A stretch of 64,000 bases of DNA from an uncultured bacterium (GTDB lineage: Bacteria > Zixibacteria > MSB-5A5 > GN15 > FEB-12), in the NCBI GenBank assembly GCA_965372795.1, contig CBDVDR010000014.1, positions 23,391-87,390 on the forward strand, in the 5' to 3' direction. Below are positions 1-64,000 of this stretch, in pieces (the stretch's first letter is position 1; each line of letters starts with the position of its first letter). The notes below the pieces were generated by a model. The model did not search any database. It was not told the DNA's origin and saw only the letters and a program-made list of their open reading frames with translations. The position numbers and the translations under genes were made by a program.

Positions 1-2
1 AT

Positions 3-689
3 GTTTCAATAGTTTACGGCCGGGTTCCAAAGGGGGAATATGTAAAATTAACTATATCTGATAATGGTTGTGGTATTCCTGATGACATTGTCCAGAAAAT
101 TTTTGATCCTTTCTTTACATCCAAGAGAACTAATATGAATCATGGTTCGGGGCTTGGGATGAGTGTTGTAGATGCGGTTATTAAAGACCACAAAGGATTT
201 ATTGACTTGAGTACCAAAGTCGGTGAAGGTACTTCTTTTTATATCTATTTACCTATCACGCTTGAGACGGTTGATATAAAGGATGCCAATAAAATTATGG
301 GCGGAGAAGAATCGATATTAGTTGTTGATGATGATGATATTCAGCGTGAAGTTTCAACTGTAATACTCACAAAGCTTGGATACAATGTAAATTCTGTAGA
401 AAGCGGCGAGAAAGCTATTTTATTCCTGCGTGAGAATCCGGTGGAGCTTGTCATACTTGACATGGTAATGCCGGGCGGGATTGATGGGACTGAAACCTAT
501 CGACAAATTCTAAAAGTAAATTCTGTTCAAAAGGCAATTATTTTATCAGGTTTTTCAGAATCAAGCAGTGTTTTAGAAGTTCAGAAATTGGGTGCCGGTG
601 CCTTTGTGAAGAAACCTGTTACTTCAAAAACAATTGCCGCCGCTGTGAGAACTGAACTTGATCGACCCAAGAAAATATCTAATTTGTAA
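3..689 (+). CDS. 5'-truncated hybrid sensor histidine kinase (HATPase_c + receiver)
   Basis: The frame is open from nt 3 (..YVKLTISDNGCGIPDDIVQKIFDPFFTSK..), continues into G-box HGSGLGMSVV and a REC domain (ILVVDDD, LDMVMP, KP). Close paralog of 6079..8925. Confidence 0.9.
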   Translation, partial: VSIVYGRVPKGEYVKLTISDNGCGIPDDIVQKIFDPFFTSKRTNMNHGSGLGMSVVDAVIKDHKGFIDLSTKVGEGTSFYIYLPITLETVDIKDANKIMGGEESILVVDDDDIQREVSTVILTKLGYNVNSVESGEKAILFLRENPVELVILDMVMPGGIDGTETYRQILKVNSVQKAIILSGFSESSSVLEVQKLGAGAFVKKPVTSKTIAAAVRTELDRPKKISNL

Positions 690-692
690 GGA

Positions 693-1877
693 TTAAGTTT
701 TTTTTGTTATTTTATAGATTTCGTCGTTTTTTCTGATACCCGGTATTTTGATACCAATCTCGTCACCCTTTTGGGCTTTTGAAACAATCCTGTTTTCAAT
801 TTCAATTGATTTTACTTCGGTCTTTTTTATACCAGTTTTATTCCCAATCACAATAATTTCATCACCAACTTTTAAATCCAATAATAATTTTACTGCCGCG
901 ACTTGATTCTTTGTATAGTAATTGGTGACTTTCCCCAATGCCCGTTTGATCTCTTTTGCATCATTATTTTGGGTTGTGGAAAAATCATGATTAGTTGGTT
1001 TGCCAAGGAAGAAACCGGATGAGAACTGCCGATTAAAAACTTTTTCCAAATCGTTGATTCCGGTTTTTATTTCTTCATCGGTCAATTTATTATCCAGGGC
1101 TTTTCTATAAACCGAGGTAACCTGATCAACGTACCTTGCATCTCTCCCCCTGCCTTCGATTTTAAAACTAATGACACCTGCTTTTTTCATTGGTTCTACA
1201 AAGGCGAGACCGCATAAATCCTTGGCAGACATAATTTGAGAATTTTCAACTCGTAATTCATGTCCGTTATCATCAGTAACAACGTAACTTCTCCGACAAT
1301 TTTGGTAACACTCTCCCCGGTTAGCTGATTTGTTATAGGTAAACTGAGACATAAAACATCGTCCAGAGACAGCAACACACATAGCACCATGCACAAAACA
1401 TTCGACCTCAATTGTTTTGGAAATATTTTTGATCTGTTTTAAATTTAACTCCCGGGCTAAAACGATTCTTTTGGCACCCATTTTTTTATAGAATTCGGCA
1501 GCTTCGGTATTTGCCACAGATGCCTGGGTTGAGATGAAAAACGGGATTTTATATTTTTTACTAAGTCTCATTACGGCATGGTCCCAGCAAATAATCGCAT
1601 CAACTTTGCCTTTTATTTTACTTATGACTTTCTCTAATTTTTTCAGTTCATCATCATAAATAATAGTATTCAGAGTGAGATACATTTTCACCTTGCGAGG
1701 GGAAGCTTCACAAACTTCTCTCATTTGGTCAAGGTCAGTCAGTTTGAAATTTTTGGAAGTTGCCCGCATGGAGAATTCGTTTAATCCAAAATAAACAGCG
1801 TCCGCCCCGGCATTAACAGCCGCAACTAACATTGAGAAATTTCCCGCCGGAGCCATTAGTTCATATTTCTTTTTCAT
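693..1877 (-). CDS. U32 family peptidase-like protein (Fe-S; tRNA/rRNA hydroxylation or collagenase-like) with C-terminal beta-barrel domain
   Basis: ELMAPAG..GADAVYFG, HGAMCVAVSGRC..NRGECYQNCR Cys cluster, FKIEGR. Confidence 0.85.
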   Translation of the reverse strand: MKKKYELMAPAGNFSMLVAAVNAGADAVYFGLNEFSMRATSKNFKLTDLDQMREVCEASPRKVKMYLTLNTIIYDDELKKLEKVISKIKGKVDAIICWDHAVMRLSKKYKIPFFISTQASVANTEAAEFYKKMGAKRIVLARELNLKQIKNISKTIEVECFVHGAMCVAVSGRCFMSQFTYNKSANRGECYQNCRRSYVVTDDNGHELRVENSQIMSAKDLCGLAFVEPMKKAGVISFKIEGRGRDARYVDQVTSVYRKALDNKLTDEEIKTGINDLEKVFNRQFSSGFFLGKPTNHDFSTTQNNDAKEIKRALGKVTNYYTKNQVAAVKLLLDLKVGDEIIVIGNKTGIKKTEVKSIEIENRIVSKAQKGDEIGIKIPGIRKNDEIYKITKKT

Positions 1878-2066
1878 CGGTAACTCTAAAATATCCTATT
1901 TTGATCAATTTTCATATTTGAAATGTAATTCAAAAACCAGATAAATCAATCAGAACTAATAATTAATATTTTGCTATTCTTGCCCGGTTAAACCTATTCG
2001 TTTACAAACATCATTCGGTTTAGTATTGTTACAAGAAGAAAACAATAAATCGACAGGAGAATTAAA

Positions 2067-2558
2067 TTGGGTACTACTATAAAAGAAGTTCTTTGGCTGC
2101 AATACGGGGCTGCCATAGATATGCTCGAAAACGGAATAGTTGAGTGCCCTGAAAAATTATGGGGCGACCGTTCACAAAAACCTGAATTCTGGTATATAGC
2201 CTATCATACAATATTCTTTCTTGATTTCTACCTCTCTGATTCGGCTGAAGGGTTTACTCCCCCACAACCATTCGGGCTGACCGAGCTTGATCCGGCAGGC
2301 GTATTTCCTGAACGTGTATATTCACAAGATGAACTTCTAACTTATCTAAAATTTGCACGCAACAAATGCAAAGAAAAAGTTTCTACCTTATCTGATGAGA
2401 ACGCCGAACTGCCCTGTGCAATGCGAAAAGGACTCACCGTTGCGGAGTTATATATGTATACTATGCGTCATGTCCAGCATCATGCGGCTCAGTTATATTT
2501 GATATTACGCCAACAGATTGATTCAGCCCCACCCTGGGTTAGTAAAGCAAAAGATTGA
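2067..2558 (+). CDS. DinB family protein
   Basis: W.IAYH.IFFLDFYL and RHVQHHAAQL His motifs; AGGAG SD before a TTG start. Confidence 0.75.
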   Translation: MGTTIKEVLWLQYGAAIDMLENGIVECPEKLWGDRSQKPEFWYIAYHTIFFLDFYLSDSAEGFTPPQPFGLTELDPAGVFPERVYSQDELLTYLKFARNKCKEKVSTLSDENAELPCAMRKGLTVAELYMYTMRHVQHHAAQLYLILRQQIDSAPPWVSKAKD

Positions 2559-2592
2559 TCAGGTTGTATTTTAAAATAAGAGCTTTTGCCTA

Positions 2593-3426
2593 ATGTCAAT
2601 CGGTGTAAAGTATATAATCATTTCAACGATTTTCTTCGCCTTGATGAATATCGGGGTCAAATATCTTGATAACATCCCTGCTTATGAGATAGTATTTTTT
2701 AGAGCACTGGTGTCGCTGGTAGTATGCTATTTTTTAATTAAAAAACAAAAATTAAATCCCTGGGGGAACAATAAGAAGTATCTGATTTTGCGAGGCATCG
2801 CCGGTACCGGAGGGTTAATGATGTATTTTTATACTTTGCAGCAAATGCCTTTAGCATCGGCTGTTACAATACAGTATCTCTCCCCTATTTTTACAATTAT
2901 CTTTGCTGGCTTTCTGCTTAAAGAACATCCTCGATCAATTCAGTGGTTATTTTTTCTGATCTCTTTTATGGGTGTCTTTTTTATTAAGGGATTTGATCCA
3001 AGAGTTTCGGTAACTGATTTAATAATCGGAATTAGTGCGGCTGTCTGCTCGGGATTTGCTTATAATTTTATTCGTAAATTAAAAGAATTTGATCATCCTC
3101 TGGTTGTTGTACTTTATTTCCCGCTGGTGACAGTTCCGATAATAGGAACCTATACACTTTTTCATTGGGTAACTCCTAATCTCACCGAATTGATAATATT
3201 AATTGGAATCGGTCTTACAACTACTGTTGCTCAAATTTATATGACCAAAGCCTACCAACTTGAACGCGCGGCTAATATCAGCAATTTCAATTATCTTGGG
3301 GCAGTCTATGCCATCATCATCGGATATTTTCTATTTGGAGAAGTAATCAGTTTATTAGCCTATCTTGGAATAGGATTAATAATTTCAGGAGTTTTATTTT
3401 CCGCTCGTTTTCGAACTAAAGCTTAA
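2593..3426 (+). CDS. DMT/EamA family transporter
   Basis: ~10 hydrophobic segments, duplicated EamA pattern (LSPIFT..LLKE; LFGE). Confidence 0.9.
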   Translation: MSIGVKYIIISTIFFALMNIGVKYLDNIPAYEIVFFRALVSLVVCYFLIKKQKLNPWGNNKKYLILRGIAGTGGLMMYFYTLQQMPLASAVTIQYLSPIFTIIFAGFLLKEHPRSIQWLFFLISFMGVFFIKGFDPRVSVTDLIIGISAAVCSGFAYNFIRKLKEFDHPLVVVLYFPLVTVPIIGTYTLFHWVTPNLTELIILIGIGLTTTVAQIYMTKAYQLERAANISNFNYLGAVYAIIIGYFLFGEVISLLAYLGIGLIISGVLFSARFRTKA

Positions 3427-3660
3427 AATCTTTTATGTCAAGCGGCAAAGGAATCAAATACTTTTGTTATCACAAGCATTTAGAAAAGATGAAAGACAAG
3501 ATCAGAAATGCCTATTTGATGTTGCGGGGCACTATTCTCGACCGGATGTTTTAGTATAATATCAATAAATAGACAATACTAACCACTTGACAACAGCCTT
3601 TAGTTATCGCACCTTATAAATAACTCAAATATCTTTAACCAAAAACAGTAGGTAGTAATT

Positions 3661-4350
3661 ATGTTTAATATTAGGCAAAATCACAGTTTTCAGGCTTCCC
3701 TTTCAGCTAAACAGACTGGCTTTAGAATTCTATTCATTTTGATAATGACTTCTTTATTACTTCTTCTTGGGTGCAGCGATGACAAGAAAAATCCTGTAAT
3801 TGATGATTTTGTACCTGATATATATGTTAGCGGTTTTCTATCTTTTGATTATTTGAAGATAGCTCTCCCCCCTGAAGCAGGAACTTTTGCAATTGAAGGT
3901 CTTACAATGCCTGTGAATGGACAATTTCCTTTAAATATTACTGAAGTATGTGGAGGATCGCATATTCCTGCTCAAACTGAATCCTATGCTTTTTGCTATG
4001 GAGGCAGGAAAAATTTAGATAATACGGTTGATATAATGATTATCGTATTATCTAAAACGGGTAATGCTGTTACAACCGGTAATTATCCGGTTAGTCTCAC
4101 TCAAGTGAATTTGTATGCTTACTTAGAAGGTGTTGAGGATTTTGAACTTCCTGATGAATTTGACCCGGAACAGGCTTCATCCTGGATTGAAACCTTAACC
4201 GCCAATAGAATATTTGTAAGTACGACCGGATCAATCACAGTTGACGAAATCACTAATTCCACTTTTAACGGATCATTTACCGGAACAATGGCATCAGCGA
4301 CCGGTATTTTTACAGTCAGTAATGGTGTTTTTAGTATGGTAGGCTTATAA
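3661..4350 (+). CDS. hypothetical lipoprotein
   Basis: Lipobox LLGC-SDD; beta-rich C-terminus (GSITV..FNGSFTG..NGVF). Start uncertain. Confidence 0.6.
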   Translation: MFNIRQNHSFQASLSAKQTGFRILFILIMTSLLLLLGCSDDKKNPVIDDFVPDIYVSGFLSFDYLKIALPPEAGTFAIEGLTMPVNGQFPLNITEVCGGSHIPAQTESYAFCYGGRKNLDNTVDIMIIVLSKTGNAVTTGNYPVSLTQVNLYAYLEGVEDFELPDEFDPEQASSWIETLTANRIFVSTTGSITVDEITNSTFNGSFTGTMASATGIFTVSNGVFSMVGL

Positions 4351-4368
4351 ACAACAAAAACTACTGCC

Positions 4369-5163
4369 TTATCTGGTTTCATCAATTAGGATAGAATAAA
4401 AATAATCGGCTGCTTTTTTTTCGATCCAGGGATAATGCCCGCAGTCCGGTATGATTATAAATTTTGGGTCTGCCAAGCAACTTTCAAGAAAAGGACGGAT
4501 ACCTTCTATTGGATGCGGGTCATAGTCTCCATGGATCACAATCACCGGGACTTTAATTCGAGAAAATAGATTTTTCAGATACCCCGGTTTATTGCGTAAG
4601 GTAACAAAATCGCCCCAGACTTTTTTGTGCAGTTCAGCCTGGACTTCGATCACTTCAAGATCGGTGGTAATCGGATCGTACAAATCTGTTTCCATAAAGA
4701 GTTTTCCCCACTCTTTAAAAATTGAATTCTGTTGTTCTTTGGGAGCAGATTGAAAGTTTTTTTTTATAGATTTATATCGAGCCTGATTTTCCGGGCTTAG
4801 CCTTTGAAATCGTATGTTTTCAATCATCGCCGAATGTTTCGAATCAAAAACCGCTGAACCGATTAGAATTAGTTTTTTTACCATAGAAGACTCGCGGGCA
4901 GCTAAAAACAGAGCCAAAACCGCCCCCCATGATGATCCAACTAATGTAACAGGGAGGGTTGAATTCTGTTGGAGTTGTTCTTTTAATTCATCAATTTGCC
5001 CAACAAGGGAATCTTCAGATTGGATAGGTTCCAATATGCCTATTTTATCACTCAATTTACGGGCAATCGGAGCCATATATCCGGGCGCACCGGGACCTCC
5101 GTGAAGCAGGGCAACCTTGAAGGGAGGATTGCCGTATTTTCTAACTTGCATATCAATTCCCAT
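4369..5163 (-). CDS. alpha/beta hydrolase
   Basis: HGGPG oxyanion motif, GSSWG nucleophile elbow, HGDYD, CGHYPW. Confidence 0.9.
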   Translation of the reverse strand: MGIDMQVRKYGNPPFKVALLHGGPGAPGYMAPIARKLSDKIGILEPIQSEDSLVGQIDELKEQLQQNSTLPVTLVGSSWGAVLALFLAARESSMVKKLILIGSAVFDSKHSAMIENIRFQRLSPENQARYKSIKKNFQSAPKEQQNSIFKEWGKLFMETDLYDPITTDLEVIEVQAELHKKVWGDFVTLRNKPGYLKNLFSRIKVPVIVIHGDYDPHPIEGIRPFLESCLADPKFIIIPDCGHYPWIEKKAADYFYSILIDETR

Positions 5164-5292
5164 AGATTAACATTATTTAAATATTAAAACATTCTATTAT
5201 ATATTTTTTATTTTCAAACTTGCATATAAAACCGGGGTGATTTAATTTTTAATCAATTGAATCAAACCAATATTTGACCGATATTATATATA

Positions 5293-5853
5293 ATGAAAAT
5301 TTTCTTATACATAATTGTTATTATAATTTTAGTTCCATTTATGGGATTTGCTGAAATTTTATTTCCCACAGGATATAATTTTCTAAACCAGTATAATATC
5401 AATACTCAAAGCATTAGCTCGGATGATACTTTGATTATCACCCGTACAATAGTTAATAATGAATCATTTTCATTAACCGGTCTGTTTTTCTCAGAACATA
5501 TACCCGAAGAATTTAACCTGATAGACCATTCTGTTACTAAAAATGGAAATAGCATATCTTATATTTTTGATAATACAATCTTCCCATCTTATCCTGATAA
5601 TAATTGCTTCTATTGGATTGTTGATGATCCTAACGGAGAAATTTTGAATAGTATAAATCCAGGCGATAATTTGACATTAATTACCAAATATACTTGTTCA
5701 GTAAACGGAAATTATACATTTCCGCTTCATTCCAGCTCATTTTATGGCAATTCAACCGGATTTTATTCTACCGCTAATTCACTGCAAATTAGCGTTTCTT
5801 CAGAAATTGATGTTACTCCGCCAGCCCGAGTAATTGACTTGGAAGCATTTTAA
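5293..5853 (+). CDS. secreted beta-sandwich (DUF11-like) hypothetical protein
   Basis: Signal peptide; ITRTIVNN..LTGLFFSEHIPEEF and PGDNLTL patterns. Confidence 0.5.
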   Translation: MKIFLYIIVIIILVPFMGFAEILFPTGYNFLNQYNINTQSISSDDTLIITRTIVNNESFSLTGLFFSEHIPEEFNLIDHSVTKNGNSISYIFDNTIFPSYPDNNCFYWIVDDPNGEILNSINPGDNLTLITKYTCSVNGNYTFPLHSSSFYGNSTGFYSTANSLQISVSSEIDVTPPARVIDLEAF

Positions 5854-6078
5854 ATATTTAAGATAATATATCTCTATATAATACAGTTTTTAATCGCTAT
5901 CTAATTATACATCAAAAAGATAATTTATTTTTTTACACATATTAAATAATTAACTTAGTAACATTTTTGAGATAGTATCCGATAAATAATTAAAGGTAAT
6001 ATTTTATCATAAAAAATATGTTTTTTTCGACTGAGTCAATTTTTACTGTGTCAAAGCCAGGGCTTAAGAAAGACATTT

Positions 6079-8925
6079 ATGAAAGACCACCGAGAAACTA
6101 AAAAGCAACTAATCAAAACAATAAAGACGCTGCGTCAACAGCTCAGTAATTTTCAATCTGGTGATAATTCAGACCAATTTAATAATCATAAAAGTTCGGA
6201 TATAAAATTGACTCCGCCAACGAATTCCCCCAATAATGAATTTGAATATTTATTTAACGAATCACAACTCGTTGCCAAACTTGGCACATATTTACTGGAT
6301 ATAAAAACCGGAGTATGGACAAGTTCTGATATGTTAAACATCATTTTTGGGATTGATGATAATTACATAAAAGATAATAATGGGTGGTTTCAAATACTTC
6401 ATCTTGATTATAAGGAAGAATTACAACATTATTTTCTAAATGATGTATTAAAGAATAAAGAAAATTTTGATAAAGAATATAAAATTATAAGTTTTGATGA
6501 TAAAAGAGAAAAATGGGTTCATGGATTAGGGGAGCTCAAATTTGATTCGGATGGAAATCCAGTTAGTATGCTTGGAACGATTCAGGATATAACCGAGCGA
6601 AAACTATCGGAAGAAATAATACGAAAATCTGAAGAACGACTTAGAACTCATTTAGAACAATCGCCTCTGGGTTATATCGAATTTGACTCAGAATTTAATA
6701 TAAAGGAATGGAATAAATCAGCAGAGGTTATATTTGGATATACCAAAGAAGAAATCCTCGATAACCATGGCTCGTTGTTAATACCAGAGCATCTAAAAAA
6801 AGAATTTTTTATTACTTTTAATGAGTTATTGAATTTCCGAGGAAAGAAACTATATACCTATCCCAATATAACTAAAACAGGTGAAACAATTATATGTGAG
6901 TGGTATAATACACCGTTGATTAATTCAAATGGCAGTACCCTTGGAGTTGCCTCTTTAGTTATTGATGTTACTAAACAGAAACAAGCAGAAAAATCATTAC
7001 TAAAAAGTGAAGAGTTTAGCAGGGCATTAATAGAAAATTCTCCGTTAGGAATATCGGTTAGAAATACTTATGGAAAATTATTGAGTGTTAACAAAGCCTG
7101 GCAAAATATCTGGGGAATATCGAATGCTCAGGTAAAAGAATTTATGTCAATAGATCCAAAAGAATTACTTTTTAACGATCAAGATCGTTATATCAACAGA
7201 TGGATTCCTCAATTAGAAAAGGTATACAAAGAGGGCGGACAATTTTATATCCCTGAGTTACCTCTAACTACTCAAAGCTCAACCGGAACGAAATGGGTAT
7301 CGCAAACTTTTTATTCTATCAATAATGAGAATAATTCAGTAGATCATGTGGTTATTATAACTCATGATATTACCGAACGAAAAGAAGCTGAGATGGCAGT
7401 AATTGAGAGTGAAGAAAAATTTAAGAATATTGCCAATCATATGTTTGATGTCATAACAACTATAGATTTATCAGGTAAATTATTATATGTCTCACCTTCA
7501 ATTAGAAGAGTCTTCGGTTATACTCCTGAAAATCTAATAGGCAAGAATATCATGGAATTTGTCCCCGGTGATGAAATCCCCCATGCTCTGGAATCTTTTG
7601 ATATGAGTGCTCAAGGAAAATTGGTTGAACATTTCCCCTCTGAGTTTATCAAGAAGGATAATTCGATTGCAAAAATTCAAGTAAATGCATTACCTGTTTA
7701 TAAAGATGGCGAGATTATTGGGGCACAAGCAATTCTTCATGATGTAACTGAGGAAACAAGGCTTCAGGAACTTGAATCCCGCGCTCAGCGTCTTGAGGCT
7801 GCCGGGAGTATCGCCGGTCAAATAGCTCATGATTTTAATAATTTGCTGGCACCTATGACAGCCTATCCCGATTTTATAAGAGAAGAACTTCCGGAAGGCC
7901 ATCCAGCCTTAGAGTATCTTGATGATATTGAACGCTCTGCTTATCAGATTGCTGATATCAATCAGCAACTATTGACATTAGGCAGGCGGGGCCATTATAA
8001 TCAGGAACCTTTAAATTTGAACGATATCATCCCCTTTGCCATAAAGGAAAATGTTAAGATAACAGACAGCTTAATTTGCAAGTTGGATCTTGCCGGCGAC
8101 TTAAAGAATATGATGGGTGGTAATGCACAAATTTATAGAGTAATATCCAATTTATTGATAAATGCCAGTGATGCGGTTCATGGTTCCGGGAAAATAATAA
8201 TTAAGACAGAAAATATAAATCTTATAAAAGTATCTTCAAAAATCAATCAAGTTCCTAAAGGCAGCTATGTAAAGCTGACAGTTAAAGATAATGGCTATGG
8301 CATACCGGAAGATAAGATTACAAAAATATTTGATCCTTTCTTTACCCTTAAAACAACCGATAAAAAACGCGGTTCGGGTCTTGGCTTAAGTGTCGTGGAT
8401 ACGGTTGTCAAAGATCATGATGGCTATATTGACCTGATTACAAAAGAGGGAGTCGGCACATCATTCTATATTTATTTCCCTATCACAAATGATTCAGTAA
8501 AACCGGAAGAGGTGGAATCATTCTTAGGGGGGAATGAATCTTTGCTGGTTGTTGATGACGATAATGTCCAAAGAGAAGTAACTTGTAAGCTTCTTAACAA
8601 GTTAGGTTATAATATCACCACGGTGAATAGTGGTGAAAAGGCGATTGAAATTTTAAAACTAAACCAGTTTGATCTTCTAATTCTCGACATGGTTATGCCT
8701 TTGGGAATAGATGGAGCTACAACTTACCAGAAAGCTCTGGAAATAAATCCAGATCAAAAAGCTATAATCGTCTCTGGATATTCAGAAACTGATCGCGTTA
8801 CAAAAGCTCAATCATTCGGTGCCGGTGAGTTTATTAAAAAACCATTGACTCAAAAAATTATCGCTAAGGCTGTTAGAAAAGAACTTAACAGAAAAATGAG
8901 TGAATGTTTAATCGCTGAATATTAA
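6079..8925 (+). CDS. multi-PAS hybrid sensor histidine kinase/response regulator
   Basis: Four PAS/PAC repeats (DITERK, DVTKQK, DITERK, DVTEE), H-box AHDFNN, N/G boxes, C-terminal REC. Confidence 0.95.
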   Translation: MKDHRETKKQLIKTIKTLRQQLSNFQSGDNSDQFNNHKSSDIKLTPPTNSPNNEFEYLFNESQLVAKLGTYLLDIKTGVWTSSDMLNIIFGIDDNYIKDNNGWFQILHLDYKEELQHYFLNDVLKNKENFDKEYKIISFDDKREKWVHGLGELKFDSDGNPVSMLGTIQDITERKLSEEIIRKSEERLRTHLEQSPLGYIEFDSEFNIKEWNKSAEVIFGYTKEEILDNHGSLLIPEHLKKEFFITFNELLNFRGKKLYTYPNITKTGETIICEWYNTPLINSNGSTLGVASLVIDVTKQKQAEKSLLKSEEFSRALIENSPLGISVRNTYGKLLSVNKAWQNIWGISNAQVKEFMSIDPKELLFNDQDRYINRWIPQLEKVYKEGGQFYIPELPLTTQSSTGTKWVSQTFYSINNENNSVDHVVIITHDITERKEAEMAVIESEEKFKNIANHMFDVITTIDLSGKLLYVSPSIRRVFGYTPENLIGKNIMEFVPGDEIPHALESFDMSAQGKLVEHFPSEFIKKDNSIAKIQVNALPVYKDGEIIGAQAILHDVTEETRLQELESRAQRLEAAGSIAGQIAHDFNNLLAPMTAYPDFIREELPEGHPALEYLDDIERSAYQIADINQQLLTLGRRGHYNQEPLNLNDIIPFAIKENVKITDSLICKLDLAGDLKNMMGGNAQIYRVISNLLINASDAVHGSGKIIIKTENINLIKVSSKINQVPKGSYVKLTVKDNGYGIPEDKITKIFDPFFTLKTTDKKRGSGLGLSVVDTVVKDHDGYIDLITKEGVGTSFYIYFPITNDSVKPEEVESFLGGNESLLVVDDDNVQREVTCKLLNKLGYNITTVNSGEKAIEILKLNQFDLLILDMVMPLGIDGATTYQKALEINPDQKAIIVSGYSETDRVTKAQSFGAGEFIKKPLTQKIIAKAVRKELNRKMSECLIAEY

Positions 8926-9078
8926 TAACTATATTTATTTATTTAATTCAATTTTGTAAAAGATTAGTTGCATCCAAAATTAAAATCCAATAACTTTCTT
9001 AAGAATATCTATTAAACAACAAGTAGAATTTGATACAGAACTTTTTATACTTAATAGTTTTGAACAGGAGATCAAAAT

Positions 9079-9747
9079 ATGAAAAGAACAGCAATTTTTG
9101 CCATGGTAGGTTTGATTCTGATAGGATCTTTCGGGTGTGGTGCCTGGAAAAAAAGAGACAAAGGCGCATTAATCGGTGCCGGTGCGGGAGCTGTAATTGG
9201 TGGTATCATTGGCGATAAAGCCGGTAATACTGCGGTTGGGGCAATCATCGGAGCCGCAGTTGGCGGAGCTGCCGGAGCCTATATAGGTAATTATATGGAT
9301 AATCAAGCAGCGGAAATTCAAAGAGATTTAGAAGGTGCCAGAGTCGAAAGGATCGGTGAAGGGATTAAAATTACCTTTGATTCCGGTATTCTGTTTGATA
9401 TCAATTCTTCATCATTGAGACCGATTGCTAAAGATAACTTGGGTAATCTTGCCGGTATTTTAAATAAATATTCAGATACAGAGATTCTTGTAGAAGGTCA
9501 TACTGATGCCACCGGCTCAAACGATCATAATCTGAACCTGTCTATGCGTCGGGCTCAATCAGTTTCCAACTATATGACTACTCTGGAAGTTTTCTCTAAC
9601 CGATTTAGAATTATGGGATATGGCGAAGATCAACCAATCGCCAGTAATGATACAGAATCAGGACGTCAGGACAACCGCCGGGTTGAAATAGCTATCTTTG
9701 CTAATGATAAACTTAAAGATGCTGCAAAGGCTAAAACTGAAGGATAA
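9079..9747 (+). CDS. OmpA family lipoprotein with glycine zipper (YiaD-like)
   Basis: Lipobox SFGC, GAxxGA zipper, EGHTD..NLNLS.RRAQSV, NRRVEI. Confidence 0.95.
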   Translation: MKRTAIFAMVGLILIGSFGCGAWKKRDKGALIGAGAGAVIGGIIGDKAGNTAVGAIIGAAVGGAAGAYIGNYMDNQAAEIQRDLEGARVERIGEGIKITFDSGILFDINSSSLRPIAKDNLGNLAGILNKYSDTEILVEGHTDATGSNDHNLNLSMRRAQSVSNYMTTLEVFSNRFRIMGYGEDQPIASNDTESGRQDNRRVEIAIFANDKLKDAAKAKTEG

Positions 9748-9769
9748 ACTTCAAATTCTATTTTACTTT

Positions 9770-9799
9770 AAGGCTGGAATTTATTCCAGCCTTTTTTTT
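9770..9799 (+). terminator. intrinsic terminator after the OmpA gene
   Basis: AAGGCTGGAAT-tt-ATTCCAGCCTT followed by a T run. Confidence 0.85.
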
Positions 9800-9883
9800 G
9801 TTGAATCTTCTCTATTAAAGAGGTTAAACTTGTGGAGTTTAATGAATTTAATAACTTTGCATTTTTGAATTAGAGATAGACTT

Positions 9884-11125
9884 TTGCATAATAGAAACTT
9901 CAATATCTTTCGATACCCCATCAGTATAGGTTTAATTTTAGCAATATTATTGATTATTAGCAATGGAACTGCTAATTCGATTGAGTTGCGGGGGAAATTT
10001 AACTCTGATTTATATATCTGGACAGACAGTTCCGAATCCCATTTCAGACCGTATGAACAATTAAGAACCGATATTATTTTTTCAAGACCATCCCGAGGCA
10101 AACAGATATCTTTTCACTCAAATATCAGATGGAGAAACGATTTTCAGGATCAGCTCCCGGATGACCCTCAATTATTTATTTATGATGGTTTCTTAAGAAT
10201 TGAAAACATGATCGGGTCAAGCCTGATACAATTAGGCCGTCAATATTATTACAATGGTGCCGGAAGCGCCCATTTTGACGGACTTAGAACTCAATACAAA
10301 TTCGGTAAAAAGTTTAAAGTTAATTTTTTTGGAGGAAGCCGGGTAAACCGTCTTGACCCTGAGACAATTAAATCATTTTCAGAATCCGGAATTATGGGGA
10401 GTAAACTTCAAATATCCGGAATCAGAAGAACAAATTTGAACTTTAGCTGGCTGGCAAAGCTCGAAGAAGATAATATTGTTTATAATAAAGCCACAATAGA
10501 TATTAAAAAAAGAAGCCGGTTTTGGGTTTTTTATGGTAAAGCAGGATTTAATATTCTCAATAAGCGATTATCGGATATTTTATCCCGCGCAATTTTCACA
10601 AATAATGAATGGCGGATTTCTGCTGAATACAGCAAACGAGAACCTTCTCTGTTTGGAAATACAATTTTCTCTATCATTGACTATAAAAAAAATAAAACTC
10701 TAAGATTAAATCTGAATCGTCATATTAATAGCAGGTTATCAATATTTAGCCGTTATCAAGTAAGTTTTTTCTCAGCTGAAAACTCGCGCTTGTACAATTT
10801 TGGTTTCAGTTTTAAAAATATTACTCTCTCCTATTATAAACAGACCGGGTATGGTGGAAAAAATAGCGGATTTTCAGGATCGGCATATCACTCATTAAAC
10901 AGTAACTGGCAAACTTATGCTCGATTCAATTTAAGTAAATATAAAATTCAATCACTTCAGTCTGATAATTACAAAGCCTATACAGCGGCTTTTGGAATGG
11001 ACAGGAAATTTACCGGAGGCTGGGTAGTCAGAGGTGAATATCAATATTTGAAGAATGCGATTAGCAATAATGATGTTCGGTTGTACTTCAGGGTAAGTAA
11101 GAATTTTGTTTTAGGGAAGATATAA
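9884..11125 (+). CDS. putative outer-membrane beta-barrel (porin of a porin-cytochrome conduit)
   Basis: Signal peptide, alternating amphipathic beta-strands rich in aromatic and basic residues (IQLGRQY, VRGEYQY, LYFRVSKNF); 5 nt upstream of a multiheme cytochrome gene. Confidence 0.7.
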   Translation: MHNRNFNIFRYPISIGLILAILLIISNGTANSIELRGKFNSDLYIWTDSSESHFRPYEQLRTDIIFSRPSRGKQISFHSNIRWRNDFQDQLPDDPQLFIYDGFLRIENMIGSSLIQLGRQYYYNGAGSAHFDGLRTQYKFGKKFKVNFFGGSRVNRLDPETIKSFSESGIMGSKLQISGIRRTNLNFSWLAKLEEDNIVYNKATIDIKKRSRFWVFYGKAGFNILNKRLSDILSRAIFTNNEWRISAEYSKREPSLFGNTIFSIIDYKKNKTLRLNLNRHINSRLSIFSRYQVSFFSAENSRLYNFGFSFKNITLSYYKQTGYGGKNSGFSGSAYHSLNSNWQTYARFNLSKYKIQSLQSDNYKAYTAAFGMDRKFTGGWVVRGEYQYLKNAISNNDVRLYFRVSKNFVLGKI

Positions 11126-11130
11126 AGATA

Positions 11131-12180
11131 ATGAGAAAAATAATCGGGCTTGGTCTTATATTATTATTAATGGTAAGTTTAAGCTGGGCGAGCTATAACC
11201 GGCTTGAAGCACGATTGGTTATCCCGGAAACAAGTTTGATATTTTCCCATTCTTTTCATGTTGATGAACAGGAGATTGAATGTACCTCCTGTCACCCGGA
11301 GATTGAAAACAGCAAGCTGTCCTCCGATAGAAATCTGCCAACTATGGAAGAGTGTGAAGCCTGTCATGATGTTGATGATGATGAAACCTGTGGGATGTGT
11401 CATAAAGTTGCCGATGAACCGGAAGAATTAATTAACCCGGACAGACCAATAGATTTCAATCATGAGCTGCATCTATCTTCAGGGATGGAGTGTTCTGGCT
11501 GTCATGGTGAGGTTGGCAAAGTAGAAATCCTTACCGATGATAATCTCCCGGATAAGAAAACATGCATGAACTGTCATAATAATGTTAAGGCGGATGGCTC
11601 CTGTGAAAAATGTCACAGCGACAAAATAACGCTTACAGACATACACCCCAAAGAGTGGCGGCATACCCATGCGGAGAATATAAATTTTGACAACGAATGG
11701 TGCAGTAACTGCCATAAAATAGAACGTGATTGTCTTGAGTGCCACAAAGGTGACAACACTACCGGAAAGATTCACGACCTGAACTATCGTTTGACTCATG
11801 GACTTGATGCTAACAGCAAAGCTCTTGATTGTCAAAAATGTCACGACCGTGAAAATTTCTGTAACACCTGTCATATTCGTGAACTTCGACTGCCGTTGAA
11901 TCATTCGTCACTTGGATGGATAGGACAACATTCTCAAGCAGCAAAAAATGATATTGAAAATTGCGCTTCCTGCCATATGTCTGATGATTTAACCTGCGCC
12001 CGAGCCGGATGTCATTCTGATTTTGACGGGATCAGGGGAACTGACCCTAAAATTCATATTAGCGGAGCCGAACAGTTTGAATCCGAGGGAGATTGGCATA
12101 ATGACAATAATTTTTATTGTTAAAAATGTCATACTCGTTCAAACCAAACAGAAATAGGATTTTGTTCTTATTGTCATTAA
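11131..12180 (+). CDS. periplasmic multiheme cytochrome c (c3-like), 14 heme motifs if read through an internal TAA at 12121-12123
   Basis: 11 CxxCH + 1 CxxxxCH before the stop; the frame continues C-[TAA]-KCH-TRSNQTEIGF-CSYCH to TAA at 12180. Confidence 0.9.
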
Positions 12181-12207
12181 TGATGATAGGATACCGGGAG
12201 TTAATTG

Positions 12208-15200
12208 ATGCTGATTAAAAATATGATTAAAATTTTCATATTAGGGATAATATTCTGTTTTTTTATTATAGCAGGGTGCAGTGATAAAAATGATTTTCAG
12301 AATGAATCCCATCCGGATTCCTGGATGGATGTTAATTCATCTGATTTCCATGGTCATGTTACCCTTGTAAACGGAGATGATCATTGCAAACGCTGCCATG
12401 GAGATGATCTCAATGGCGGTGATGTGGAAATATCCTGCGTTGATTGTCATCAGCACGAAAATGCCTGTTCAAGCTGTCACGGTGGAAAAGATAATCTGAC
12501 CGGCGCCCCGCCATTTGGATTACATGGTGAAATAGATGATACAACTTTAGCCGTTGGCGCCCATACGGCTCATGTCGAATCCGGTGAAATTGCAGCAGCT
12601 TTAAATTGCGAAGTTTGTCACATCATGCCGACAACAATGATGGATTCGGCTCATTTCAATTTTGTACTTATTGACAGCATCTTAATATTAGATTCGATAG
12701 CAGAAATTAATTGGAGCGGTATCGCCGGAGAAGATGCTGATTGGGGCAGATCTGATAGAAAATGCAACAACACTTATTGTCATGGTAATTTTTCAGGCGG
12801 TGACAGTTTAAACTCCCCGGTCTGGACGGATGCAAATCAAGCTGAGTGCGGTTCATGTCATGATGCTGGTACTGATCCGGCAAGTCTGTTATGGCATCAT
12901 GAATTTCATATTTCAACTGCTGGCTTAAATTGTTCAGATTGTCATGCCGGTGTTGTCGATTCCTTGTTGAACATTACTGATATCAGTCTTCATGTGAACG
13001 GTCTTGTTGATACATTGGTAAACGATATTTCCCTATGCAGCAGCTGTCATGGAAGCGGATCGGCATCCTGCACCGGATGTCACGGCGGGACCGATAATTT
13101 ATCCGGGGCTCCCCCGTTTGGGTTGCATAGTGAAACAGCTACAACCGAAAGAGCTGTCGGAGCCCATACCGCTCATCTATCAGATAGTGATATTACGGAT
13201 GCTTTTGAATGTTCCAGTTGTCATTTGGTTCCGAATTTCCTATCAGATGAAGGTCATCTGGGTGATGATTCAATAGCCGAAGTTTCATGGAGTTTCCTTG
13301 CCGGAGAACAAACTATCTGGGATCGTGACATTCAAACTTGTTCAAATTCTTATTGTCATGGTAATTTTACCGGCGGTTATGATTCCAATTCTCCAAGATG
13401 GAATCAGGAAAATCAGGCTGAATGCGGATCATGTCATAATGTTGGAAGTCGTCCAAGTGACCTGGGTTGGAAGCATGAGTTCCATATCACCTCAGCCGGC
13501 TTGGATTGCAGTAACTGTCATTCAACAGTTATAGATTCAAATTTAGTAATAACCGATATAACTTTGCACGTCAACGGTAATGTTGACACCTTGACATCTG
13601 ATACAACCTTATGTGTCAGCTGTCATAGTGATGGAGCCCTCTCATGTACCGGCTGTCATGGCGGTGATTTAAATGATACCGGTGCCCCTCCCAAAGGATT
13701 AAGCGGTGAAACGGCTACTACTGATCTTGCTGTTGGTGCCCACACTGCTCATGTCAGTGGTGGATCAATCGCCAATGCGATGACCTGTGCTGCCTGCCAT
13801 TTGGAGCCGGACAACATAGCCTCCCCCGGACATTTAGACCCTGATTCAATCGCGGAATTAACCTGGGGCGATATATCAGGCGATCAATCTATCTGGAACC
13901 GCAGTAATGCCAAATGCAGTAATGTTTATTGTCATGGTAATTTCACCGGAGGTAATAATGCCAATGCACCAATCTGGACAGGAACCGATCAAGCATCCTG
14001 CGGATCATGCCATAATGTTGATAACAATTATGCCAACTTAAAATGGGAGCATCAACTTCATATAGAAATCGGCGGACTTGCGTGCGATGATTGTCATTCC
14101 TCGGTTGTTAATACCAGTTTACAAATAATAAACACTTCTTTGCATGTTAACGGCTCGGTTGATCTGCTGACTAAAGATCAGGCAAAGTGTGATGTATGTC
14201 ATAAGCCGGGAGCGGTGTTGTGCACGATGTGTCATGGCGGTATCGATAATCAAAGCGGGGCGCCTCCCACATCATTAACCGGAGAAACTCTGCCAAGTCA
14301 CATTTCAGTTGGAGCACATAGTTCACACATAGACGGCAATGTTTTATCTGATGGGGTTGAGTGCAACGACTGTCATGAGGTTCCGGTCGCTGTTTTAGAA
14401 GCCGGACATATTGATGCTGATTCAATTGCAGAATTAAGTTTCAATGGAATCTCGGGTTTCCAATCCGATTGGGATCGAGTTTCGGAAAGTTGTTCTGATA
14501 CTTATTGTCATGGGAATTTTAACGGCGGGAATTCTTCGAACAGTCCAAGCTGGACCGGATTAAATCAGGCAGAATGCGGATCGTGCCATAATGATGGTTC
14601 TCAGCCTGATGAGCTTAAATGGAAACATAAATATCATATCACTGATTTAAATTTTGAATGTGTCGATTGTCATGCAAATGTGGTGGATCTTGATAATAAT
14701 ATTATCGGCTTTGACCTGCATATAAACGGTGTTGCCGATACACTGGCGAATAATCCGGCGGCGTGTAATGCCTGTCATGGTCCTGTAGGAGTTACTTGTA
14801 CTTTCTGTCATGGTGGTACTGATAATATCACAGGCGCACCTCCCCAAGGTCTCGATGATGAAGTAGCTACATCCGAACTGGCGGTTGGTGCCCATACTAT
14901 CCACTTGGACGGTGGGTCAAAGTCTCATTCGTTTGAATGCAGCACTTGTCATCTCGTTCCAGTTGTAGCTTTAGATTTAAGTGAAGCCCATTATATGGAA
15001 GTTGAACCTGATGACATTGCAGAAATTATCTGGGGTGGATTATCCGGTGAAAATGCAAACTGGGACCGTAACGATTCGACCTGTAGCGGGACCTATTGTC
15101 ATGGAGATTTCCGAGGTGGTAACCAAGCTAACTCACCGAACTGGACTGGAGGTTCGGTAGAAGGTCAATGCGGTTCTTGTCACGCCTTTACAATTGAAAA

Positions 15201-15429
15201 TTCTAACTTGCTGCTTGATAAACATGAAAAGCATGTTAAGGATGAAGATATTGAATGTTACCAATGTCATAATTTAACAGTTGATCAGAATTTAATTATA
15301 ATCGGTCATAGGTATCATGTTGACGGTATTAACACTGTTAGCTTTTCATCCGAAGAAGGCAGTTTTGATGGTGCCGGATGCTCCGGTGTTATAAGCTGTC
15401 ACGGTGATAATGAATCTAAGGACTGGTAA
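12208..15429 (+). CDS. giant multiheme cytochrome c lipoprotein (CxxCH/CxxxxCH repeats, ~32 hemes)
   Basis: GGGAG SD 7 nt before ATG 12208; lipobox IAGC; manual count of 26 CxxCH, 5 CxxxxCH and 1 CxxxxxCH. Confidence 0.93.
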   Translation: MLIKNMIKIFILGIIFCFFIIAGCSDKNDFQNESHPDSWMDVNSSDFHGHVTLVNGDDHCKRCHGDDLNGGDVEISCVDCHQHENACSSCHGGKDNLTGAPPFGLHGEIDDTTLAVGAHTAHVESGEIAAALNCEVCHIMPTTMMDSAHFNFVLIDSILILDSIAEINWSGIAGEDADWGRSDRKCNNTYCHGNFSGGDSLNSPVWTDANQAECGSCHDAGTDPASLLWHHEFHISTAGLNCSDCHAGVVDSLLNITDISLHVNGLVDTLVNDISLCSSCHGSGSASCTGCHGGTDNLSGAPPFGLHSETATTERAVGAHTAHLSDSDITDAFECSSCHLVPNFLSDEGHLGDDSIAEVSWSFLAGEQTIWDRDIQTCSNSYCHGNFTGGYDSNSPRWNQENQAECGSCHNVGSRPSDLGWKHEFHITSAGLDCSNCHSTVIDSNLVITDITLHVNGNVDTLTSDTTLCVSCHSDGALSCTGCHGGDLNDTGAPPKGLSGETATTDLAVGAHTAHVSGGSIANAMTCAACHLEPDNIASPGHLDPDSIAELTWGDISGDQSIWNRSNAKCSNVYCHGNFTGGNNANAPIWTGTDQASCGSCHNVDNNYANLKWEHQLHIEIGGLACDDCHSSVVNTSLQIINTSLHVNGSVDLLTKDQAKCDVCHKPGAVLCTMCHGGIDNQSGAPPTSLTGETLPSHISVGAHSSHIDGNVLSDGVECNDCHEVPVAVLEAGHIDADSIAELSFNGISGFQSDWDRVSESCSDTYCHGNFNGGNSSNSPSWTGLNQAECGSCHNDGSQPDELKWKHKYHITDLNFECVDCHANVVDLDNNIIGFDLHINGVADTLANNPAACNACHGPVGVTCTFCHGGTDNITGAPPQGLDDEVATSELAVGAHTIHLDGGSKSHSFECSTCHLVPVVALDLSEAHYMEVEPDDIAEIIWGGLSGENANWDRNDSTCSGTYCHGDFRGGNQANSPNWTGGSVEGQCGSCHAFTIENSNLLLDKHEKHVKDEDIECYQCHNLTVDQNLIIIGHRYHVDGINTVSFSSEEGSFDGAGCSGVISCHGDNESKDW
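12502..15330 (+). repeat. five tandem ~576-bp (192-aa) six-heme modules within the giant cytochrome
   Basis: GAPP motif codons start at 12502, 13105, 13681, 14257 and 14833 (spacings 603, 576, 576, 576). Confidence 0.9.
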
Positions 15430-15457
15430 AAGTCTTCATATTTAACAGATAATATTA

Positions 15458-18400
15458 TTATTCAAATGACGGTATTTGAAGTTCTTTCACTGCCGGTTCT
15501 ACTTCTTCCGATGTCATAGCTTTTTGATTAACTATACTGGCAGATCTAATTCGCAGACTGTTCAAAACTAAAAATGAAGCCGGTAAGATCAGTAGCAGAA
15601 TAAAAGTACCAAACAACAATCCATAAGCGACCGAAACCGCCATCGGAATCAGAAATTGTGCCTGACGGCTTGTTTCCAAAATCAAAGGCGCTAAACCTAA
15701 AGCTGTTGTAAGAGTTGTCAAAAGAATTGGGCGCAATCGAGAGATTGCGGCATTATAAACGGCATCGTAAACTTTTTGACCGGCACGAAGATTCTTATTT
15801 ATTCTATCAACCAGAACTATACTATCATTAATAATGATTCCAGACAGTGCAATAATTCCAAACAGTGACAACATATTAATTTGTAATCCCTGAATGCCAT
15901 GCCCCCATATTGCTCCAAGCATTCCAATCGGAATAAGTGAGAAAATAATAAGAGACTGAGCATAGGATCTGAACACCAAAATAACTAAAATAAACATCCC
16001 CATCAAAGCCATAGGAAATGCTGTTTTCATAGATTTTTGAATTTTAGCCTGATCCCGAGATTGACCTTCAAATTGAGCCGTAATTCCCTGAACTTGTCCA
16101 AGAACTCTGGGTAATACCTCTATTTCAATTTCTGCTAATATAGGCGGTAAATCATCTTCATGATTAGCCTGATTAGCTTCAACTTTTATTTCTCTTTTAC
16201 GATTGAGATGGCTGATTGAGGTCAATCCCCGCTCAATCTTATAGGTCGCTAATTCAGAAAATGGGAATTCATTGCCGTTTAAGGTTCTAATTCTCATTTG
16301 ATCAAGCTGCCCCAGTGTGCTTCGATCTTCATCAGAGTATCTAACCCAAACCCGAATTTCATCCCGACCTCTTTGAATTCTTTGGATCTCCTGACCATAG
16401 AAACCCTGTCGTACTTGCTGAGCAATATCATCCAAGGTCAGTCCAAGCGAATATGCTTTTGGTTTAAGTTCTATATTAATTTCACGTCTGCCCTTTTGAT
16501 CAGTATCAGCAACATCTTTTAAAGTATTAAAATTCTTTAATTCTGCCAGAAGTAAATCTTTTGCTTTATTTAATTGCTCATAATCGTTGCCCAACAAACT
16601 AATTGAAACAGCTTTTCCAAAATGTCCTAAAACACCAAATGAGATTTTTTCAACTCCCATGATGTCACCAATTCGTGCACGGATTCGATTTCCGATAACA
16701 TCACTATCCATATCACGAATTTCACCTTCAATTAGCTGTATCAATAAATTTCCAGCATTGGACCCTTTATCCCCAAAAGCGTTACTTCCAATTTGCCGAC
16801 TTATACCGGTTATAACATCTAACCCGTCTTCTCTTTCATTTTTTAATTCGTCATTGATTTCCCAACAAATGTTTTCAATTTTCTCAAGAATTTGATCGGT
16901 GTCTGCTTCTTGTCTTCCGGAAACCAAAGAAACATTGATCGGAATTATATCGCCGTCAATAAAAGGGAAAAATGTTAAGCCAATAACACCTCCTCCAATT
17001 AAACCGATGGTCATAAATACCAGTGCGATTGGTGTGACGAGAGTGATGAGTTTATGTTTAAGCGTCTTTTTTAATGCGGGCGCATAAATTTTGTAAGTTA
17101 AGTAATCAATAGATTTTTCAATTTTCTTTCTGATATTTGAATCTTCTTTATGAGGTTTTAAGCCTTTAGAATGAGCCAAATGAGCCGGTAAAATAAAGAA
17201 TGCTTCAAATAGAGAAAAGAGCAGCGAAGCAATTACAACGACAGCAATTTGCCAGATAAATTTTCCAAGCATCCCATCCAAAAAGAAAAACGGTGTAAAA
17301 GCTATGACCGTTGTTAAAACAGAAGTTGCAACCGGCGTTATTACTTCCATTGTCCCATCAACGGCCGCCCTATACGCCGATTTACCCTTTTCAAAGTGGG
17401 CATATATATTTTCACCAACAACAATGGCATCATCCACTAAAATACCGACAACAATGATCATCCCAAAAAGAGATATAACATTTATCGTTAAGCCAACAAA
17501 TGAAGCAATGATAAACATACCGGCAAACGAAAATGGGATAGAAACTGCCACCCAGAATGAAAGGCGCAGATTCAGGAAAAATCCAAGAGTAATCATGATT
17601 AAAATTAAACCTATTATTCCATTAAAAATTAATAAGTCAATTCTTTGACGAAGAGGAACTGTCCGATCATCAACAACCAAAGCAGTAACATTTTCATGAG
17701 TTTCATTAAAGGAAGCAACCGATTCATTAGTATAATCGGCAATACCAATAATATCCTCTCCTTCGGCTTGATCAATTCCTAAAATGAGAGCGGTATGGCT
17801 GTTGTAATATTGTTTATCCGGTATATCCCGCCACTTCTCTTTTATTTCAGCAATATCACTTAGAGTTATAAAAGTTCCGTCAGAATTCGCCCTGACAGGG
17901 ATATCTCTTAATTCACGGGCGTGATAATCCCGTCCCCAGACCCTGATCAGAATTTCTTCAGTTTCCGTTTCAATTTTACCGCCGGAGATATTAACATTTG
18001 CTTTGCGTACTGCACTGGCTATTTCATTAAAAGTAAGTTGATACCGACGCATATCCGCTTCTGAGACTTCAATGGAAAACTCCAGATCAGGCAACCCGGA
18101 AATTGCGACCTGAGAAATTAAGTCATTTGATAACAAATTATCGCGGAATTCCTCAGTTATATATTTTAAATTATACAGATCAGTCTTGCCGTAAATAACA
18201 ACCGATAATGATTTAGTTCGGAAAGTTTGTCCAAAGATAATCGGTTTTTCAGCATCCACCGGAAATGAATTAATTCGATCAATTGCATTTTTAACATCTG
18301 CAACAACCTCATCAATATCGGATCCTTTTATAGTTTCGACTGTTACTGTCCCGATATGTTCCTGTGACAGCGAGGTGACTCGTTCAACGCCGGATAAACC

Positions 18401-18619
18401 CTCAAGGTTTTCCTCAATCTTTAAGACCACTCCCTCAGCAACCTCACTGGGTGATGCACCGGGATATGGAATTTGAATAATAATTATATCTGGTAAAATT
18501 TCCGGGAAAAAGGAATACCGCATCTGAGACATTGAAATAATTCCAAAAATAATAATGCTCAACATTATTACATTGGTCCAGATCGGGTATTTAATTAGAT
18601 ATTCAATAACTTTACGCAT
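15458..18619 (-). CDS. RND efflux permease (AcrB/AcrD/AcrF family)
   Basis: YPGASP.EV, GILVDDAIVVGENI, RLRPILLTTLTT.LGL.PL; 1053 aa. Confidence 0.95.
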   Translation of the reverse strand: MRKVIEYLIKYPIWTNVIMLSIIIFGIISMSQMRYSFFPEILPDIIIIQIPYPGASPSEVAEGVVLKIEENLEGLSGVERVTSLSQEHIGTVTVETIKGSDIDEVVADVKNAIDRINSFPVDAEKPIIFGQTFRTKSLSVVIYGKTDLYNLKYITEEFRDNLLSNDLISQVAISGLPDLEFSIEVSEADMRRYQLTFNEIASAVRKANVNISGGKIETETEEILIRVWGRDYHARELRDIPVRANSDGTFITLSDIAEIKEKWRDIPDKQYYNSHTALILGIDQAEGEDIIGIADYTNESVASFNETHENVTALVVDDRTVPLRQRIDLLIFNGIIGLILIMITLGFFLNLRLSFWVAVSIPFSFAGMFIIASFVGLTINVISLFGMIIVVGILVDDAIVVGENIYAHFEKGKSAYRAAVDGTMEVITPVATSVLTTVIAFTPFFFLDGMLGKFIWQIAVVVIASLLFSLFEAFFILPAHLAHSKGLKPHKEDSNIRKKIEKSIDYLTYKIYAPALKKTLKHKLITLVTPIALVFMTIGLIGGGVIGLTFFPFIDGDIIPINVSLVSGRQEADTDQILEKIENICWEINDELKNEREDGLDVITGISRQIGSNAFGDKGSNAGNLLIQLIEGEIRDMDSDVIGNRIRARIGDIMGVEKISFGVLGHFGKAVSISLLGNDYEQLNKAKDLLLAELKNFNTLKDVADTDQKGRREINIELKPKAYSLGLTLDDIAQQVRQGFYGQEIQRIQRGRDEIRVWVRYSDEDRSTLGQLDQMRIRTLNGNEFPFSELATYKIERGLTSISHLNRKREIKVEANQANHEDDLPPILAEIEIEVLPRVLGQVQGITAQFEGQSRDQAKIQKSMKTAFPMALMGMFILVILVFRSYAQSLIIFSLIPIGMLGAIWGHGIQGLQINMLSLFGIIALSGIIINDSIVLVDRINKNLRAGQKVYDAVYNAAISRLRPILLTTLTTALGLAPLILETSRQAQFLIPMAVSVAYGLLFGTFILLLILPASFLVLNSLRIRSASIVNQKAMTSEEVEPAVKELQIPSFE

Positions 18620-18620
18620 T

Positions 18621-19766
18621 CTAAATGCCTCGTTCCAAAGAAGTTTCCATTACCGGTTTGGCAGGCATTCCCGGGGCAACACCCTGTAAGATTTCGACTA
18701 CCAGAGTATCACCATCGGATAAACCGTTGGTTACTATCACAGATTTATCTTCTTCTCTTAGAATATTAACTTTTTTGTATTCAAGTTTTCCATCAACTAT
18801 TATATATACGAACGATTTATCATAAATGGCACGACGTGGAACCGAATAGGCATTTTCGATATGTACACCGGGAATTTTCCCTTCCAAAAATAATCCGTTT
18901 ATTAAACTACTTTGTAAATCGTTTTCGATTCCGACATAAACAGGAATTGTCTGAGTTCTTTCATCTATACTGCTGCCGATTCTTCTGATGGTTCCTTCCC
19001 ATTTGCCAGCAGATTCATTGCTGGTAAAATTAACCGGTCTATTGTAATCAATCCATTGGACATCTTCTGCCGGAATTGAAATTTCGACTTCAAAATCTTC
19101 AAGATTGATAATTTTTCCTAATAAAGAATTAACACCGGTATTTGTGGCTACGCGCTTACTGGTCGCAACAATTGTTCCATTAAAAGGAGCATAGAGATAA
19201 TATTTTTCGAGTTTAATTTCTAATTCTTTAATACTGAAATACAATTTATAAATATTGAATCGAGCTAAATATAACTTTACTTTGTTCGATGAAACTTCAG
19301 GAAGCGACTTTAATTGCTGATCAAAATTGCAATTTTTGAAGTACTTATTCCACAATTTAGACTCATCAGGAAATTCACTTTTAATTTCCGGCAGAAACTG
19401 GCCAAGGGCTGTAAGAAGTTCACTAATTTTACTATTGATAGTCAATTTGGTTTGCCGATCATCAATCATGATTAACAGATCACCTTTATTAAATGACTGT
19501 CCCGGCAAAAAATTAACATTGCCCTTTCTTAAAGTCCCGCTAACTTCGCTAATGAGATCTACGGGTTGAGTCGATCTGATTTTACCAAACCCACTAATTT
19601 TAGTTTCAATTGATTCAAATTTAACTATTTCAGAAGAAACAATTTTGGGGCGAATTTGTTGAGTGCGATGTCCGGAATCCTCTCGAAAATTAAGTAACAT
19701 TTTCATGGCGATAAAGCCAATTATTAAAATACCAATCGGTAATAAAAATTTAGTCGCTCGTTTCAT
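18621..19766 (-). CDS. RND membrane fusion (periplasmic adaptor) protein
   Basis: N-terminal TM, SEVSG, APFNG, VPRRAI, GL.DGD; adjacent to the RND permease. ATG at 19766 preferred. Confidence 0.9.
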   Translation of the reverse strand: MKRATKFLLPIGILIIGFIAMKMLLNFREDSGHRTQQIRPKIVSSEIVKFESIETKISGFGKIRSTQPVDLISEVSGTLRKGNVNFLPGQSFNKGDLLIMIDDRQTKLTINSKISELLTALGQFLPEIKSEFPDESKLWNKYFKNCNFDQQLKSLPEVSSNKVKLYLARFNIYKLYFSIKELEIKLEKYYLYAPFNGTIVATSKRVATNTGVNSLLGKIINLEDFEVEISIPAEDVQWIDYNRPVNFTSNESAGKWEGTIRRIGSSIDERTQTIPVYVGIENDLQSSLINGLFLEGKIPGVHIENAYSVPRRAIYDKSFVYIIVDGKLEYKKVNILREEDKSVIVTNGLSDGDTLVVEILQGVAPGMPAKPVMETSLERGI

Positions 19767-19907
19767 CAATATCCCTTTCAATCAATTTTCAACCACAGTT
19801 CAGAAAATCAAAATAACAAATATTCCATAGAAAGACACTACAAAAGCTTTTTAGATTAATTATTTCAATATTAAACTTTAATCTTCTTCGATTGTTCCAC
19901 TAAAGTT

Positions 19908-20072
19908 ATGATAATCTTATCGTTAGTAGTTGATAAAGTCATTTCTACCGGTAGAGCCGCTATTTGGAGTTGTGGTGAAGATAACTATGGCTCAATTATC
20001 ATAGCTCAAAAACTCGGTTTTGAAGAACATAAAAAATTACACTATCTCATACCGACTAATCACAAATCATGA
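19908..20072 (+). pseudogene. 3' remnant of a GNAT acetyltransferase gene (54 codons)
   Basis: Translates MIILSLVVDKVISTGRAAIWSCGEDNYGSIIIAQKLGFEEHKKLHYLIPTNHKS*. It has the GNAT motif-B pattern N.xS..xA.KLGF; in-frame TAA at 19872 upstream and no motif A. Confidence 0.6.
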
Positions 20073-20090
20073 ATTAAATATTAATTGTAT

Positions 20091-20121
20091 AAAAAAACCG
20101 GAGGGAAAATCCTCCGGCTTT
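20091..20121 (-). terminator. intrinsic terminator after the M56 gene
   Basis: Minus strand GCCGGAGG-attttc-CCTCCGGT followed by a T run. Confidence 0.8.
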
Positions 20122-20126
20122 AAAAA

Positions 20127-23100
20127 TTAGTACGAGCTTCCTTTATCGCGTCTTTTATGCAATTTATAATAAAGCTGCTGTTGTTCGTATTCAGAAGTCA
20201 TTTCATCTACAATATCTAAATAAACTTCTTCAAGTTTTTCTTTGTCACGACAATATGACGCAATCTCTTTCAATAATTGACTTTTTTCATAATCAGATGA
20301 AATAGCCTCGATAGCATTCATAATGCTTAAAGCCAGTTCATCATCAAGTTCATTGTAGTTAATAATTTCATTCAAAGCGCGAGATTTTTCATAATCTGAA
20401 TGAAGCTCGTTAATAATTCTTAAATAGGCATCCCGTACCTGCTTATTTTCTCGGGTACAATCAGAATGTTCTAATAGAGTTTGTACAATTTCATAATCGG
20501 ATGACATATTTTCGAGCATGCTCATCATTTCGACAATCAGAGCAGCATCTTCATTACAATCATATCTTTGAGAAGTAAGCACTCTTTTCATCTCATAATC
20601 ACTGTCTAAAGTAGCACAAGCCTCAAGGACTGCTTTTTTTAGGGCTGGATCATTGCGAGAGGCATCATAGAGTTCTATAAGTAATTCCGCTTTTTCGTAA
20701 TCTGAAGACATCCCCATAGTCAGATAAATCATTTCATCAATAGTTTCCGGAGAAATGTTCCTATGGCTTAGAAGTTCGAATATGACTCTTTTCTTTTCAT
20801 AGTCCGAATCTATTCCCTCAATTGCCTGTACTAACAGTTTCTGAGATTCAGCATCTTTCAAATCCGTTGATGCCATATCAATCAGTAATTCGCTTCTATC
20901 ATAATCAGAATCCAAATCCTCAGCCATTTCTAAAATAGCTTTTAAAACCTGGTTGTTAACATTTCTAAATTCAATCGCCGATAAGGCTTGTCGCATCGAA
21001 TAATCAGATTCTATTGTTCCAACCATATCAACATAGTCAACCAGGTATTCCTCTTTAAGATCGGTATAATCCGCAAAGCTAATCAAAAATTCGCTTTTGG
21101 AATAATCAGAATCAATTTCTCGACTGGCTGCTCTGATTATGTCTCCAAATTCTTCATCAGACAAAGCTCTCAAAGACATTAACTCTTGATAATACAAGCT
21201 TTTTACATGGTTATTATCAATTTTAGTAATTTCTTTAAGTACTCCATCAACCCCGTCTTCACTATAATATTTTTGAACCCTCTTATCGACATTAACGCCG
21301 GTGTTTCTTACAAGCCTTCCAATAATCTCAGCCAGCCATTCTTGCCCTGCTTGATCAAAGTCCTGAATTTTATTTTTGATTGAATATTCATATTGAAGCT
21401 CACCATTTTTATCCGGTTCAATTTCAAGAACTGTCAATAGTTTTCCTCTACGCTGTCTGATAGAAATATACCCTCTTTTTGATATACTTTCTATTCCAGT
21501 CTCATCTTCATTAAACTCAATATCTCCATCCATTATGATGCTGGTTTTATCATCATCATCAACCCATGAGACGGTTGTTTCTCCCTTATGCCCGGTTATA
21601 ATACTAAGTCCGCTTTTTAGATAATCAAAAAATCCATTTTTGCCCGAGGAAGATGAATAAGAATATCTCAAGTGATCATCGTCATCATAAAAATAGGTCT
21701 CATTCGGTGAAGGAGCATCTGAATCTATAACGCCATCATACACAATCATCGGCATTGATGAATGTGGGGTTCTACTATTGCGTTTTGCTTTCTTTAAAGC
21801 CTTTTGGCTCTCTTCTCCCAGTTCCTGGAATATTGCCCGCATCCACTCTTTAGCATCGTCATCAAAGGTTTGCAGGCTTCCATCAACATAGTAATCATAA
21901 TCAAGATTGCCACGTCGGTTTAGTTCTATGTCGAGTTCCTTATTTGGTTCACTGCGCTTATCCCTTATTGTAACATATCCATTTTGAGATAATCTTTTAA
22001 TGTCTGAAAAATCATCGGTAAACTTTACTTTGCCACCGAGGGTAAGGCGAACTTTTTTATCATCACTTTTAACCACAACTGATGAATTGCTTGAGCTTGT
22101 CGCTAAAGTTGACCAATAAGTTCCTTGAGCAGAGCCATAGGCATAATTACTTCTTGGAGCTGACTTAGATCCTGATTCATTTGTAAACACATATCGCTGA
22201 TTTAAGGCTCCTTCAGATATATTGTTAAATGATACGTATTGACCTATCGCTGGTAATTCCGGCAAATCCGGAATCGGTGGGACATCAGGAATCGAAGGCA
22301 GTGTGCCAATTGATCTCATTGCAGGAATTGAAGGTACGGTTGGTACGGTTGGCAATTTCCTATATTCTGTTAATCTTAAATTTGATATTCTATTTCTTTC
22401 TAAATTTTTGGATCCCTCTACCTCGGTCTCACCGAAGCTTGCCTGAACATCCCGATATGACATATCTGGAAACGGTAATGATGTTGCCGGTACAAACTCT
22501 ATTGTTACCATCAGAAAAACTGTGGCAATCAAAAATGCCCCGGCTATCCATCGCAAGGAAACTTTTTGAGTACGATTTCTTTTTTTCATGAGAATCCTCT
22601 CAAACCTCTTAAATATTTGTTTTCTTCCTGTGAGTGCTCCCGGAAGTAACAAGGTTCCGGTACCCGTTGATAACTGTGACAGGCGGGTTAAACACTGAGC
22701 ATATCCGGATGGATCTCCGGTTTTAGAAATGACAATATCATCACATGCGATTTCACGTTCGAAATCAAGCTGCTTACCGATCCAATGCACGATAGGATTA
22801 AAAAATAAAACAGCTTCCAATAATTTCTGCCCAAGCTTTGCCCAATCGTCCCATCTTTGAATATGAGCCAGCTCATGACTAATAATTATTTTAAGATCAT
22901 CATCAGTCATTTTATTAATTAAATCAGTTGGGATTAATACTATCGGATTACCCAAACCGGCAGCCATTGGATAATCAATATCATCAGACAGCATTATTTT
23001 TATACTTCTGTTAGGGAGTTGTTCATTTAGGAGCAAGCGAAACCCTTGAATTTCATCAAGATCAAATAAAGTCGAGTTAGCTTTAATTTCTGTCATCTTA

Positions 23101-23642
23101 CGATAAGCCAAAATAATGCGAATCAATAAAGCCGTAAAGACAATAAACCAAACAAGAAAAATTCCGAATGGGAGCATACCTAAAAGTATAGATTTTGCCG
23201 GTTTATTATATTGAATGTCATTAAGCAATAATGAAGGATTTGTCGACCCAACAAATTGTGCATTATCACTTAAGAGAGTACGGTCTGGTGCCTCACGATT
23301 AAAGTTCAAATTCTGGATTTTACTCTGATCAGCAGTATTGACTACAATAGGTTCACTTTGTTGAGCTACAAATTGGGAACTGTTATTAGTTCCCATTTTT
23401 TTAATTTGATTAAAACTTATATCCGGAAGAGTCGGGAAATAATTTGATGATAACGGTAATATAATCGCTGCTGTTAAAACCACCCACCACACAACATATT
23501 TTGTAGCGGCATTCACTTTCTGGCTTCGCTGCCAAAACAAAAATAGAACCAGACTCAATGTCATTGCTATAACAATGCTGTAAATTCCGAAGTATAATGA
23601 TGAATGTGAGATGCTATTGAAAAGATTAAATAGTGTTTCCAT
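20127..23642 (-). CDS. BlaR1/MecR1-like M56 metallopeptidase sensor with large extracytoplasmic repeat domain
   Basis: TM segments, HELAH, FFNP.VHW, REIACDD, YAQCL; Pro-rich linker; ~10 (D/S)SDYE(K) repeats. ATG 23642 lies next to the blaI stop. Confidence 0.9.
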   Translation of the reverse strand: METLFNLFNSISHSSLYFGIYSIVIAMTLSLVLFLFWQRSQKVNAATKYVVWWVVLTAAIILPLSSNYFPTLPDISFNQIKKMGTNNSSQFVAQQSEPIVVNTADQSKIQNLNFNREAPDRTLLSDNAQFVGSTNPSLLLNDIQYNKPAKSILLGMLPFGIFLVWFIVFTALLIRIILAYRKMTEIKANSTLFDLDEIQGFRLLLNEQLPNRSIKIMLSDDIDYPMAAGLGNPIVLIPTDLINKMTDDDLKIIISHELAHIQRWDDWAKLGQKLLEAVLFFNPIVHWIGKQLDFEREIACDDIVISKTGDPSGYAQCLTRLSQLSTGTGTLLLPGALTGRKQIFKRFERILMKKRNRTQKVSLRWIAGAFLIATVFLMVTIEFVPATSLPFPDMSYRDVQASFGETEVEGSKNLERNRISNLRLTEYRKLPTVPTVPSIPAMRSIGTLPSIPDVPPIPDLPELPAIGQYVSFNNISEGALNQRYVFTNESGSKSAPRSNYAYGSAQGTYWSTLATSSSNSSVVVKSDDKKVRLTLGGKVKFTDDFSDIKRLSQNGYVTIRDKRSEPNKELDIELNRRGNLDYDYYVDGSLQTFDDDAKEWMRAIFQELGEESQKALKKAKRNSRTPHSSMPMIVYDGVIDSDAPSPNETYFYDDDDHLRYSYSSSSGKNGFFDYLKSGLSIITGHKGETTVSWVDDDDKTSIIMDGDIEFNEDETGIESISKRGYISIRQRRGKLLTVLEIEPDKNGELQYEYSIKNKIQDFDQAGQEWLAEIIGRLVRNTGVNVDKRVQKYYSEDGVDGVLKEITKIDNNHVKSLYYQELMSLRALSDEEFGDIIRAASREIDSDYSKSEFLISFADYTDLKEEYLVDYVDMVGTIESDYSMRQALSAIEFRNVNNQVLKAILEMAEDLDSDYDRSELLIDMASTDLKDAESQKLLVQAIEGIDSDYEKKRVIFELLSHRNISPETIDEMIYLTMGMSSDYEKAELLIELYDASRNDPALKKAVLEACATLDSDYEMKRVLTSQRYDCNEDAALIVEMMSMLENMSSDYEIVQTLLEHSDCTRENKQVRDAYLRIINELHSDYEKSRALNEIINYNELDDELALSIMNAIEAISSDYEKSQLLKEIASYCRDKEKLEEVYLDIVDEMTSEYEQQQLYYKLHKRRDKGSSY

Positions 23643-23643
23643 T

Positions 23644-24030
23644 TTATTTATCCTGCTCAAAATCAGTTACCATCTGTTTCAGCCGTTCCAGTTCCTCTTT
23701 GCTCATTGAATCATTTTTTAAAACACTCAATAATAAAAGCTCCGGAGAGTTATTAAAAAAATTCGAAACCATATGTTGTAATGCTTTCCCCTGCGCCTGG
23801 ATTTGGCTGACCACCGGAATATAAACATGAGCGCGACCTTTTTTGACTCTGCGGAGTTGACCTTTATCTTCAAGAATTCGCATAGTTGTTAAGACCGTGT
23901 TATATGCGGGTCGATCATTTTCCGGTAGAGCTTCAATAACGGCATTAACGGTTGCTTCTGTAAGTTTCCAAATTACCTTCATTAGCTTCAGTTCGGCTTC
24001 GGTTAAAGTTGGAGATTTTTTTCGTGGCAT
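23644..24030 (-). CDS. BlaI/MecI/CopY family transcriptional repressor
   Basis: LTEAELKLMKVIW, AYNTVLTTMRILEDKG, GRAHVY; directly upstream of the M56 gene. Confidence 0.95.
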   Translation of the reverse strand: MPRKKSPTLTEAELKLMKVIWKLTEATVNAVIEALPENDRPAYNTVLTTMRILEDKGQLRRVKKGRAHVYIPVVSQIQAQGKALQHMVSNFFNNSPELLLLSVLKNDSMSKEELERLKQMVTDFEQDK

Positions 24031-24050
24031 ATATTTCCTCCTCGGCTAAC

Positions 24051-24118
24051 TCTTAATTTATTAGGACTTAAATATATATACGGGCAACTTTAAAAAAGGT
24101 TCAACTAATTAATTAGTT
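24051..24118. promoter_or_regulatory. two candidate BlaI-family operators
   Basis: Perfect palindrome AACTAATTAATTAGTT (24103-24118) and near-palindrome TCTTAATTTATTAGGA (24051-24066) upstream of blaI. Confidence 0.55.
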
Positions 24119-24199
24119 TTTTCGTTACTTGAAGATTAATTTATGTTATATTACTATATAGCAATAGCATAAGGCAGATATAAATTTTGTTAGGAAAAT

Positions 24200-26302
24200 T
24201 TAGACAGATTGGTTTTGTCGTTTTTTCTCATCCAACAAACGACAACCCTCAATCAGAATTAAGTCATTTGGTAATTCATTGTTAGGAATCGGCAGTTTCT
24301 CACTATCAATCGGATCAATACTCCAGACGCCTTTTTCCCATTCTATGGCATCATAGACAGCATCGGCGCCGACTTTATCTTCACATTCAGCATAGGTTAT
24401 TTGCCCCTGATCAAGATAAATCAGAAGTTGCTTCCCGGCTCCGGTCACACTTAATGAGACTGTTTTTTTACTGCAGCCCATCATTTGAAGGAGATCAATA
24501 AGGTTCATATTTTCTAATGAACCATGAGTTCCTAACTCCTGAATAACATTGAGCCTTTGGCTTACTTCACTTCTTTTTCTACTTCTAATTCGATTAATTT
24601 TTATCATCAATTGATCAATATCATTATCAACATTAAAGATATCTTCAACCCCGATTTTTAATAGTCCGTTTAATTCGCTAATATTTTTTGAGTCGGTTAA
24701 TAAAAGCATCGGTAGGCTATCAAAGGAAATACCGCTGACAACTAAACTACTGAAGAAGTCGATTATATTCTTTTCTTCATTATTATTTACAATCAATGCA
24801 ATATCAGGCTGGCGATCTTCTAATTTTCTTATAAAAGTTTCCTTCGAATCTGTAAAGGTAACACTGAATCCAAAATTATGTAAACAATTCTCAAGCATAT
24901 ATATATCACTGCCTGATTCATCATAAACCAAAACTAAAAATGAACCATCCTTTTCAGGTATAGCTACTAATTCCCTCCTGAGTAATCCAATAAATGTTTC
25001 GACTATTATTGGTAAAAATAGTTTCCCAGAGAGGCTTTTTAAATTCTTTTTGACATTATCAAATTGTTCAATACTTATTTTCAAACTTTCCGAGTAATTT
25101 TTATAGAAAAAATCAACAATCGTCAAAATATTACTTCCCAGAACTTTAAGCGGGAGATGCTGAAAGTGATGTTCATTAATCTCTCGATACATATTTCTAA
25201 GAATTGACAATACTGGCGCAGGAAAATCGGTAACATCAAATTTACCACTCGACATATATGAAAGTTTATTTTCCCAACTGGAATTTTCAGTTCGACCGGT
25301 ATACATCAAAGAAAGTTCATATAAATAAGCAGCATTCATAATATGAATCTGGTCGCAACCGCTAATCTTTAGTGATTTACATATAGATTTAACAAACTTA
25401 ACAATATTATTATTTATCTGTTCGTTTTTTTGATCAGCAAAAAGAATTGTTGTTAAAAATTTATAATTTTGTTCAAGTAACTCACTCATCTGACTTGATA
25501 ACTTTTTGTGAAATAAAATATCTTTTAAAGTACCATAAGTTTGAATATTAATAGACGGTGAGACAACTCTAATTTTATCTGAAAGATCTTTAATCAAGTG
25601 TTTTTCATTACGATCATGAATTAAAACCAAAATCACTTTTTCTTTGTTAACAAGTTGTTTCGCCTCTTCTATATCTGCGATCAAAAAGACATTATACCCT
25701 TCAGTAATTAAAGATTCACTTAATTCCTTTTCAAAAGTAACATCCCCGGTAACTATGAGTATAGATTCAGTACTATCGGATAAGTTAGCTTCCATTTTAA
25801 AATATTGATCTATTGAAAGAAAGTTTTTTTCAACTTGAAGGCTCTTTCCTTCATTTGAATTTGATGCCGCCAGTTGGACTCGATATTTATCTAAAATTGC
25901 ACAATTAAGAAATGACGGAATCGCCATAAAGAATTCAACGATATAATCTTTTAGACTTAACTGTAAAACATCTTTCATTTTTGAATCAAAGGGATTGATA
26001 CAGGCCACACTGACTGTTTTAGAAGAAATATCGTAATTAAAAGGAAGCACCTTATTATTCCAGGCGGTAGCTGCCGGAATAAAATCAAGAACATTTTGAG
26101 GGATATCAATATTTTTGATATTTACAGTTTTACATCCAAAGGCCTGCTCAATAATGCCTAAAATCTGTTCGGGTTCAATAAATTTTGAACGAATCAGAAA
26201 ATCATAAATATCTTGACCACCATTATTAATATAATCATATGAACCATCAAATTGGCTCTGATTGATTAACCCTTCTGTTTTTAATCTTTCAAGTAAATTC
26301 AA
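24200..26302 (-). CDS. GSPII_N/MshEN-like + degenerate REC/HD + DUF4388 domain protein
   Basis: N-terminal IP...A....VLPF..VAC.NP.D; C-terminal GSLENMNLIDLLQM..LIYLDQGQITYAE..G.DAVY..I.WEKG..LILIEG.RLLDE. Confidence 0.7.
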   Translation of the reverse strand: MNLLERLKTEGLINQSQFDGSYDYINNGGQDIYDFLIRSKFIEPEQILGIIEQAFGCKTVNIKNIDIPQNVLDFIPAATAWNNKVLPFNYDISSKTVSVACINPFDSKMKDVLQLSLKDYIVEFFMAIPSFLNCAILDKYRVQLAASNSNEGKSLQVEKNFLSIDQYFKMEANLSDSTESILIVTGDVTFEKELSESLITEGYNVFLIADIEEAKQLVNKEKVILVLIHDRNEKHLIKDLSDKIRVVSPSINIQTYGTLKDILFHKKLSSQMSELLEQNYKFLTTILFADQKNEQINNNIVKFVKSICKSLKISGCDQIHIMNAAYLYELSLMYTGRTENSSWENKLSYMSSGKFDVTDFPAPVLSILRNMYREINEHHFQHLPLKVLGSNILTIVDFFYKNYSESLKISIEQFDNVKKNLKSLSGKLFLPIIVETFIGLLRRELVAIPEKDGSFLVLVYDESGSDIYMLENCLHNFGFSVTFTDSKETFIRKLEDRQPDIALIVNNNEEKNIIDFFSSLVVSGISFDSLPMLLLTDSKNISELNGLLKIGVEDIFNVDNDIDQLMIKINRIRSRKRSEVSQRLNVIQELGTHGSLENMNLIDLLQMMGCSKKTVSLSVTGAGKQLLIYLDQGQITYAECEDKVGADAVYDAIEWEKGVWSIDPIDSEKLPIPNNELPNDLILIEGCRLLDEKKRQNQSV

Positions 26303-26880
26303 ACTATTCCCTTTCAGGAAATTTCTTTAATTCTGTTGATCAAAAAATATGAACCAGGACCTGTCATATATTTAAATATATTCGGTCAAATTTTCCGGTA
26401 GAATAGGAAGTTACAAGAAATTAGTCATTAATTGAACAGTTGCAGATTATTTTGATTTATAAACCCTCAAAGAAACTTTAATCTTAAAAGAATGAACACT
26501 ATATTAAAATAAGGCATGGGTGGAAATTAAATTTGAAGCCAATCCGTGTTTTCTTTTAATGAATTCAAAAGACCTTGGATAATCAAAAACAGGCTAAAAA
26601 AATGAATATTTTTGGTACCTTTTGAAACATACACCCTGAGCAGACTCATATAAACGAACCATTGTTTTTCTTTGTTTAGTCTTTTTAAGTAAATAATATT
26701 TTATTAATATTATTTTATCTTTTATTCATTTTTTTGTAAACCTTTCAATATTTCTATCGTAATAAAATCAGACCCCGGGGAAATTTCGGGAGAGTCGAAT
26801 TCTAGAATGATTCTCTCTGAAAAAAATGTTAGTTTTTGAAACTGTACATGTTTCAAAAATGTGATTTAAAGGGGTTTGTA

Positions 26881-29280
26881 ATGATTATAGATTTTAAGAT
26901 TAGTACACAAAGAAGGGTTACGCCTTATTTAAGTGTACTAATAGTGCTAATGTTGGCAGTTAACTCTTTTGCATCTCTTCAACCCGTTTATAAACCGCAT
27001 ATGAATGTTATTAAAACTGAATTTCCAATTAAAATTGACGGGAAAATCAATGATCTTGAATGGGAAGGTGCAACTTCAATTACATCATTTTTTGAAAGAG
27101 ATCCGGGAGAAAACATTGCTCCACAAGTAAATACTGAAACATTTATTACATATGATGATAATAATCTATATGTAAGTTTTAAATGTTATGATGATCCTTC
27201 GACTATTCGAGCATCATTGACTCAGCGGGATCAATACTCCGGGAATGATGAAGTTGGCGTTTTTATTGACACGTATGGTGATGCTTCGGTAGCATACATG
27301 CTGTTTGTAAATCCTTTAGGAATTCAAAAAGATTTATTATGGAATTCAATAACAGGTAGTGATACCGGCTATGATTTAATATGGGAATCCTCAGCTGAAA
27401 TAACAGATTTTGGTTATCAGGTTGAAATGGCAATTCCTTTTTCAAGTTTCAGATTTCCAAACAAAGATGTACAGTCATGGAAAATTGATTTTAGAAGAAA
27501 CCATCCGCGAGAAAGTTATCATGAGTACGCCTGGGCAGCTCACGACAGGAATGAACAATGTGGTCCTTGCCAGTGGGGAACTATTGATGGAATAACTTCT
27601 GTTAAGCCCGGTAAAGGTATCGAATTTTTGCCAGCATATGTCGGCAATCAGAATCATGAATTTAATGGTAATAGCTTAGAGAATTTAGGCTTTGAAAGTG
27701 AAGTTTCCCTGACTGGAAAATATGCAATCAACTCAGATGTAACTCTTGAAGGATCCATCAATCCTGATTTTTCACAAATTGAAGCAGATGCTGCTCAGAT
27801 AGATGTTAACAGCACATTCAGTTTGTTCTTCCCCGAAAGACGTCCTTTTTTCCAGGAAGGTGCGGATATTTTTAGAACTATGTTTAATTCGTTTTATACC
27901 AGAACAATTTTTGATCCTCAATACGTTGCCAAATTAACCGGTCGACCGGGTAAATTCCGGTTTGGATTTATTTCTGCTTATGATGACTCTTCTGCTTATA
28001 TAATACCTCTTGAAGAAAGTGATATTACTTTCAAAGCCAGTAAAAGTTATGTAAATGTATTGCGCGGTTTAAAATCTATTGGTCAAAATTCACGAGTTGG
28101 CTTTATGCTTAACGACCGTCGATATGAAGGTGAGGAAGGATCTAATACTATTTTTGCACTTGATGGTGATTTTAGCATAACAAGATCCCTCAGATATGAT
28201 ATGCAGGTTATTTATTCTTATACTAAAGAAGGGTCTGGTGATATAATACCTTATGACACTTTAATAAATGTAGATACCCTTTGGAACAATGGTTCCGTTT
28301 CGGAAATTGATAGTACCTACGAAGTAACCAAATTTGATTATGATGGTGATTATACTTTAAATTTTGACGATGAGTCGTATGGCGGGATTGCTATGATTTC
28401 AAGATTAAGGTATGCAACCAGAAATTTATTTATTCAAGCTGGCTATAACCAACTTGATCCAACCTATAGAACTCTTACGGGATATGATCCGGTAAACAAT
28501 CACCGTTCGGCAGACTTTTATACACAATATACTATTTTCCTAAATGAAGGATTGTTTGAAAGAATAACTCCTCAAGCATCAGGGTTTAACCGTTGGAATA
28601 AGCAATCCGGTGAGAAAAAAAATGAGAATTTTAATCTTGGTATAAATACAAATCTTAGACTGGCTCAAACATCGGTCAATATAAATATTGATAATAATTC
28701 AGAAATTTATGCAAATAAATCATACGATGACATGAAAAATATAAACTTGAGTGTGAATACTCAGGTTAGCAGCAATTTAGGGCTATATGCATCAGCCAGT
28801 TTTGGTGAAGGAATTGCTCGCGGAACAAATTTGTTGAGTGACAGAAATTCATTAAGTACCGGTTTTGAATTAAAACCGATTGATAATTTAAATATCGAAC
28901 CAAGCATCAGATTCGTTCGTGGCCTTGATAATGAAAATTCTGATGTTGAACTTTTTAAACAAATTGTGGCAAGAACAAGAGTGAGTTGGCAAGTAAACCG
29001 TAAACTTTCACTTCGTTTGATTGGCCAATTTGTTGACTCAAAAAATTCTTTTGATATTGGTGAGTCCGAATATGGAATAACAAAAGGCAAATCTTTTGAT
29101 ATTGACCCATTGGTTACTTACCGGCTTAATCCGTTTACTGTCTTTTATCTGGGCATGGTAAATAATTATGTTAAAGGGACCTATACTGAAAACTTAAATC
29201 AATATAATCTTTACTCTTATGATACCAGAGAAAACCAGCGGAAGTTTTTCTTTAAACTGCAATATCTTTTCCAAACTTAA
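26881..29280 (+). CDS. CBM9-like sugar-binding domain + DUF5916 outer-membrane protein
   Basis: IKIDG...EW, YDDNNLYV, EMAIPF..FRF, NPDFSQIEAD, FFPERRPFF.EG, C-terminal FFKLQYLF. Start uncertain (26836-26881). Confidence 0.8.
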   Translation: MIIDFKISTQRRVTPYLSVLIVLMLAVNSFASLQPVYKPHMNVIKTEFPIKIDGKINDLEWEGATSITSFFERDPGENIAPQVNTETFITYDDNNLYVSFKCYDDPSTIRASLTQRDQYSGNDEVGVFIDTYGDASVAYMLFVNPLGIQKDLLWNSITGSDTGYDLIWESSAEITDFGYQVEMAIPFSSFRFPNKDVQSWKIDFRRNHPRESYHEYAWAAHDRNEQCGPCQWGTIDGITSVKPGKGIEFLPAYVGNQNHEFNGNSLENLGFESEVSLTGKYAINSDVTLEGSINPDFSQIEADAAQIDVNSTFSLFFPERRPFFQEGADIFRTMFNSFYTRTIFDPQYVAKLTGRPGKFRFGFISAYDDSSAYIIPLEESDITFKASKSYVNVLRGLKSIGQNSRVGFMLNDRRYEGEEGSNTIFALDGDFSITRSLRYDMQVIYSYTKEGSGDIIPYDTLINVDTLWNNGSVSEIDSTYEVTKFDYDGDYTLNFDDESYGGIAMISRLRYATRNLFIQAGYNQLDPTYRTLTGYDPVNNHRSADFYTQYTIFLNEGLFERITPQASGFNRWNKQSGEKKNENFNLGINTNLRLAQTSVNINIDNNSEIYANKSYDDMKNINLSVNTQVSSNLGLYASASFGEGIARGTNLLSDRNSLSTGFELKPIDNLNIEPSIRFVRGLDNENSDVELFKQIVARTRVSWQVNRKLSLRLIGQFVDSKNSFDIGESEYGITKGKSFDIDPLVTYRLNPFTVFYLGMVNNYVKGTYTENLNQYNLYSYDTRENQRKFFFKLQYLFQT

Positions 29281-29305
29281 CGTACTCCCTCTCATTTTTT
29301 TATAT

Positions 29306-29339
29306 AAAACCCGGATTGATTATCAGTTCGGGTTTTTTT
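29306..29339 (+). terminator. intrinsic terminator
   Basis: AACCCGGATTGAT-t-ATCAGTTCGGGTT followed by a T run. Confidence 0.75.
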
Positions 29340-29396
29340 ATTGCAAGTATGCCGTAGTTCATATAATTTTCTTTAACTTTTAATCGGAGATACTAA

Positions 29397-30497
29397 TTGA
29401 ATATTCTTGCAATGGAACCGTTTTATGGCGGTAGCCATAAAGCCTTTCTTGATGGTTGGATCAAACACAGTAACCATCGATGGAACCTGCTTACCCTTCC
29501 GGACATAAAATGGAAATGGCGGATGCGACATTCAGCAATAACTTTTGCCGAACAAGCCAACCATTTATGGGAAAAAGGTCAGCGATGGGATTTAATATTT
29601 TGTTCTGACATGTTGAATCTTGCTGAATTTTATGGATTAACTAATAATCATATACAGAAAATTCCTTCTGTAATATATTTCCATGAAAATCAATTAACTT
29701 ACCCGGTAAGAAAAAATGAAGAACGAGACTATCACTTTGCAATGATTAACTTTACTTCATGTTTAAAAGCAGATCAAATTTGGTTTAATTCAAATTTTCA
29801 TCGCAATTCATTTTTGACTGCCTTAAAAATATTTTTGGAAAGAATGCCCGATAATAAACATCTTGATAGAATTAAAGAGATTGAAGATAAATCTATAATA
29901 TGTTCTCCCGGAATAGAAAAAATAAAACTGAAAAAGAAAAAGCAGACAAAGCCGGTTCACATTATTTGGGCAGCCAGATGGGAACATGACAAAAATCCGG
30001 AAGATTTTTTTACAGCTCTCAAAACAATTAAAGGTAAAGGAATTCAGTTCAAATTATCAGTAATAGGTCAACAATATAGTAATTCACCCTCTATTTTTTC
30101 AGAAGCAAAAACATATTTTAAAAACGAAATTGTTAATTGGGGATATCAAAACAGCTATTCTGAGTATATAACTGCCCTTTCAGAGGCTGATATCTTAGTT
30201 TCTACAGCAAATCATGAATTTTTCGGCATTTCGGTCATAGAAGCCGTCGCACAGGAGGTTTTTCCTATTCTACCAAATAGATTATCCTACCCTGAACTTT
30301 TTCCTTATGATAAATTTGAAGAGTGTTACTATAATAATAGTATTAAAGACCTAATCAACAAACTACTCCAAGTTATTGACCTACACAGCGTTGGCAGAAT
30401 ATCCTTAGATCCGGGAAAATTCAGCGAACAGATTTCACCTTTTTTCTGGATTCAACAAACTCCAATTTTTGATAAATTATTATCTTCTCAGCAATAA
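29397..30497 (+). CDS. DUF3524/GT4 glycosyltransferase (GTDC1/QTMAN-like)
   Basis: EPFYGGSH, WKWRMR, YFHENQL.YP, RWEHDKNP, STANHEFFG. Confidence 0.85.
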   Translation: MNILAMEPFYGGSHKAFLDGWIKHSNHRWNLLTLPDIKWKWRMRHSAITFAEQANHLWEKGQRWDLIFCSDMLNLAEFYGLTNNHIQKIPSVIYFHENQLTYPVRKNEERDYHFAMINFTSCLKADQIWFNSNFHRNSFLTALKIFLERMPDNKHLDRIKEIEDKSIICSPGIEKIKLKKKKQTKPVHIIWAARWEHDKNPEDFFTALKTIKGKGIQFKLSVIGQQYSNSPSIFSEAKTYFKNEIVNWGYQNSYSEYITALSEADILVSTANHEFFGISVIEAVAQEVFPILPNRLSYPELFPYDKFEECYYNNSIKDLINKLLQVIDLHSVGRISLDPGKFSEQISPFFWIQQTPIFDKLLSSQQ

Positions 30498-30755
30498 AAG
30501 TAAATCAATGAACTTTTTTTCACAATATGGCTAATTTTTATATGACAGTTGTTGACTCAACACTTTGAAACAAATATACTTTACACGTTCGCGCAGTTAT
30601 TACAACAAGTGGATACAGTGATATTAAAATTGAAAAAATAACTTTTTATTAAGTATGCGAATAATAGATATAATAATCTAATTTATTGTTTAAATAAAGA
30701 AATGGAGGTTCTATAGTAAATTTCGTTATTTTTTTTATAAGACAGCAAAGAGCAC

Positions 30756-30784
30756 ATCAACATGAATGTTGATTTTATCAACAT
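30756..30784. promoter_or_regulatory. overlapping inverted repeats, candidate TF operator
   Basis: ATCAACAT-ga-ATGTTGAT-ttt-ATCAACAT, ~40 nt upstream of the start codon. Confidence 0.45.
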
Positions 30785-30822
30785 AAAAAAATTACTCATC
30801 GAGTTTACAAATGGAGGATGGA

Positions 30823-33489
30823 ATGAAATTTAAACTCGCAATTATGTTAACTCTGTTAGCATTACTCTTTATTGCTGGATGTGATAAAGAAGAAAATTTC
30901 TATGACGGCTTATGGACTGACGGCCGCGTTATTGGCTCTGTTCATGGAATCGTTACAGATAATCAAACTAATGCCCGTATGGGAGATGTTACAGTAACTT
31001 GGGCATCACAAGGTAAAATATTTTCGACCATAACCAACAGTCTTGGATATTATGCCATTACAGATCTTTCATCAGGTCATTACGAAATCTCCTTCTCTGG
31101 ATCTTCTGGTTACGCAATTGGTATTCTCCATATGGATATTCCAGAACTTGACGCAATTGGCATTGATGAATATCCAACTAATGAAGATTTTCATTGGAGT
31201 GAATCTGAAAATATGTCTATGTATATGCTCAACGCCGGATTAACCGGTATGGTATATGCCGTACTTGACGATGAAACAGTAGTTCCAGCTGTTGGGGTTA
31301 CGGTTGTAGCTGATTTTTCAGGATTCGGTGTATCAGTTGAAGACTATACTGTCGTAACTGATGCTAATGGAGCTTACACTTTTACAGCTCTCCCGGCAAC
31401 CTTGAATGTTGATCTGAGAACCCTTCCATTTTACGATGGAGTGTATAGTTTTGCAGTAGCAACACAAAATGATGTGACTCTGCATAATGGTGGTACTGTG
31501 ACAGCGGCTGATTTCATGCTGCAGGTTGCAGCAATGATACCGTTTATAGTCCAAAATAATATTGCCAATAATGATTTTGGTCTCACAGATGACATCATGA
31601 TCACTTTCTCAAAAGCTATGGTAACAGAATCTTTTGAGATAACACTTGCCCCAACTGTCAAAGCTGTTGGTGCTGAAATTGGATTTGTAGCTACCTGGGC
31701 TGATGATGTTGCCCTTACTATTAATCCTGGAACAGCTCTTAATGCGAGCACAAGCTACACTCTATCAATGAGTGGAGTATCTCAGGATGGAAACGCATAT
31801 ACTGAATCAATTGCGTTTACTACAATTGATGGCTTGGAATTCCTTTATACTAATGCTGAACGAGCAATTGGTCTTTTTGATGAGTTCCCGGTTAATGGAA
31901 ATATTGAAATAACATTCAATATGGAAATTGATCTGACAAACATCAATGGTCATGTAACTATGACTGAAGATGGTGATCAGGTTGCATTGGATGCTACTGC
32001 TTCTGCCGATCTTATGACTCTCATAATTGACCCGGACTATGACCTGGAACCAGGCATGGATTACATAGTCGATTATGAAGTATATTCAAATATCCCTGGT
32101 GACTTTGATACTAAAACATTCACTATAACAACTTCCGATGATGTTGTTGTTCCAGGTCAGGTCATGAATTTTGCTCTTGATATGGGAGCAGGATATGAAG
32201 CTGACTATAATGACGCCGGTTGGGGATTTCAATGGGATGCGGTTGCAAATGCAACTACTTATAGAATCTATGCCAGAGATACCTATAATAACTCTGACTT
32301 TGTAGAAGTCTTTGATTTTACAGGTAATGATGTTGATCTGACATTTAACAGTGGTTTTGGTTTACCAGCCGAGTTTGACTATTTTGAGGATGATGGCATT
32401 CAAACTCCTTTAGCCTATGGAACCAAAGTTATCTTTAAAATTGTCGCAGAAAATGCCGCCGGCATGGGAATCTTCTCTGATTCTATTATGATCGGCGATG
32501 AAACAGCTCCTAATTATAATCAAAATAGTAGTCAGGAAAATTCTGCCAATAACTCTCTTGGTACCGAAGATATTGTCTTTACTATTGAATTTGATGCAAA
32601 TGAACCAATGGCACAAGAAGACCCAACCTTTATTTTTGGTGATAATGGTTCAGGTTATGTAACTTCCGCCTCAGACATTACTACATCTTGGGAAACCTTG
32701 TCTGAAGGTGAATTTACCTTTACAATTCCTGCCGGTCAGGATGCCTCGGGTGATACCGTATTCATTACTGCCAACGATGGTAGCGGTAATTCTTCTGCTG
32801 ACACTATCACATTGGTTCTTGAAGGTACAAACTTCTCAACAGCCGCTGATATAGATTATAACACAACATCAATTGCATTTACCTGGACAGACTATAACAA
32901 TTATGCAGACGATTATATGATCTATGTTAAAGATGATGGACTGAATCCAGAGGATACAGTAGTTGTAGGACCATTTGCAACTGGCAGTGGCGCTGTGAAT
33001 TTGGCGACATTGAACTATCCTCCACAATTTGATGGGGATACTCTGTTAAGCCCGGACGATGGTATGCAGACACCATTCCTCGCAACTAATCTTACCTTTA
33101 CTCTTGTTCCAAGAGTTGGTGGCGAAGAATTTGATCCGTATGAAGCTATAACATTGTCTGATGTTGTGTCTCCAACTGGTGGAGCCCTCACCTATTTTTC
33201 AGGTACAGCAGCCAGTGCTGGAGCTGATCATAACTATGTTATAGATTTTGCTGGAGTATCTGAATATATCGATACTTCTGGAACAGGAATGACATTCACA
33301 TTCGAAGATAACGGAGATGCTGGTGTTCCAGCAGATGTTTCAATCCTTTGGACTGATTTGGTTTCCGGAGTAATAACAATTGTTATTCCAGCAAATATAG
33401 ATCATTCAAATGATGTCTTAACAGTAAGTTACTTTGATATGAGTGGAAATGTTGTTGAAACTACTATAACAATCGGATTAGTCAACTAA
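30823..33489 (+). CDS. large acidic surface lipoprotein with carboxypeptidase-regulatory-like, Ig-like (Big_5) and FN3-like domains
   Basis: GGAGG SD, lipobox IAGC, G.V.D..T...TNSLGYY, ITFSKAM..SF, LTINP...L..ST.Y; very D/E/T-rich; followed by a strong terminator. Confidence 0.75.
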   Translation: MKFKLAIMLTLLALLFIAGCDKEENFYDGLWTDGRVIGSVHGIVTDNQTNARMGDVTVTWASQGKIFSTITNSLGYYAITDLSSGHYEISFSGSSGYAIGILHMDIPELDAIGIDEYPTNEDFHWSESENMSMYMLNAGLTGMVYAVLDDETVVPAVGVTVVADFSGFGVSVEDYTVVTDANGAYTFTALPATLNVDLRTLPFYDGVYSFAVATQNDVTLHNGGTVTAADFMLQVAAMIPFIVQNNIANNDFGLTDDIMITFSKAMVTESFEITLAPTVKAVGAEIGFVATWADDVALTINPGTALNASTSYTLSMSGVSQDGNAYTESIAFTTIDGLEFLYTNAERAIGLFDEFPVNGNIEITFNMEIDLTNINGHVTMTEDGDQVALDATASADLMTLIIDPDYDLEPGMDYIVDYEVYSNIPGDFDTKTFTITTSDDVVVPGQVMNFALDMGAGYEADYNDAGWGFQWDAVANATTYRIYARDTYNNSDFVEVFDFTGNDVDLTFNSGFGLPAEFDYFEDDGIQTPLAYGTKVIFKIVAENAAGMGIFSDSIMIGDETAPNYNQNSSQENSANNSLGTEDIVFTIEFDANEPMAQEDPTFIFGDNGSGYVTSASDITTSWETLSEGEFTFTIPAGQDASGDTVFITANDGSGNSSADTITLVLEGTNFSTAADIDYNTTSIAFTWTDYNNYADDYMIYVKDDGLNPEDTVVVGPFATGSGAVNLATLNYPPQFDGDTLLSPDDGMQTPFLATNLTFTLVPRVGGEEFDPYEAITLSDVVSPTGGALTYFSGTAASAGADHNYVIDFAGVSEYIDTSGTGMTFTFEDNGDAGVPADVSILWTDLVSGVITIVIPANIDHSNDVLTVSYFDMSGNVVETTITIGLVN

Positions 33490-33512
33490 GACATATTTTC
33501 ATTGTTTTTTAC

Positions 33513-33540
33513 AAGGGGAGCTTCGGCTCCCCTTTTTTTT
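33513..33540 (+). terminator. intrinsic terminator
   Basis: AAGGGGAGC-TTCG-GCTCCCCTT followed by a T run. Confidence 0.9.
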
Positions 33541-33557
33541 ATTGCATAAACTAAAAT

Positions 33558-33573
33558 TGGCAAGATTTCTGCT
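33558..33573 (+). promoter_or_regulatory. candidate sigma54 (-24/-12) promoter
   Basis: TGGCAAGATTTCTGCT has GG/GC spacing identical to TGGCACGNNNNTTGCW. Confidence 0.4.
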
Positions 33574-33732
33574 CTTTAGTATATTAACATTATCAATTGT
33601 TCAACAATTGAACAATTATTTTGTAACAATTAAAAGGGTATTGCGTCTTAATAAATATACCGAACCGCATTACAGTTCTATACCCTCACATTTTTGATAA
33701 TTATTATATTTCACCAATATGGAGGAATGACA

Positions 33733-35964
33733 ATGAAGAGATTCGCATTTACAGCCACTCTATCTATTTTCCTAATAGTGGCAATTCTCCTCACAATTAA
33801 TGTTTGGGCTTCATCTTCACCAAACAACTCAAAAGCTTTAATCCTGGATAATTCAAAAGTATCTGCTTTAAATAAGCAATCATCCGAATTATCGACAACC
33901 AGTATTAAAGAAGAATTTAACGAAGATAAAGCAATATTTACTCCGCCGGAAACAACACCGTTTCAGGGTGGCGATGATATTGGTTCGGCAGCCCCTATTA
34001 CCAGCATGCCGGCTTCAATAAGCGGTACAACAGATAGTTATACTGACGATTATCAGGAAAATTGTGATGGTACCGGTTCGAGTAATCAGCCTGATGTTGT
34101 ATACTCGTATGCACCGGCTGTGGATGAATATGTTGATATTTCTCTTTGTAATTCATCCTATGTTACAAATTTGTGGGTTTATGAGAATGATGCTACTACT
34201 CTGACAGCATGTAATCGATTTGAACCTGCCTGTGGAAATCCTCGCTCTCAATTAACCAATGTTGAGATGATTGCAGGTAATACCTATTATATAGTTATTG
34301 ATGGTGATTGGCAGCTTTCACCCGGATTTGGCACTTACCAGATGGAACTGTCTTCCATCCCTGTTCCAGTGTTGCATGATTCATCTTATGTCCATCCAGC
34401 ACTTGCTGATGCCGGAAATGGTAACCTGATTCTCGCTTATGAAGATAATAATTTGGATACTAATGGAATATGGACCGGATCAAACTTGGATGGTGTATTT
34501 TTAATGGGTGGAGTTTTTTGGTCAGGTCATAATATATATCCATCGGTAGCATATTGGGGACAAGATTCTGTGTTCTATGGCACTTACGTTGAAGAAGGTA
34601 CTGGAAATATACATGTATTAGATTTACATCATCCTACTGATAATGGTTTATGGAGCAATTCTTTCTGGGATTACTCTACTTATGGATGGCAAAATCTGAG
34701 TATTATTGATATTGCAACCGATGATTCGCAACCTTTTGCTGAACAGCCGGGTTACAGATTCGGTCTAGTCTCAATGGTGCACAATACAACTTATACTACC
34801 CCCTCAATAGTTGATGGACCGTTTCTTCTTTATGAAATTGACGGACCTGATATTGGCCGAGCAAATATAAGCTGGTACAACGACATGAACGGCTGTCTCA
34901 GTACATCAATTAATATTGATAATACGACTTTGATGTCATATGCGGTATATGATCCATATAGTATTGCTGATGCTCAACGGCAATTATTTATTCGTTATGA
35001 TAATTTTGATGATATGGATGATGACGTTAACGCCGGTGGTTATACTTATAGTCTTGAACCTGGTGAAAATATTCAATATCCCGAAGTTTCCGCTCATGAT
35101 GGAAATATTCTGGTTGTATGTGAATATTTCACTGATACTGCTCCTGATGACAGAGATATCATCTGTTATTATGCTCCGGGAGGTGATGTCGCGAATTTGA
35201 GTACTTCAATAGTAATGGCAACCGTTGAAGATGAACGATTCCCAAGAATCGAAAATGTATTCGGAAATACCTTTGTCTGTACATATATCTCAAATAATGT
35301 TCTGTATATGGTACTTTCAGATGATGGCGGTGCAACCTGGGGAATTCCTGAGGCAATGAGCGATGCTGATGAAGTCGTCTCAGAATATCATGCCTCTGAC
35401 ATTACAGAAAAAGGCTCTAAACTGATCTGGGAATACCGGATAGCCGGAGACCCGGATACAAGTATTTTCCTACATTTTGGACCTTCCAATCTTGTAACAG
35501 ACTCCGATAATGACGGCGTTTCTGATGAATTCGACAACTGTTTGACAACTGCAAACCCAGGTCAGGAAGATGCTGACGGTGATGGTATTGGAGATGTTTG
35601 TGATGATTGTACCGATACCGACAATGACGGTTACGGTGACCCCGGATTTCCTGCTAACACCTGCGGACTTGACAATTGCCCTACCACTTATAATCCCGGA
35701 CAAGAAGATTCCGGTAGTGAAAATATAGGTGATGCCTGTTGTTGTATAGATTATAGAGGTGATGTCGATTATGATGGTGATATACTGATTTCTGATATAA
35801 CCTTTTTAGTCGATTACCTTTTTGGAGGCGGCGCTCCCCCACCCTGCCCATTTGAGGGCGATGCTGACGGCGGCGGCGGCGATACTCCGGTAAATATCTC
35901 CGATCTCACTTTTTTGGTTGAGTACATGTTTTCTGGAGGTATAATCCCCCCAAACTGCCCGTAA
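33733..35964 (+). CDS. secreted protein with thrombospondin type-3 Ca-binding repeats and C-terminal dockerin-like domain
   Basis: Signal peptide; DSDNDGV.D..DNC...ANPGQEDADGDGIGDVCD; CC..RGDVDYDG...ISDITFLVDYLF..NISDLTFLVEYMF. Confidence 0.8.
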   Translation: MKRFAFTATLSIFLIVAILLTINVWASSSPNNSKALILDNSKVSALNKQSSELSTTSIKEEFNEDKAIFTPPETTPFQGGDDIGSAAPITSMPASISGTTDSYTDDYQENCDGTGSSNQPDVVYSYAPAVDEYVDISLCNSSYVTNLWVYENDATTLTACNRFEPACGNPRSQLTNVEMIAGNTYYIVIDGDWQLSPGFGTYQMELSSIPVPVLHDSSYVHPALADAGNGNLILAYEDNNLDTNGIWTGSNLDGVFLMGGVFWSGHNIYPSVAYWGQDSVFYGTYVEEGTGNIHVLDLHHPTDNGLWSNSFWDYSTYGWQNLSIIDIATDDSQPFAEQPGYRFGLVSMVHNTTYTTPSIVDGPFLLYEIDGPDIGRANISWYNDMNGCLSTSINIDNTTLMSYAVYDPYSIADAQRQLFIRYDNFDDMDDDVNAGGYTYSLEPGENIQYPEVSAHDGNILVVCEYFTDTAPDDRDIICYYAPGGDVANLSTSIVMATVEDERFPRIENVFGNTFVCTYISNNVLYMVLSDDGGATWGIPEAMSDADEVVSEYHASDITEKGSKLIWEYRIAGDPDTSIFLHFGPSNLVTDSDNDGVSDEFDNCLTTANPGQEDADGDGIGDVCDDCTDTDNDGYGDPGFPANTCGLDNCPTTYNPGQEDSGSENIGDACCCIDYRGDVDYDGDILISDITFLVDYLFGGGAPPPCPFEGDADGGGGDTPVNISDLTFLVEYMFSGGIIPPNCP

Positions 35965-35988
35965 GGGAAAGAACTACATATAAAAAAG

Positions 35989-36015
35989 AGGAGCGGCTAT
36001 GGCTGCTCCTTTTTT
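35989..36015 (+). terminator. intrinsic terminator
   Basis: AGGAGCGGC-tatg-GCTGCTCCT followed by a T run. Confidence 0.8.
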
Positions 36016-36201
36016 GTAAATACTAAATCTGGATATTATATGTTGTCATTTCGTAATAACCTAAAACCCTATATCCTCTTAAAAAATCTTAAATAATACT
36101 ACAAAATAAGCATTCTAAACCTTATACAGTTGATTTTCATAATTTTCTGATGTATATATTTTACGGAAATTAATTTAATCATGACTTGATAAGGTTTCAA
36201 T

Positions 36202-37176
36202 ATGAAAAAAATAATCGTTACCGGTGCAGTTGGCCAAATCGGATCCGAACTCACAACCTCACTTCGCCAAAAATATGGAGAGTCCAATGTTATCGCCACT
36301 GATATTCGTATGCCAACTGATACAAAACTTCGTGATGGCGGTCCGTTTGAATTTCTTGACTGTCTCGATCCTCATCACATTACCCGCGTTATGCAGATTC
36401 ATCAGGTTGATACGATTTTCCATCTTGCCGCTGTACTCTCTGCTATCGGTGAATCCAAACCTAATCATGCCTGGCAAATAAACGTGAACGGCTTATACAA
36501 TATCATTGAAGCTGCTCGCCAGTATAATTGTGCTCTTTTCTTCCCTAGTTCAATCGGAGCCTTTGGACCCTCGACTCCCCCTGATAAAACTCCACAGGTC
36601 ACTATTCAAAGACCGGAAACGATGTATGGCGTTACAAAAGTCGCTGGTGAGCTGGTTTGTGATTACTATCATAAACGATTTGGCTTGGATACTCGCGGGT
36701 TGAGATTCCCGGGGTTGATTTCCTATGAAACGGAACCGGGTGGCGGAACAACTGACTATGCCGTCGAAATTTATATCGAAGCCCTTCGTCATAAAAAATA
36801 TTCTTGCTATCTGACTGAAAATACATCTTTAGACATGATGTATATGCCGGATGCTATCAGAGCTATAATTGAACTAATGGAAGCGGATCCGGATAAACTG
36901 AAAGATCGTAATGCGTTCAATGTTACAGCAATGAATTTTACACCTTCACAGATTGCTAAAGAGATTCAAAAACATATTCCTGACTTTGAAATAGATTATA
37001 AAGTTGATCCGGTTCGTCAGGAGATCGCTGATTCCTGGCCTAACTCACTTGATGATTCTGCGGCAAAAGAACAATGGGGATGGAAACCAACCTTTGATCT
37101 TAAATCAATGACAGAAGATATGCTGGATAAATTAGCCGACCGGGTGCAACTTCCTCAGGAACAGAAGACACGCTAA
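36202..37176 (+). CDS. tdh: L-threonine 3-dehydrogenase (SDR/epimerase type)
   Basis: TGAVGQIG, PSSIGAFG, YGVTK, PGGGTTDYA; adjacent to kbl. Confidence 0.85.
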   Translation: MKKIIVTGAVGQIGSELTTSLRQKYGESNVIATDIRMPTDTKLRDGGPFEFLDCLDPHHITRVMQIHQVDTIFHLAAVLSAIGESKPNHAWQINVNGLYNIIEAARQYNCALFFPSSIGAFGPSTPPDKTPQVTIQRPETMYGVTKVAGELVCDYYHKRFGLDTRGLRFPGLISYETEPGGGTTDYAVEIYIEALRHKKYSCYLTENTSLDMMYMPDAIRAIIELMEADPDKLKDRNAFNVTAMNFTPSQIAKEIQKHIPDFEIDYKVDPVRQEIADSWPNSLDDSAAKEQWGWKPTFDLKSMTEDMLDKLADRVQLPQEQKTR

Positions 37177-37191
37177 GTAAAGGAATACAAA

Positions 37192-38421
37192 ATGTCATTG
37201 AATAAATTTTCTATAGAACTTCAGAACAATCTGGATGAACTGTACAAAAGCGGAACTGCCAAAGGCGCTGAACAGGTTGTAGTAAAAGTCAATAAATCCA
37301 CCGGTGAAAAAGGTCCGCGCTTTTTCCTTGAAGGTCACGGCGATAAAGAATTTATTAGAATGAATGCCAATTCATATCTTGGCATGTCCTTACGTGATGA
37401 TGTGGTTAAAGCTGAAGAGGAAGCCGCTCTTAGTTTTGGCGTTGGTCCCGGAGCTGTAAGATTTATAAGCGGTACCTATAAAGTACACACTGATCTTGAA
37501 AAAAAACTGGCTGAATTCCATAAGCGTGAAGATTGTATGCTGACATCGGCGGCGTACACATCTGTTCTTGGCGTTATCTCGACACTGACTACACCGGAAA
37601 CAATTATTATCAGTGATGAATTAAATCATAATTGTATTATCAATTCGATGAAACTTGCCCGCCCAAAAGCTAAAAAAATATACACTCATCTTGATATGAA
37701 TATGCTTGAAGAGCAGATTAAAGATTCAATCGGGCAGTGTGAAACTATTATTGTGATAACCGATGGCGTCTTCAGTATGCGGGGTGATTATGCTCCCCTT
37801 GATAAAATTGCGAATATTTGTAAAAAATATAATGATAAATTTCCAAAAGATATAGTGTTTGTCGTTGATGACTCTCATGGAGTCGGTGCCTTAGGTGCCA
37901 CCGGAGGTGGTACTGAAGAACTTTGCAATGCTGATGGAATTGATATTCTCATCGCTACCTTAGGCAAGGCTTTTGGTGTTAATGGGGGTTACATAGTTTC
38001 CAACAAAACTGTTATTACTTATTTACGTGAAAAAAATTCTTTCTATATTTACACTAACCCGATTACCCCATCCGAAGCCGCCGCAGCCTATAAATCTATA
38101 GAAATTTTACAAAGCTCCGAAGGTGCGCAGCTTTTGAAACATCTTAGCAAAATGACTAAAAAATTCGAAAACGGTTTAGTTGATCTGGGCTACGAAACAA
38201 TCCCAAGTGAACACCCGGTTGTACCGTTGATGGTACGAGATACTGAGAAAACGATAGCACTTGTAAAATATCTGCGAGATAACGGAATCCTCGCCACCGG
38301 TCTTAATTTCCCGGTTGTTCCTCAGGGTGATCAACTGATCCGATTCCAGGTTTCGGCTGACCATACAGAATTTGATATTGATTATGTGCTGAATGTTTTA
38401 AAAGAATTCAAATCAAAGTAA
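37192..38421 (+). CDS. kbl: glycine C-acetyltransferase (2-amino-3-ketobutyrate CoA ligase)
   Basis: NSYLG, VRFISGT, DELNHNC, DDSHG, TLGKA PLP-lysine motif; in an operon with tdh. Confidence 0.85.
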   Translation: MSLNKFSIELQNNLDELYKSGTAKGAEQVVVKVNKSTGEKGPRFFLEGHGDKEFIRMNANSYLGMSLRDDVVKAEEEAALSFGVGPGAVRFISGTYKVHTDLEKKLAEFHKREDCMLTSAAYTSVLGVISTLTTPETIIISDELNHNCIINSMKLARPKAKKIYTHLDMNMLEEQIKDSIGQCETIIVITDGVFSMRGDYAPLDKIANICKKYNDKFPKDIVFVVDDSHGVGALGATGGGTEELCNADGIDILIATLGKAFGVNGGYIVSNKTVITYLREKNSFYIYTNPITPSEAAAAYKSIEILQSSEGAQLLKHLSKMTKKFENGLVDLGYETIPSEHPVVPLMVRDTEKTIALVKYLRDNGILATGLNFPVVPQGDQLIRFQVSADHTEFDIDYVLNVLKEFKSK

Positions 38422-38481
38422 CTTCGTTACTTTAATCTTTAGATTTGTAAGCCCTTCTTTATTTATAATAAATTAGAGCAT

Positions 38482-39066
38482 TTAATTAATATTACAAACA
38501 TGACAATCAACCGGTGGCGGTGATCCCGGCACAAACATGAAATCAACAAAATAAGTGAGATCAGAAATACCTAAATCACAATCATTATTATTATCAAATT
38601 CTTCAGTACAAATCGGTGGCGGGGAACCGGGTACAAACATGAAATCAATAAAATAAGTAAGATCAGAAATACCAACCTCAGTATCCCCATTTGCATCTCC
38701 CGGCAAATCACAACATTCAATAATTGGGATTTCCATAAATATTGTATCTTTCATAGTTGTCGGATGAATCCCACATAAATACGGAAATGGTCCCGGACCG
38801 TCTTCTAACAAAAATGCCACTTCAAAAAAAGACCCAACAGTGCTCATATTTCCCGAATTCCATTGCTTAGGTGAATCAATTGTGGAAGTAGTTGTATGAA
38901 AACCACTTGCCAAGGTCCATCGAACGGTATCTCCGGGTTGAACTACTGTTTTTTCTGGTGAAAAGAAAAAATCACCAAAACTGATTTGGTGAATAGTAGC
39001 AAAGACATTGGAATTCATTAAAGTCAAAAATCCTACTACTATCAGGAAATTTTTTACTTCTTTCAC
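38482..39066 (-). CDS. secreted cupredoxin (type-1 Cu) fused to a dockerin-like domain
   Basis: Signal peptide; F.P....V.PGDTVRW..HTTT..YLCGIH..TM Cu ligands; two ISDLTYF.DFMF.PG..PP repeats. Confidence 0.85.
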   Translation of the reverse strand: MKEVKNFLIVVGFLTLMNSNVFATIHQISFGDFFFSPEKTVVQPGDTVRWTLASGFHTTTSTIDSPKQWNSGNMSTVGSFFEVAFLLEDGPGPFPYLCGIHPTTMKDTIFMEIPIIECCDLPGDANGDTEVGISDLTYFIDFMFVPGSPPPICTEEFDNNNDCDLGISDLTYFVDFMFVPGSPPPVDCHVCNIN

Positions 39067-39114
39067 AATAGAATCCTCTTTTATTCAATTTTTATATAAA
39101 ACGATATGATTGAC

Positions 39115-39241
39115 AAAAATAAAACAAACAGGGGCTATGACACCCCTGAATGCTATCCTGTTAAGACAGATATAGAGAGGAAACTCTTAAATCCAAAACA
39201 GGGATAATTCACTTACCTATTTACCATTGAAAATTATAACA
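39115..39241 (-). promoter_or_regulatory. structured 5' leader with extended -10 and intrinsic terminator upstream of the cupredoxin gene
   Basis: Minus strand: TGtTATAAT (39233-39241), a long imperfect hairpin, then CAGGGGU-gucaua-GCCCCUG-UUUGUUUUAUUUUU (39129-39148). Confidence 0.55.
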
Positions 39242-39460
39242 TAATTTAATACTTAATTGTTCCTCTATCTTGGATTATTTTGATCTTTTTTAAGGTGTAT
39301 TAGTTATCGGTCAAAATACTATCTATATTTAATTTTATTTTTGGGGTTGTTTGGAGAACAATACCAAGAAAAAGTATCAAAATTGCTTTTGTTGACTCCG
39401 ATTTTATAAAAAGATAAATTTATACGTTCAAAGTTATAATCATAATTGAAAGGAAATTCT

Positions 39461-40057
39461 GTGAAAAAATTAATTCTATTAGTTCTGATTGCTGCAATCC
39501 TCACCGGCTGTGGCTCATCAACAAAAGTCTACCGGATCGATGAAAAAACGGTAACCGATTTAAGTGGAAAATGGAATGACACTGATGCTCGTTTAGTTGC
39601 CGAGGAAATGATCTCTGATTGTTTGTCACGCCCATGGTTGACTGATTTTGTTATGAAAAACAGTCAAAAACCGGTTGTGACGGTTGGCACTATTCGCAAC
39701 AGGAGTGATGAACACATCGACACCGAAATTTTCTCTAAAGATTTCGAAAGAGAACTGATCAATTCATCTCAGGTTAGATTTGTTGCCAGCAGTGGTCAAC
39801 GTGATGAACTTCGCGGTGAAAGAATGGATCAAAGCGAGTTTGCCTCAAAAGAAACCATGAAAAAACTTCGTGAAGAAACCGGCGCCGATTATCTTTTAAT
39901 GGGCTCAATCAAAACTATCACCGATCAAGCTGAAGGTGTTCGGGTTGTATTCTATCAAACCGATCTGGAATTGATTGATATTGAAAGCATGGAAAAAGTT
40001 TGGATTAATACTAAGAAAATTAAAAAAGAAATTTCCAAGTCTAAAACAAAGTGGTAA
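39461..40057 (+). CDS. LpoB-like lipoprotein (PBP activator family)
   Basis: Lipobox LTGC; DLSG.WNDTD, NRSDEHID, GADY.L.GSI, YQ.DLEL.D....VW. Confidence 0.75.
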   Translation: MKKLILLVLIAAILTGCGSSTKVYRIDEKTVTDLSGKWNDTDARLVAEEMISDCLSRPWLTDFVMKNSQKPVVTVGTIRNRSDEHIDTEIFSKDFERELINSSQVRFVASSGQRDELRGERMDQSEFASKETMKKLREETGADYLLMGSIKTITDQAEGVRVVFYQTDLELIDIESMEKVWINTKKIKKEISKSKTKW

Positions 40058-41463
40058 ATCAGCGACACATATTTTCTTTGAAGTATATCTGTTTACCGCT
40101 TTTTGTCGGGTTGTTGCTATTTAGCGGATGTAGTTCTTTAGCGACGAAAAACAAATTCTATTCTCCGATCACTCAAGAGCTGCGCCAGAATAATTTTGAC
40201 AAAGTTGTCGAAAAAATAGAACAAGCCCGACGTGAAAATAAATGGGCAGGCAAAGATAGATTCCTATATTATTTAGATGCCGGTTTAGCCCACCATTTTG
40301 CCGGCAATTACGATTCGAGCAATTTGAGGCTCGCCGAGGCAGAGAGATCCGCCGATGAACTTTTCACTAAAAGCATCTCAAAAGCTGCAGCTTCAATCCT
40401 CTTAAATGATAATGTTCTGGAATATGCCGGAGAGGATTATGAAATACTATACACCAATCTGATAATGGCAATGAACTATCTTGCCATGGGAAAATTTGAT
40501 GATGCTTTTGTAGAGGTCAGAAGAGTTAATGAAAAACTCGAACTTTTGGATCGGAAGTATGCCGATGCTGCTCAACGGTATCAATCGCATTCTAAAGATG
40601 ATACTACCGGTGTAGAAATACAATATGAGGCAAAGAAAGTACGTTTCAATAACGATGCCTTTGCCAGGTATCTGAGTATGCATATCTACGCTGCTGATGG
40701 TCAGTATGATGACGCCCGGATAGATTATAACTGGCTCTTAAGAGCTTTTACCGAACAACCACATATTTATGACTTTACTGTTCCGGAAGTCACTTATTAT
40801 TCAAAAGATAAAGCAATTTTGAGTATTGTTGCCATGACCGGAGCAGCACCTTTGAAAGTAGCCTTTAACCTTAGAATACGAACCGATAAAGACCTTAATC
40901 TGGTTCAGGTACTATCAACCGATATCAATGGGGTTGAATCAAATTATGGGCAGATTCCAATCCCCGTTTCTGCTGACTATTATTTCAAATTTTCAATTCC
41001 AAAATTGAAAACAAAGCCATCTGAGGTTAACGAAATTCGAGTCTATGCCAACAACAGACCAATAGGATCTCTTCAGTTAATAGAAAAAATATCTAATGTC
41101 GCCGCTGAAACTTTTGAAGCTAAAAAGTCATTGATATATCTGCGATCTATCGGTCGAGCTGTTTTTAAAGGTCTCACCGCTCATAATATGAAAAAGAAAG
41201 CTGATACCGGGGGACTTGGGGGATGGCTAAAAAAAGCCGCTATTGATGTCGGGATGGATCTTATTGAAAATGCTGACCTCAGATCATCACACCTTCTTCC
41301 CGGTCAAATTTATGTCGGAGATTTTGAGATTGAACCCGGTACTTATAACCTGGTAATAGATTTTTTAGACGTCGAGGGAAGATTACTTTATCAAAAAAAG
41401 ATCAGAGAATGCTCAGTTAAAAAGAATTATTTTAACCTATCAGAAGCTATTTTTCTGAACTAA
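40051..41463 (+). CDS. COG3014-like TPR lipoprotein
   Basis: Lipobox FSGC; LYYLDAG, Y.GEDYE, A.VEVRR, ADLRS..LLP; typical neighbour of LpoB. Confidence 0.7.
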   Translation: MVNQRHIFSLKYICLPLFVGLLLFSGCSSLATKNKFYSPITQELRQNNFDKVVEKIEQARRENKWAGKDRFLYYLDAGLAHHFAGNYDSSNLRLAEAERSADELFTKSISKAAASILLNDNVLEYAGEDYEILYTNLIMAMNYLAMGKFDDAFVEVRRVNEKLELLDRKYADAAQRYQSHSKDDTTGVEIQYEAKKVRFNNDAFARYLSMHIYAADGQYDDARIDYNWLLRAFTEQPHIYDFTVPEVTYYSKDKAILSIVAMTGAAPLKVAFNLRIRTDKDLNLVQVLSTDINGVESNYGQIPIPVSADYYFKFSIPKLKTKPSEVNEIRVYANNRPIGSLQLIEKISNVAAETFEAKKSLIYLRSIGRAVFKGLTAHNMKKKADTGGLGGWLKKAAIDVGMDLIENADLRSSHLLPGQIYVGDFEIEPGTYNLVIDFLDVEGRLLYQKKIRECSVKKNYFNLSEAIFLN

Positions 41464-41467
41464 CAAT

Positions 41468-41731
41468 ATGAAAGATCATGATTATCCGATAGATGGTACT
41501 CTGGATCTACATCATTTTGCTCCCAAAGACACCAAGGAAGTTGTCGAAGAATATATCAGAGTATGCCTTGAAAAAGGGATTACAAAAATTCGAATTGTTC
41601 ATGGTAAAGGAATCGGAGTCAAGCGAACAATCGTTCACAAAATCCTTGAAAATCATCCCCGTGTAAAATCTTTTACCCATGAGGGCGGCAGCGGTGGCGG
41701 ATGGGGTGCAACGATAGTTGATTTAAAATAA
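41468..41731 (+). CDS. Smr/MutS2 C-terminal domain protein
   Basis: LDLH, IVHGKG.G, GGWGATIV. Confidence 0.9.
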   Translation: MKDHDYPIDGTLDLHHFAPKDTKEVVEEYIRVCLEKGITKIRIVHGKGIGVKRTIVHKILENHPRVKSFTHEGGSGGGWGATIVDLK

Positions 41732-41742
41732 AATTATACTTT

Positions 41743-41776
41743 AAAAATCGCAAGCTCTGCCCGAAGACAGAGCTTG
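41743..41776 (-). terminator. intrinsic terminator of the structured RNA
   Basis: CAAGCUCUGUC-UUCG-GGCAGAGCUUG-cga-UUUUU. Confidence 0.75.
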
Positions 41777-42024
41777 ACGCTAGGTGAGCCCATAAATTGG
41801 TGGGCTACAAGCTGGATTCGCGAAGAATCCAGTATCTCAATTAGTGTGACACAGATTCTCCAGCCAGCTGACGTTAGAAGCGATCTTCTATTGACCACGG
41901 CCTAAACCGTAAATTTTTATACTTAGAAAAGAGTAGTCGACAATCTGTCACCGGTTGAATAACAATAAGACCACCGGAGACTGCACAGAGATTTTTAATA
42001 ACAGTCGTTTAAAATATGTGCTCT

Positions 42025-42159
42025 TTAATTCGACTGTCGATACCGGGGAATGCATTTGCTCGATTTACAGACCTGTACGCGCCAGGCACAAAATGACATC
42101 AACATTACAAACAAAAAAATAATCATTGTAAAATTGATAAAAAATGAGCAATCGAGCAT
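42025..42159 (-). CDS. possible 44-aa single-TM peptide (type I toxin-like) within the structured RNA
   Basis: GGAG 5 nt before ATG; MLDCSFFINFTMIIFLFVMLMSFCAWRVQVCKSSKCIPRYRQSN*. Confidence 0.35.
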   Translation of the reverse strand: MLDCSFFINFTMIIFLFVMLMSFCAWRVQVCKSSKCIPRYRQSN

Positions 42160-42229
42160 CGTTACTCCACTGATATATGTTACCTAATGTCCAGTCGCCA
42201 GGGGTCGTCCTACCCTAACTTTCAATTTT

Positions 42230-42258
42230 AATCTAATATGAAAAGGCTTGACTGTCAA
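42230..42258 (-). promoter_or_regulatory. sigma70-type promoter
   Basis: TTGACA (42258-42253), 17-nt spacer, TAGATT (42235-42230); the -35 lies inside palindrome CTTGAC-T-GTCAAG. Confidence 0.65.
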
Positions 42259-42359
42259 GGGAAATCAAGCTTTAAAAAAAGTAAAAGTGATAAAATATTA
42301 TTATTCAAACAGAATCATGGACTATAACTGGTTATTTTCCACCTTGTAAAATAATTTAA

Positions 42360-43217
42360 TCAGTCCTTTAGCTTACTTAACTTATCAATAAACTCTCTCG
42401 CTTCTCGTTTTGACAAGCCTTCACTGACTAATTCTTCAAGATTCCAATCAACATTACTAATTTTTTTATTAAGAACATTCATTTCAGTACCTGAAAATCC
42501 GAATGCATTTACCATAAAATCCAAAAATGCTTCATAAGCAACCGGACAAACCGCTTTTACCATCTCTGCCATCACATTCGCATAAACCTGAATCTCTTTT
42601 TGTGCGTGAGTATCCATCCGTAATTTCAAAAAATGAAATAAATTGTGAAGATCAATTTTCCAATACCACTCGGTATAGAGTGATAGCGGCAAACTAATTC
42701 TTGCGATCTCCCTCGCTAATCCTTCATCAACAAATTTCATATAATTTTTATAGGCATCTTTTTGTGAACTATTTAAATAGTCCAAAACTTCTTGTTTCAA
42801 TTGATCCGGAACATCTTTTTCGGATCTCCCCTGTTTATTTACAGTTGATTGAAACCTGATATCATCAGTATTCGGCATAAAAAATTCATCTTTCATAACC
42901 GAATATCTACCCGAATATTCATTCACATTTGCAGATCTATGGCGAATCCATTGACGAGCGACAAAAATTGGCAGTTTTACATGAAATTTAAATTCAACCA
43001 TTTCAAACGGGGTTGTATGGCGATGACGCATTAAGTACCGAATAAGTCCTCTGTCTTCGGAGACTTTTTTTGTACCTTCACCGTAACTGACTCTGGCTGC
43101 TTGAACAATAGCATTATCGGAGCCCATATAATCAATCAGTCGAATAAAACCATGATCTAATACCTTAAATTCTTTATCGAGCAGGGCATCAGCTTTTTCA
43201 TTTAATTCGTGTGCCAT
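42360..43217 (-). CDS. thyX: FAD-dependent thymidylate synthase
   Basis: AARVSY, RHTTPFE, RQWIRHR...NEYSGRY, LR...HAQ.EI. Confidence 0.97.
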   Translation of the reverse strand: MAHELNEKADALLDKEFKVLDHGFIRLIDYMGSDNAIVQAARVSYGEGTKKVSEDRGLIRYLMRHRHTTPFEMVEFKFHVKLPIFVARQWIRHRSANVNEYSGRYSVMKDEFFMPNTDDIRFQSTVNKQGRSEKDVPDQLKQEVLDYLNSSQKDAYKNYMKFVDEGLAREIARISLPLSLYTEWYWKIDLHNLFHFLKLRMDTHAQKEIQVYANVMAEMVKAVCPVAYEAFLDFMVNAFGFSGTEMNVLNKKISNVDWNLEELVSEGLSKREAREFIDKLSKLKD

Positions 43218-43394
43218 ATTTCTCCTTATTAAGATTAAGTTTCCAATATAAAAACCTTAATTGTCCCGGACAATTCTTTTTTTTTGAAATGTGACAAAAC
43301 CCTCACTCTTGCTTTTACGTAGACATTATTATATCTTAACTCCCCATTAAGGAGAGTTGACAATTAATAATTTAATAGTAAAGGAGTCTTCTCC

Positions 43395-44909
43395 ATGTCT
43401 CCCAATGAAAACTACAAGGAACTGGTAGAACGATCTAAGAAAATAAGCTTGCTATATTCCTGTGCTTCAGTACTCGGATGGGACGAGCGAACTTACATGC
43501 CTCGCGGCGGATCACACCACCGAGCTGATCAATTAAGCCTGATTTCCGGGCTTGGTCATGAACAATTTACTGACCCTCGAATTGGAGAATTACTCAGTGA
43601 ACTGGAACAGTCTGATCTGATGAAAGATGAATATTCTCCCGAAGCAGTCAATATCAGAGAAACCAGACACCAATACGACAAACAGACCAAACTTCCAACT
43701 GATTTAGTAGAAGAAATTACAAGAGTCACTACCCTTGCCCAGGGTGAATGGGTAACAGCCAGAAAAAACTCTGATTTTAAACAATTTCTCCCCTGGCTCG
43801 AAAAAGTTGTCGATTTGCAAAGGAAAAAAGCTGAGGCTTATGGTTATGAAGGCGAACCATATGATGCTTTGCTTGATGATTATGAACCGGGTGCTAAAAC
43901 ATCGGAAATAGTTGAAGTTTTTGCAAATTTACGTAATGAGTTAGTAACTTTGTTAGGCAAGATCAAAGATGCTCCCAAAAAACCTGACGCTTCGATAGTG
44001 GAACGTGATTATGATGTCAAGTTACAGCAGATTTTCGGCGAATCTGTCGCTGCCGCAATGGGATATAATTTTAATGAAGGTCGGCTCGACATTACTACTC
44101 ACCCGTTCTGTACCGGCATCGGACCCGGAGATACCCGTATAACCACACGGTATAATCCAAAAAGACTCAACGATGCTCTCTTTGGGATTATGCATGAAGC
44201 CGGACATGGTTTGTACGAAATGGGATTGAACAAAAAAGAATATTATGGAACTCCTATGGGAGAATCAGCATCTTTGGGTATTCATGAGTCCCAATCGAGA
44301 ATGTGGGAAAATCAGGTTGGGCGTTCGAAATCGTTCTGGAAATATTTTTTCCCGCAAGCACAGAGAATTTTCAAAGAATCACTTTCTGGAGTTTCATTGG
44401 ATGATTTCTATGCCGCAATCAATGATGTCAAACCTTCCTATATCAGGGTTGAAGCTGATGAAGCAACCTACAATCTTCACATTCTGCTTCGCTTTGAATT
44501 GGAAAGAGGCTTATTAACCGGAGATATTAAACCGGCTGATATATCTGGAGAATGGAACAGCCGCTTTAAAAAATATTTCGGCTATGAAGTTGATAAAGAT
44601 TCTAACGGATGTCTTCAGGATGTCCATTGGTCTGCCGGATTGATCGGATACTTCCCGACTTATACTTTAGGCAACCTTTATTCAGCCCAGTTCTATAATC
44701 AGGCAAAGGAAGAAATTATTGATATGGAACAAGGTTTTGAACGCGGTGATTTCTTAACTCTGCGCCATTGGCTGAAAGATAATATCCATGACCATGGCAG
44801 TAAATATCGCGCTAACAAACTTGTTGAAGTTGTAACGGACAACCCGTTAGCCCACCAACCGTTGATAGATTATATGAATAAAAAATACGGTGAAATTTAC
44901 GGTTTTTAG
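43395..44909 (+). CDS. carboxypeptidase M32 (Taq family)
   Basis: HPF, RITTRY, HEAGH, HESQS, IRVEADE, GCLQDVHW, GYFPTYTLG. Confidence 0.95.
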   Translation: MSPNENYKELVERSKKISLLYSCASVLGWDERTYMPRGGSHHRADQLSLISGLGHEQFTDPRIGELLSELEQSDLMKDEYSPEAVNIRETRHQYDKQTKLPTDLVEEITRVTTLAQGEWVTARKNSDFKQFLPWLEKVVDLQRKKAEAYGYEGEPYDALLDDYEPGAKTSEIVEVFANLRNELVTLLGKIKDAPKKPDASIVERDYDVKLQQIFGESVAAAMGYNFNEGRLDITTHPFCTGIGPGDTRITTRYNPKRLNDALFGIMHEAGHGLYEMGLNKKEYYGTPMGESASLGIHESQSRMWENQVGRSKSFWKYFFPQAQRIFKESLSGVSLDDFYAAINDVKPSYIRVEADEATYNLHILLRFELERGLLTGDIKPADISGEWNSRFKKYFGYEVDKDSNGCLQDVHWSAGLIGYFPTYTLGNLYSAQFYNQAKEEIIDMEQGFERGDFLTLRHWLKDNIHDHGSKYRANKLVEVVTDNPLAHQPLIDYMNKKYGEIYGF

Positions 44910-44924
44910 TAATTGATTTACAAG

Positions 44925-44955
44925 AAAAGCCGGCAGTTACTCTGCCGGCTTTTTT
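44925..44955. terminator. bidirectional terminator
   Basis: AAAAGCCGGCAG-ttact-CTGCCGGCTTTTT between convergent genes. Confidence 0.85.
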
Positions 44956-45160
44956 AATTTGTACAAGCTCCGCTATAAATCAGATATGGTACAATTATAT
45001 ATAAGATTGTATCCCTTATCAGATAAAACAGTATGAAAGCGAGGATAAATTTCCAACCAAGCCCTTTAACTTCCTTCCAACTATGAGGAAATTTGAAATT
45101 TTTAGCAAATTTAAATCTATTTTTTTTGCGTTTATTAGATTCTGAATAAGCCTGATTCAT
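44954..45160 (-). CDS. small membrane protein
   Basis: AGAGGA SD; basic N-terminus, then GWKFILAFILFYLIRDTILYIIVPYL. Confidence 0.65.
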   Translation of the reverse strand: MNQAYSESNKRKKNRFKFAKNFKFPHSWKEVKGLGWKFILAFILFYLIRDTILYIIVPYLIYSGACTN

Positions 45161-45286
45161 ATATTTTTAAAAATCCTCTCTAAATTGCTCTAAAATAATA
45201 AAATAAAAATATTTGCCAATTGACAGAATAAAACAGTAATTAACCATTGATGTTCCAAAATATAGTTAAAAAATGGTGACCAAAGA

Positions 45287-46657
45287 ATGAAAATAATAAT
45301 AGTCGGCGGCGGAGTAGTTGGTTTCTCTCTTGCAGAGCAACTTTTGCATGATAAACATCAATTAACACTTATCGAATCAGACCCTGAATTATGCCAACAA
45401 TTATCTGAAAAGTTGGATATTCAAATCTTTAACGGATCAGGCACATCCCCTTATCTCTTAAAAGAAGCCGGATTACCTGATACTGATATGATAATTGCTG
45501 TTACTCCAAATAATGAAATAAATATGCTGGTTTGTACCATTGCTTCTCAATTCAATGTCAAGCAACGTATTGCCCGTTTACGCGGTGAGGAATTTGGAGC
45601 TCAACAGAAATTTATCGATCTGGAGAAAATCGGCATAACTTCTGTCATTCAACCGGAAAAAGCGATGGTTGATCATGTCCTTCAGTATGTTGAGACTCCC
45701 CATGCCAAAGATTCTGCAAACTTCGAATCAGGCCGGATATTGATGCGAGGTTATCGTGTTACCGAAAAAATGGGAATTGCCAATAAAACTCCTCGTGAAA
45801 TCAGAGAAGAAATCTCACCCTTCGTTATACTTTTTGCTGCAATAATCCGAGGCGGGGTTGGCATGATCCCGGATGGTAATATGAAAATTGAACCGGGTGA
45901 TTTGGTTTATGCACTTTTCCCAAGGGAATCCCTGGAAACATTTCTTAAACTTGTAAATATCGAAACAAAAAACCGGAAAATAATCATGACCGGTAACAGC
46001 TATGCCACTTTAGAATTAGCAAAAGCTTTTGATAAAACAGAATTCAATGTGACCTACGTAAATCCCGACCGTGCCAACGCCGAATTGGCTGCTGCTGAAT
46101 TGAACAAGGTTGAAGTGCTTCATGGCGAATGCACACAAATTGAATTATTAAGAGAATTAAATGTTCATGCAGCTTCATTTTTCATTTCGGTTTCAGATGA
46201 AGCAGATTATAACATGCTTTCATCTCTTCTGGCTAAAGCCGAAGGCGCACACGAAGTCATAGCATCAACAACTGAATTACATCATAACCGTCTTTTTCAG
46301 TCAATTGGCATTGATCATATTATCAATCCTCGCTTAACAACCGCCCGGGAGATCCTTGAGACGATTTCCAAAGGTCATATCAGCGGAAAATTCCGCTTAT
46401 CAAATGCTGATATTGAAGCTGTCCGATTTAGGGTTGAACCGAACAGTACAATTGCCGGCATGAAAGTGAAAAAAATTGCAACCAAACTTAAAAAAGGAAC
46501 GATAATCGGAATTATTATTCGTCAGGATAAAATTATTCTTCCTGAAGGTGAAACGGTTATAGAAATTGATGATCATGTTATTCTGATTACTCACAACCGA
46601 AATCTTCCTTATATCTCAAAACTATTTAAACCGCATAAATTATTTAAACGGAACTAA
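45287..46657 (+). CDS. trkA: Trk K+ uptake NAD-binding subunit
   Basis: MKIIIVGGGVVG, two RCK_N/RCK_C pairs. Confidence 0.92.
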   Translation: MKIIIVGGGVVGFSLAEQLLHDKHQLTLIESDPELCQQLSEKLDIQIFNGSGTSPYLLKEAGLPDTDMIIAVTPNNEINMLVCTIASQFNVKQRIARLRGEEFGAQQKFIDLEKIGITSVIQPEKAMVDHVLQYVETPHAKDSANFESGRILMRGYRVTEKMGIANKTPREIREEISPFVILFAAIIRGGVGMIPDGNMKIEPGDLVYALFPRESLETFLKLVNIETKNRKIIMTGNSYATLELAKAFDKTEFNVTYVNPDRANAELAAAELNKVEVLHGECTQIELLRELNVHAASFFISVSDEADYNMLSSLLAKAEGAHEVIASTTELHHNRLFQSIGIDHIINPRLTTAREILETISKGHISGKFRLSNADIEAVRFRVEPNSTIAGMKVKKIATKLKKGTIIGIIIRQDKIILPEGETVIEIDDHVILITHNRNLPYISKLFKPHKLFKRN

Positions 46658-46658
46658 T

Positions 46659-48257
46659 ATGCATAAAACTGCTGTAGCTTATGCTATTGGAAAAATGATG
46701 CAGGTGATGAGTTTAGTAATGCTCATTCCACTTGGTATGGCAATTTTAGATCTGGATAAAATATCATTTCAAGCAATGATGTCAGTACCGGAAATTATCG
46801 GTTATCTGGTCGCAACCGCATTTTCTATTCTATTTGGAACTGCTCTGGTGGTTGCTTTTCCGGGAGGTAGAAATCTTCAGGGAATCAAAGAAGGATATGC
46901 GATTGTAACCTTTGGATGGTTATTGATGGCTTTTATTTCGGCCATTCCCTTTACTCTTTATTTTTACGCAACTCAAGACAGCAGTGCCAATGGAATATTT
47001 TTAGCTTTCACTGATGCCTACTTTGAAGTCATGTCCGGATTCACAACAACCGGATCCTCGATTCTTTCTGATGTTGAAGCTGTTCCCCATTCCCTTTTAT
47101 TTCTCAGAGCTTTAACTCACTGGCTCGGAGGAATGGGTATTATCACTCTGGCGATGGTAATTTTCCCTGCTATGGGGGTTGTCGGATACCAGATGTTTCG
47201 AGGGGAAGTACCCGGACCTACCACTGAAAAACTTTTCCCCCGTTTAGCTCACACAGCTACAACTTTGTGGGGTGTATATTTGTTGTTAACAGTTGCTGAA
47301 ACAGTTTTTTTAATGTTCGGCGGGATGAGTTTATTTGATGCTGTTTGTCATTCATTTGCAACGATGGCAACCGGAGGTTTCTCAACCAAAAACGCTTCCA
47401 TTGCTGGCTTCAACTCTGATTATATCGAATGGGTCATTACTATCTTTATGTTTTTTGCCGGGATTAATTTTCTTTTGCACTTTAAGGCTCTCAAGGGTGA
47501 TTTCACCTCGATGTTCAAAAATAAAGAATTCCGTTTCTATAGCTTGATAATTATTGTTACAATTTTAACAATCACATCGGTTCTTTATTTCAACGGTCTT
47601 GCCTCACAGGAAAACGCTGCACAATCATTTCGATCCAGTCAGCCAACTACCGAGGAGTTTTCTGAACATTATGAAAATCAAAGTGAAGACATTTCAACGC
47701 TGTATGACAGCTTTCGGGTTGCCTCATTTCAAACTCTGGCGATAGTTACAACGACCGGATTTGTGACCCATGATTTTGATATGTGGCCTGATTTTCTAAG
47801 ATTTTTACTGGTATTTTTGATGTTCTTCGGGGGTTGTGCCGGCTCAACGGGCGGCGGGATGAAAATTGTCCGAATCATGATTGTGGCAAAAGTTGCCTTG
47901 AAAGAGTTAAAAAAACTCACTCAGCCAAGGCTTGTTTCACCGGTAAAAATTGGAAAAGAACTCATCGATGATGCCCGCGTGATCAATGTCATTTCATTTG
48001 TATTATTATTTATCGGCTTATTTGTATTTACCGCGGCACTCATGTCAATGTTTGTACCCGACTTAACAACTGCTGTTAGTTGTTCAATTGCGGCTATCGG
48101 AAATATTGGTCCGGGGCTTGGCGGTATAGGGGCAGTTCAAAACTATGGCTGGATACCAATTCCGGGTAAATGGATTTTGATCTTAACAATGCTTCTTGGC
48201 AGACTTGAAATTTTTACGGTCTTAATAATTTTCCGCATCTCGGTCTGGAGAAAATAA
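46659..48257 (+). CDS. trkH: Trk K+ uptake membrane subunit
   Basis: SGFTTTG, WLGGMGI, TGGFS, GGCAGSTGGG, MLLGRLE. Confidence 0.95.
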   Translation: MHKTAVAYAIGKMMQVMSLVMLIPLGMAILDLDKISFQAMMSVPEIIGYLVATAFSILFGTALVVAFPGGRNLQGIKEGYAIVTFGWLLMAFISAIPFTLYFYATQDSSANGIFLAFTDAYFEVMSGFTTTGSSILSDVEAVPHSLLFLRALTHWLGGMGIITLAMVIFPAMGVVGYQMFRGEVPGPTTEKLFPRLAHTATTLWGVYLLLTVAETVFLMFGGMSLFDAVCHSFATMATGGFSTKNASIAGFNSDYIEWVITIFMFFAGINFLLHFKALKGDFTSMFKNKEFRFYSLIIIVTILTITSVLYFNGLASQENAAQSFRSSQPTTEEFSEHYENQSEDISTLYDSFRVASFQTLAIVTTTGFVTHDFDMWPDFLRFLLVFLMFFGGCAGSTGGGMKIVRIMIVAKVALKELKKLTQPRLVSPVKIGKELIDDARVINVISFVLLFIGLFVFTAALMSMFVPDLTTAVSCSIAAIGNIGPGLGGIGAVQNYGWIPIPGKWILILTMLLGRLEIFTVLIIFRISVWRK

Positions 48258-48359
48258 TAGATATAGGAAATCGCAGAATTCAGATAGAATTTTTTTTACC
48301 ATTCTCCATTCTTAGTCGTATAATATCATAAGTTAATCATTAAGGAGAGTTATTTAGCT

Positions 48360-49556
48360 GTGAGAAGTTTTTTTCCGGTTATTGTTTCAGTTATTGCAAT
48401 CATCTTACTTGGTCTTTTCGAAGTAATTTTTCTGCGCTTTTTAACGCCTGATTGGTGGAAACACAAATATATTAAAATCGCTGCCTATGGACTTCCGATA
48501 TTCGGGATGATAATGGTAATTGTATGGGCCATCGGTCAATTTTATCAAATCAAATGGCTCTTGTACCCCGGAGCAATTTTAGCAGTTGCTACATTTATCC
48601 TTGAGATTTGCTTGATGTTATCAATCCCGATAGCAGGAATTCTTCATTTTATCAATTGGATTGGGGACAAATTTTCCAGTAAATTTTCATCTGAAAAACA
48701 GACTAAATTTGATTCCAATAGGAGAATTTTCCTGAAAGGTTCGGCGGCGGCTCTTCCTCTGATAACCATTACCACCGGAGTCTCCGGATTTGCAAGAGCA
48801 TTTTCCGGAGTTAATGTCTTTGAAAAGAAATTAAAAATTGTAAATCTCCCTGATGATCTTGATGGATTGAAAATTTTCCATCTTTCTGATCTTCACCTGA
48901 GTCACTATGTCAATCTTGATGATCTTGCCGAAGTTCTTCAACAGGGTAAAATTTTCTCTCCGGATTTGATTCTTGTAACGGGAGATATTGCTGATAAACT
49001 TGATCTTCTTCCTGATACTCTTCGCATGTTCGGCGATTTCAAGGCTCCGCTGGGAACTTTCGCCAGTCTGGGAAATCATGAACATTTCAGGGGGTTATCC
49101 GAGGTGAAAAGAATATTTGATCGTTCACAAATTCCGTTACTGGTTAATGACTCAGTAAGCACAAAAGTGGGGAAAACCTCTCTTTTCATAGGGGGAATTG
49201 ACGATCCGGTACGAATGGGAGCCAAAGAAAACGCTTTTTTTGAGCGAACGATTGATAAAACTCTGCAAAAATCATCAAACGATGAATTTAAAATTCTTAT
49301 GAGTCACAGGCCGGATGCACTCGATTTTTCTTCAAAGGTTGGTATAAATTTAGTTCTCTCAGGACACACTCATGGCGGACAAATGGGTATAAACGGACGA
49401 TCAATGTTTGAGAATGTATGGCCGGATCGTTATCTCTGGGGCGAGTATTTCATAGGGAAAACCACTCTTTATACATCATCCGGGGTCGGACACTGGTTTC
49501 CGTTTCGGCTTGGTTGTCCTCCTGAAGCTCCGATTATCACTCTGTCGAAAAGCTAA
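48360..49556 (+). CDS. membrane-anchored metallophosphoesterase (YkuE/YaeI-like)
   Basis: SDLH, TGD, GNHE, SHRP, SGHTHGGQ. Confidence 0.9.
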   Translation: MRSFFPVIVSVIAIILLGLFEVIFLRFLTPDWWKHKYIKIAAYGLPIFGMIMVIVWAIGQFYQIKWLLYPGAILAVATFILEICLMLSIPIAGILHFINWIGDKFSSKFSSEKQTKFDSNRRIFLKGSAAALPLITITTGVSGFARAFSGVNVFEKKLKIVNLPDDLDGLKIFHLSDLHLSHYVNLDDLAEVLQQGKIFSPDLILVTGDIADKLDLLPDTLRMFGDFKAPLGTFASLGNHEHFRGLSEVKRIFDRSQIPLLVNDSVSTKVGKTSLFIGGIDDPVRMGAKENAFFERTIDKTLQKSSNDEFKILMSHRPDALDFSSKVGINLVLSGHTHGGQMGINGRSMFENVWPDRYLWGEYFIGKTTLYTSSGVGHWFPFRLGCPPEAPIITLSKS

Positions 49557-49761
49557 TTTCATAGGCAGATTTTAATATTCCCTCCTAAAACTAGCATAAT
49601 AATATAATTTTTTTTTATTTTATTTAATTTTTATGTTGCAATAAAATTTAAATAAAATGTATTTTCCCCTATGAAGGTGAGAACATCACTGCCATTATTA
49701 TTAATGATAAAAAGGAATTTAAAAAAAACCATAAAACCAAACGTTTAAAGGAGCAACACTC

Positions 49762-50199
49762 ATGGCAGTTAAAAAGAAAGCGGCTAAAAAGAAAGTAGCC
49801 AAAAAGAAAGTGGCGAAGAAAAAAGTCGCCAAGAAAAAAGTTGTTAAAAAGAAAATTGTAAAGAAAAAAGTCGTAAAAAAAGTAGCCAAAAAGAAAGTTG
49901 CTAAGAAAAAAGTAGCCAAGAAAAAAGTAGTTAAGAAAAAAGTGAAACGTAAACCGAATGCTGCTTTTATGCGCCCTATGACTTTATCACCTGAATTAGG
50001 TGCTATCGTTGGTAACAAGGCTATTCCACGTACTGAAGTCACTAAGAAAATCTGGGTTTATATTAAGAAAAACAAACTTCAGGACGACAAAAACAGACGG
50101 ATGATTAATGCCGATGACAAAATGGCTAAAATCTTCGGTCGTAAAAAACAAGTCAGTATGTTTGAAATGACCAAATTACTCTCCAAACATATGAAGTAA
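49762..50199 (+). CDS. histone H1-like Lys-rich repeat fused to a SWIB/MDM2 domain
   Basis: ~12 KKKV(A/V) units, then LSPEL..IVG....RTEVTKKIW.YIKKNKLQD..MFEMTK. Confidence 0.9.
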   Translation: MAVKKKAAKKKVAKKKVAKKKVAKKKVVKKKIVKKKVVKKVAKKKVAKKKVAKKKVVKKKVKRKPNAAFMRPMTLSPELGAIVGNKAIPRTEVTKKIWVYIKKNKLQDDKNRRMINADDKMAKIFGRKKQVSMFEMTKLLSKHMK

Positions 50200-50223
50200 A
50201 CTCGACTTTATTTCGATTTTTAT

Positions 50224-50250
50224 AAAGACCGGTCTTTACCGGTCTTTTTT
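50224..50250 (+). terminator. intrinsic terminator
   Basis: AAAGACCGGT-cttt-ACCGGTCTTT followed by a T run. Confidence 0.8.
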
Positions 50251-50326
50251 TATGGACAAGAAGATTTACTTTCTTGATTTACATGATTATATTCAGGTAA
50301 TATTACTTTTAAAAAAGGGAGCTCCC

Positions 50327-52429
50327 ATGAAATCGGGCAATTCATTCCAAAATATAATTTCTATATTACTTTTAACTTTCTTTTTATCGTGTGGAATTAA
50401 CCAAACAATACAAATTCCTCCCCCACCTGTTACAACTGTAAACACTGTAATCGACACCCTTCATAATGTGGAAATTCCTGATGACTACCGCTGGCTGGAA
50501 GATCAAGAAAGTAAAGAGACCCGAGACTGGATTGATACTCAAAATAATTATACTCGCTCGATACTTGACCAGCTTCCTCAAAATGATGAATTAACAAATC
50601 GTTTAAACGAACTCATAAATATAGATTATATCAGCACTCCATCGGTTAGAAACGGGAAATATTTCTATTATAAGCGAAATGCAGGTCAGGACCTCAAAAT
50701 AATTTATTACCGGGAAACGGCTGACTCTCCGGAACAAATTTTAATTGATCCGCATACCCTTAGTGAAGATCACTCTATCAATACCAATATTATAGATATA
50801 TCCACAGACGGATCAATTCTTGTTTATGGCGTCAGGCAGGGTGGAGAAGATCAACAGGAGATTCATCTGTTTGATGTTAAGTCAAAAACCGATCTAAAAG
50901 ATATTCTCCCCCGCGCATCATATTTCGGCAGCATTGTAATCACCGTTGATAACAAAGGTCTTTACTACATGGTTCATACTTCAGAAGCCGGACCGCGTGT
51001 TTATTATCATAAAATTGGCGATGATCAAACCAATGATAAAATTATTTTTGGCAAAAAATTCACCTCCGAGATGTTTATCTCACCGGATATTTCTGAAGAT
51101 GGCAAATATCTTCTGTTGACTGTTTCTTTAGGAGCCGATGGTAAGCAAACTGAAGTATATTATAAAAATCTTAAGAAAAATTCACCAATCAAATCTCTGA
51201 CCAAAGGCATCAAAGCCCGTTTCACTCCAACCGCGGTTGGCAGCACAGTCTTTTTAAAGACAGATTGGAAGGCACCGAACGGGAAAATTCTAAAAGCTGA
51301 TCTGATGAAGCCAGCCTCAAAAAACTGGATAGAAATTATTCCAGCTTCTGATTTGGTTCTAAAATCGTTCTCTTTATCCGATGGAAACATTTGCGTTAAT
51401 TATCTCGACTCAGTTAAATCAAAGGTGTCAATATTTACACCTGAGGGACAGTTTATCACCGATATTGCATTCCCTAATATCGGTTCAGTAAGTTCAATAA
51501 AAGGTAGATGGGATAATCCCGAAGCTTTTTATAGTTTTGATTCTTTTAATATGCCTAAAACAATTTACAAATATAATCATAAATCAAAAGAAGCTGTTGT
51601 CTGGCATAAATCGGAACTGAATATCAACAGTGATGATTTTGAAGTAAAACAGGTTTGGTTCAAATCCAAAGATGGCACCAAAGTCCCTATGTTTATAACT
51701 CATAAAAAAGGGATAGAGCTAAACAATCAAAATCCTACTCTGATGTATGGCTACGGCGGATTCCGTTCAACTATGACACCGTTCTTTAGTTCTACTTATC
51801 TAACCTGGATGGAACAGGGCGGAATATTTGTTGTCGTAAATTTACGCGGTGGAAGTGAATTTGGTGAAGCCTGGCATGAGGCTGCGACCTTTGAAAGAAA
51901 ACAGAACACCTTCGATGATTTTATTTCTGCCGGTGAATGGTTAATTGCAAATAAATATACCAGTTCGGAAAATCTGGCAATTCGCGGGGGAAGTAACGGC
52001 GGACTGCTGGTGGGAGCCTGTTTGGTCCAGCGACCTGATTTGTTTAAGGCTGTTATCTGTACCTGGCCCCTGTTGGATATGATCAGATATCATCAATTTT
52101 TGGTAGGTCGATTCTGGATTTCAGAATACGGCTCAGCCGATGAACCGGACCAGTTTGAATATATAAAAAAGTATTCTCCATATCATAATGTTGTCAAAGG
52201 CACTGAATATCCGGCAGTATTTCTGATTACCGGAGATCGAGACACCCGCGTTGACCCTTGTCATGCCCGTAAAATGGCAGCTTTGCTTCAGGCAAATAAC
52301 GGCTCGGAAAATCCGATTATGCTTCGCTATGAAACTAAAGCCGGTCATTCCGGAGGCATACCGATGACTAAGAAAATTCAAAATATCGGCGATGAATTAC
52401 GTTTCTTATTATGGCAATTAAAAGGATAA
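50327..52429 (+). CDS. prolyl oligopeptidase (S9A), lipoprotein
   Basis: D.YRWLED, YGYGGF, NLRGG.EFG, GGSNGGLL, DTRV.P.H, AGH. Confidence 0.95.
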   Translation: MKSGNSFQNIISILLLTFFLSCGINQTIQIPPPPVTTVNTVIDTLHNVEIPDDYRWLEDQESKETRDWIDTQNNYTRSILDQLPQNDELTNRLNELINIDYISTPSVRNGKYFYYKRNAGQDLKIIYYRETADSPEQILIDPHTLSEDHSINTNIIDISTDGSILVYGVRQGGEDQQEIHLFDVKSKTDLKDILPRASYFGSIVITVDNKGLYYMVHTSEAGPRVYYHKIGDDQTNDKIIFGKKFTSEMFISPDISEDGKYLLLTVSLGADGKQTEVYYKNLKKNSPIKSLTKGIKARFTPTAVGSTVFLKTDWKAPNGKILKADLMKPASKNWIEIIPASDLVLKSFSLSDGNICVNYLDSVKSKVSIFTPEGQFITDIAFPNIGSVSSIKGRWDNPEAFYSFDSFNMPKTIYKYNHKSKEAVVWHKSELNINSDDFEVKQVWFKSKDGTKVPMFITHKKGIELNNQNPTLMYGYGGFRSTMTPFFSSTYLTWMEQGGIFVVVNLRGGSEFGEAWHEAATFERKQNTFDDFISAGEWLIANKYTSSENLAIRGGSNGGLLVGACLVQRPDLFKAVICTWPLLDMIRYHQFLVGRFWISEYGSADEPDQFEYIKKYSPYHNVVKGTEYPAVFLITGDRDTRVDPCHARKMAALLQANNGSENPIMLRYETKAGHSGGIPMTKKIQNIGDELRFLLWQLKG

Positions 52430-52492
52430 ATACCTTCAACTTGGACCAAAAAAGAATTTGCTTTATTTTTATAATATGATATCATTATGCAG

Positions 52493-52510
52493 TTGTGAAA
52501 TAATTCACAA
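52493..52510. promoter_or_regulatory. Rex-type operator
   Basis: TTGTGAA-ATAA-TTCACAA, an exact match to TTGTGAANNNNTTCACAA, 30 nt upstream of the DUF1015 ATG. Confidence 0.7.
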
Positions 52511-52539
52511 CTCTTGAGTTATAAAGGACAGTTGCATAT

Positions 52540-53784
52540 ATGCCAATTGTAAAACCATTTAGAGGATTGCGTCCGGTTGAAAATCGGGCAAAAGATGTAG
52601 CTTCTCCTCCGTACGATGTTTTGAATAGTGATGAAGCAAGAGCTTTGGTTAAAAACAATCCTGACTCGTTTCTGAGGGTTAATAAACCTGAAGTCGATTT
52701 TCCTGCTGATACGAATTTATATTCTGATGATGTTTATAAAAAAGGATTGGAAAACCTAAATCGGCTGATCGATGAAAAAATAATGATTCGCGATGATAAG
52801 CCCTGTTTTTACTTATATAAATTAACCTGGCAAAATCAAAGTCAGATCGGGATCGTGGCAGTTACCTCGGTGGACGATTACAATAACGGTTTGATAAAAA
52901 AACATGAACATACTCGCCCGGTAAAAGTTGATGATCGGGCTAATCATATTATCGCCCTTAATGCCCAGGTCGGTCCGGTCTTCTCAATTTTTAAAAATAA
53001 TGTGGAGCTAAGAAAGATATTTAATGAAATATCTGCAACTGCTCCCAATGTTGATTTTACTGCTGAAGATTCTGTGACCCATACCATGTGGATTATTAGC
53101 AATCCTGAACAAACCACTATGATTACAAATATTTTTTCTGAGATGTCAGAAATTTATATCGCCGATGGTCACCATCGCTCGGAGGCTGCCGCGGAAGTCA
53201 AAAAAAGATTCAAGGCAAAAGATTCTGACATTTCAGGTGAAAAACCAAGTGATTACTTCCTGAATGTTTTATTCCCGGATGATGAGGTTCGGATTCTACC
53301 CTATAACCGGGTTATAAAAGATTTGAATGGTAAATCCGAAGAAATTTTTCTTGGTGAAATCTCAGAATTTTTTGATGTGAAAAAAATTGACTTGAATGAT
53401 CTTCCTACTGATAGTCATATTATCGGAATGTATCTGAATAAAAATTGGTATCAGTTAACACCGAAAGCCAATATTTTTGATCCGAATCATCCGGTCGATC
53501 AGATTGATGCGGAAATTCTGTATAAAAATCTATTGAAACCAATTCTTGGAATTGAAGATATTCGCACCGATAAAAGGATTGATTTTATTGGCGGAATCAG
53601 AGGCAATGAAGAACTTATAAAACTGGTCGACTCTGCTAAATGGGAAGTGGCGTTTGCTCTTCCTCCGGTAACAGTAGGTCAGTTGTTGCAAGTGGCTGAT
53701 GCGAATACTGTCATGCCGCCAAAATCGACCTGGTTCGAACCTAAGTTACGCAGTGGAATGGTAATAAATTTATTAGATAAATAG
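52540..53784 (+). CDS. DUF1015 family protein
   Basis: PPYDV, IKKHE.T, YIADGHHR, MPPKSTWFEPKLRSG. Confidence 0.9.
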   Translation: MPIVKPFRGLRPVENRAKDVASPPYDVLNSDEARALVKNNPDSFLRVNKPEVDFPADTNLYSDDVYKKGLENLNRLIDEKIMIRDDKPCFYLYKLTWQNQSQIGIVAVTSVDDYNNGLIKKHEHTRPVKVDDRANHIIALNAQVGPVFSIFKNNVELRKIFNEISATAPNVDFTAEDSVTHTMWIISNPEQTTMITNIFSEMSEIYIADGHHRSEAAAEVKKRFKAKDSDISGEKPSDYFLNVLFPDDEVRILPYNRVIKDLNGKSEEIFLGEISEFFDVKKIDLNDLPTDSHIIGMYLNKNWYQLTPKANIFDPNHPVDQIDAEILYKNLLKPILGIEDIRTDKRIDFIGGIRGNEELIKLVDSAKWEVAFALPPVTVGQLLQVADANTVMPPKSTWFEPKLRSGMVINLLDK

Positions 53785-53797
53785 ATAAGGGACAAAA

Positions 53798-54673
53798 ATG
53801 TTAATACTAATTTCTGACGCCTTTAATAAAACTCTGCCGGAACAGCTCAAAAGATTCGGAGAGGTCACCGATGACAAAGCCCGCGTATCTGATGCGGAAG
53901 TCATTTTAATACGAAGTAAAACCAAAGCCACCAAAGAATATATCGACTCAGCTCCGAAACTGAAGATTATTATTCGCGGAGGCGTTGGACTTGATAATGT
54001 TGATATTGATTATGCCAAAACTAAAGGGATTCAAGTATTCAATACTGCTGAAGCCTCAACTATTGCAGTTGCAGAGCTTGCTTTTGCACTCATGATATCC
54101 CTCGCTAACAAAATTAATTTGTCTGATAGCTCAATGCGTGAAGGTAAATGGATTAAAAAAGAGATCAAACGAGTGGAACTTAACGGGAAAACTCTTGGCA
54201 TTCTCGGCATGGGTCGCATTGGCACAGCTTTGGCAGTGCGGGCACGCGCTTTCAGAATGAAAATTCTTGCCTGGCATCCTGATGTTCATTTTTCTGATTT
54301 TGCTGAAATTCGCCCAACCCTGGATGAAGTTTTAAAAGAATCTGATTTTCTATCGGTACACATTCCTTTGATGGATCAAACCAAAGAGATGATCAACTCT
54401 GAAAAAATTGCTCTTTGTAAAAACACAGCCATGATGGTCAACACCGGCCGTGCCATGGTAGTCAATGAACAGGATATGGCTGATGCTTTGAATAATGGAA
54501 CTTTTGGCGGCTATGCAACTGATGTATGGAAAACTGACCCACCGGATGACTCTCCTTTATTTAAAGCTCCTAATTCAATTTTAGCTCCTCATATTGGAGC
54601 CTCAACCGAAGAAAACATGATTCGCATCGGTATTGTTATAGAACAATTACTTGATGCCTATACTAAAAAATAA
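53798..54673 (+). CDS. serA: D-3-phosphoglycerate dehydrogenase (short type)
   Basis: RGGVGLDNVD, GILGMGRIG, PHIGAST.E; lies between DUF1015 and serC. Confidence 0.75.
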   Translation: MLILISDAFNKTLPEQLKRFGEVTDDKARVSDAEVILIRSKTKATKEYIDSAPKLKIIIRGGVGLDNVDIDYAKTKGIQVFNTAEASTIAVAELAFALMISLANKINLSDSSMREGKWIKKEIKRVELNGKTLGILGMGRIGTALAVRARAFRMKILAWHPDVHFSDFAEIRPTLDEVLKESDFLSVHIPLMDQTKEMINSEKIALCKNTAMMVNTGRAMVVNEQDMADALNNGTFGGYATDVWKTDPPDDSPLFKAPNSILAPHIGASTEENMIRIGIVIEQLLDAYTKK

Positions 54674-54703
54674 GTAATTCAGTTAGTTGCAAAGGATATA
54701 ACG

Positions 54704-55789
54704 ATGGAAAGAAAAACAGTAAATTTTAATGCCGGTCCGGCGATTCTTCCCCTTGATGTTTTAAAAATTATTCAAGATGAATTTCTGGATTATAAAGGTA
54801 CTGGCATGTCAGTCATAGAAATGTCACACCGATCCAAAGAATTTGATGAAATCAATAACGATGCCGCCTCGCTGATGAAAGAAGTCTTAGGATTATCAGA
54901 TAATTATCATGTTCTATTTCTTGGTGGAGGAGCCTCGACTCAATTTGCAACAATTCCGATGAATCTTCTTCACTCAGGAAAATCCGCCGCTTATGTCGAC
55001 ACCGGAGCCTGGGCAGGTAAAGCGATCAAGGAAGCTAAACTTATCGGCAACGCCTCTGTGGTCGCATCCTCAAAAGAAGATAACTATAATTATATTCCTG
55101 ACTTAAGCAATTTGCAGCTGCCTGATAACTGTGCTTACCTGCACGTTACCTCAAACAATACTATTTTTGGTACCCAAATACATAGCTATCCTGACACCGG
55201 CAATATTCCTTTAATCTGTGACATGTCCTCAGATATAGCTTCCCGTAAACTTGACTATAATAAATTTTCAATGATATACGGCGGCGCTCAGAAAAATATG
55301 GGACCGGCGGGAGCAGCCTTTATAATAATTCGCGATGATTTACTCAAGCAGACAACCGATGCAATTCCTATCATTTTGAGATACAAAACCCACGCCGATA
55401 AAAAATCTTTATACAACACTCCTCCGGCATTTACTATCTACACTATTAAACTTGTCCTTGAGTGGATCAAAAATATGGGCGGGCTTGAAGCTGTCGAAAA
55501 ATTAAATCTGGCGAAAAAAGAACGTATCTACCAGATGATTGATCTGAACCCGGATTTCTACAAAGGAACCGTTAAAGAAGACAGCCGTAGTTGGATGAAT
55601 ATCACCATGCGACTCCCCTCAGAAGATCTGGAAAAGAAATTTATCGAAGAAGCTAAAAACGCCGGAATGGTCGGTCTTAAAGGGCATCGTTCGGTTGGCG
55701 GAATCAGAGTTTCAACCTATAATGCCCAGACATTGGAAGGGATTGACAAACTGGTTCAGTTTATGGAAGATTTTAAAAAGAATAATTGA
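54704..55789 (+). CDS. serC: phosphoserine aminotransferase
   Basis: NFNAGPA, EMSHRS, DMSSD, GAQKN.GPAG, YNTPP, GHRSVGGIR. Confidence 0.97.
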   Translation: MERKTVNFNAGPAILPLDVLKIIQDEFLDYKGTGMSVIEMSHRSKEFDEINNDAASLMKEVLGLSDNYHVLFLGGGASTQFATIPMNLLHSGKSAAYVDTGAWAGKAIKEAKLIGNASVVASSKEDNYNYIPDLSNLQLPDNCAYLHVTSNNTIFGTQIHSYPDTGNIPLICDMSSDIASRKLDYNKFSMIYGGAQKNMGPAGAAFIIIRDDLLKQTTDAIPIILRYKTHADKKSLYNTPPAFTIYTIKLVLEWIKNMGGLEAVEKLNLAKKERIYQMIDLNPDFYKGTVKEDSRSWMNITMRLPSEDLEKKFIEEAKNAGMVGLKGHRSVGGIRVSTYNAQTLEGIDKLVQFMEDFKKNN

Positions 55790-55843
55790 ATTACAAAGTA
55801 ATTAAATTACAATGTAATGAAATTGCAATGTAATGAAATTACT
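55788..55843 (+). repeat. 3.5 x 16-bp tandem quasi-palindromic repeat
   Basis: gaattacaaagtaatt / aaattacaatgtaatg / aaattgcaatgtaatg / aaattact. Confidence 0.7.
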
Positions 55844-55859
55844 TATCATTCGAAATTCT

Positions 55860-55890
55860 AAAGGAACAGGCTTGCCTGTTCCTTTTTTTT
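55860..55890 (+). terminator. intrinsic terminator of the ser operon
   Basis: AAAGGAACAGG-cttg-CCTGTTCCTTT followed by a T run. Confidence 0.88.
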
Positions 55891-55933
55891 CTGTTAAATT
55901 ATAAATATCATAATAAAATAGAGGTTAGTTGGT

Positions 55934-56680
55934 ATGAAGAACAAAGATTCCGGTTGGTGGGATGAATTTTTCCCGGCTTTTAGACCGTTTTTTGAGACAA
56001 GGACTCAACAAGAAACAAACGCCCAGATAAAATATTATCTTAAAAAGTTAAATCTAAAATCAGGCAGTAAATTTTTAGATTGCCCCTGCGGTATCGGTCG
56101 TATCTCTATCCCAATGGCAAAAAAAGGAATCAAAGTAACCGGCGTTGATATTACTCAATCGTATTTAGATGAAATTAATCGTAAAAATAAGAGGTTAAAA
56201 GTTCCGATAGAAACTATTCATTCTGATATGCGTCGAATAAGTTTTGAAAATAAATTTGATGCTGCCGGTAATCTTTGGACATCATTTGGATATTTTGAAA
56301 AAAAATCAGATGATTTGCTTGTCCTGAAAAAAATGTATAAAGCTATCAAGCCGGGTGGTAAATTTCTTCTTGAAGTAATCAATCGTGATTGGATCATACT
56401 TAATTTTTCACCAAGTGACTGGCATAAATTTGATGACATGAAAATACTCGAAAGTAGAAAATTTGATTATTCTACTTCAATAAGTAATGGAATTTGGACT
56501 TTCATAAAAAACGGACAGGAAAAATCTTACGATGCATCGATCAGAATGTATTCCTGCCATGAATTATTTGAAATGTTTAATAAAGTTGGGTTTGTTGATA
56601 TTGAAGGATTTGGATCAATTAAAGAGGATCCAATTGATAGAAATACAAGAATGATGTATATTATCGGAACGAAACCTTGA
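55934..56680 (+). CDS. class I SAM-dependent methyltransferase
   Basis: LDCPCGIGR, GVDI, DMR, TSFGYF, KPGGKFLL. Confidence 0.9.
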   Translation: MKNKDSGWWDEFFPAFRPFFETRTQQETNAQIKYYLKKLNLKSGSKFLDCPCGIGRISIPMAKKGIKVTGVDITQSYLDEINRKNKRLKVPIETIHSDMRRISFENKFDAAGNLWTSFGYFEKKSDDLLVLKKMYKAIKPGGKFLLEVINRDWIILNFSPSDWHKFDDMKILESRKFDYSTSISNGIWTFIKNGQEKSYDASIRMYSCHELFEMFNKVGFVDIEGFGSIKEDPIDRNTRMMYIIGTKP

Positions 56681-56710
56681 TAATAGGTTAAAAATAAAAA
56701 AAGGATTAAA

Positions 56711-57316
56711 TTGCGTAGATTAGAATTTGAATGTAAAGATACCAAAGAAATAATAAAACTGTTGCAAAGCGAAGAGGTCGGCTATCTTGGCATCAATACT
56801 ACCGAAGGGTATCCTCGTGTGATTCCGATAAATTTCTGTTCAATTGATACTACGATATATTTTCATGGCGCTTTGGCAGGTGAAAAATTTGATCTATTTA
56901 AAAACAACCCCAAAGTCACATTCTGTGTTGCCCGACAATATAGTTATATACCGTCTAATTGGATTTCCCCAAACTTTGGATGCACTGCAACAACCTTTTA
57001 CAAATCAATATTGATAAAGGGTAAAGGTATTATTGTTGAGGATAAAATTGAAAAGGCTCGATCTCTTCAGGTATTAATGGAAAAACATCAGTCTGTTGAC
57101 AGTTTTGATCCCATAAATATGGATACAAAATTGTATCAGAAGTCTATTATGGAAACGGCTATCTTCCGAATCACACCCGAAATCATAGATTTAAAGGTTA
57201 AATTTGGTGAAAATATGCCCATAGCGACTCGAAAGAAGGTTGTAGAGCAACTTTTAGAACGAAACGAAGGTGTCGATAGCCAAACGGCTGAAGAAATCCT
57301 TAAAACGATTGATTGA
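56711..57316 (+). CDS. pyridoxamine 5'-phosphate oxidase-like flavin-binding protein (NimA-like)
   Basis: GYPRVIPINF, IYFHGA..GEK, NPKVTF, YKSI..KG. Confidence 0.8.
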   Translation: MRRLEFECKDTKEIIKLLQSEEVGYLGINTTEGYPRVIPINFCSIDTTIYFHGALAGEKFDLFKNNPKVTFCVARQYSYIPSNWISPNFGCTATTFYKSILIKGKGIIVEDKIEKARSLQVLMEKHQSVDSFDPINMDTKLYQKSIMETAIFRITPEIIDLKVKFGENMPIATRKKVVEQLLERNEGVDSQTAEEILKTID

Positions 57317-57441
57317 TTTTTATTAATAGTTTCCATATCATTTAATAGGTGAGTGATTGCCTATTTTCTTGACTTTTATCGATAAATTTGGTTTTGTAAA
57401 CAAGTTTGTATTTGCATCTAATCACATAACAAGGAGTCGTT

Positions 57442-58668
57442 TTGCAGCCTGATAGCAAAACTGAAGTTACATATACCGATCTTTTCGAAAAATGCTATAA
57501 TTTTACCGAAGCCAGAAGAATTCAGAAATTAGGTATTTATCCTTATTTTCATCCGATTCAATCAGCCCTTGGTAACGAAGTCATCGTTGACGGTAAAAAA
57601 TGCATCATGATTGGCTCCAACAATTATCTGGGCTTGGTTAATCATCCCAAAGTTAAAGAAGCAGCCGCTAATGCTGCCTTGAAATACGGCTCCGGATGTA
57701 CCGGATCACGTTTCCTTAATGGTACTTTGGATTTACATATTGAACTTGAACATCGCCTTGCCAAATTCATGAAAAAAGAAACTGCTTTGGTATTCTCTAC
57801 CGGATTTCAAACTAATCTTGGCGCCATTTCTTCTTTAGTCGGAAAAAGCGACATCATCATTATTGACCGTCAGGTTCACGCCTGTATCGTAGATGGCACC
57901 CGTTTATCCTATGGCAAGGTCTATAAATTTGCTCATAACGATATGGATGATCTCGAACGGGTTATTAAAAACGTCCGCAATAATAACGGCAAAGGCGGAT
58001 TGATGATTGTCGTTGATGGTGTCTTCTCGATGGAAGGTGACATTATTAACCTACCCAAATTAGTCAAAATTGGAAAAGCATATGGAGCGCGAATATTAGT
58101 CGATGATGCTCATTCGGTTGGGGTTTTAGGTGAAACCGGTGCCGGAACCGCTCAACATTTTGGATTGATAGATGATGTTGACTTGACTATGGGAACATTC
58201 TCAAAATCATTCGCTTCACTTGGCGGTTTTATTGCCGGCGATGATGATATCATTCACTATATAAAACATAACGCCCGTTCTCTGATTTTTTCAGCTTCGA
58301 TTCCTCCTTCAAATGCCGCCGCAGTTTTAGCTGCCCTGGATATTATTGAAGCAGAACCGGAACGTAGAGAAAAACTCTGGAAAAATGCTCGCCGGATGCA
58401 GAAAGAATTTAGAGATTTAGGATTTAATATCGGACATACTGCCACTCCAATCGTTCCGATTGTAATTGGCGAGGATATAGATGCTTTTGTTTTCTGGAAA
58501 GAACTGTTTGACAACGGAATATTCACAAACCCTGTTATATCACCGGCAGTCCCTCCGGGACAAGCACTTATTAGAACCTCTTATACGGCAACCCATACCG
58601 ATGAACACCTCGATCAAGTAGTTGAAGTAATAGCAAAAATCGGACGCAAAAAAGGTATAATCTCTTAA
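57442..58668 (+). CDS. spt: serine palmitoyltransferase-like alpha-oxoamine synthase
   Basis: YPYF, GSNNYLGL, GCTGSRFLNGT, HACI.DG, DDAH, GTFSKS; directly followed by a ceramide-synthase-like GNAT. Confidence 0.75.
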   Translation: MQPDSKTEVTYTDLFEKCYNFTEARRIQKLGIYPYFHPIQSALGNEVIVDGKKCIMIGSNNYLGLVNHPKVKEAAANAALKYGSGCTGSRFLNGTLDLHIELEHRLAKFMKKETALVFSTGFQTNLGAISSLVGKSDIIIIDRQVHACIVDGTRLSYGKVYKFAHNDMDDLERVIKNVRNNNGKGGLMIVVDGVFSMEGDIINLPKLVKIGKAYGARILVDDAHSVGVLGETGAGTAQHFGLIDDVDLTMGTFSKSFASLGGFIAGDDDIIHYIKHNARSLIFSASIPPSNAAAVLAALDIIEAEPERREKLWKNARRMQKEFRDLGFNIGHTATPIVPIVIGEDIDAFVFWKELFDNGIFTNPVISPAVPPGQALIRTSYTATHTDEHLDQVVEVIAKIGRKKGIIS

Positions 58669-58672
58669 TATT

Positions 58673-59800
58673 ATGGCTGATGTCACCGTCGTTGAAGTAA
58701 AATCATCCGCTCAATTGGGCAAATTTATTACTTACCCTAATAAACTTTATAAAGATGATCCGAATTATGTCTATCCCCTCCTTAGTGAGCGGAAAGAATT
58801 TTTTGATAAAAAAAACAATCCTTTCTTTCGCACAGCAAAAGTAAAACTCTTTTTAGCAATGCGTGACGGCCAGGTCGTCGGTAGGATTGCAACCTGCATA
58901 AATTTTAATCATAACGAATATCACAGCGAACAAGTCGGTTTTTTCGGATTTTTCGACTGTCCCGATGATTATGAAATCGCATCCAACCTGCTCAAAGTTT
59001 CCTTGATTACTTTGAAAAAAGAAGGTATGGAAAAAATGCGAGGACCGGCTAATTTTTCAACCAACCACGAATGCGGTTTTTTGGTTGAGGGCTTTGACTC
59101 TCCTCCGGTTGTAATGATGACTTACAATAAACCATATCTTCCTAAATTGGCAGAAAAATTCGGACTCAAAAAAGCAATGGACCTTCTGGCTTATGAAGTT
59201 CGAGGTGACAAAGATTACCCCGAGCGCATTAAGCGGGTTGTTGAACGATTGCAAAAAAAATCTAAAGTCACGATGCGACCGTTAAATATGTCTGATTTTG
59301 ATAATGAGATTGAAAAAATCCATGAGGTTTACAACAAAGCCTGGCAGTATAACTGGGGTTTTGTACCGATGGAAAAGGACGAATTTTTTCATAGCGCCAA
59401 AAACCTTAAGCAGATTGTCGAACCAAATCTGGTGACAATCGCCGAATTTGAAGGCGAACCGATAGGATTTTCATTAGCTCTGCCGGATATCAACCTTGCC
59501 CTGAAATATCTCAAAGGAAAACTGTTACCCTTTGGGATTATTAAACTTCTCTGGCATACCAAAATTAAAAGTAAAATTAATCGAGTCAGAATTATCACAT
59601 TTGGGGTCATACCGGAGTTTCAAAAACGCGGTATTGATATGCTTTTGTTTCATCGTACTTTTGTCGAAGGTGTCGGCCATGGCTATTACATTGGCGAATT
59701 GTCCTGGATATTGGAATCTAATGAACTGATGTGTCGTGGGGCTGAACAAATGGGCGGGAAATTATATAAACGCTATCGCATGGTTGAAATGCCTTTGTAG
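58673..59800 (+). CDS. GNAT N-acyltransferase, bacterial ceramide synthase (bCerS)/YghO-like
   Basis: LY.DDP..V.PL, NPFF, GRIA, GFFGFF, G.LVEGFD.PP, NWGFVP, ELSWILE.N. Confidence 0.75.
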   Translation: MADVTVVEVKSSAQLGKFITYPNKLYKDDPNYVYPLLSERKEFFDKKNNPFFRTAKVKLFLAMRDGQVVGRIATCINFNHNEYHSEQVGFFGFFDCPDDYEIASNLLKVSLITLKKEGMEKMRGPANFSTNHECGFLVEGFDSPPVVMMTYNKPYLPKLAEKFGLKKAMDLLAYEVRGDKDYPERIKRVVERLQKKSKVTMRPLNMSDFDNEIEKIHEVYNKAWQYNWGFVPMEKDEFFHSAKNLKQIVEPNLVTIAEFEGEPIGFSLALPDINLALKYLKGKLLPFGIIKLLWHTKIKSKINRVRIITFGVIPEFQKRGIDMLLFHRTFVEGVGHGYYIGELSWILESNELMCRGAEQMGGKLYKRYRMVEMPL

Positions 59801-59867
59801 TATTCACAACTGTTTCAATTCTAATTCCGAAATTGACATTCTGGTGTCTAATACGTATATATCTTAT

Positions 59868-60410
59868 ATGAAAAAAAGTATCATTAACACCTCAATCTTA
59901 TTGATTGTTACTCTAATAATTGCAAGCTGCGCCAGTAGGTATAAACTTGAATTACATCTTACTACTGAAGATTTCCAAAGCAACGTCAAAGTCAAATCGA
60001 CTGATTTTGTCTTAGACGCCATACTTAATAACCCAATGAATGATAACAAAATCCGTTCGGGTAACGGCAATGTTGCAATTTTAACCGTTGAAACGCGGGG
60101 ATTAAAATACAATCGTAAAATGGAAAATGTTTTGACCTTTGATGAATATTTCCGCAGTCGTTTATATCTTCAACTTCCGGAACCACTAACAACTGATACG
60201 ATTAAATTAAGAGGTAATTCTTTTGTTCATTTACTTGGGCGGTACGACTGGAAACCAAGTGATAAAATATTTATGCCTATCAATGGTATGCTTGTAATTG
60301 ATTCCATTAATAATAAAAACTTTTTCGGTTCGATAAACGGACGCTTTGAAAATTCTTCTAAATATCCATTTGAATTTTCAGGTAAATTCAAAGTGAAAAT
60401 TATCGATTAA
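59868..60410 (+). CDS. hypothetical lipoprotein
   Basis: MKKS signal with lipobox IASC; ATG 59868 avoids overlap with the upstream gene; TTGACA at 59833. Confidence 0.65.
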   Translation: MKKSIINTSILLIVTLIIASCASRYKLELHLTTEDFQSNVKVKSTDFVLDAILNNPMNDNKIRSGNGNVAILTVETRGLKYNRKMENVLTFDEYFRSRLYLQLPEPLTTDTIKLRGNSFVHLLGRYDWKPSDKIFMPINGMLVIDSINNKNFFGSINGRFENSSKYPFEFSGKFKVKIID

Positions 60411-60918
60411 GAATTTCCCTCTGGTATACTTCTTCAAAAATCTGAAACCCGAATTTATCAAAAAGACAAAACCAAACTTCTTCAAGTATTTTTGATTTAT
60501 CCTGATATCCAAAAGCAGTCTTTATCATCAAATTCGCACAGGCTTTCATAGGAAAACCACCGACCCCGGTTCCAAAAGCTGGAAATGCGATTGTTTTGAT
60601 ATTTAATTCTTCTGCTAAATTTAATGAACTAACGGTTCCCTGACGGATTAACTTATCTGAGGTCTTTAAATTCTGCCCCATCACGGCAGCATGAAAAACA
60701 AGTTTATGAGGAAGACTTCCGGCAATAGTATAAATTGACTCGCCCGGCATAACCGGACCTTTCTTTACGGCTTCCTGCTCTATAATCTCTCCGCCGGCGG
60801 CTTTGATAGCGCCCGCAACGCCACTTCCCATCCAAAATTTATTATTAGCAGCATTAACGATTACTTCTACCCTGGCTTTGGTAATATCACCCTGAATAAA
60901 TTTTATTTTAAAAGACAT
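60400..60918 (-). CDS. macro domain protein (ADP-ribose binding/hydrolase)
   Basis: GDIT, VNAAN, GSGVAGAI, FPAFGTGVGG. Confidence 0.92.
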   Translation of the reverse strand: MSFKIKFIQGDITKARVEVIVNAANNKFWMGSGVAGAIKAAGGEIIEQEAVKKGPVMPGESIYTIAGSLPHKLVFHAAVMGQNLKTSDKLIRQGTVSSLNLAEELNIKTIAFPAFGTGVGGFPMKACANLMIKTAFGYQDKSKILEEVWFCLFDKFGFQIFEEVYQREILNR

Positions 60919-60933
60919 AATTAAAACCTGATT

Positions 60934-61503
60934 CTATATAAACAGATTGACCTTATCTTTACTTATTAAAGTTTCAAACTTTACCGATAGAAAAGCAACA
61001 AGTAATCCAAGAATCATTCCAAGTATTGATCCAACAATTATATCACCCGGATAATGAACACCGACAAACACCCGGCTGAGAGAGACGATAAAAGCAAATC
61101 CGAACAAATACCATCGCAATCGTTTGAAATGCCATCCAAAAAACATTGCCTGTCCGAACACATTTGTCGCATGCGCCGATGGCATTGATTTCCCACCACC
61201 GCAATTGACTAACAGATTTATATTTTCAAGAACATGACAAGGACGCAATCTTTCAAAATATGGCTTTAACATCCCGGCTGAAATTTGATCGGTAAACAGC
61301 AAAACAATTGCAGAGAATAAAACCAGCCATCGAAGCTTGCTGTTTCCTTTCCACAACAACAAAATCATCGCTGTCCCGTAAAGAATTCTCAGAAAGGTAT
61401 CACTGGTAATAAACGGCATTATAAAATCAGTGACCGGACTGGACAGCGTAACATTTATAAATTCAAATATAACTCTATCTATTTGATTCAACGAAGCCAG
61501 CAT
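60934..61503 (-). CDS. PAP2 family phosphatase
   Basis: K...R.RP, SMPSAH, SRVFVGVHYP.D. Confidence 0.92.
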   Translation of the reverse strand: MLASLNQIDRVIFEFINVTLSSPVTDFIMPFITSDTFLRILYGTAMILLLWKGNSKLRWLVLFSAIVLLFTDQISAGMLKPYFERLRPCHVLENINLLVNCGGGKSMPSAHATNVFGQAMFFGWHFKRLRWYLFGFAFIVSLSRVFVGVHYPGDIIVGSILGMILGLLVAFLSVKFETLISKDKVNLFI

Positions 61504-62430
61504 TTAATTTTTCCCCATTGGATAACATTTTGGAATCTTATTCAAAAAACTGCCCAGCTGCCTTTTGGTAGGTAAGCCTGCTCTTGCCCCCGCTTTCATA
61601 CATTTAATTGCAGCCACAACAGATCCAAGCATCATCCGTTCCTGAATTGATTTGTTCTGTAATAATCCGTAAAGATACCCGCTATGATACGCATCTCCGG
61701 CTCCGGTGGCATCGACAGATTTAACTCTGTAAGCAGGCTGTGTGAAGAATTGATTATTTTCATACCCCAGTGAACCATTTATTCCTTCAGTAACAATTAT
61801 CGTTCCCCGGCAATAAGCCGTTAATTTTTTAATAGCCTGTTTAACCGAACGGGTTTTTGTAAACGACAAAGCATAGCTATCGGCAACTACTAAATGATCG
61901 ACATATTTAAAAACTGAAGAAACATCATTTCGAATCGATCCGATATCAAATGAAATAATTGCGCCAACCTTTTTACCCCATCGGGCAAGTTTTAAAGTCG
62001 CCTCCAAATCTCTTCCATCAAGATGGATAATTTTGGGGATCGGATATTTTGAAAGTTTCAAATCCTCCGGTTTAACAAAGATCTCTCTTGATAAAACCAT
62101 TGTTCGTTGACCGCTCTCTTTTTCGATCCACCCGGTTGCAATCGCTGATAGTTGTTTTTTAATTACTATAAACGAACAGTCAACATTTTCTTTCTCAAGC
62201 TGCTCAATACCTATTTTTCCAAAGGGATCATCACCTACTACTGAAATCAGTACCGTTTTAAACCCTAATCTTGCAAGACCGACAGTCACATTCGGAACCG
62301 GACCTCCTCCATGCATCGTTAACGATTCAGCATCAATTTTCATATTAGCTCGGGGATACTTCTTCACTGAATAAAGCAAATCAAACGGGACAATCCCCAT
62401 CCCGAGGCAATCGATGGTGTTCTTATTCAA
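61504..62430 (-). CDS. PfkB family carbohydrate kinase
   Basis: GGGP..NV..GLARLG, VGDD.FG, DATGAGD. Confidence 0.92.
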   Translation of the reverse strand: MNKNTIDCLGMGIVPFDLLYSVKKYPRANMKIDAESLTMHGGGPVPNVTVGLARLGFKTVLISVVGDDPFGKIGIEQLEKENVDCSFIVIKKQLSAIATGWIEKESGQRTMVLSREIFVKPEDLKLSKYPIPKIIHLDGRDLEATLKLARWGKKVGAIISFDIGSIRNDVSSVFKYVDHLVVADSYALSFTKTRSVKQAIKKLTAYCRGTIIVTEGINGSLGYENNQFFTQPAYRVKSVDATGAGDAYHSGYLYGLLQNKSIQERMMLGSVVAAIKCMKAGARAGLPTKRQLGSFLNKIPKCYPMGKN

Positions 62431-63022
62431 TCTTAACTTTCCCCCCGCTCAAATCAATCAGAGCGTCTTTTAACAGATCGGTTTTTGATTTGCGGACTTC
62501 AAGAATTAGTTTTACCCGATCAGAAAAATCAGATTCTATCACAGTCACTTTAAATTTTTCTATAAGTTTTAATACCTGATTATATAAACTGAATTCTATC
62601 TCGATTTTAAATCTGTCTTTCAGATATATTTTTTCTATTCCCGCTTTTTCCAGGGCTGATTTTGCCGACCCTCCGTATGCTTTAACCAGACCGCCTGTGC
62701 CAAGTTTTGTACCGCCAAAATATCTGGTTACTATAACTAAAACATTGGTCAAATCAGCACCGTTTATCACATCATAAATTGGTTTGCCGGCTGTACCCGA
62801 TGGTTCGCCATCATCTGAATATTTGAATGTTCTTTCCGATTGCCCTGTAATCCAGACATAGCAATTATGAGATGCCGTATATTCTTTTTTTCGAATCTCT
62901 GTCAATATTTTATTTATCTCGTCCATTGATTGAACGCAAAAAGTTCGTCCGATAAATCGAGATCCTTTAATTTTAATCTCTTCAGTTACTTGATTTGCAA
63001 AAGTGAAATAGAAATCATCCAT
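62423..63022 (-). CDS. yigZ: YigZ/IMPACT family protein
   Basis: IKGSRFI, ASHNCY, SDDGEPSGTAGKP, RYFGGTKLGTGGL. Confidence 0.93.
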   Translation of the reverse strand: MDDFYFTFANQVTEEIKIKGSRFIGRTFCVQSMDEINKILTEIRKKEYTASHNCYVWITGQSERTFKYSDDGEPSGTAGKPIYDVINGADLTNVLVIVTRYFGGTKLGTGGLVKAYGGSAKSALEKAGIEKIYLKDRFKIEIEFSLYNQVLKLIEKFKVTVIESDFSDRVKLILEVRKSKTDLLKDALIDLSGGKVKIE

Positions 63023-63028
63023 ACCGGA

Positions 63029-63934
63029 TCAAACCAGTGATTTAATTATATCATCAAACTTATCAAACCCAACCAGAGGAATAGCGCCATACCTTACTGC
63101 CTGTTCCAAACTCTCAGTATCTGTCTGGGCTCCGAATTCCGGGTTTATAATAATAAAGGAAAGTTTCCCAACCTCACTGCAGCATCTTAATAAATCCATA
63201 ATTCTGTGGGAATCTTTGTAAATTTCCGAAATTACAACGGCCTGTGACATTCCAACTAAAATCCGATTTGAACTTTCATAATATTGTTGATTATATTTGA
63301 TATCAGGCGGATACTCTGAAATTAATCCCCCTTTTTTAACAATATCAATCGCCAGTGAAACATTTTCTCGGGGATAGACTTCATCAAACCCGCTTTCCAA
63401 AACTCCAAAGGCATGACCAGCGGCAGTGCTGCATCCAAGTAAAGCAGCAGCATCGACTCCTTTATTTAACGATGAAACAACTTGTACATCGTTGCGAGCA
63501 CAAGTATCAGCAAACCTCACTGCAAGTTCGATTCCTTCATTCCCTGCATTATCACTACCGGCTATTACTACTGTTTTCTTGGTAGTATCAGGAAGCATAC
63601 CCCGGTAATATAGAAGGGTTGGCGGATCGTTAATTTCAAAGAACAAGGGCGGGTAAGTAACACCGAATCTTGATTCCAGCCGAATCTCACGTAGTTTTAA
63701 TTCCTCGATATAAATTTCCGCTATTTCAAGAAAATCACTGGCACATAATATTTTATCAGCCAATTCAGGAGTCATTCCGTCAATTGACATCAACGAACCA
63801 GTGTCTGATTCAAATATATTTTCAATGGTTCCAAAATATTCAATCAGGCTCTGAAATATTCTTGGTGAAATTTCTGAGTATTTGGTTAAGGCAATTACCT
63901 TCCCCAGGGTTGTATAGTCTTTATTAATAGTCAT
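63029..63934 (-). CDS. dprA: DprA/Smf-like DNA-protecting protein (divergent)
   Basis: YP..F.EI.DPP.LLYYRG, GVD..A, GGLISEYPP, NRIL.G.S.AVVI.E. Confidence 0.75.
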   Translation of the reverse strand: MTINKDYTTLGKVIALTKYSEISPRIFQSLIEYFGTIENIFESDTGSLMSIDGMTPELADKILCASDFLEIAEIYIEELKLREIRLESRFGVTYPPLFFEINDPPTLLYYRGMLPDTTKKTVVIAGSDNAGNEGIELAVRFADTCARNDVQVVSSLNKGVDAAALLGCSTAAGHAFGVLESGFDEVYPRENVSLAIDIVKKGGLISEYPPDIKYNQQYYESSNRILVGMSQAVVISEIYKDSHRIMDLLRCCSEVGKLSFIIINPEFGAQTDTESLEQAVRYGAIPLVGFDKFDDIIKSLV

Positions 63935-64000
63935 AATTTTAATTTTATAATATTTTACACTTTTGTCAACAGCAGAGAAAAGGTTAATAACAAAGCAATC

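Follow-up and report, generated by a model that had tools for sequence, protein, structure and literature searches.

The unit between thyX and the Smr gene

The window, a stretch of 64,000 nucleotides of bacterial DNA, lies on contig C14 of a genome (G000) that is 98.65% complete. A unit of approximately 480 bases runs along its minus strand from about position 42223 to 41743. The upstream neighbour, on the same strand, is thyX (42360-43217; ThyX, PF02511). On the other side, on the plus strand and convergent with the unit, is a gene (41468-41731) for an 87-residue protein that consists of an Smr domain only (PF01713). An earlier sequence-only reading had proposed a large non-coding RNA here with its own promoter and terminator, and both signals are present, supported and conserved. 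The sigma-70-like promoter TTGACA-17-TAGATT (42230-42258, minus strand) has 10 of 12 matches; its -35 box, CTTGACA, is kept in the reduced and intact loci defined below, and TTGAC occurs in every row of the leader alignments. The intrinsic terminator with its U tract (41743-41776, minus strand) comprises a hairpin at 41776-41751 followed by CGATTTTT and is the sole terminator-like site within 41400-42500. The region is also GC-richer, as had been noted, with a G+C content of 0.40-0.44 over 41600-42099 compared with 0.25-0.30 in intergenic DNA near 39000-39499; the value for 42100-42499 is 0.30-0.32.

The predicted fold is strong. The MFE of the unit is -152.4 kcal/mol against -123.2 ± 5.6 kcal/mol for 100 shuffled sequences (z -5.23), none of which was as stable. 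All 14 helices listed in the sequence-only reading are present, and such coordinates as it gave are exact. Pairing is complete in 12, with seven of eight positions paired in GUUAGGGU/ACCCCUGGC and nine of ten in GACAUUAGGU/ACCUAGCGUC. Eight of the 14 are included in the MFE structure. Five have mean pair probabilities of 0.07 or less, namely the 5′ hairpin, the long-range closing helix, CCGGU/ACCGG, ACAGAUU/AAUCUGU and CUGGAUUC/GAAUCCAG, and ACGG/CCGU is absent from the MFE structure yet has a probability of 0.61.

The idea of a single multi-helix RNA of some 480 nt, closed by a long-range helix, did not withstand comparison with other genomes. The central 230 nt or so (about 42120-41895, minus strand), which hold most of the listed helices and mark the site of a coding sequence of about 9.3 kb in sister genera, defy alignment even between species of the genus. 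Conservation is confined to the ends, the 5′ block covering some 90 nt and the 3′ block about 150 nt. The closing helix retains an invariant core of 5-6 bp with no compensatory change, and the predicted probability of this 5′-3′ pairing is 0.004 or less in four of six lineages (G000, G001, G110 and G004), 0.15 in G111 and 0.37 in G086.

No known RNA family accounts for the unit. A search of the whole window with Rfam 15 (4,227 models, those for RNase P RNA, tmRNA, SRP RNA and 6S RNA included) gave no match at the gathering score, and over 41400-42600 only four weak matches, of 13.8-16.5 bits, were seen at E ≤ 10. ARAGORN found no tRNA or tmRNA in the window. The genes for RNase P RNA (295 bits) and tmRNA (185 bits) are on other contigs of the genome, so that a divergent copy of either at this position is rejected, in agreement with the sequence-only reading. 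The unit resembles the large Rfam RNAs OLE, GOLLD, ROOL, HEARO and raiA in being several hundred nucleotides long, strongly structured by prediction and taxonomically narrow in range; unlike them it has no Rfam match and is conserved only at its ends, with no single global fold.

Relatives were sought at several levels. No second copy was found in G000, and a BLAST-level search of 40 relatives matched only its congener G001. A pattern scan gave five loci on genome contigs, one of them new, and six on metagenome contigs, of which four were confirmed by a model (R1) built from G000 and G001 only and two (L024 and L025) were not. A looser leader pattern gave four matches in five genomes; L058 and L059 appeared chance-like on reading, the other two being L056 and L057.

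Homology with a giant gene in sister genomes

Separate models for the leader (R3) and the 3′ domain (R2) extend the comparison. R3 matches 40 of the 108 genomes in the family set, mostly once per genome and once in G000, and R2 is matched over its full length in many of the family's genera. Where 5′ and 3′ blocks lie on the same contig and strand their spacing falls into two classes. In 13 sister genomes from ten genera of Candidatus Zixiibacteriota the blocks are 9.0-11.0 kb apart, an arrangement we term intact. In ten genomes from five genera, G000 among them at 0.45 kb, they are 0.34-0.48 kb apart, which we term reduced. A sixth reduced genus (G086) gave no R3 match.

What lies between the blocks of intact loci? 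In all four loci for which open reading frames were read the blocks bracket a giant gene for an Ig-repeat protein with a type IX secretion system (T9SS) sorting domain. The frames encode 3,088 residues in G015, 3,118 in G005, 979 plus 2,134 in G045 and more than 1,107 in G060. The G015 protein carries Big_9/PKD domains and a Por_Secre_tail (TIGR04183, 40.6 bits with a cut-off of 23), and the gene order is that of the unit in G000, with thyX upstream and a convergent Smr gene downstream. In G015, G005 and G045 the homologue of the 5′ block precedes the main start codon by 110-150 nt. At the other end, a convergent Smr gene is adjacent to the R2 match in 19 of 24 newly fetched loci, intact and reduced alike, and 18 of those 19 have an open coding 3′ end of the form ...GVYFYRLxAGxFSxTKKMVLLK*. 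R1 hits coincide with these positions in 13 of 22 loci (E < 0.01).

The reduced genomes have lost the protein. For the N-terminal 700 residues of the G005 protein the score is 946 bits in G045, 457 bits in G015 and no more than 31.5 bits in the four reduced genomes searched (G000, G001, G110 and G111). None of the 45 sorting-domain open reading frames in G000 is on contig C14, and at the unit no open frame ends in a T9SS sorting domain. There, the last codons of that domain are recognizable in decayed form (41812-41880, minus strand) as UUC UAA CGU CAG CUG GCU GGA GAA, derived from F-Y-R-L-K-A-G-E, with stops in the old frame. These alignments and searches establish that both ends are homologous to the intact gene, that the two arrangements share their synteny, that the protein has been lost and that the reading frame has decayed. 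By the same comparisons the 5′ block is the leader of the giant gene, with a short upstream open reading frame beginning M-x-D-C-S, and the 3′ block is the decayed last codons together with the 3′ untranslated region (UTR).

By this homology, which sequence alone could not reveal, the unit did not start out as a non-coding RNA: both conserved ends belong to a coding gene of about 9.3 kb that is intact at the site in sister genera. An ancient free-standing structured RNA, with one fold of about 480 nt and no relation to any coding gene, would be in keeping with the favourable z-score (-5.2), the unit's own promoter and terminator and the lack of an Rfam family. It is contradicted by the 9-11 kb spacing of the blocks in 13 genomes and by the leader and 3′ end that they share with the gene, and its central helices fall in unconserved DNA and its closing helix has neither covariation nor thermodynamic support; we consider it very improbable indeed.

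We favour, with a probability of about 0.6, the reading that the unit was left behind by the collapse of a giant surface-protein gene of approximately 9 kb, is still transcribed from the old promoter to the old terminator and probably acts as an RNA. The ancestral locus would have comprised thyX, a gene of about 9.3 kb for an Ig/PKD-repeat protein of some 3,100 residues exported by type IX secretion, and the convergent Smr gene. In the line leading to G000 the coding sequence was lost, leaving the promoter and 5′ leader fused to the final 70 nt or so of the frame, followed by the 3′ UTR and terminator. Transcription would have continued between the old signals and the relic would have been retained because its RNA acts.

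Two further genera bear on this history. In genus g20 the TAT codon is kept and a different stop codon is present, and the same two ends are conserved between G020 and G056 with a middle that differs; judged from these sequences it is a second, independent collapse. In genus g36 a relic with both blocks is adjacent to neither thyX nor the Smr gene. A ranking of ThyX identities (58-85%), intended as a test of monophyly of the reduced genera, showed no clustering and was uninformative.

The g36 relic is also pertinent to the suggestion that the element serves its neighbours, either as a terminator or insulator against read-through from thyX or as a partner of the convergent Smr mRNA, in the role of antisense or 3′ UTR. 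The Smr gene ends only about 12 nt from the U tract, its adjacency to the match is frequent in the fetched loci as described, and on the plus strand no terminator-like site was found in 41400-42500, the Smr mRNA having none of its own before the unit. Against this, both blocks persist in g36, where the two neighbours are not adjacent, and a terminator role leaves the conservation of the leader box, the Shine-Dalgarno (SD) sequence, the upstream open reading frame start and box UAACGUCAGCUGGCUGG unexplained. The G.U pairs seen in 3′-domain sequences and MFE folds suit the minus strand, as the sequence-only reading had held, and not the strand of the Smr gene. We regard a neighbour-serving element as improbable.

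The 5′ block and its upstream open reading frame

The leader in G000 begins with a hairpin, GUUAGGG/CCCUGGC (42197-42219, minus strand), that is lineage-specific; in G001 it is GUUAGGG/CCCUAAC and in other genera a different hairpin takes its place. There follows a conserved SD-like box, AUUAGGUAA (42180-42188). The segment UAGGUA is common to five of six aligned rows, and is present but unaligned in the sixth; most intact-gene leaders have a similar box, UUAGGUGA or UUAGGUAA. The upstream open reading frame has its own SD sequence, GGAG (42165-42168), with GGAG or GGGAG placed 6-9 nt before the start in most leaders. In G000 it extends for 44 codons (MLDCSFFINF..., 42025-42159), and across genomes only the first five codons (M-x-D-C-S) are conserved. 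The start codon is found in 26 of 30 leaders and the peptide varies from four residues (MADC*, MNDC*) to more than 30.

The start region of this frame is buried in a helix, UGCUCGAUU/AAUCGAGCA (42057-42158, minus strand), in which nine of nine pairs form with a probability of 0.91. Compensatory forms occur, UGUUCGAUU/AAUUGAAUA in G001 and GCCCGAU/AUCGGGU in G111. A local hairpin at the start, GGACG/CGUCC, has all five pairs in only seven of 30 leaders and two of five in G000.

The combination of a short open reading frame before a long gene, a strong SD sequence, a conserved N-terminus and a leader of 250-300 nt resembles the tnaC and mgtL type of leader peptide, upstream frames found in long bacterial 5′ leaders. 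The likeness ends at G000, where no downstream gene is left to regulate.

Could the unit instead be the mRNA of a small hydrophobic membrane protein, the 44-codon frame (MLDCSFFINFTMIIFLFVMLMSFCAW...) perhaps encoding a hok-like type I toxin kept inert by fold-back and a buried start? Fold-back inhibition is a property of hok/sok-type toxin mRNAs, and the unit has in common with them a small hydrophobic frame, a start region within a helix and two transcript ends, 5′ and 3′, that may pair with each other. The AUG follows a GGAG at a distance of 5 nt, a hydrophobic N-terminus leads to a basic tail, frames of 42-44 codons occur in G000, G001 and G111, the start codon is within the 9-bp helix that has compensatory forms, and the frames of G001 and its variant L027 differ at five positions, three of them synonymous. 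The frame is, though, the upstream open reading frame of the leader. It encodes four residues in G015 and G022 and 11-14 in G041, G043, G045, G046 and G047; G004, G110, G005 and G007, the four exceptions among the 30 leaders, have no start codon, and in G086 no upstream frame start is recognizable. Conservation ceases after residue 5, no Pfam family is matched by either peptide, and on the plus strand no more than two promoter-like sites occur, both weak (9 of 12 matches). Unlike hok/sok, then, length and sequence of the frame are unconserved, no antisense RNA gene was seen apart from these two candidate promoters, the 5′-3′ pairing is weak and the frame originates in a leader. Comparison of the 30 leaders led us to drop a toxin or small-protein mRNA, and we rate it highly improbable.

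The 3′ domain, selection and possible function

In the 3′ domain the decayed codons now form a long hairpin, AGCUGG/CCAGCU with GGAGAAUCUG/CUGGAUUCUU or, alternatively, CUGGAUUC/GAAUCCAG. A second hairpin, AGCCCA/UGGGCU (41787-41806, minus strand), has 88% of alignment cells paired and two pairs changed on both sides; from comparison with intact-gene terminators it is probably derived from the ancestral terminator stem. The terminator is the third, with 97.5% of cells paired and four pairs changed on both sides. Across a 10-row alignment, which was fitted to the model and represents some six independent lineages, 91.4% of cells pair and nine pairs are changed on both sides. None of 500 shuffles equalled this, and slid controls gave 18.6-57.4%. 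MFE predictions give the same layout in five genera. The helix AGCUGG/CCAGCU is read from the sequences and MFE folds, its 3′ strand being out of register between rows of the MAFFT alignment (A10). Compensatory changes support the three 3′-domain hairpins, on this fitted alignment, and the start-region helix; the central helices and closing helix are unsupported.

Next to the terminator is a conserved box, CUCACCUAGCGUC (41776-41788, minus strand), which we take to resemble the 3′ end of 16S rRNA, that is the anti-SD sequence. Within five genera GGGCTCACCTA is identical and GGGCUCACCUA invariant. The box could pair with a UAACGUCAG box or with the UUAGGU box of the leader. In intact genes the 3′ UTR does not keep this anti-SD-like box in the same form.

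How much of this conservation should be expected of a dead sequence? Among G000, G001, G110, G111 and G086 the identity of the 3′ domain is 0.53-0.70, with exact common words of 22, 21 and 11 nt. Identity at four-fold sites of thyX and Smr in the same genomes is 0.18-0.47. By this measure such sites are saturated between reduced genera, yet words of 11-22 nt persist, and the conservation of the blocks is far above neutral expectation. Since the blocks outlast the saturation of neutral sites, the relic looks selected, and a selected non-coding transcript is the best reading; it is probably as an RNA that the relic acts. We caution that the 3′ block may owe part of its conservation to constraint inherited from the coding sequence or from the opposite-strand Smr transcript.

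The principal competing view is of a neutral relic, a dead pseudogene stump with blocks that have simply not yet decayed. The frame is certainly dead, with UAA in place of the Tyr codon and two stops in the old frame in G111, and the middle varies freely. In g20 and g36 the sorting domain can still be traced at protein level across in-frame stops (E 0.003 and 0.004-0.012), which suggests recent decay there. Contrary to neutrality, the exact words are shared between genomes with saturated four-fold sites, four genera (g1, g4, g54 and g48) hold the same derived non-coding states (TAT to TAA, CTGAAGG to CAGCTGG, and box GGGCTCACCTA), new complementary pairs arose after loss of the frame (CAGCUGG with CCAGCU), and the same two ends were retained in the independent collapse in g20. 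We judge a neutral relic rather unlikely.

The proposal of a large non-coding RNA in the sequence-only reading is retained in part. The promoter and terminator are conserved, no known family matches and no conserved protein is encoded; the single fold of about 480 nt has been abandoned.

As to how a selected transcript might act, our suggestion is tentative. The remodelled 3′ domain would be a folded regulatory RNA, comprising the long hairpin closed by AGCUGG/CCAGCU, the AGCCCA/UGGGCU hairpin and the box CUCACCUAG beside the terminator, and that anti-SD-like box may bind SD-like sequences, be it those of other mRNAs or its own leader's UUAGGU box. Regulated expression may come from the old leader, with its SD-like UUAGGU box and M-x-D-C-S upstream frame.

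Several small RNAs, CpxQ, SroC, DapZ and MicL, derive from the 3′ UTR of an mRNA. The 3′ domain is likewise homologous to the 3′ end of an intact protein-coding gene, the conserved part shares the mRNA terminator, and a short conserved single-stranded box lies just before it. It differs in that the parent coding sequence is deleted and the parent promoter and leader drive the 3′ end directly. A search of G000 for Hfq (PF17209) found none, so the usual chaperone of RNAs derived from 3′ ends seems to be absent. In a more speculative proposal, which we hold to be unlikely as it stands, an RNA gene was born from collapse of the giant gene, the two ends being already a functional pair, one with the SD-like UUAGGU box and upstream frame and the other with the anti-SD-like box by the terminator, and the fused RNA of about 0.4-0.5 kb acts in trans, without Hfq, on the expression of genes for the cell surface or T9SS cargo. 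A pre-existing functional pair would account for the retention of precisely both pieces in at least two independent deletions.

Our survey of the literature on small RNA origin from pseudogenes found no description of this element, and one on Zixibacteria and type IX secretion found no paper. According to passages in PMC4350180, the birth of non-coding RNAs from degraded coding genes is documented in eukaryotes, far less clarity exists on where bacterial regulatory RNAs come from, and the acquisition of new RNA genes by bacteria is poorly understood. The eukaryotic cases are similar in that a frame was lost as parts of the transcript stayed under selection. The present one differs in being bacterial, in keeping mainly two untranslated ends and in recurring in at least two lineages.

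For annotation the locus carries a warning, that a strongly folding intergenic unit running from promoter to terminator may be the ghost of a gene. The conserved leader with an M-x-D-C-S upstream frame, placed before a giant T9SS cargo gene in an uncultivated phylum, is previously undescribed. In sister genera the locus displays the state before, a gene of about 9.3 kb with ends 9-11 kb apart, and the state after, with ends 0.34-0.48 kb apart. If functional, the unit would clearly exemplify, in bacteria, how the untranslated ends of a lost protein gene can be made into a non-coding gene, and would suggest that the two ends of the giant mRNA are functional in themselves.

The unit and its surroundings

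The unit occupies the minus strand between an Smr-domain gene and thyX. A promoter-like site, TTGACA-17-TAGATT, is present at 42258-42230 (minus strand) and a terminator hairpin at 41776-41751 is followed by CGATTTTT, the sole terminator-like site in 41400-42500. Both signals had been predicted by the sequence-only reading, which proposed a multi-helix non-coding RNA of about 480 nt with its own promoter, terminator and long-range closing helix. The 14 helices it described are all found in place, 12 pairing fully and two with one mismatch, and the higher G+C it claimed is borne out, with 0.40-0.44 in the unit and about 0.30 in adjacent non-coding DNA. The 491-nt stretch has a folding energy of -152.4 kcal/mol compared to -123.2 ± 5.6 in shuffles (z -5.2), a value equalled by 0 of 100. 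Rfam, the check for a known family that the same reading proposed, returned nothing at gathering score and just four weak matches at E ≤ 10. ARAGORN reported nothing within the window; the RNase P RNA and tmRNA of the genome are found on other contigs. Directly upstream of the Smr gene is a 470-aa ORF (window 40051-41463, plus strand) with no Pfam family at E ≤ 0.01. The genus has a second species, G001 (the genome of the window is G000), whose thyX match (L105, G001:C27:4178-5023) contains a single in-frame TGA.

A giant gene and its fused ends

BLAST against 40 relatives gave G001 as the sole match, with the first ~90 nt and last ~150 nt of the unit conserved and the middle not. With R1, a covariance model that represents the 3' domain and was trained on G000 and G001 alone, homologues came to light in three further genera, all in a reduced form in which the 5' and 3' blocks lie close together, and pattern scans of public collections added a few reduced homologues in Candidatus Zixiibacteriota. 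A weak R1 match at window 10420-10532 (plus strand, 10 bits, E 0.8) may represent the 3' end of a different T9SS sorting-domain gene. The second model, R2, built from 10 sequences, gave full-length matches in many genera of the family. These read as open 3' ends of coding frames, ...GVYFYRLxAGxFSxTKKMVLLK*, then a short 3' UTR and terminator. R1 with filters off also picked out these positions in 13 of 22 loci (E < 0.01). Such frames might match through general domain similarity, as there are dozens of T9SS sorting-domain genes per genome (45 ORFs in G000). The match is, however, convergent to the Smr gene in 19 of 24 newly fetched loci, 18 of them open-frame ends and one a further reduced form (G086), and because the best match among dozens is the one beside Smr, the comparison points to orthologous ends.

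The frames that end here are giant, 3,088 aa in G015, 3,118 aa in G005, 979 + 2,134 aa in G045 and over 1,107 aa in G060, where the contig ends. The G015 protein contains Big_9/PKD repeats and a T9SS type A sorting domain (TIGR04183, 40.6 bits, cut-off 23), and its gene lies downstream of thyX and convergent to Smr, where the window has the unit. The G045 frames of 2,134 and 979 aa overlap (L060 605-7009 and 6942-9881, minus strand), which may reflect a frameshift, as early decay, or an assembly error. Queried with the first 700 residues of the G005 protein, G045 scored 946 bits and G015 457 bits; G000, G001, G110 and G111 gave repeat-level matches only, at 31.5 bits or less.

Upstream of the giant ORFs in G015, G005 and G045 we find the same CTTGACA promoter as in the unit, a UUAGGU(A/G)A box and GGAG. 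The G015 and G045 leaders also contain AUG-nnn-GAU-UGY-U, the AUG being absent there in G005, and in all three the main start codon is 110-150 nt further downstream. At E ≤ 0.05, R3, a sequence model of the leader core, has matches in 40 of the 108 genomes of the family; most of these, G000 included, contain a single one. Leader and 3' matches that share contig and strand show two classes of spacing, 9.0-11.0 kb in 13 genomes of 10 genera (G045, G046, G047, G015, G088, G005, G002, G104, G003, G089, G011, G050 and G123) and 0.34-0.48 kb in 10 genomes of five genera (G000, G001, G004, G110, G111, G041, G043, G020, G054 and G056). The short form also occurs in G086, of a sixth genus, where the upstream-ORF core is gone. 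No more than about 300 nt separate thyX from the leader downstream of it in at least 11 genomes. The two spacing classes, the homology of leader and 3' end, the position of thyX and the missing N-terminus therefore establish that the unit is the leader and 3' end of the giant gene, fused after loss of ~9 kb of coding sequence and, with it, the protein.

The leader carries an upstream ORF, with a conserved start at window 42145-42159, M-x-D-C-S (AUG GAC GAU UGY UCA), and a strong Shine-Dalgarno sequence. The leader, which precedes the giant T9SS cargo gene (L063-L092, e.g. L074, L071, L079), is 250-300 nt long, and the upstream ORF lacks a match to any known leader family. The start codon is two codons ahead of GAU UGY in 26 of 30 leaders, is absent in G004, G110, G005 and G007, and is not recognisable in G086. 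Beyond the common M-x-D-C-S the peptides vary, from 4 aa (MADC*, MNDC*) through 11-14 aa to over 30 aa. In both species of the genus a Shine-Dalgarno sequence precedes a hydrophobic ORF of 42-44 codons, which suggested a hok-like toxin mRNA; that candidate was dropped on comparing the 30 leaders. Because length varies past M-x-D-C-S and the start is sometimes absent, we read the 44-codon ORF of the window as the upstream ORF extended into non-conserved sequence and not as a conserved small protein.

Repeated loss of the coding sequence and conservation of the relic

The window sequence UUC UAA CGU CAG CUG GCU GGA GAA aligns where intact genes read F-Y-R-L-K-A-G-E. Genera g1, g4, g54 and g48 share TAT to TAA, CTGAAGG to CAGCTGG and the box GGGCUCACCUA. 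Genus g36 also has TAA but retains CUGAAGG, and its 3' UTR resembles that of intact g43 genes; the word GAGGAGGGCGGCU, common to g43 3' UTRs (L037/L038, from G060 and G059) and g36 relics (L018/L032, from G041 and G043), suggests descent from a g43-like gene. In g20 the TAT is kept, a different stop codon is present and RYASGICSYRPLAGSHSAT*KTALV is still visible at the protein level. Since these three sets differ in their 3'-block states, the coding sequence has been lost at least twice, possibly three times, and the same two ends were left each time.

Sequence comparison places conservation of the relic above neutral. Among G000, G001, G110, G111 and G086, four-fold sites of thyX and Smr are saturated (identity 0.18-0.47), and the 3' domain has an identity of 0.53-0.70. 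Exact words of 22 nt (G000/G001), 21 nt (G000/G110) and 11 nt (G000/G111) occur in it, the last also invariant across the five-genus alignment. The shared states were kept after the frame had died, because they are non-coding and derived. Leader core and 3' remnant are conserved between G020 and G056 of g20, with a middle that is not alignable, and in g36, where the unit lies away from thyX and Smr, both blocks are retained.

Predicted structure and possible role

Three hairpins on a 10-row alignment, itself fitted to the model, have 91.4% of cells paired and nine pairs altered on both sides; 0 of 500 shuffles reach this level and slid controls give 18.6-57.4%. Changes opposite G are between C and U, which fits the minus strand. 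Minimum free energy folds of the 3' domain share one layout in five genera, namely a long, irregular hairpin whose closing stem, AGCUGG/CCAGCU, is absent from intact genes, a hairpin AGCCCN/NGGGCU resembling the terminator stem of intact genes, and the terminator. The start region of the upstream ORF is paired in the window (UGCUCGAUU/AAUCGAGCA, probability 0.91), with compensated versions in G001 and G111. CUARCG could pair with UAACGUYRG (7/7 in G001, 6/7 in G000 and G111, 3-4/7 in g4 and g48) or, alternatively, with the 5' UUAGGU box. The multi-helix fold of the sequence-only reading fares less well, most of its helices falling within non-conserved filler. Its hairpin CUGGAUUC/GAAUCCAG, in competition with the long hairpin, reaches a probability of 0.07 in the window. 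For its closing helix the probability does not exceed 0.004 in four lineages and is 0.15 in G111 and 0.37 in G086. In the intact genes (L036, L046, L047 and others) the last codons and 3' UTR could form a hairpin, CUGAAG-UAGAAA-CUUCAG, enclosing the stop codon; as an earlier CUGAA...UUCAG pair is present within the sorting-domain codons, alternative pairings are possible at the 3' end of the giant mRNA.

The unit is comparable to 3' UTR-derived sRNAs and to RNA genes from degraded protein genes, a route that one account (PMC4350180) describes as known in eukaryotes, the origin of bacterial regulatory RNAs being unclear. Our literature search found neither this element nor T9SS in Zixibacteria described. 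We infer that the old promoter still drives transcription as far as the terminator and that the RNA has a function. Our best guess is that the 3' domain acts as a folded regulatory domain, in which the box CUCACCUAG, similar to the 16S rRNA 3' end, would bind Shine-Dalgarno-like sequences of its own leader or of other mRNAs, with the leader supplying regulated expression. Hfq (PF17209) was not found in G000, a genome 98.65% complete, which counts against the classical version of such action. The earlier proposal stands as to a real, probably functional non-coding unit of no known family, but the unit is a gene ghost, a leader joined to a 3' end.
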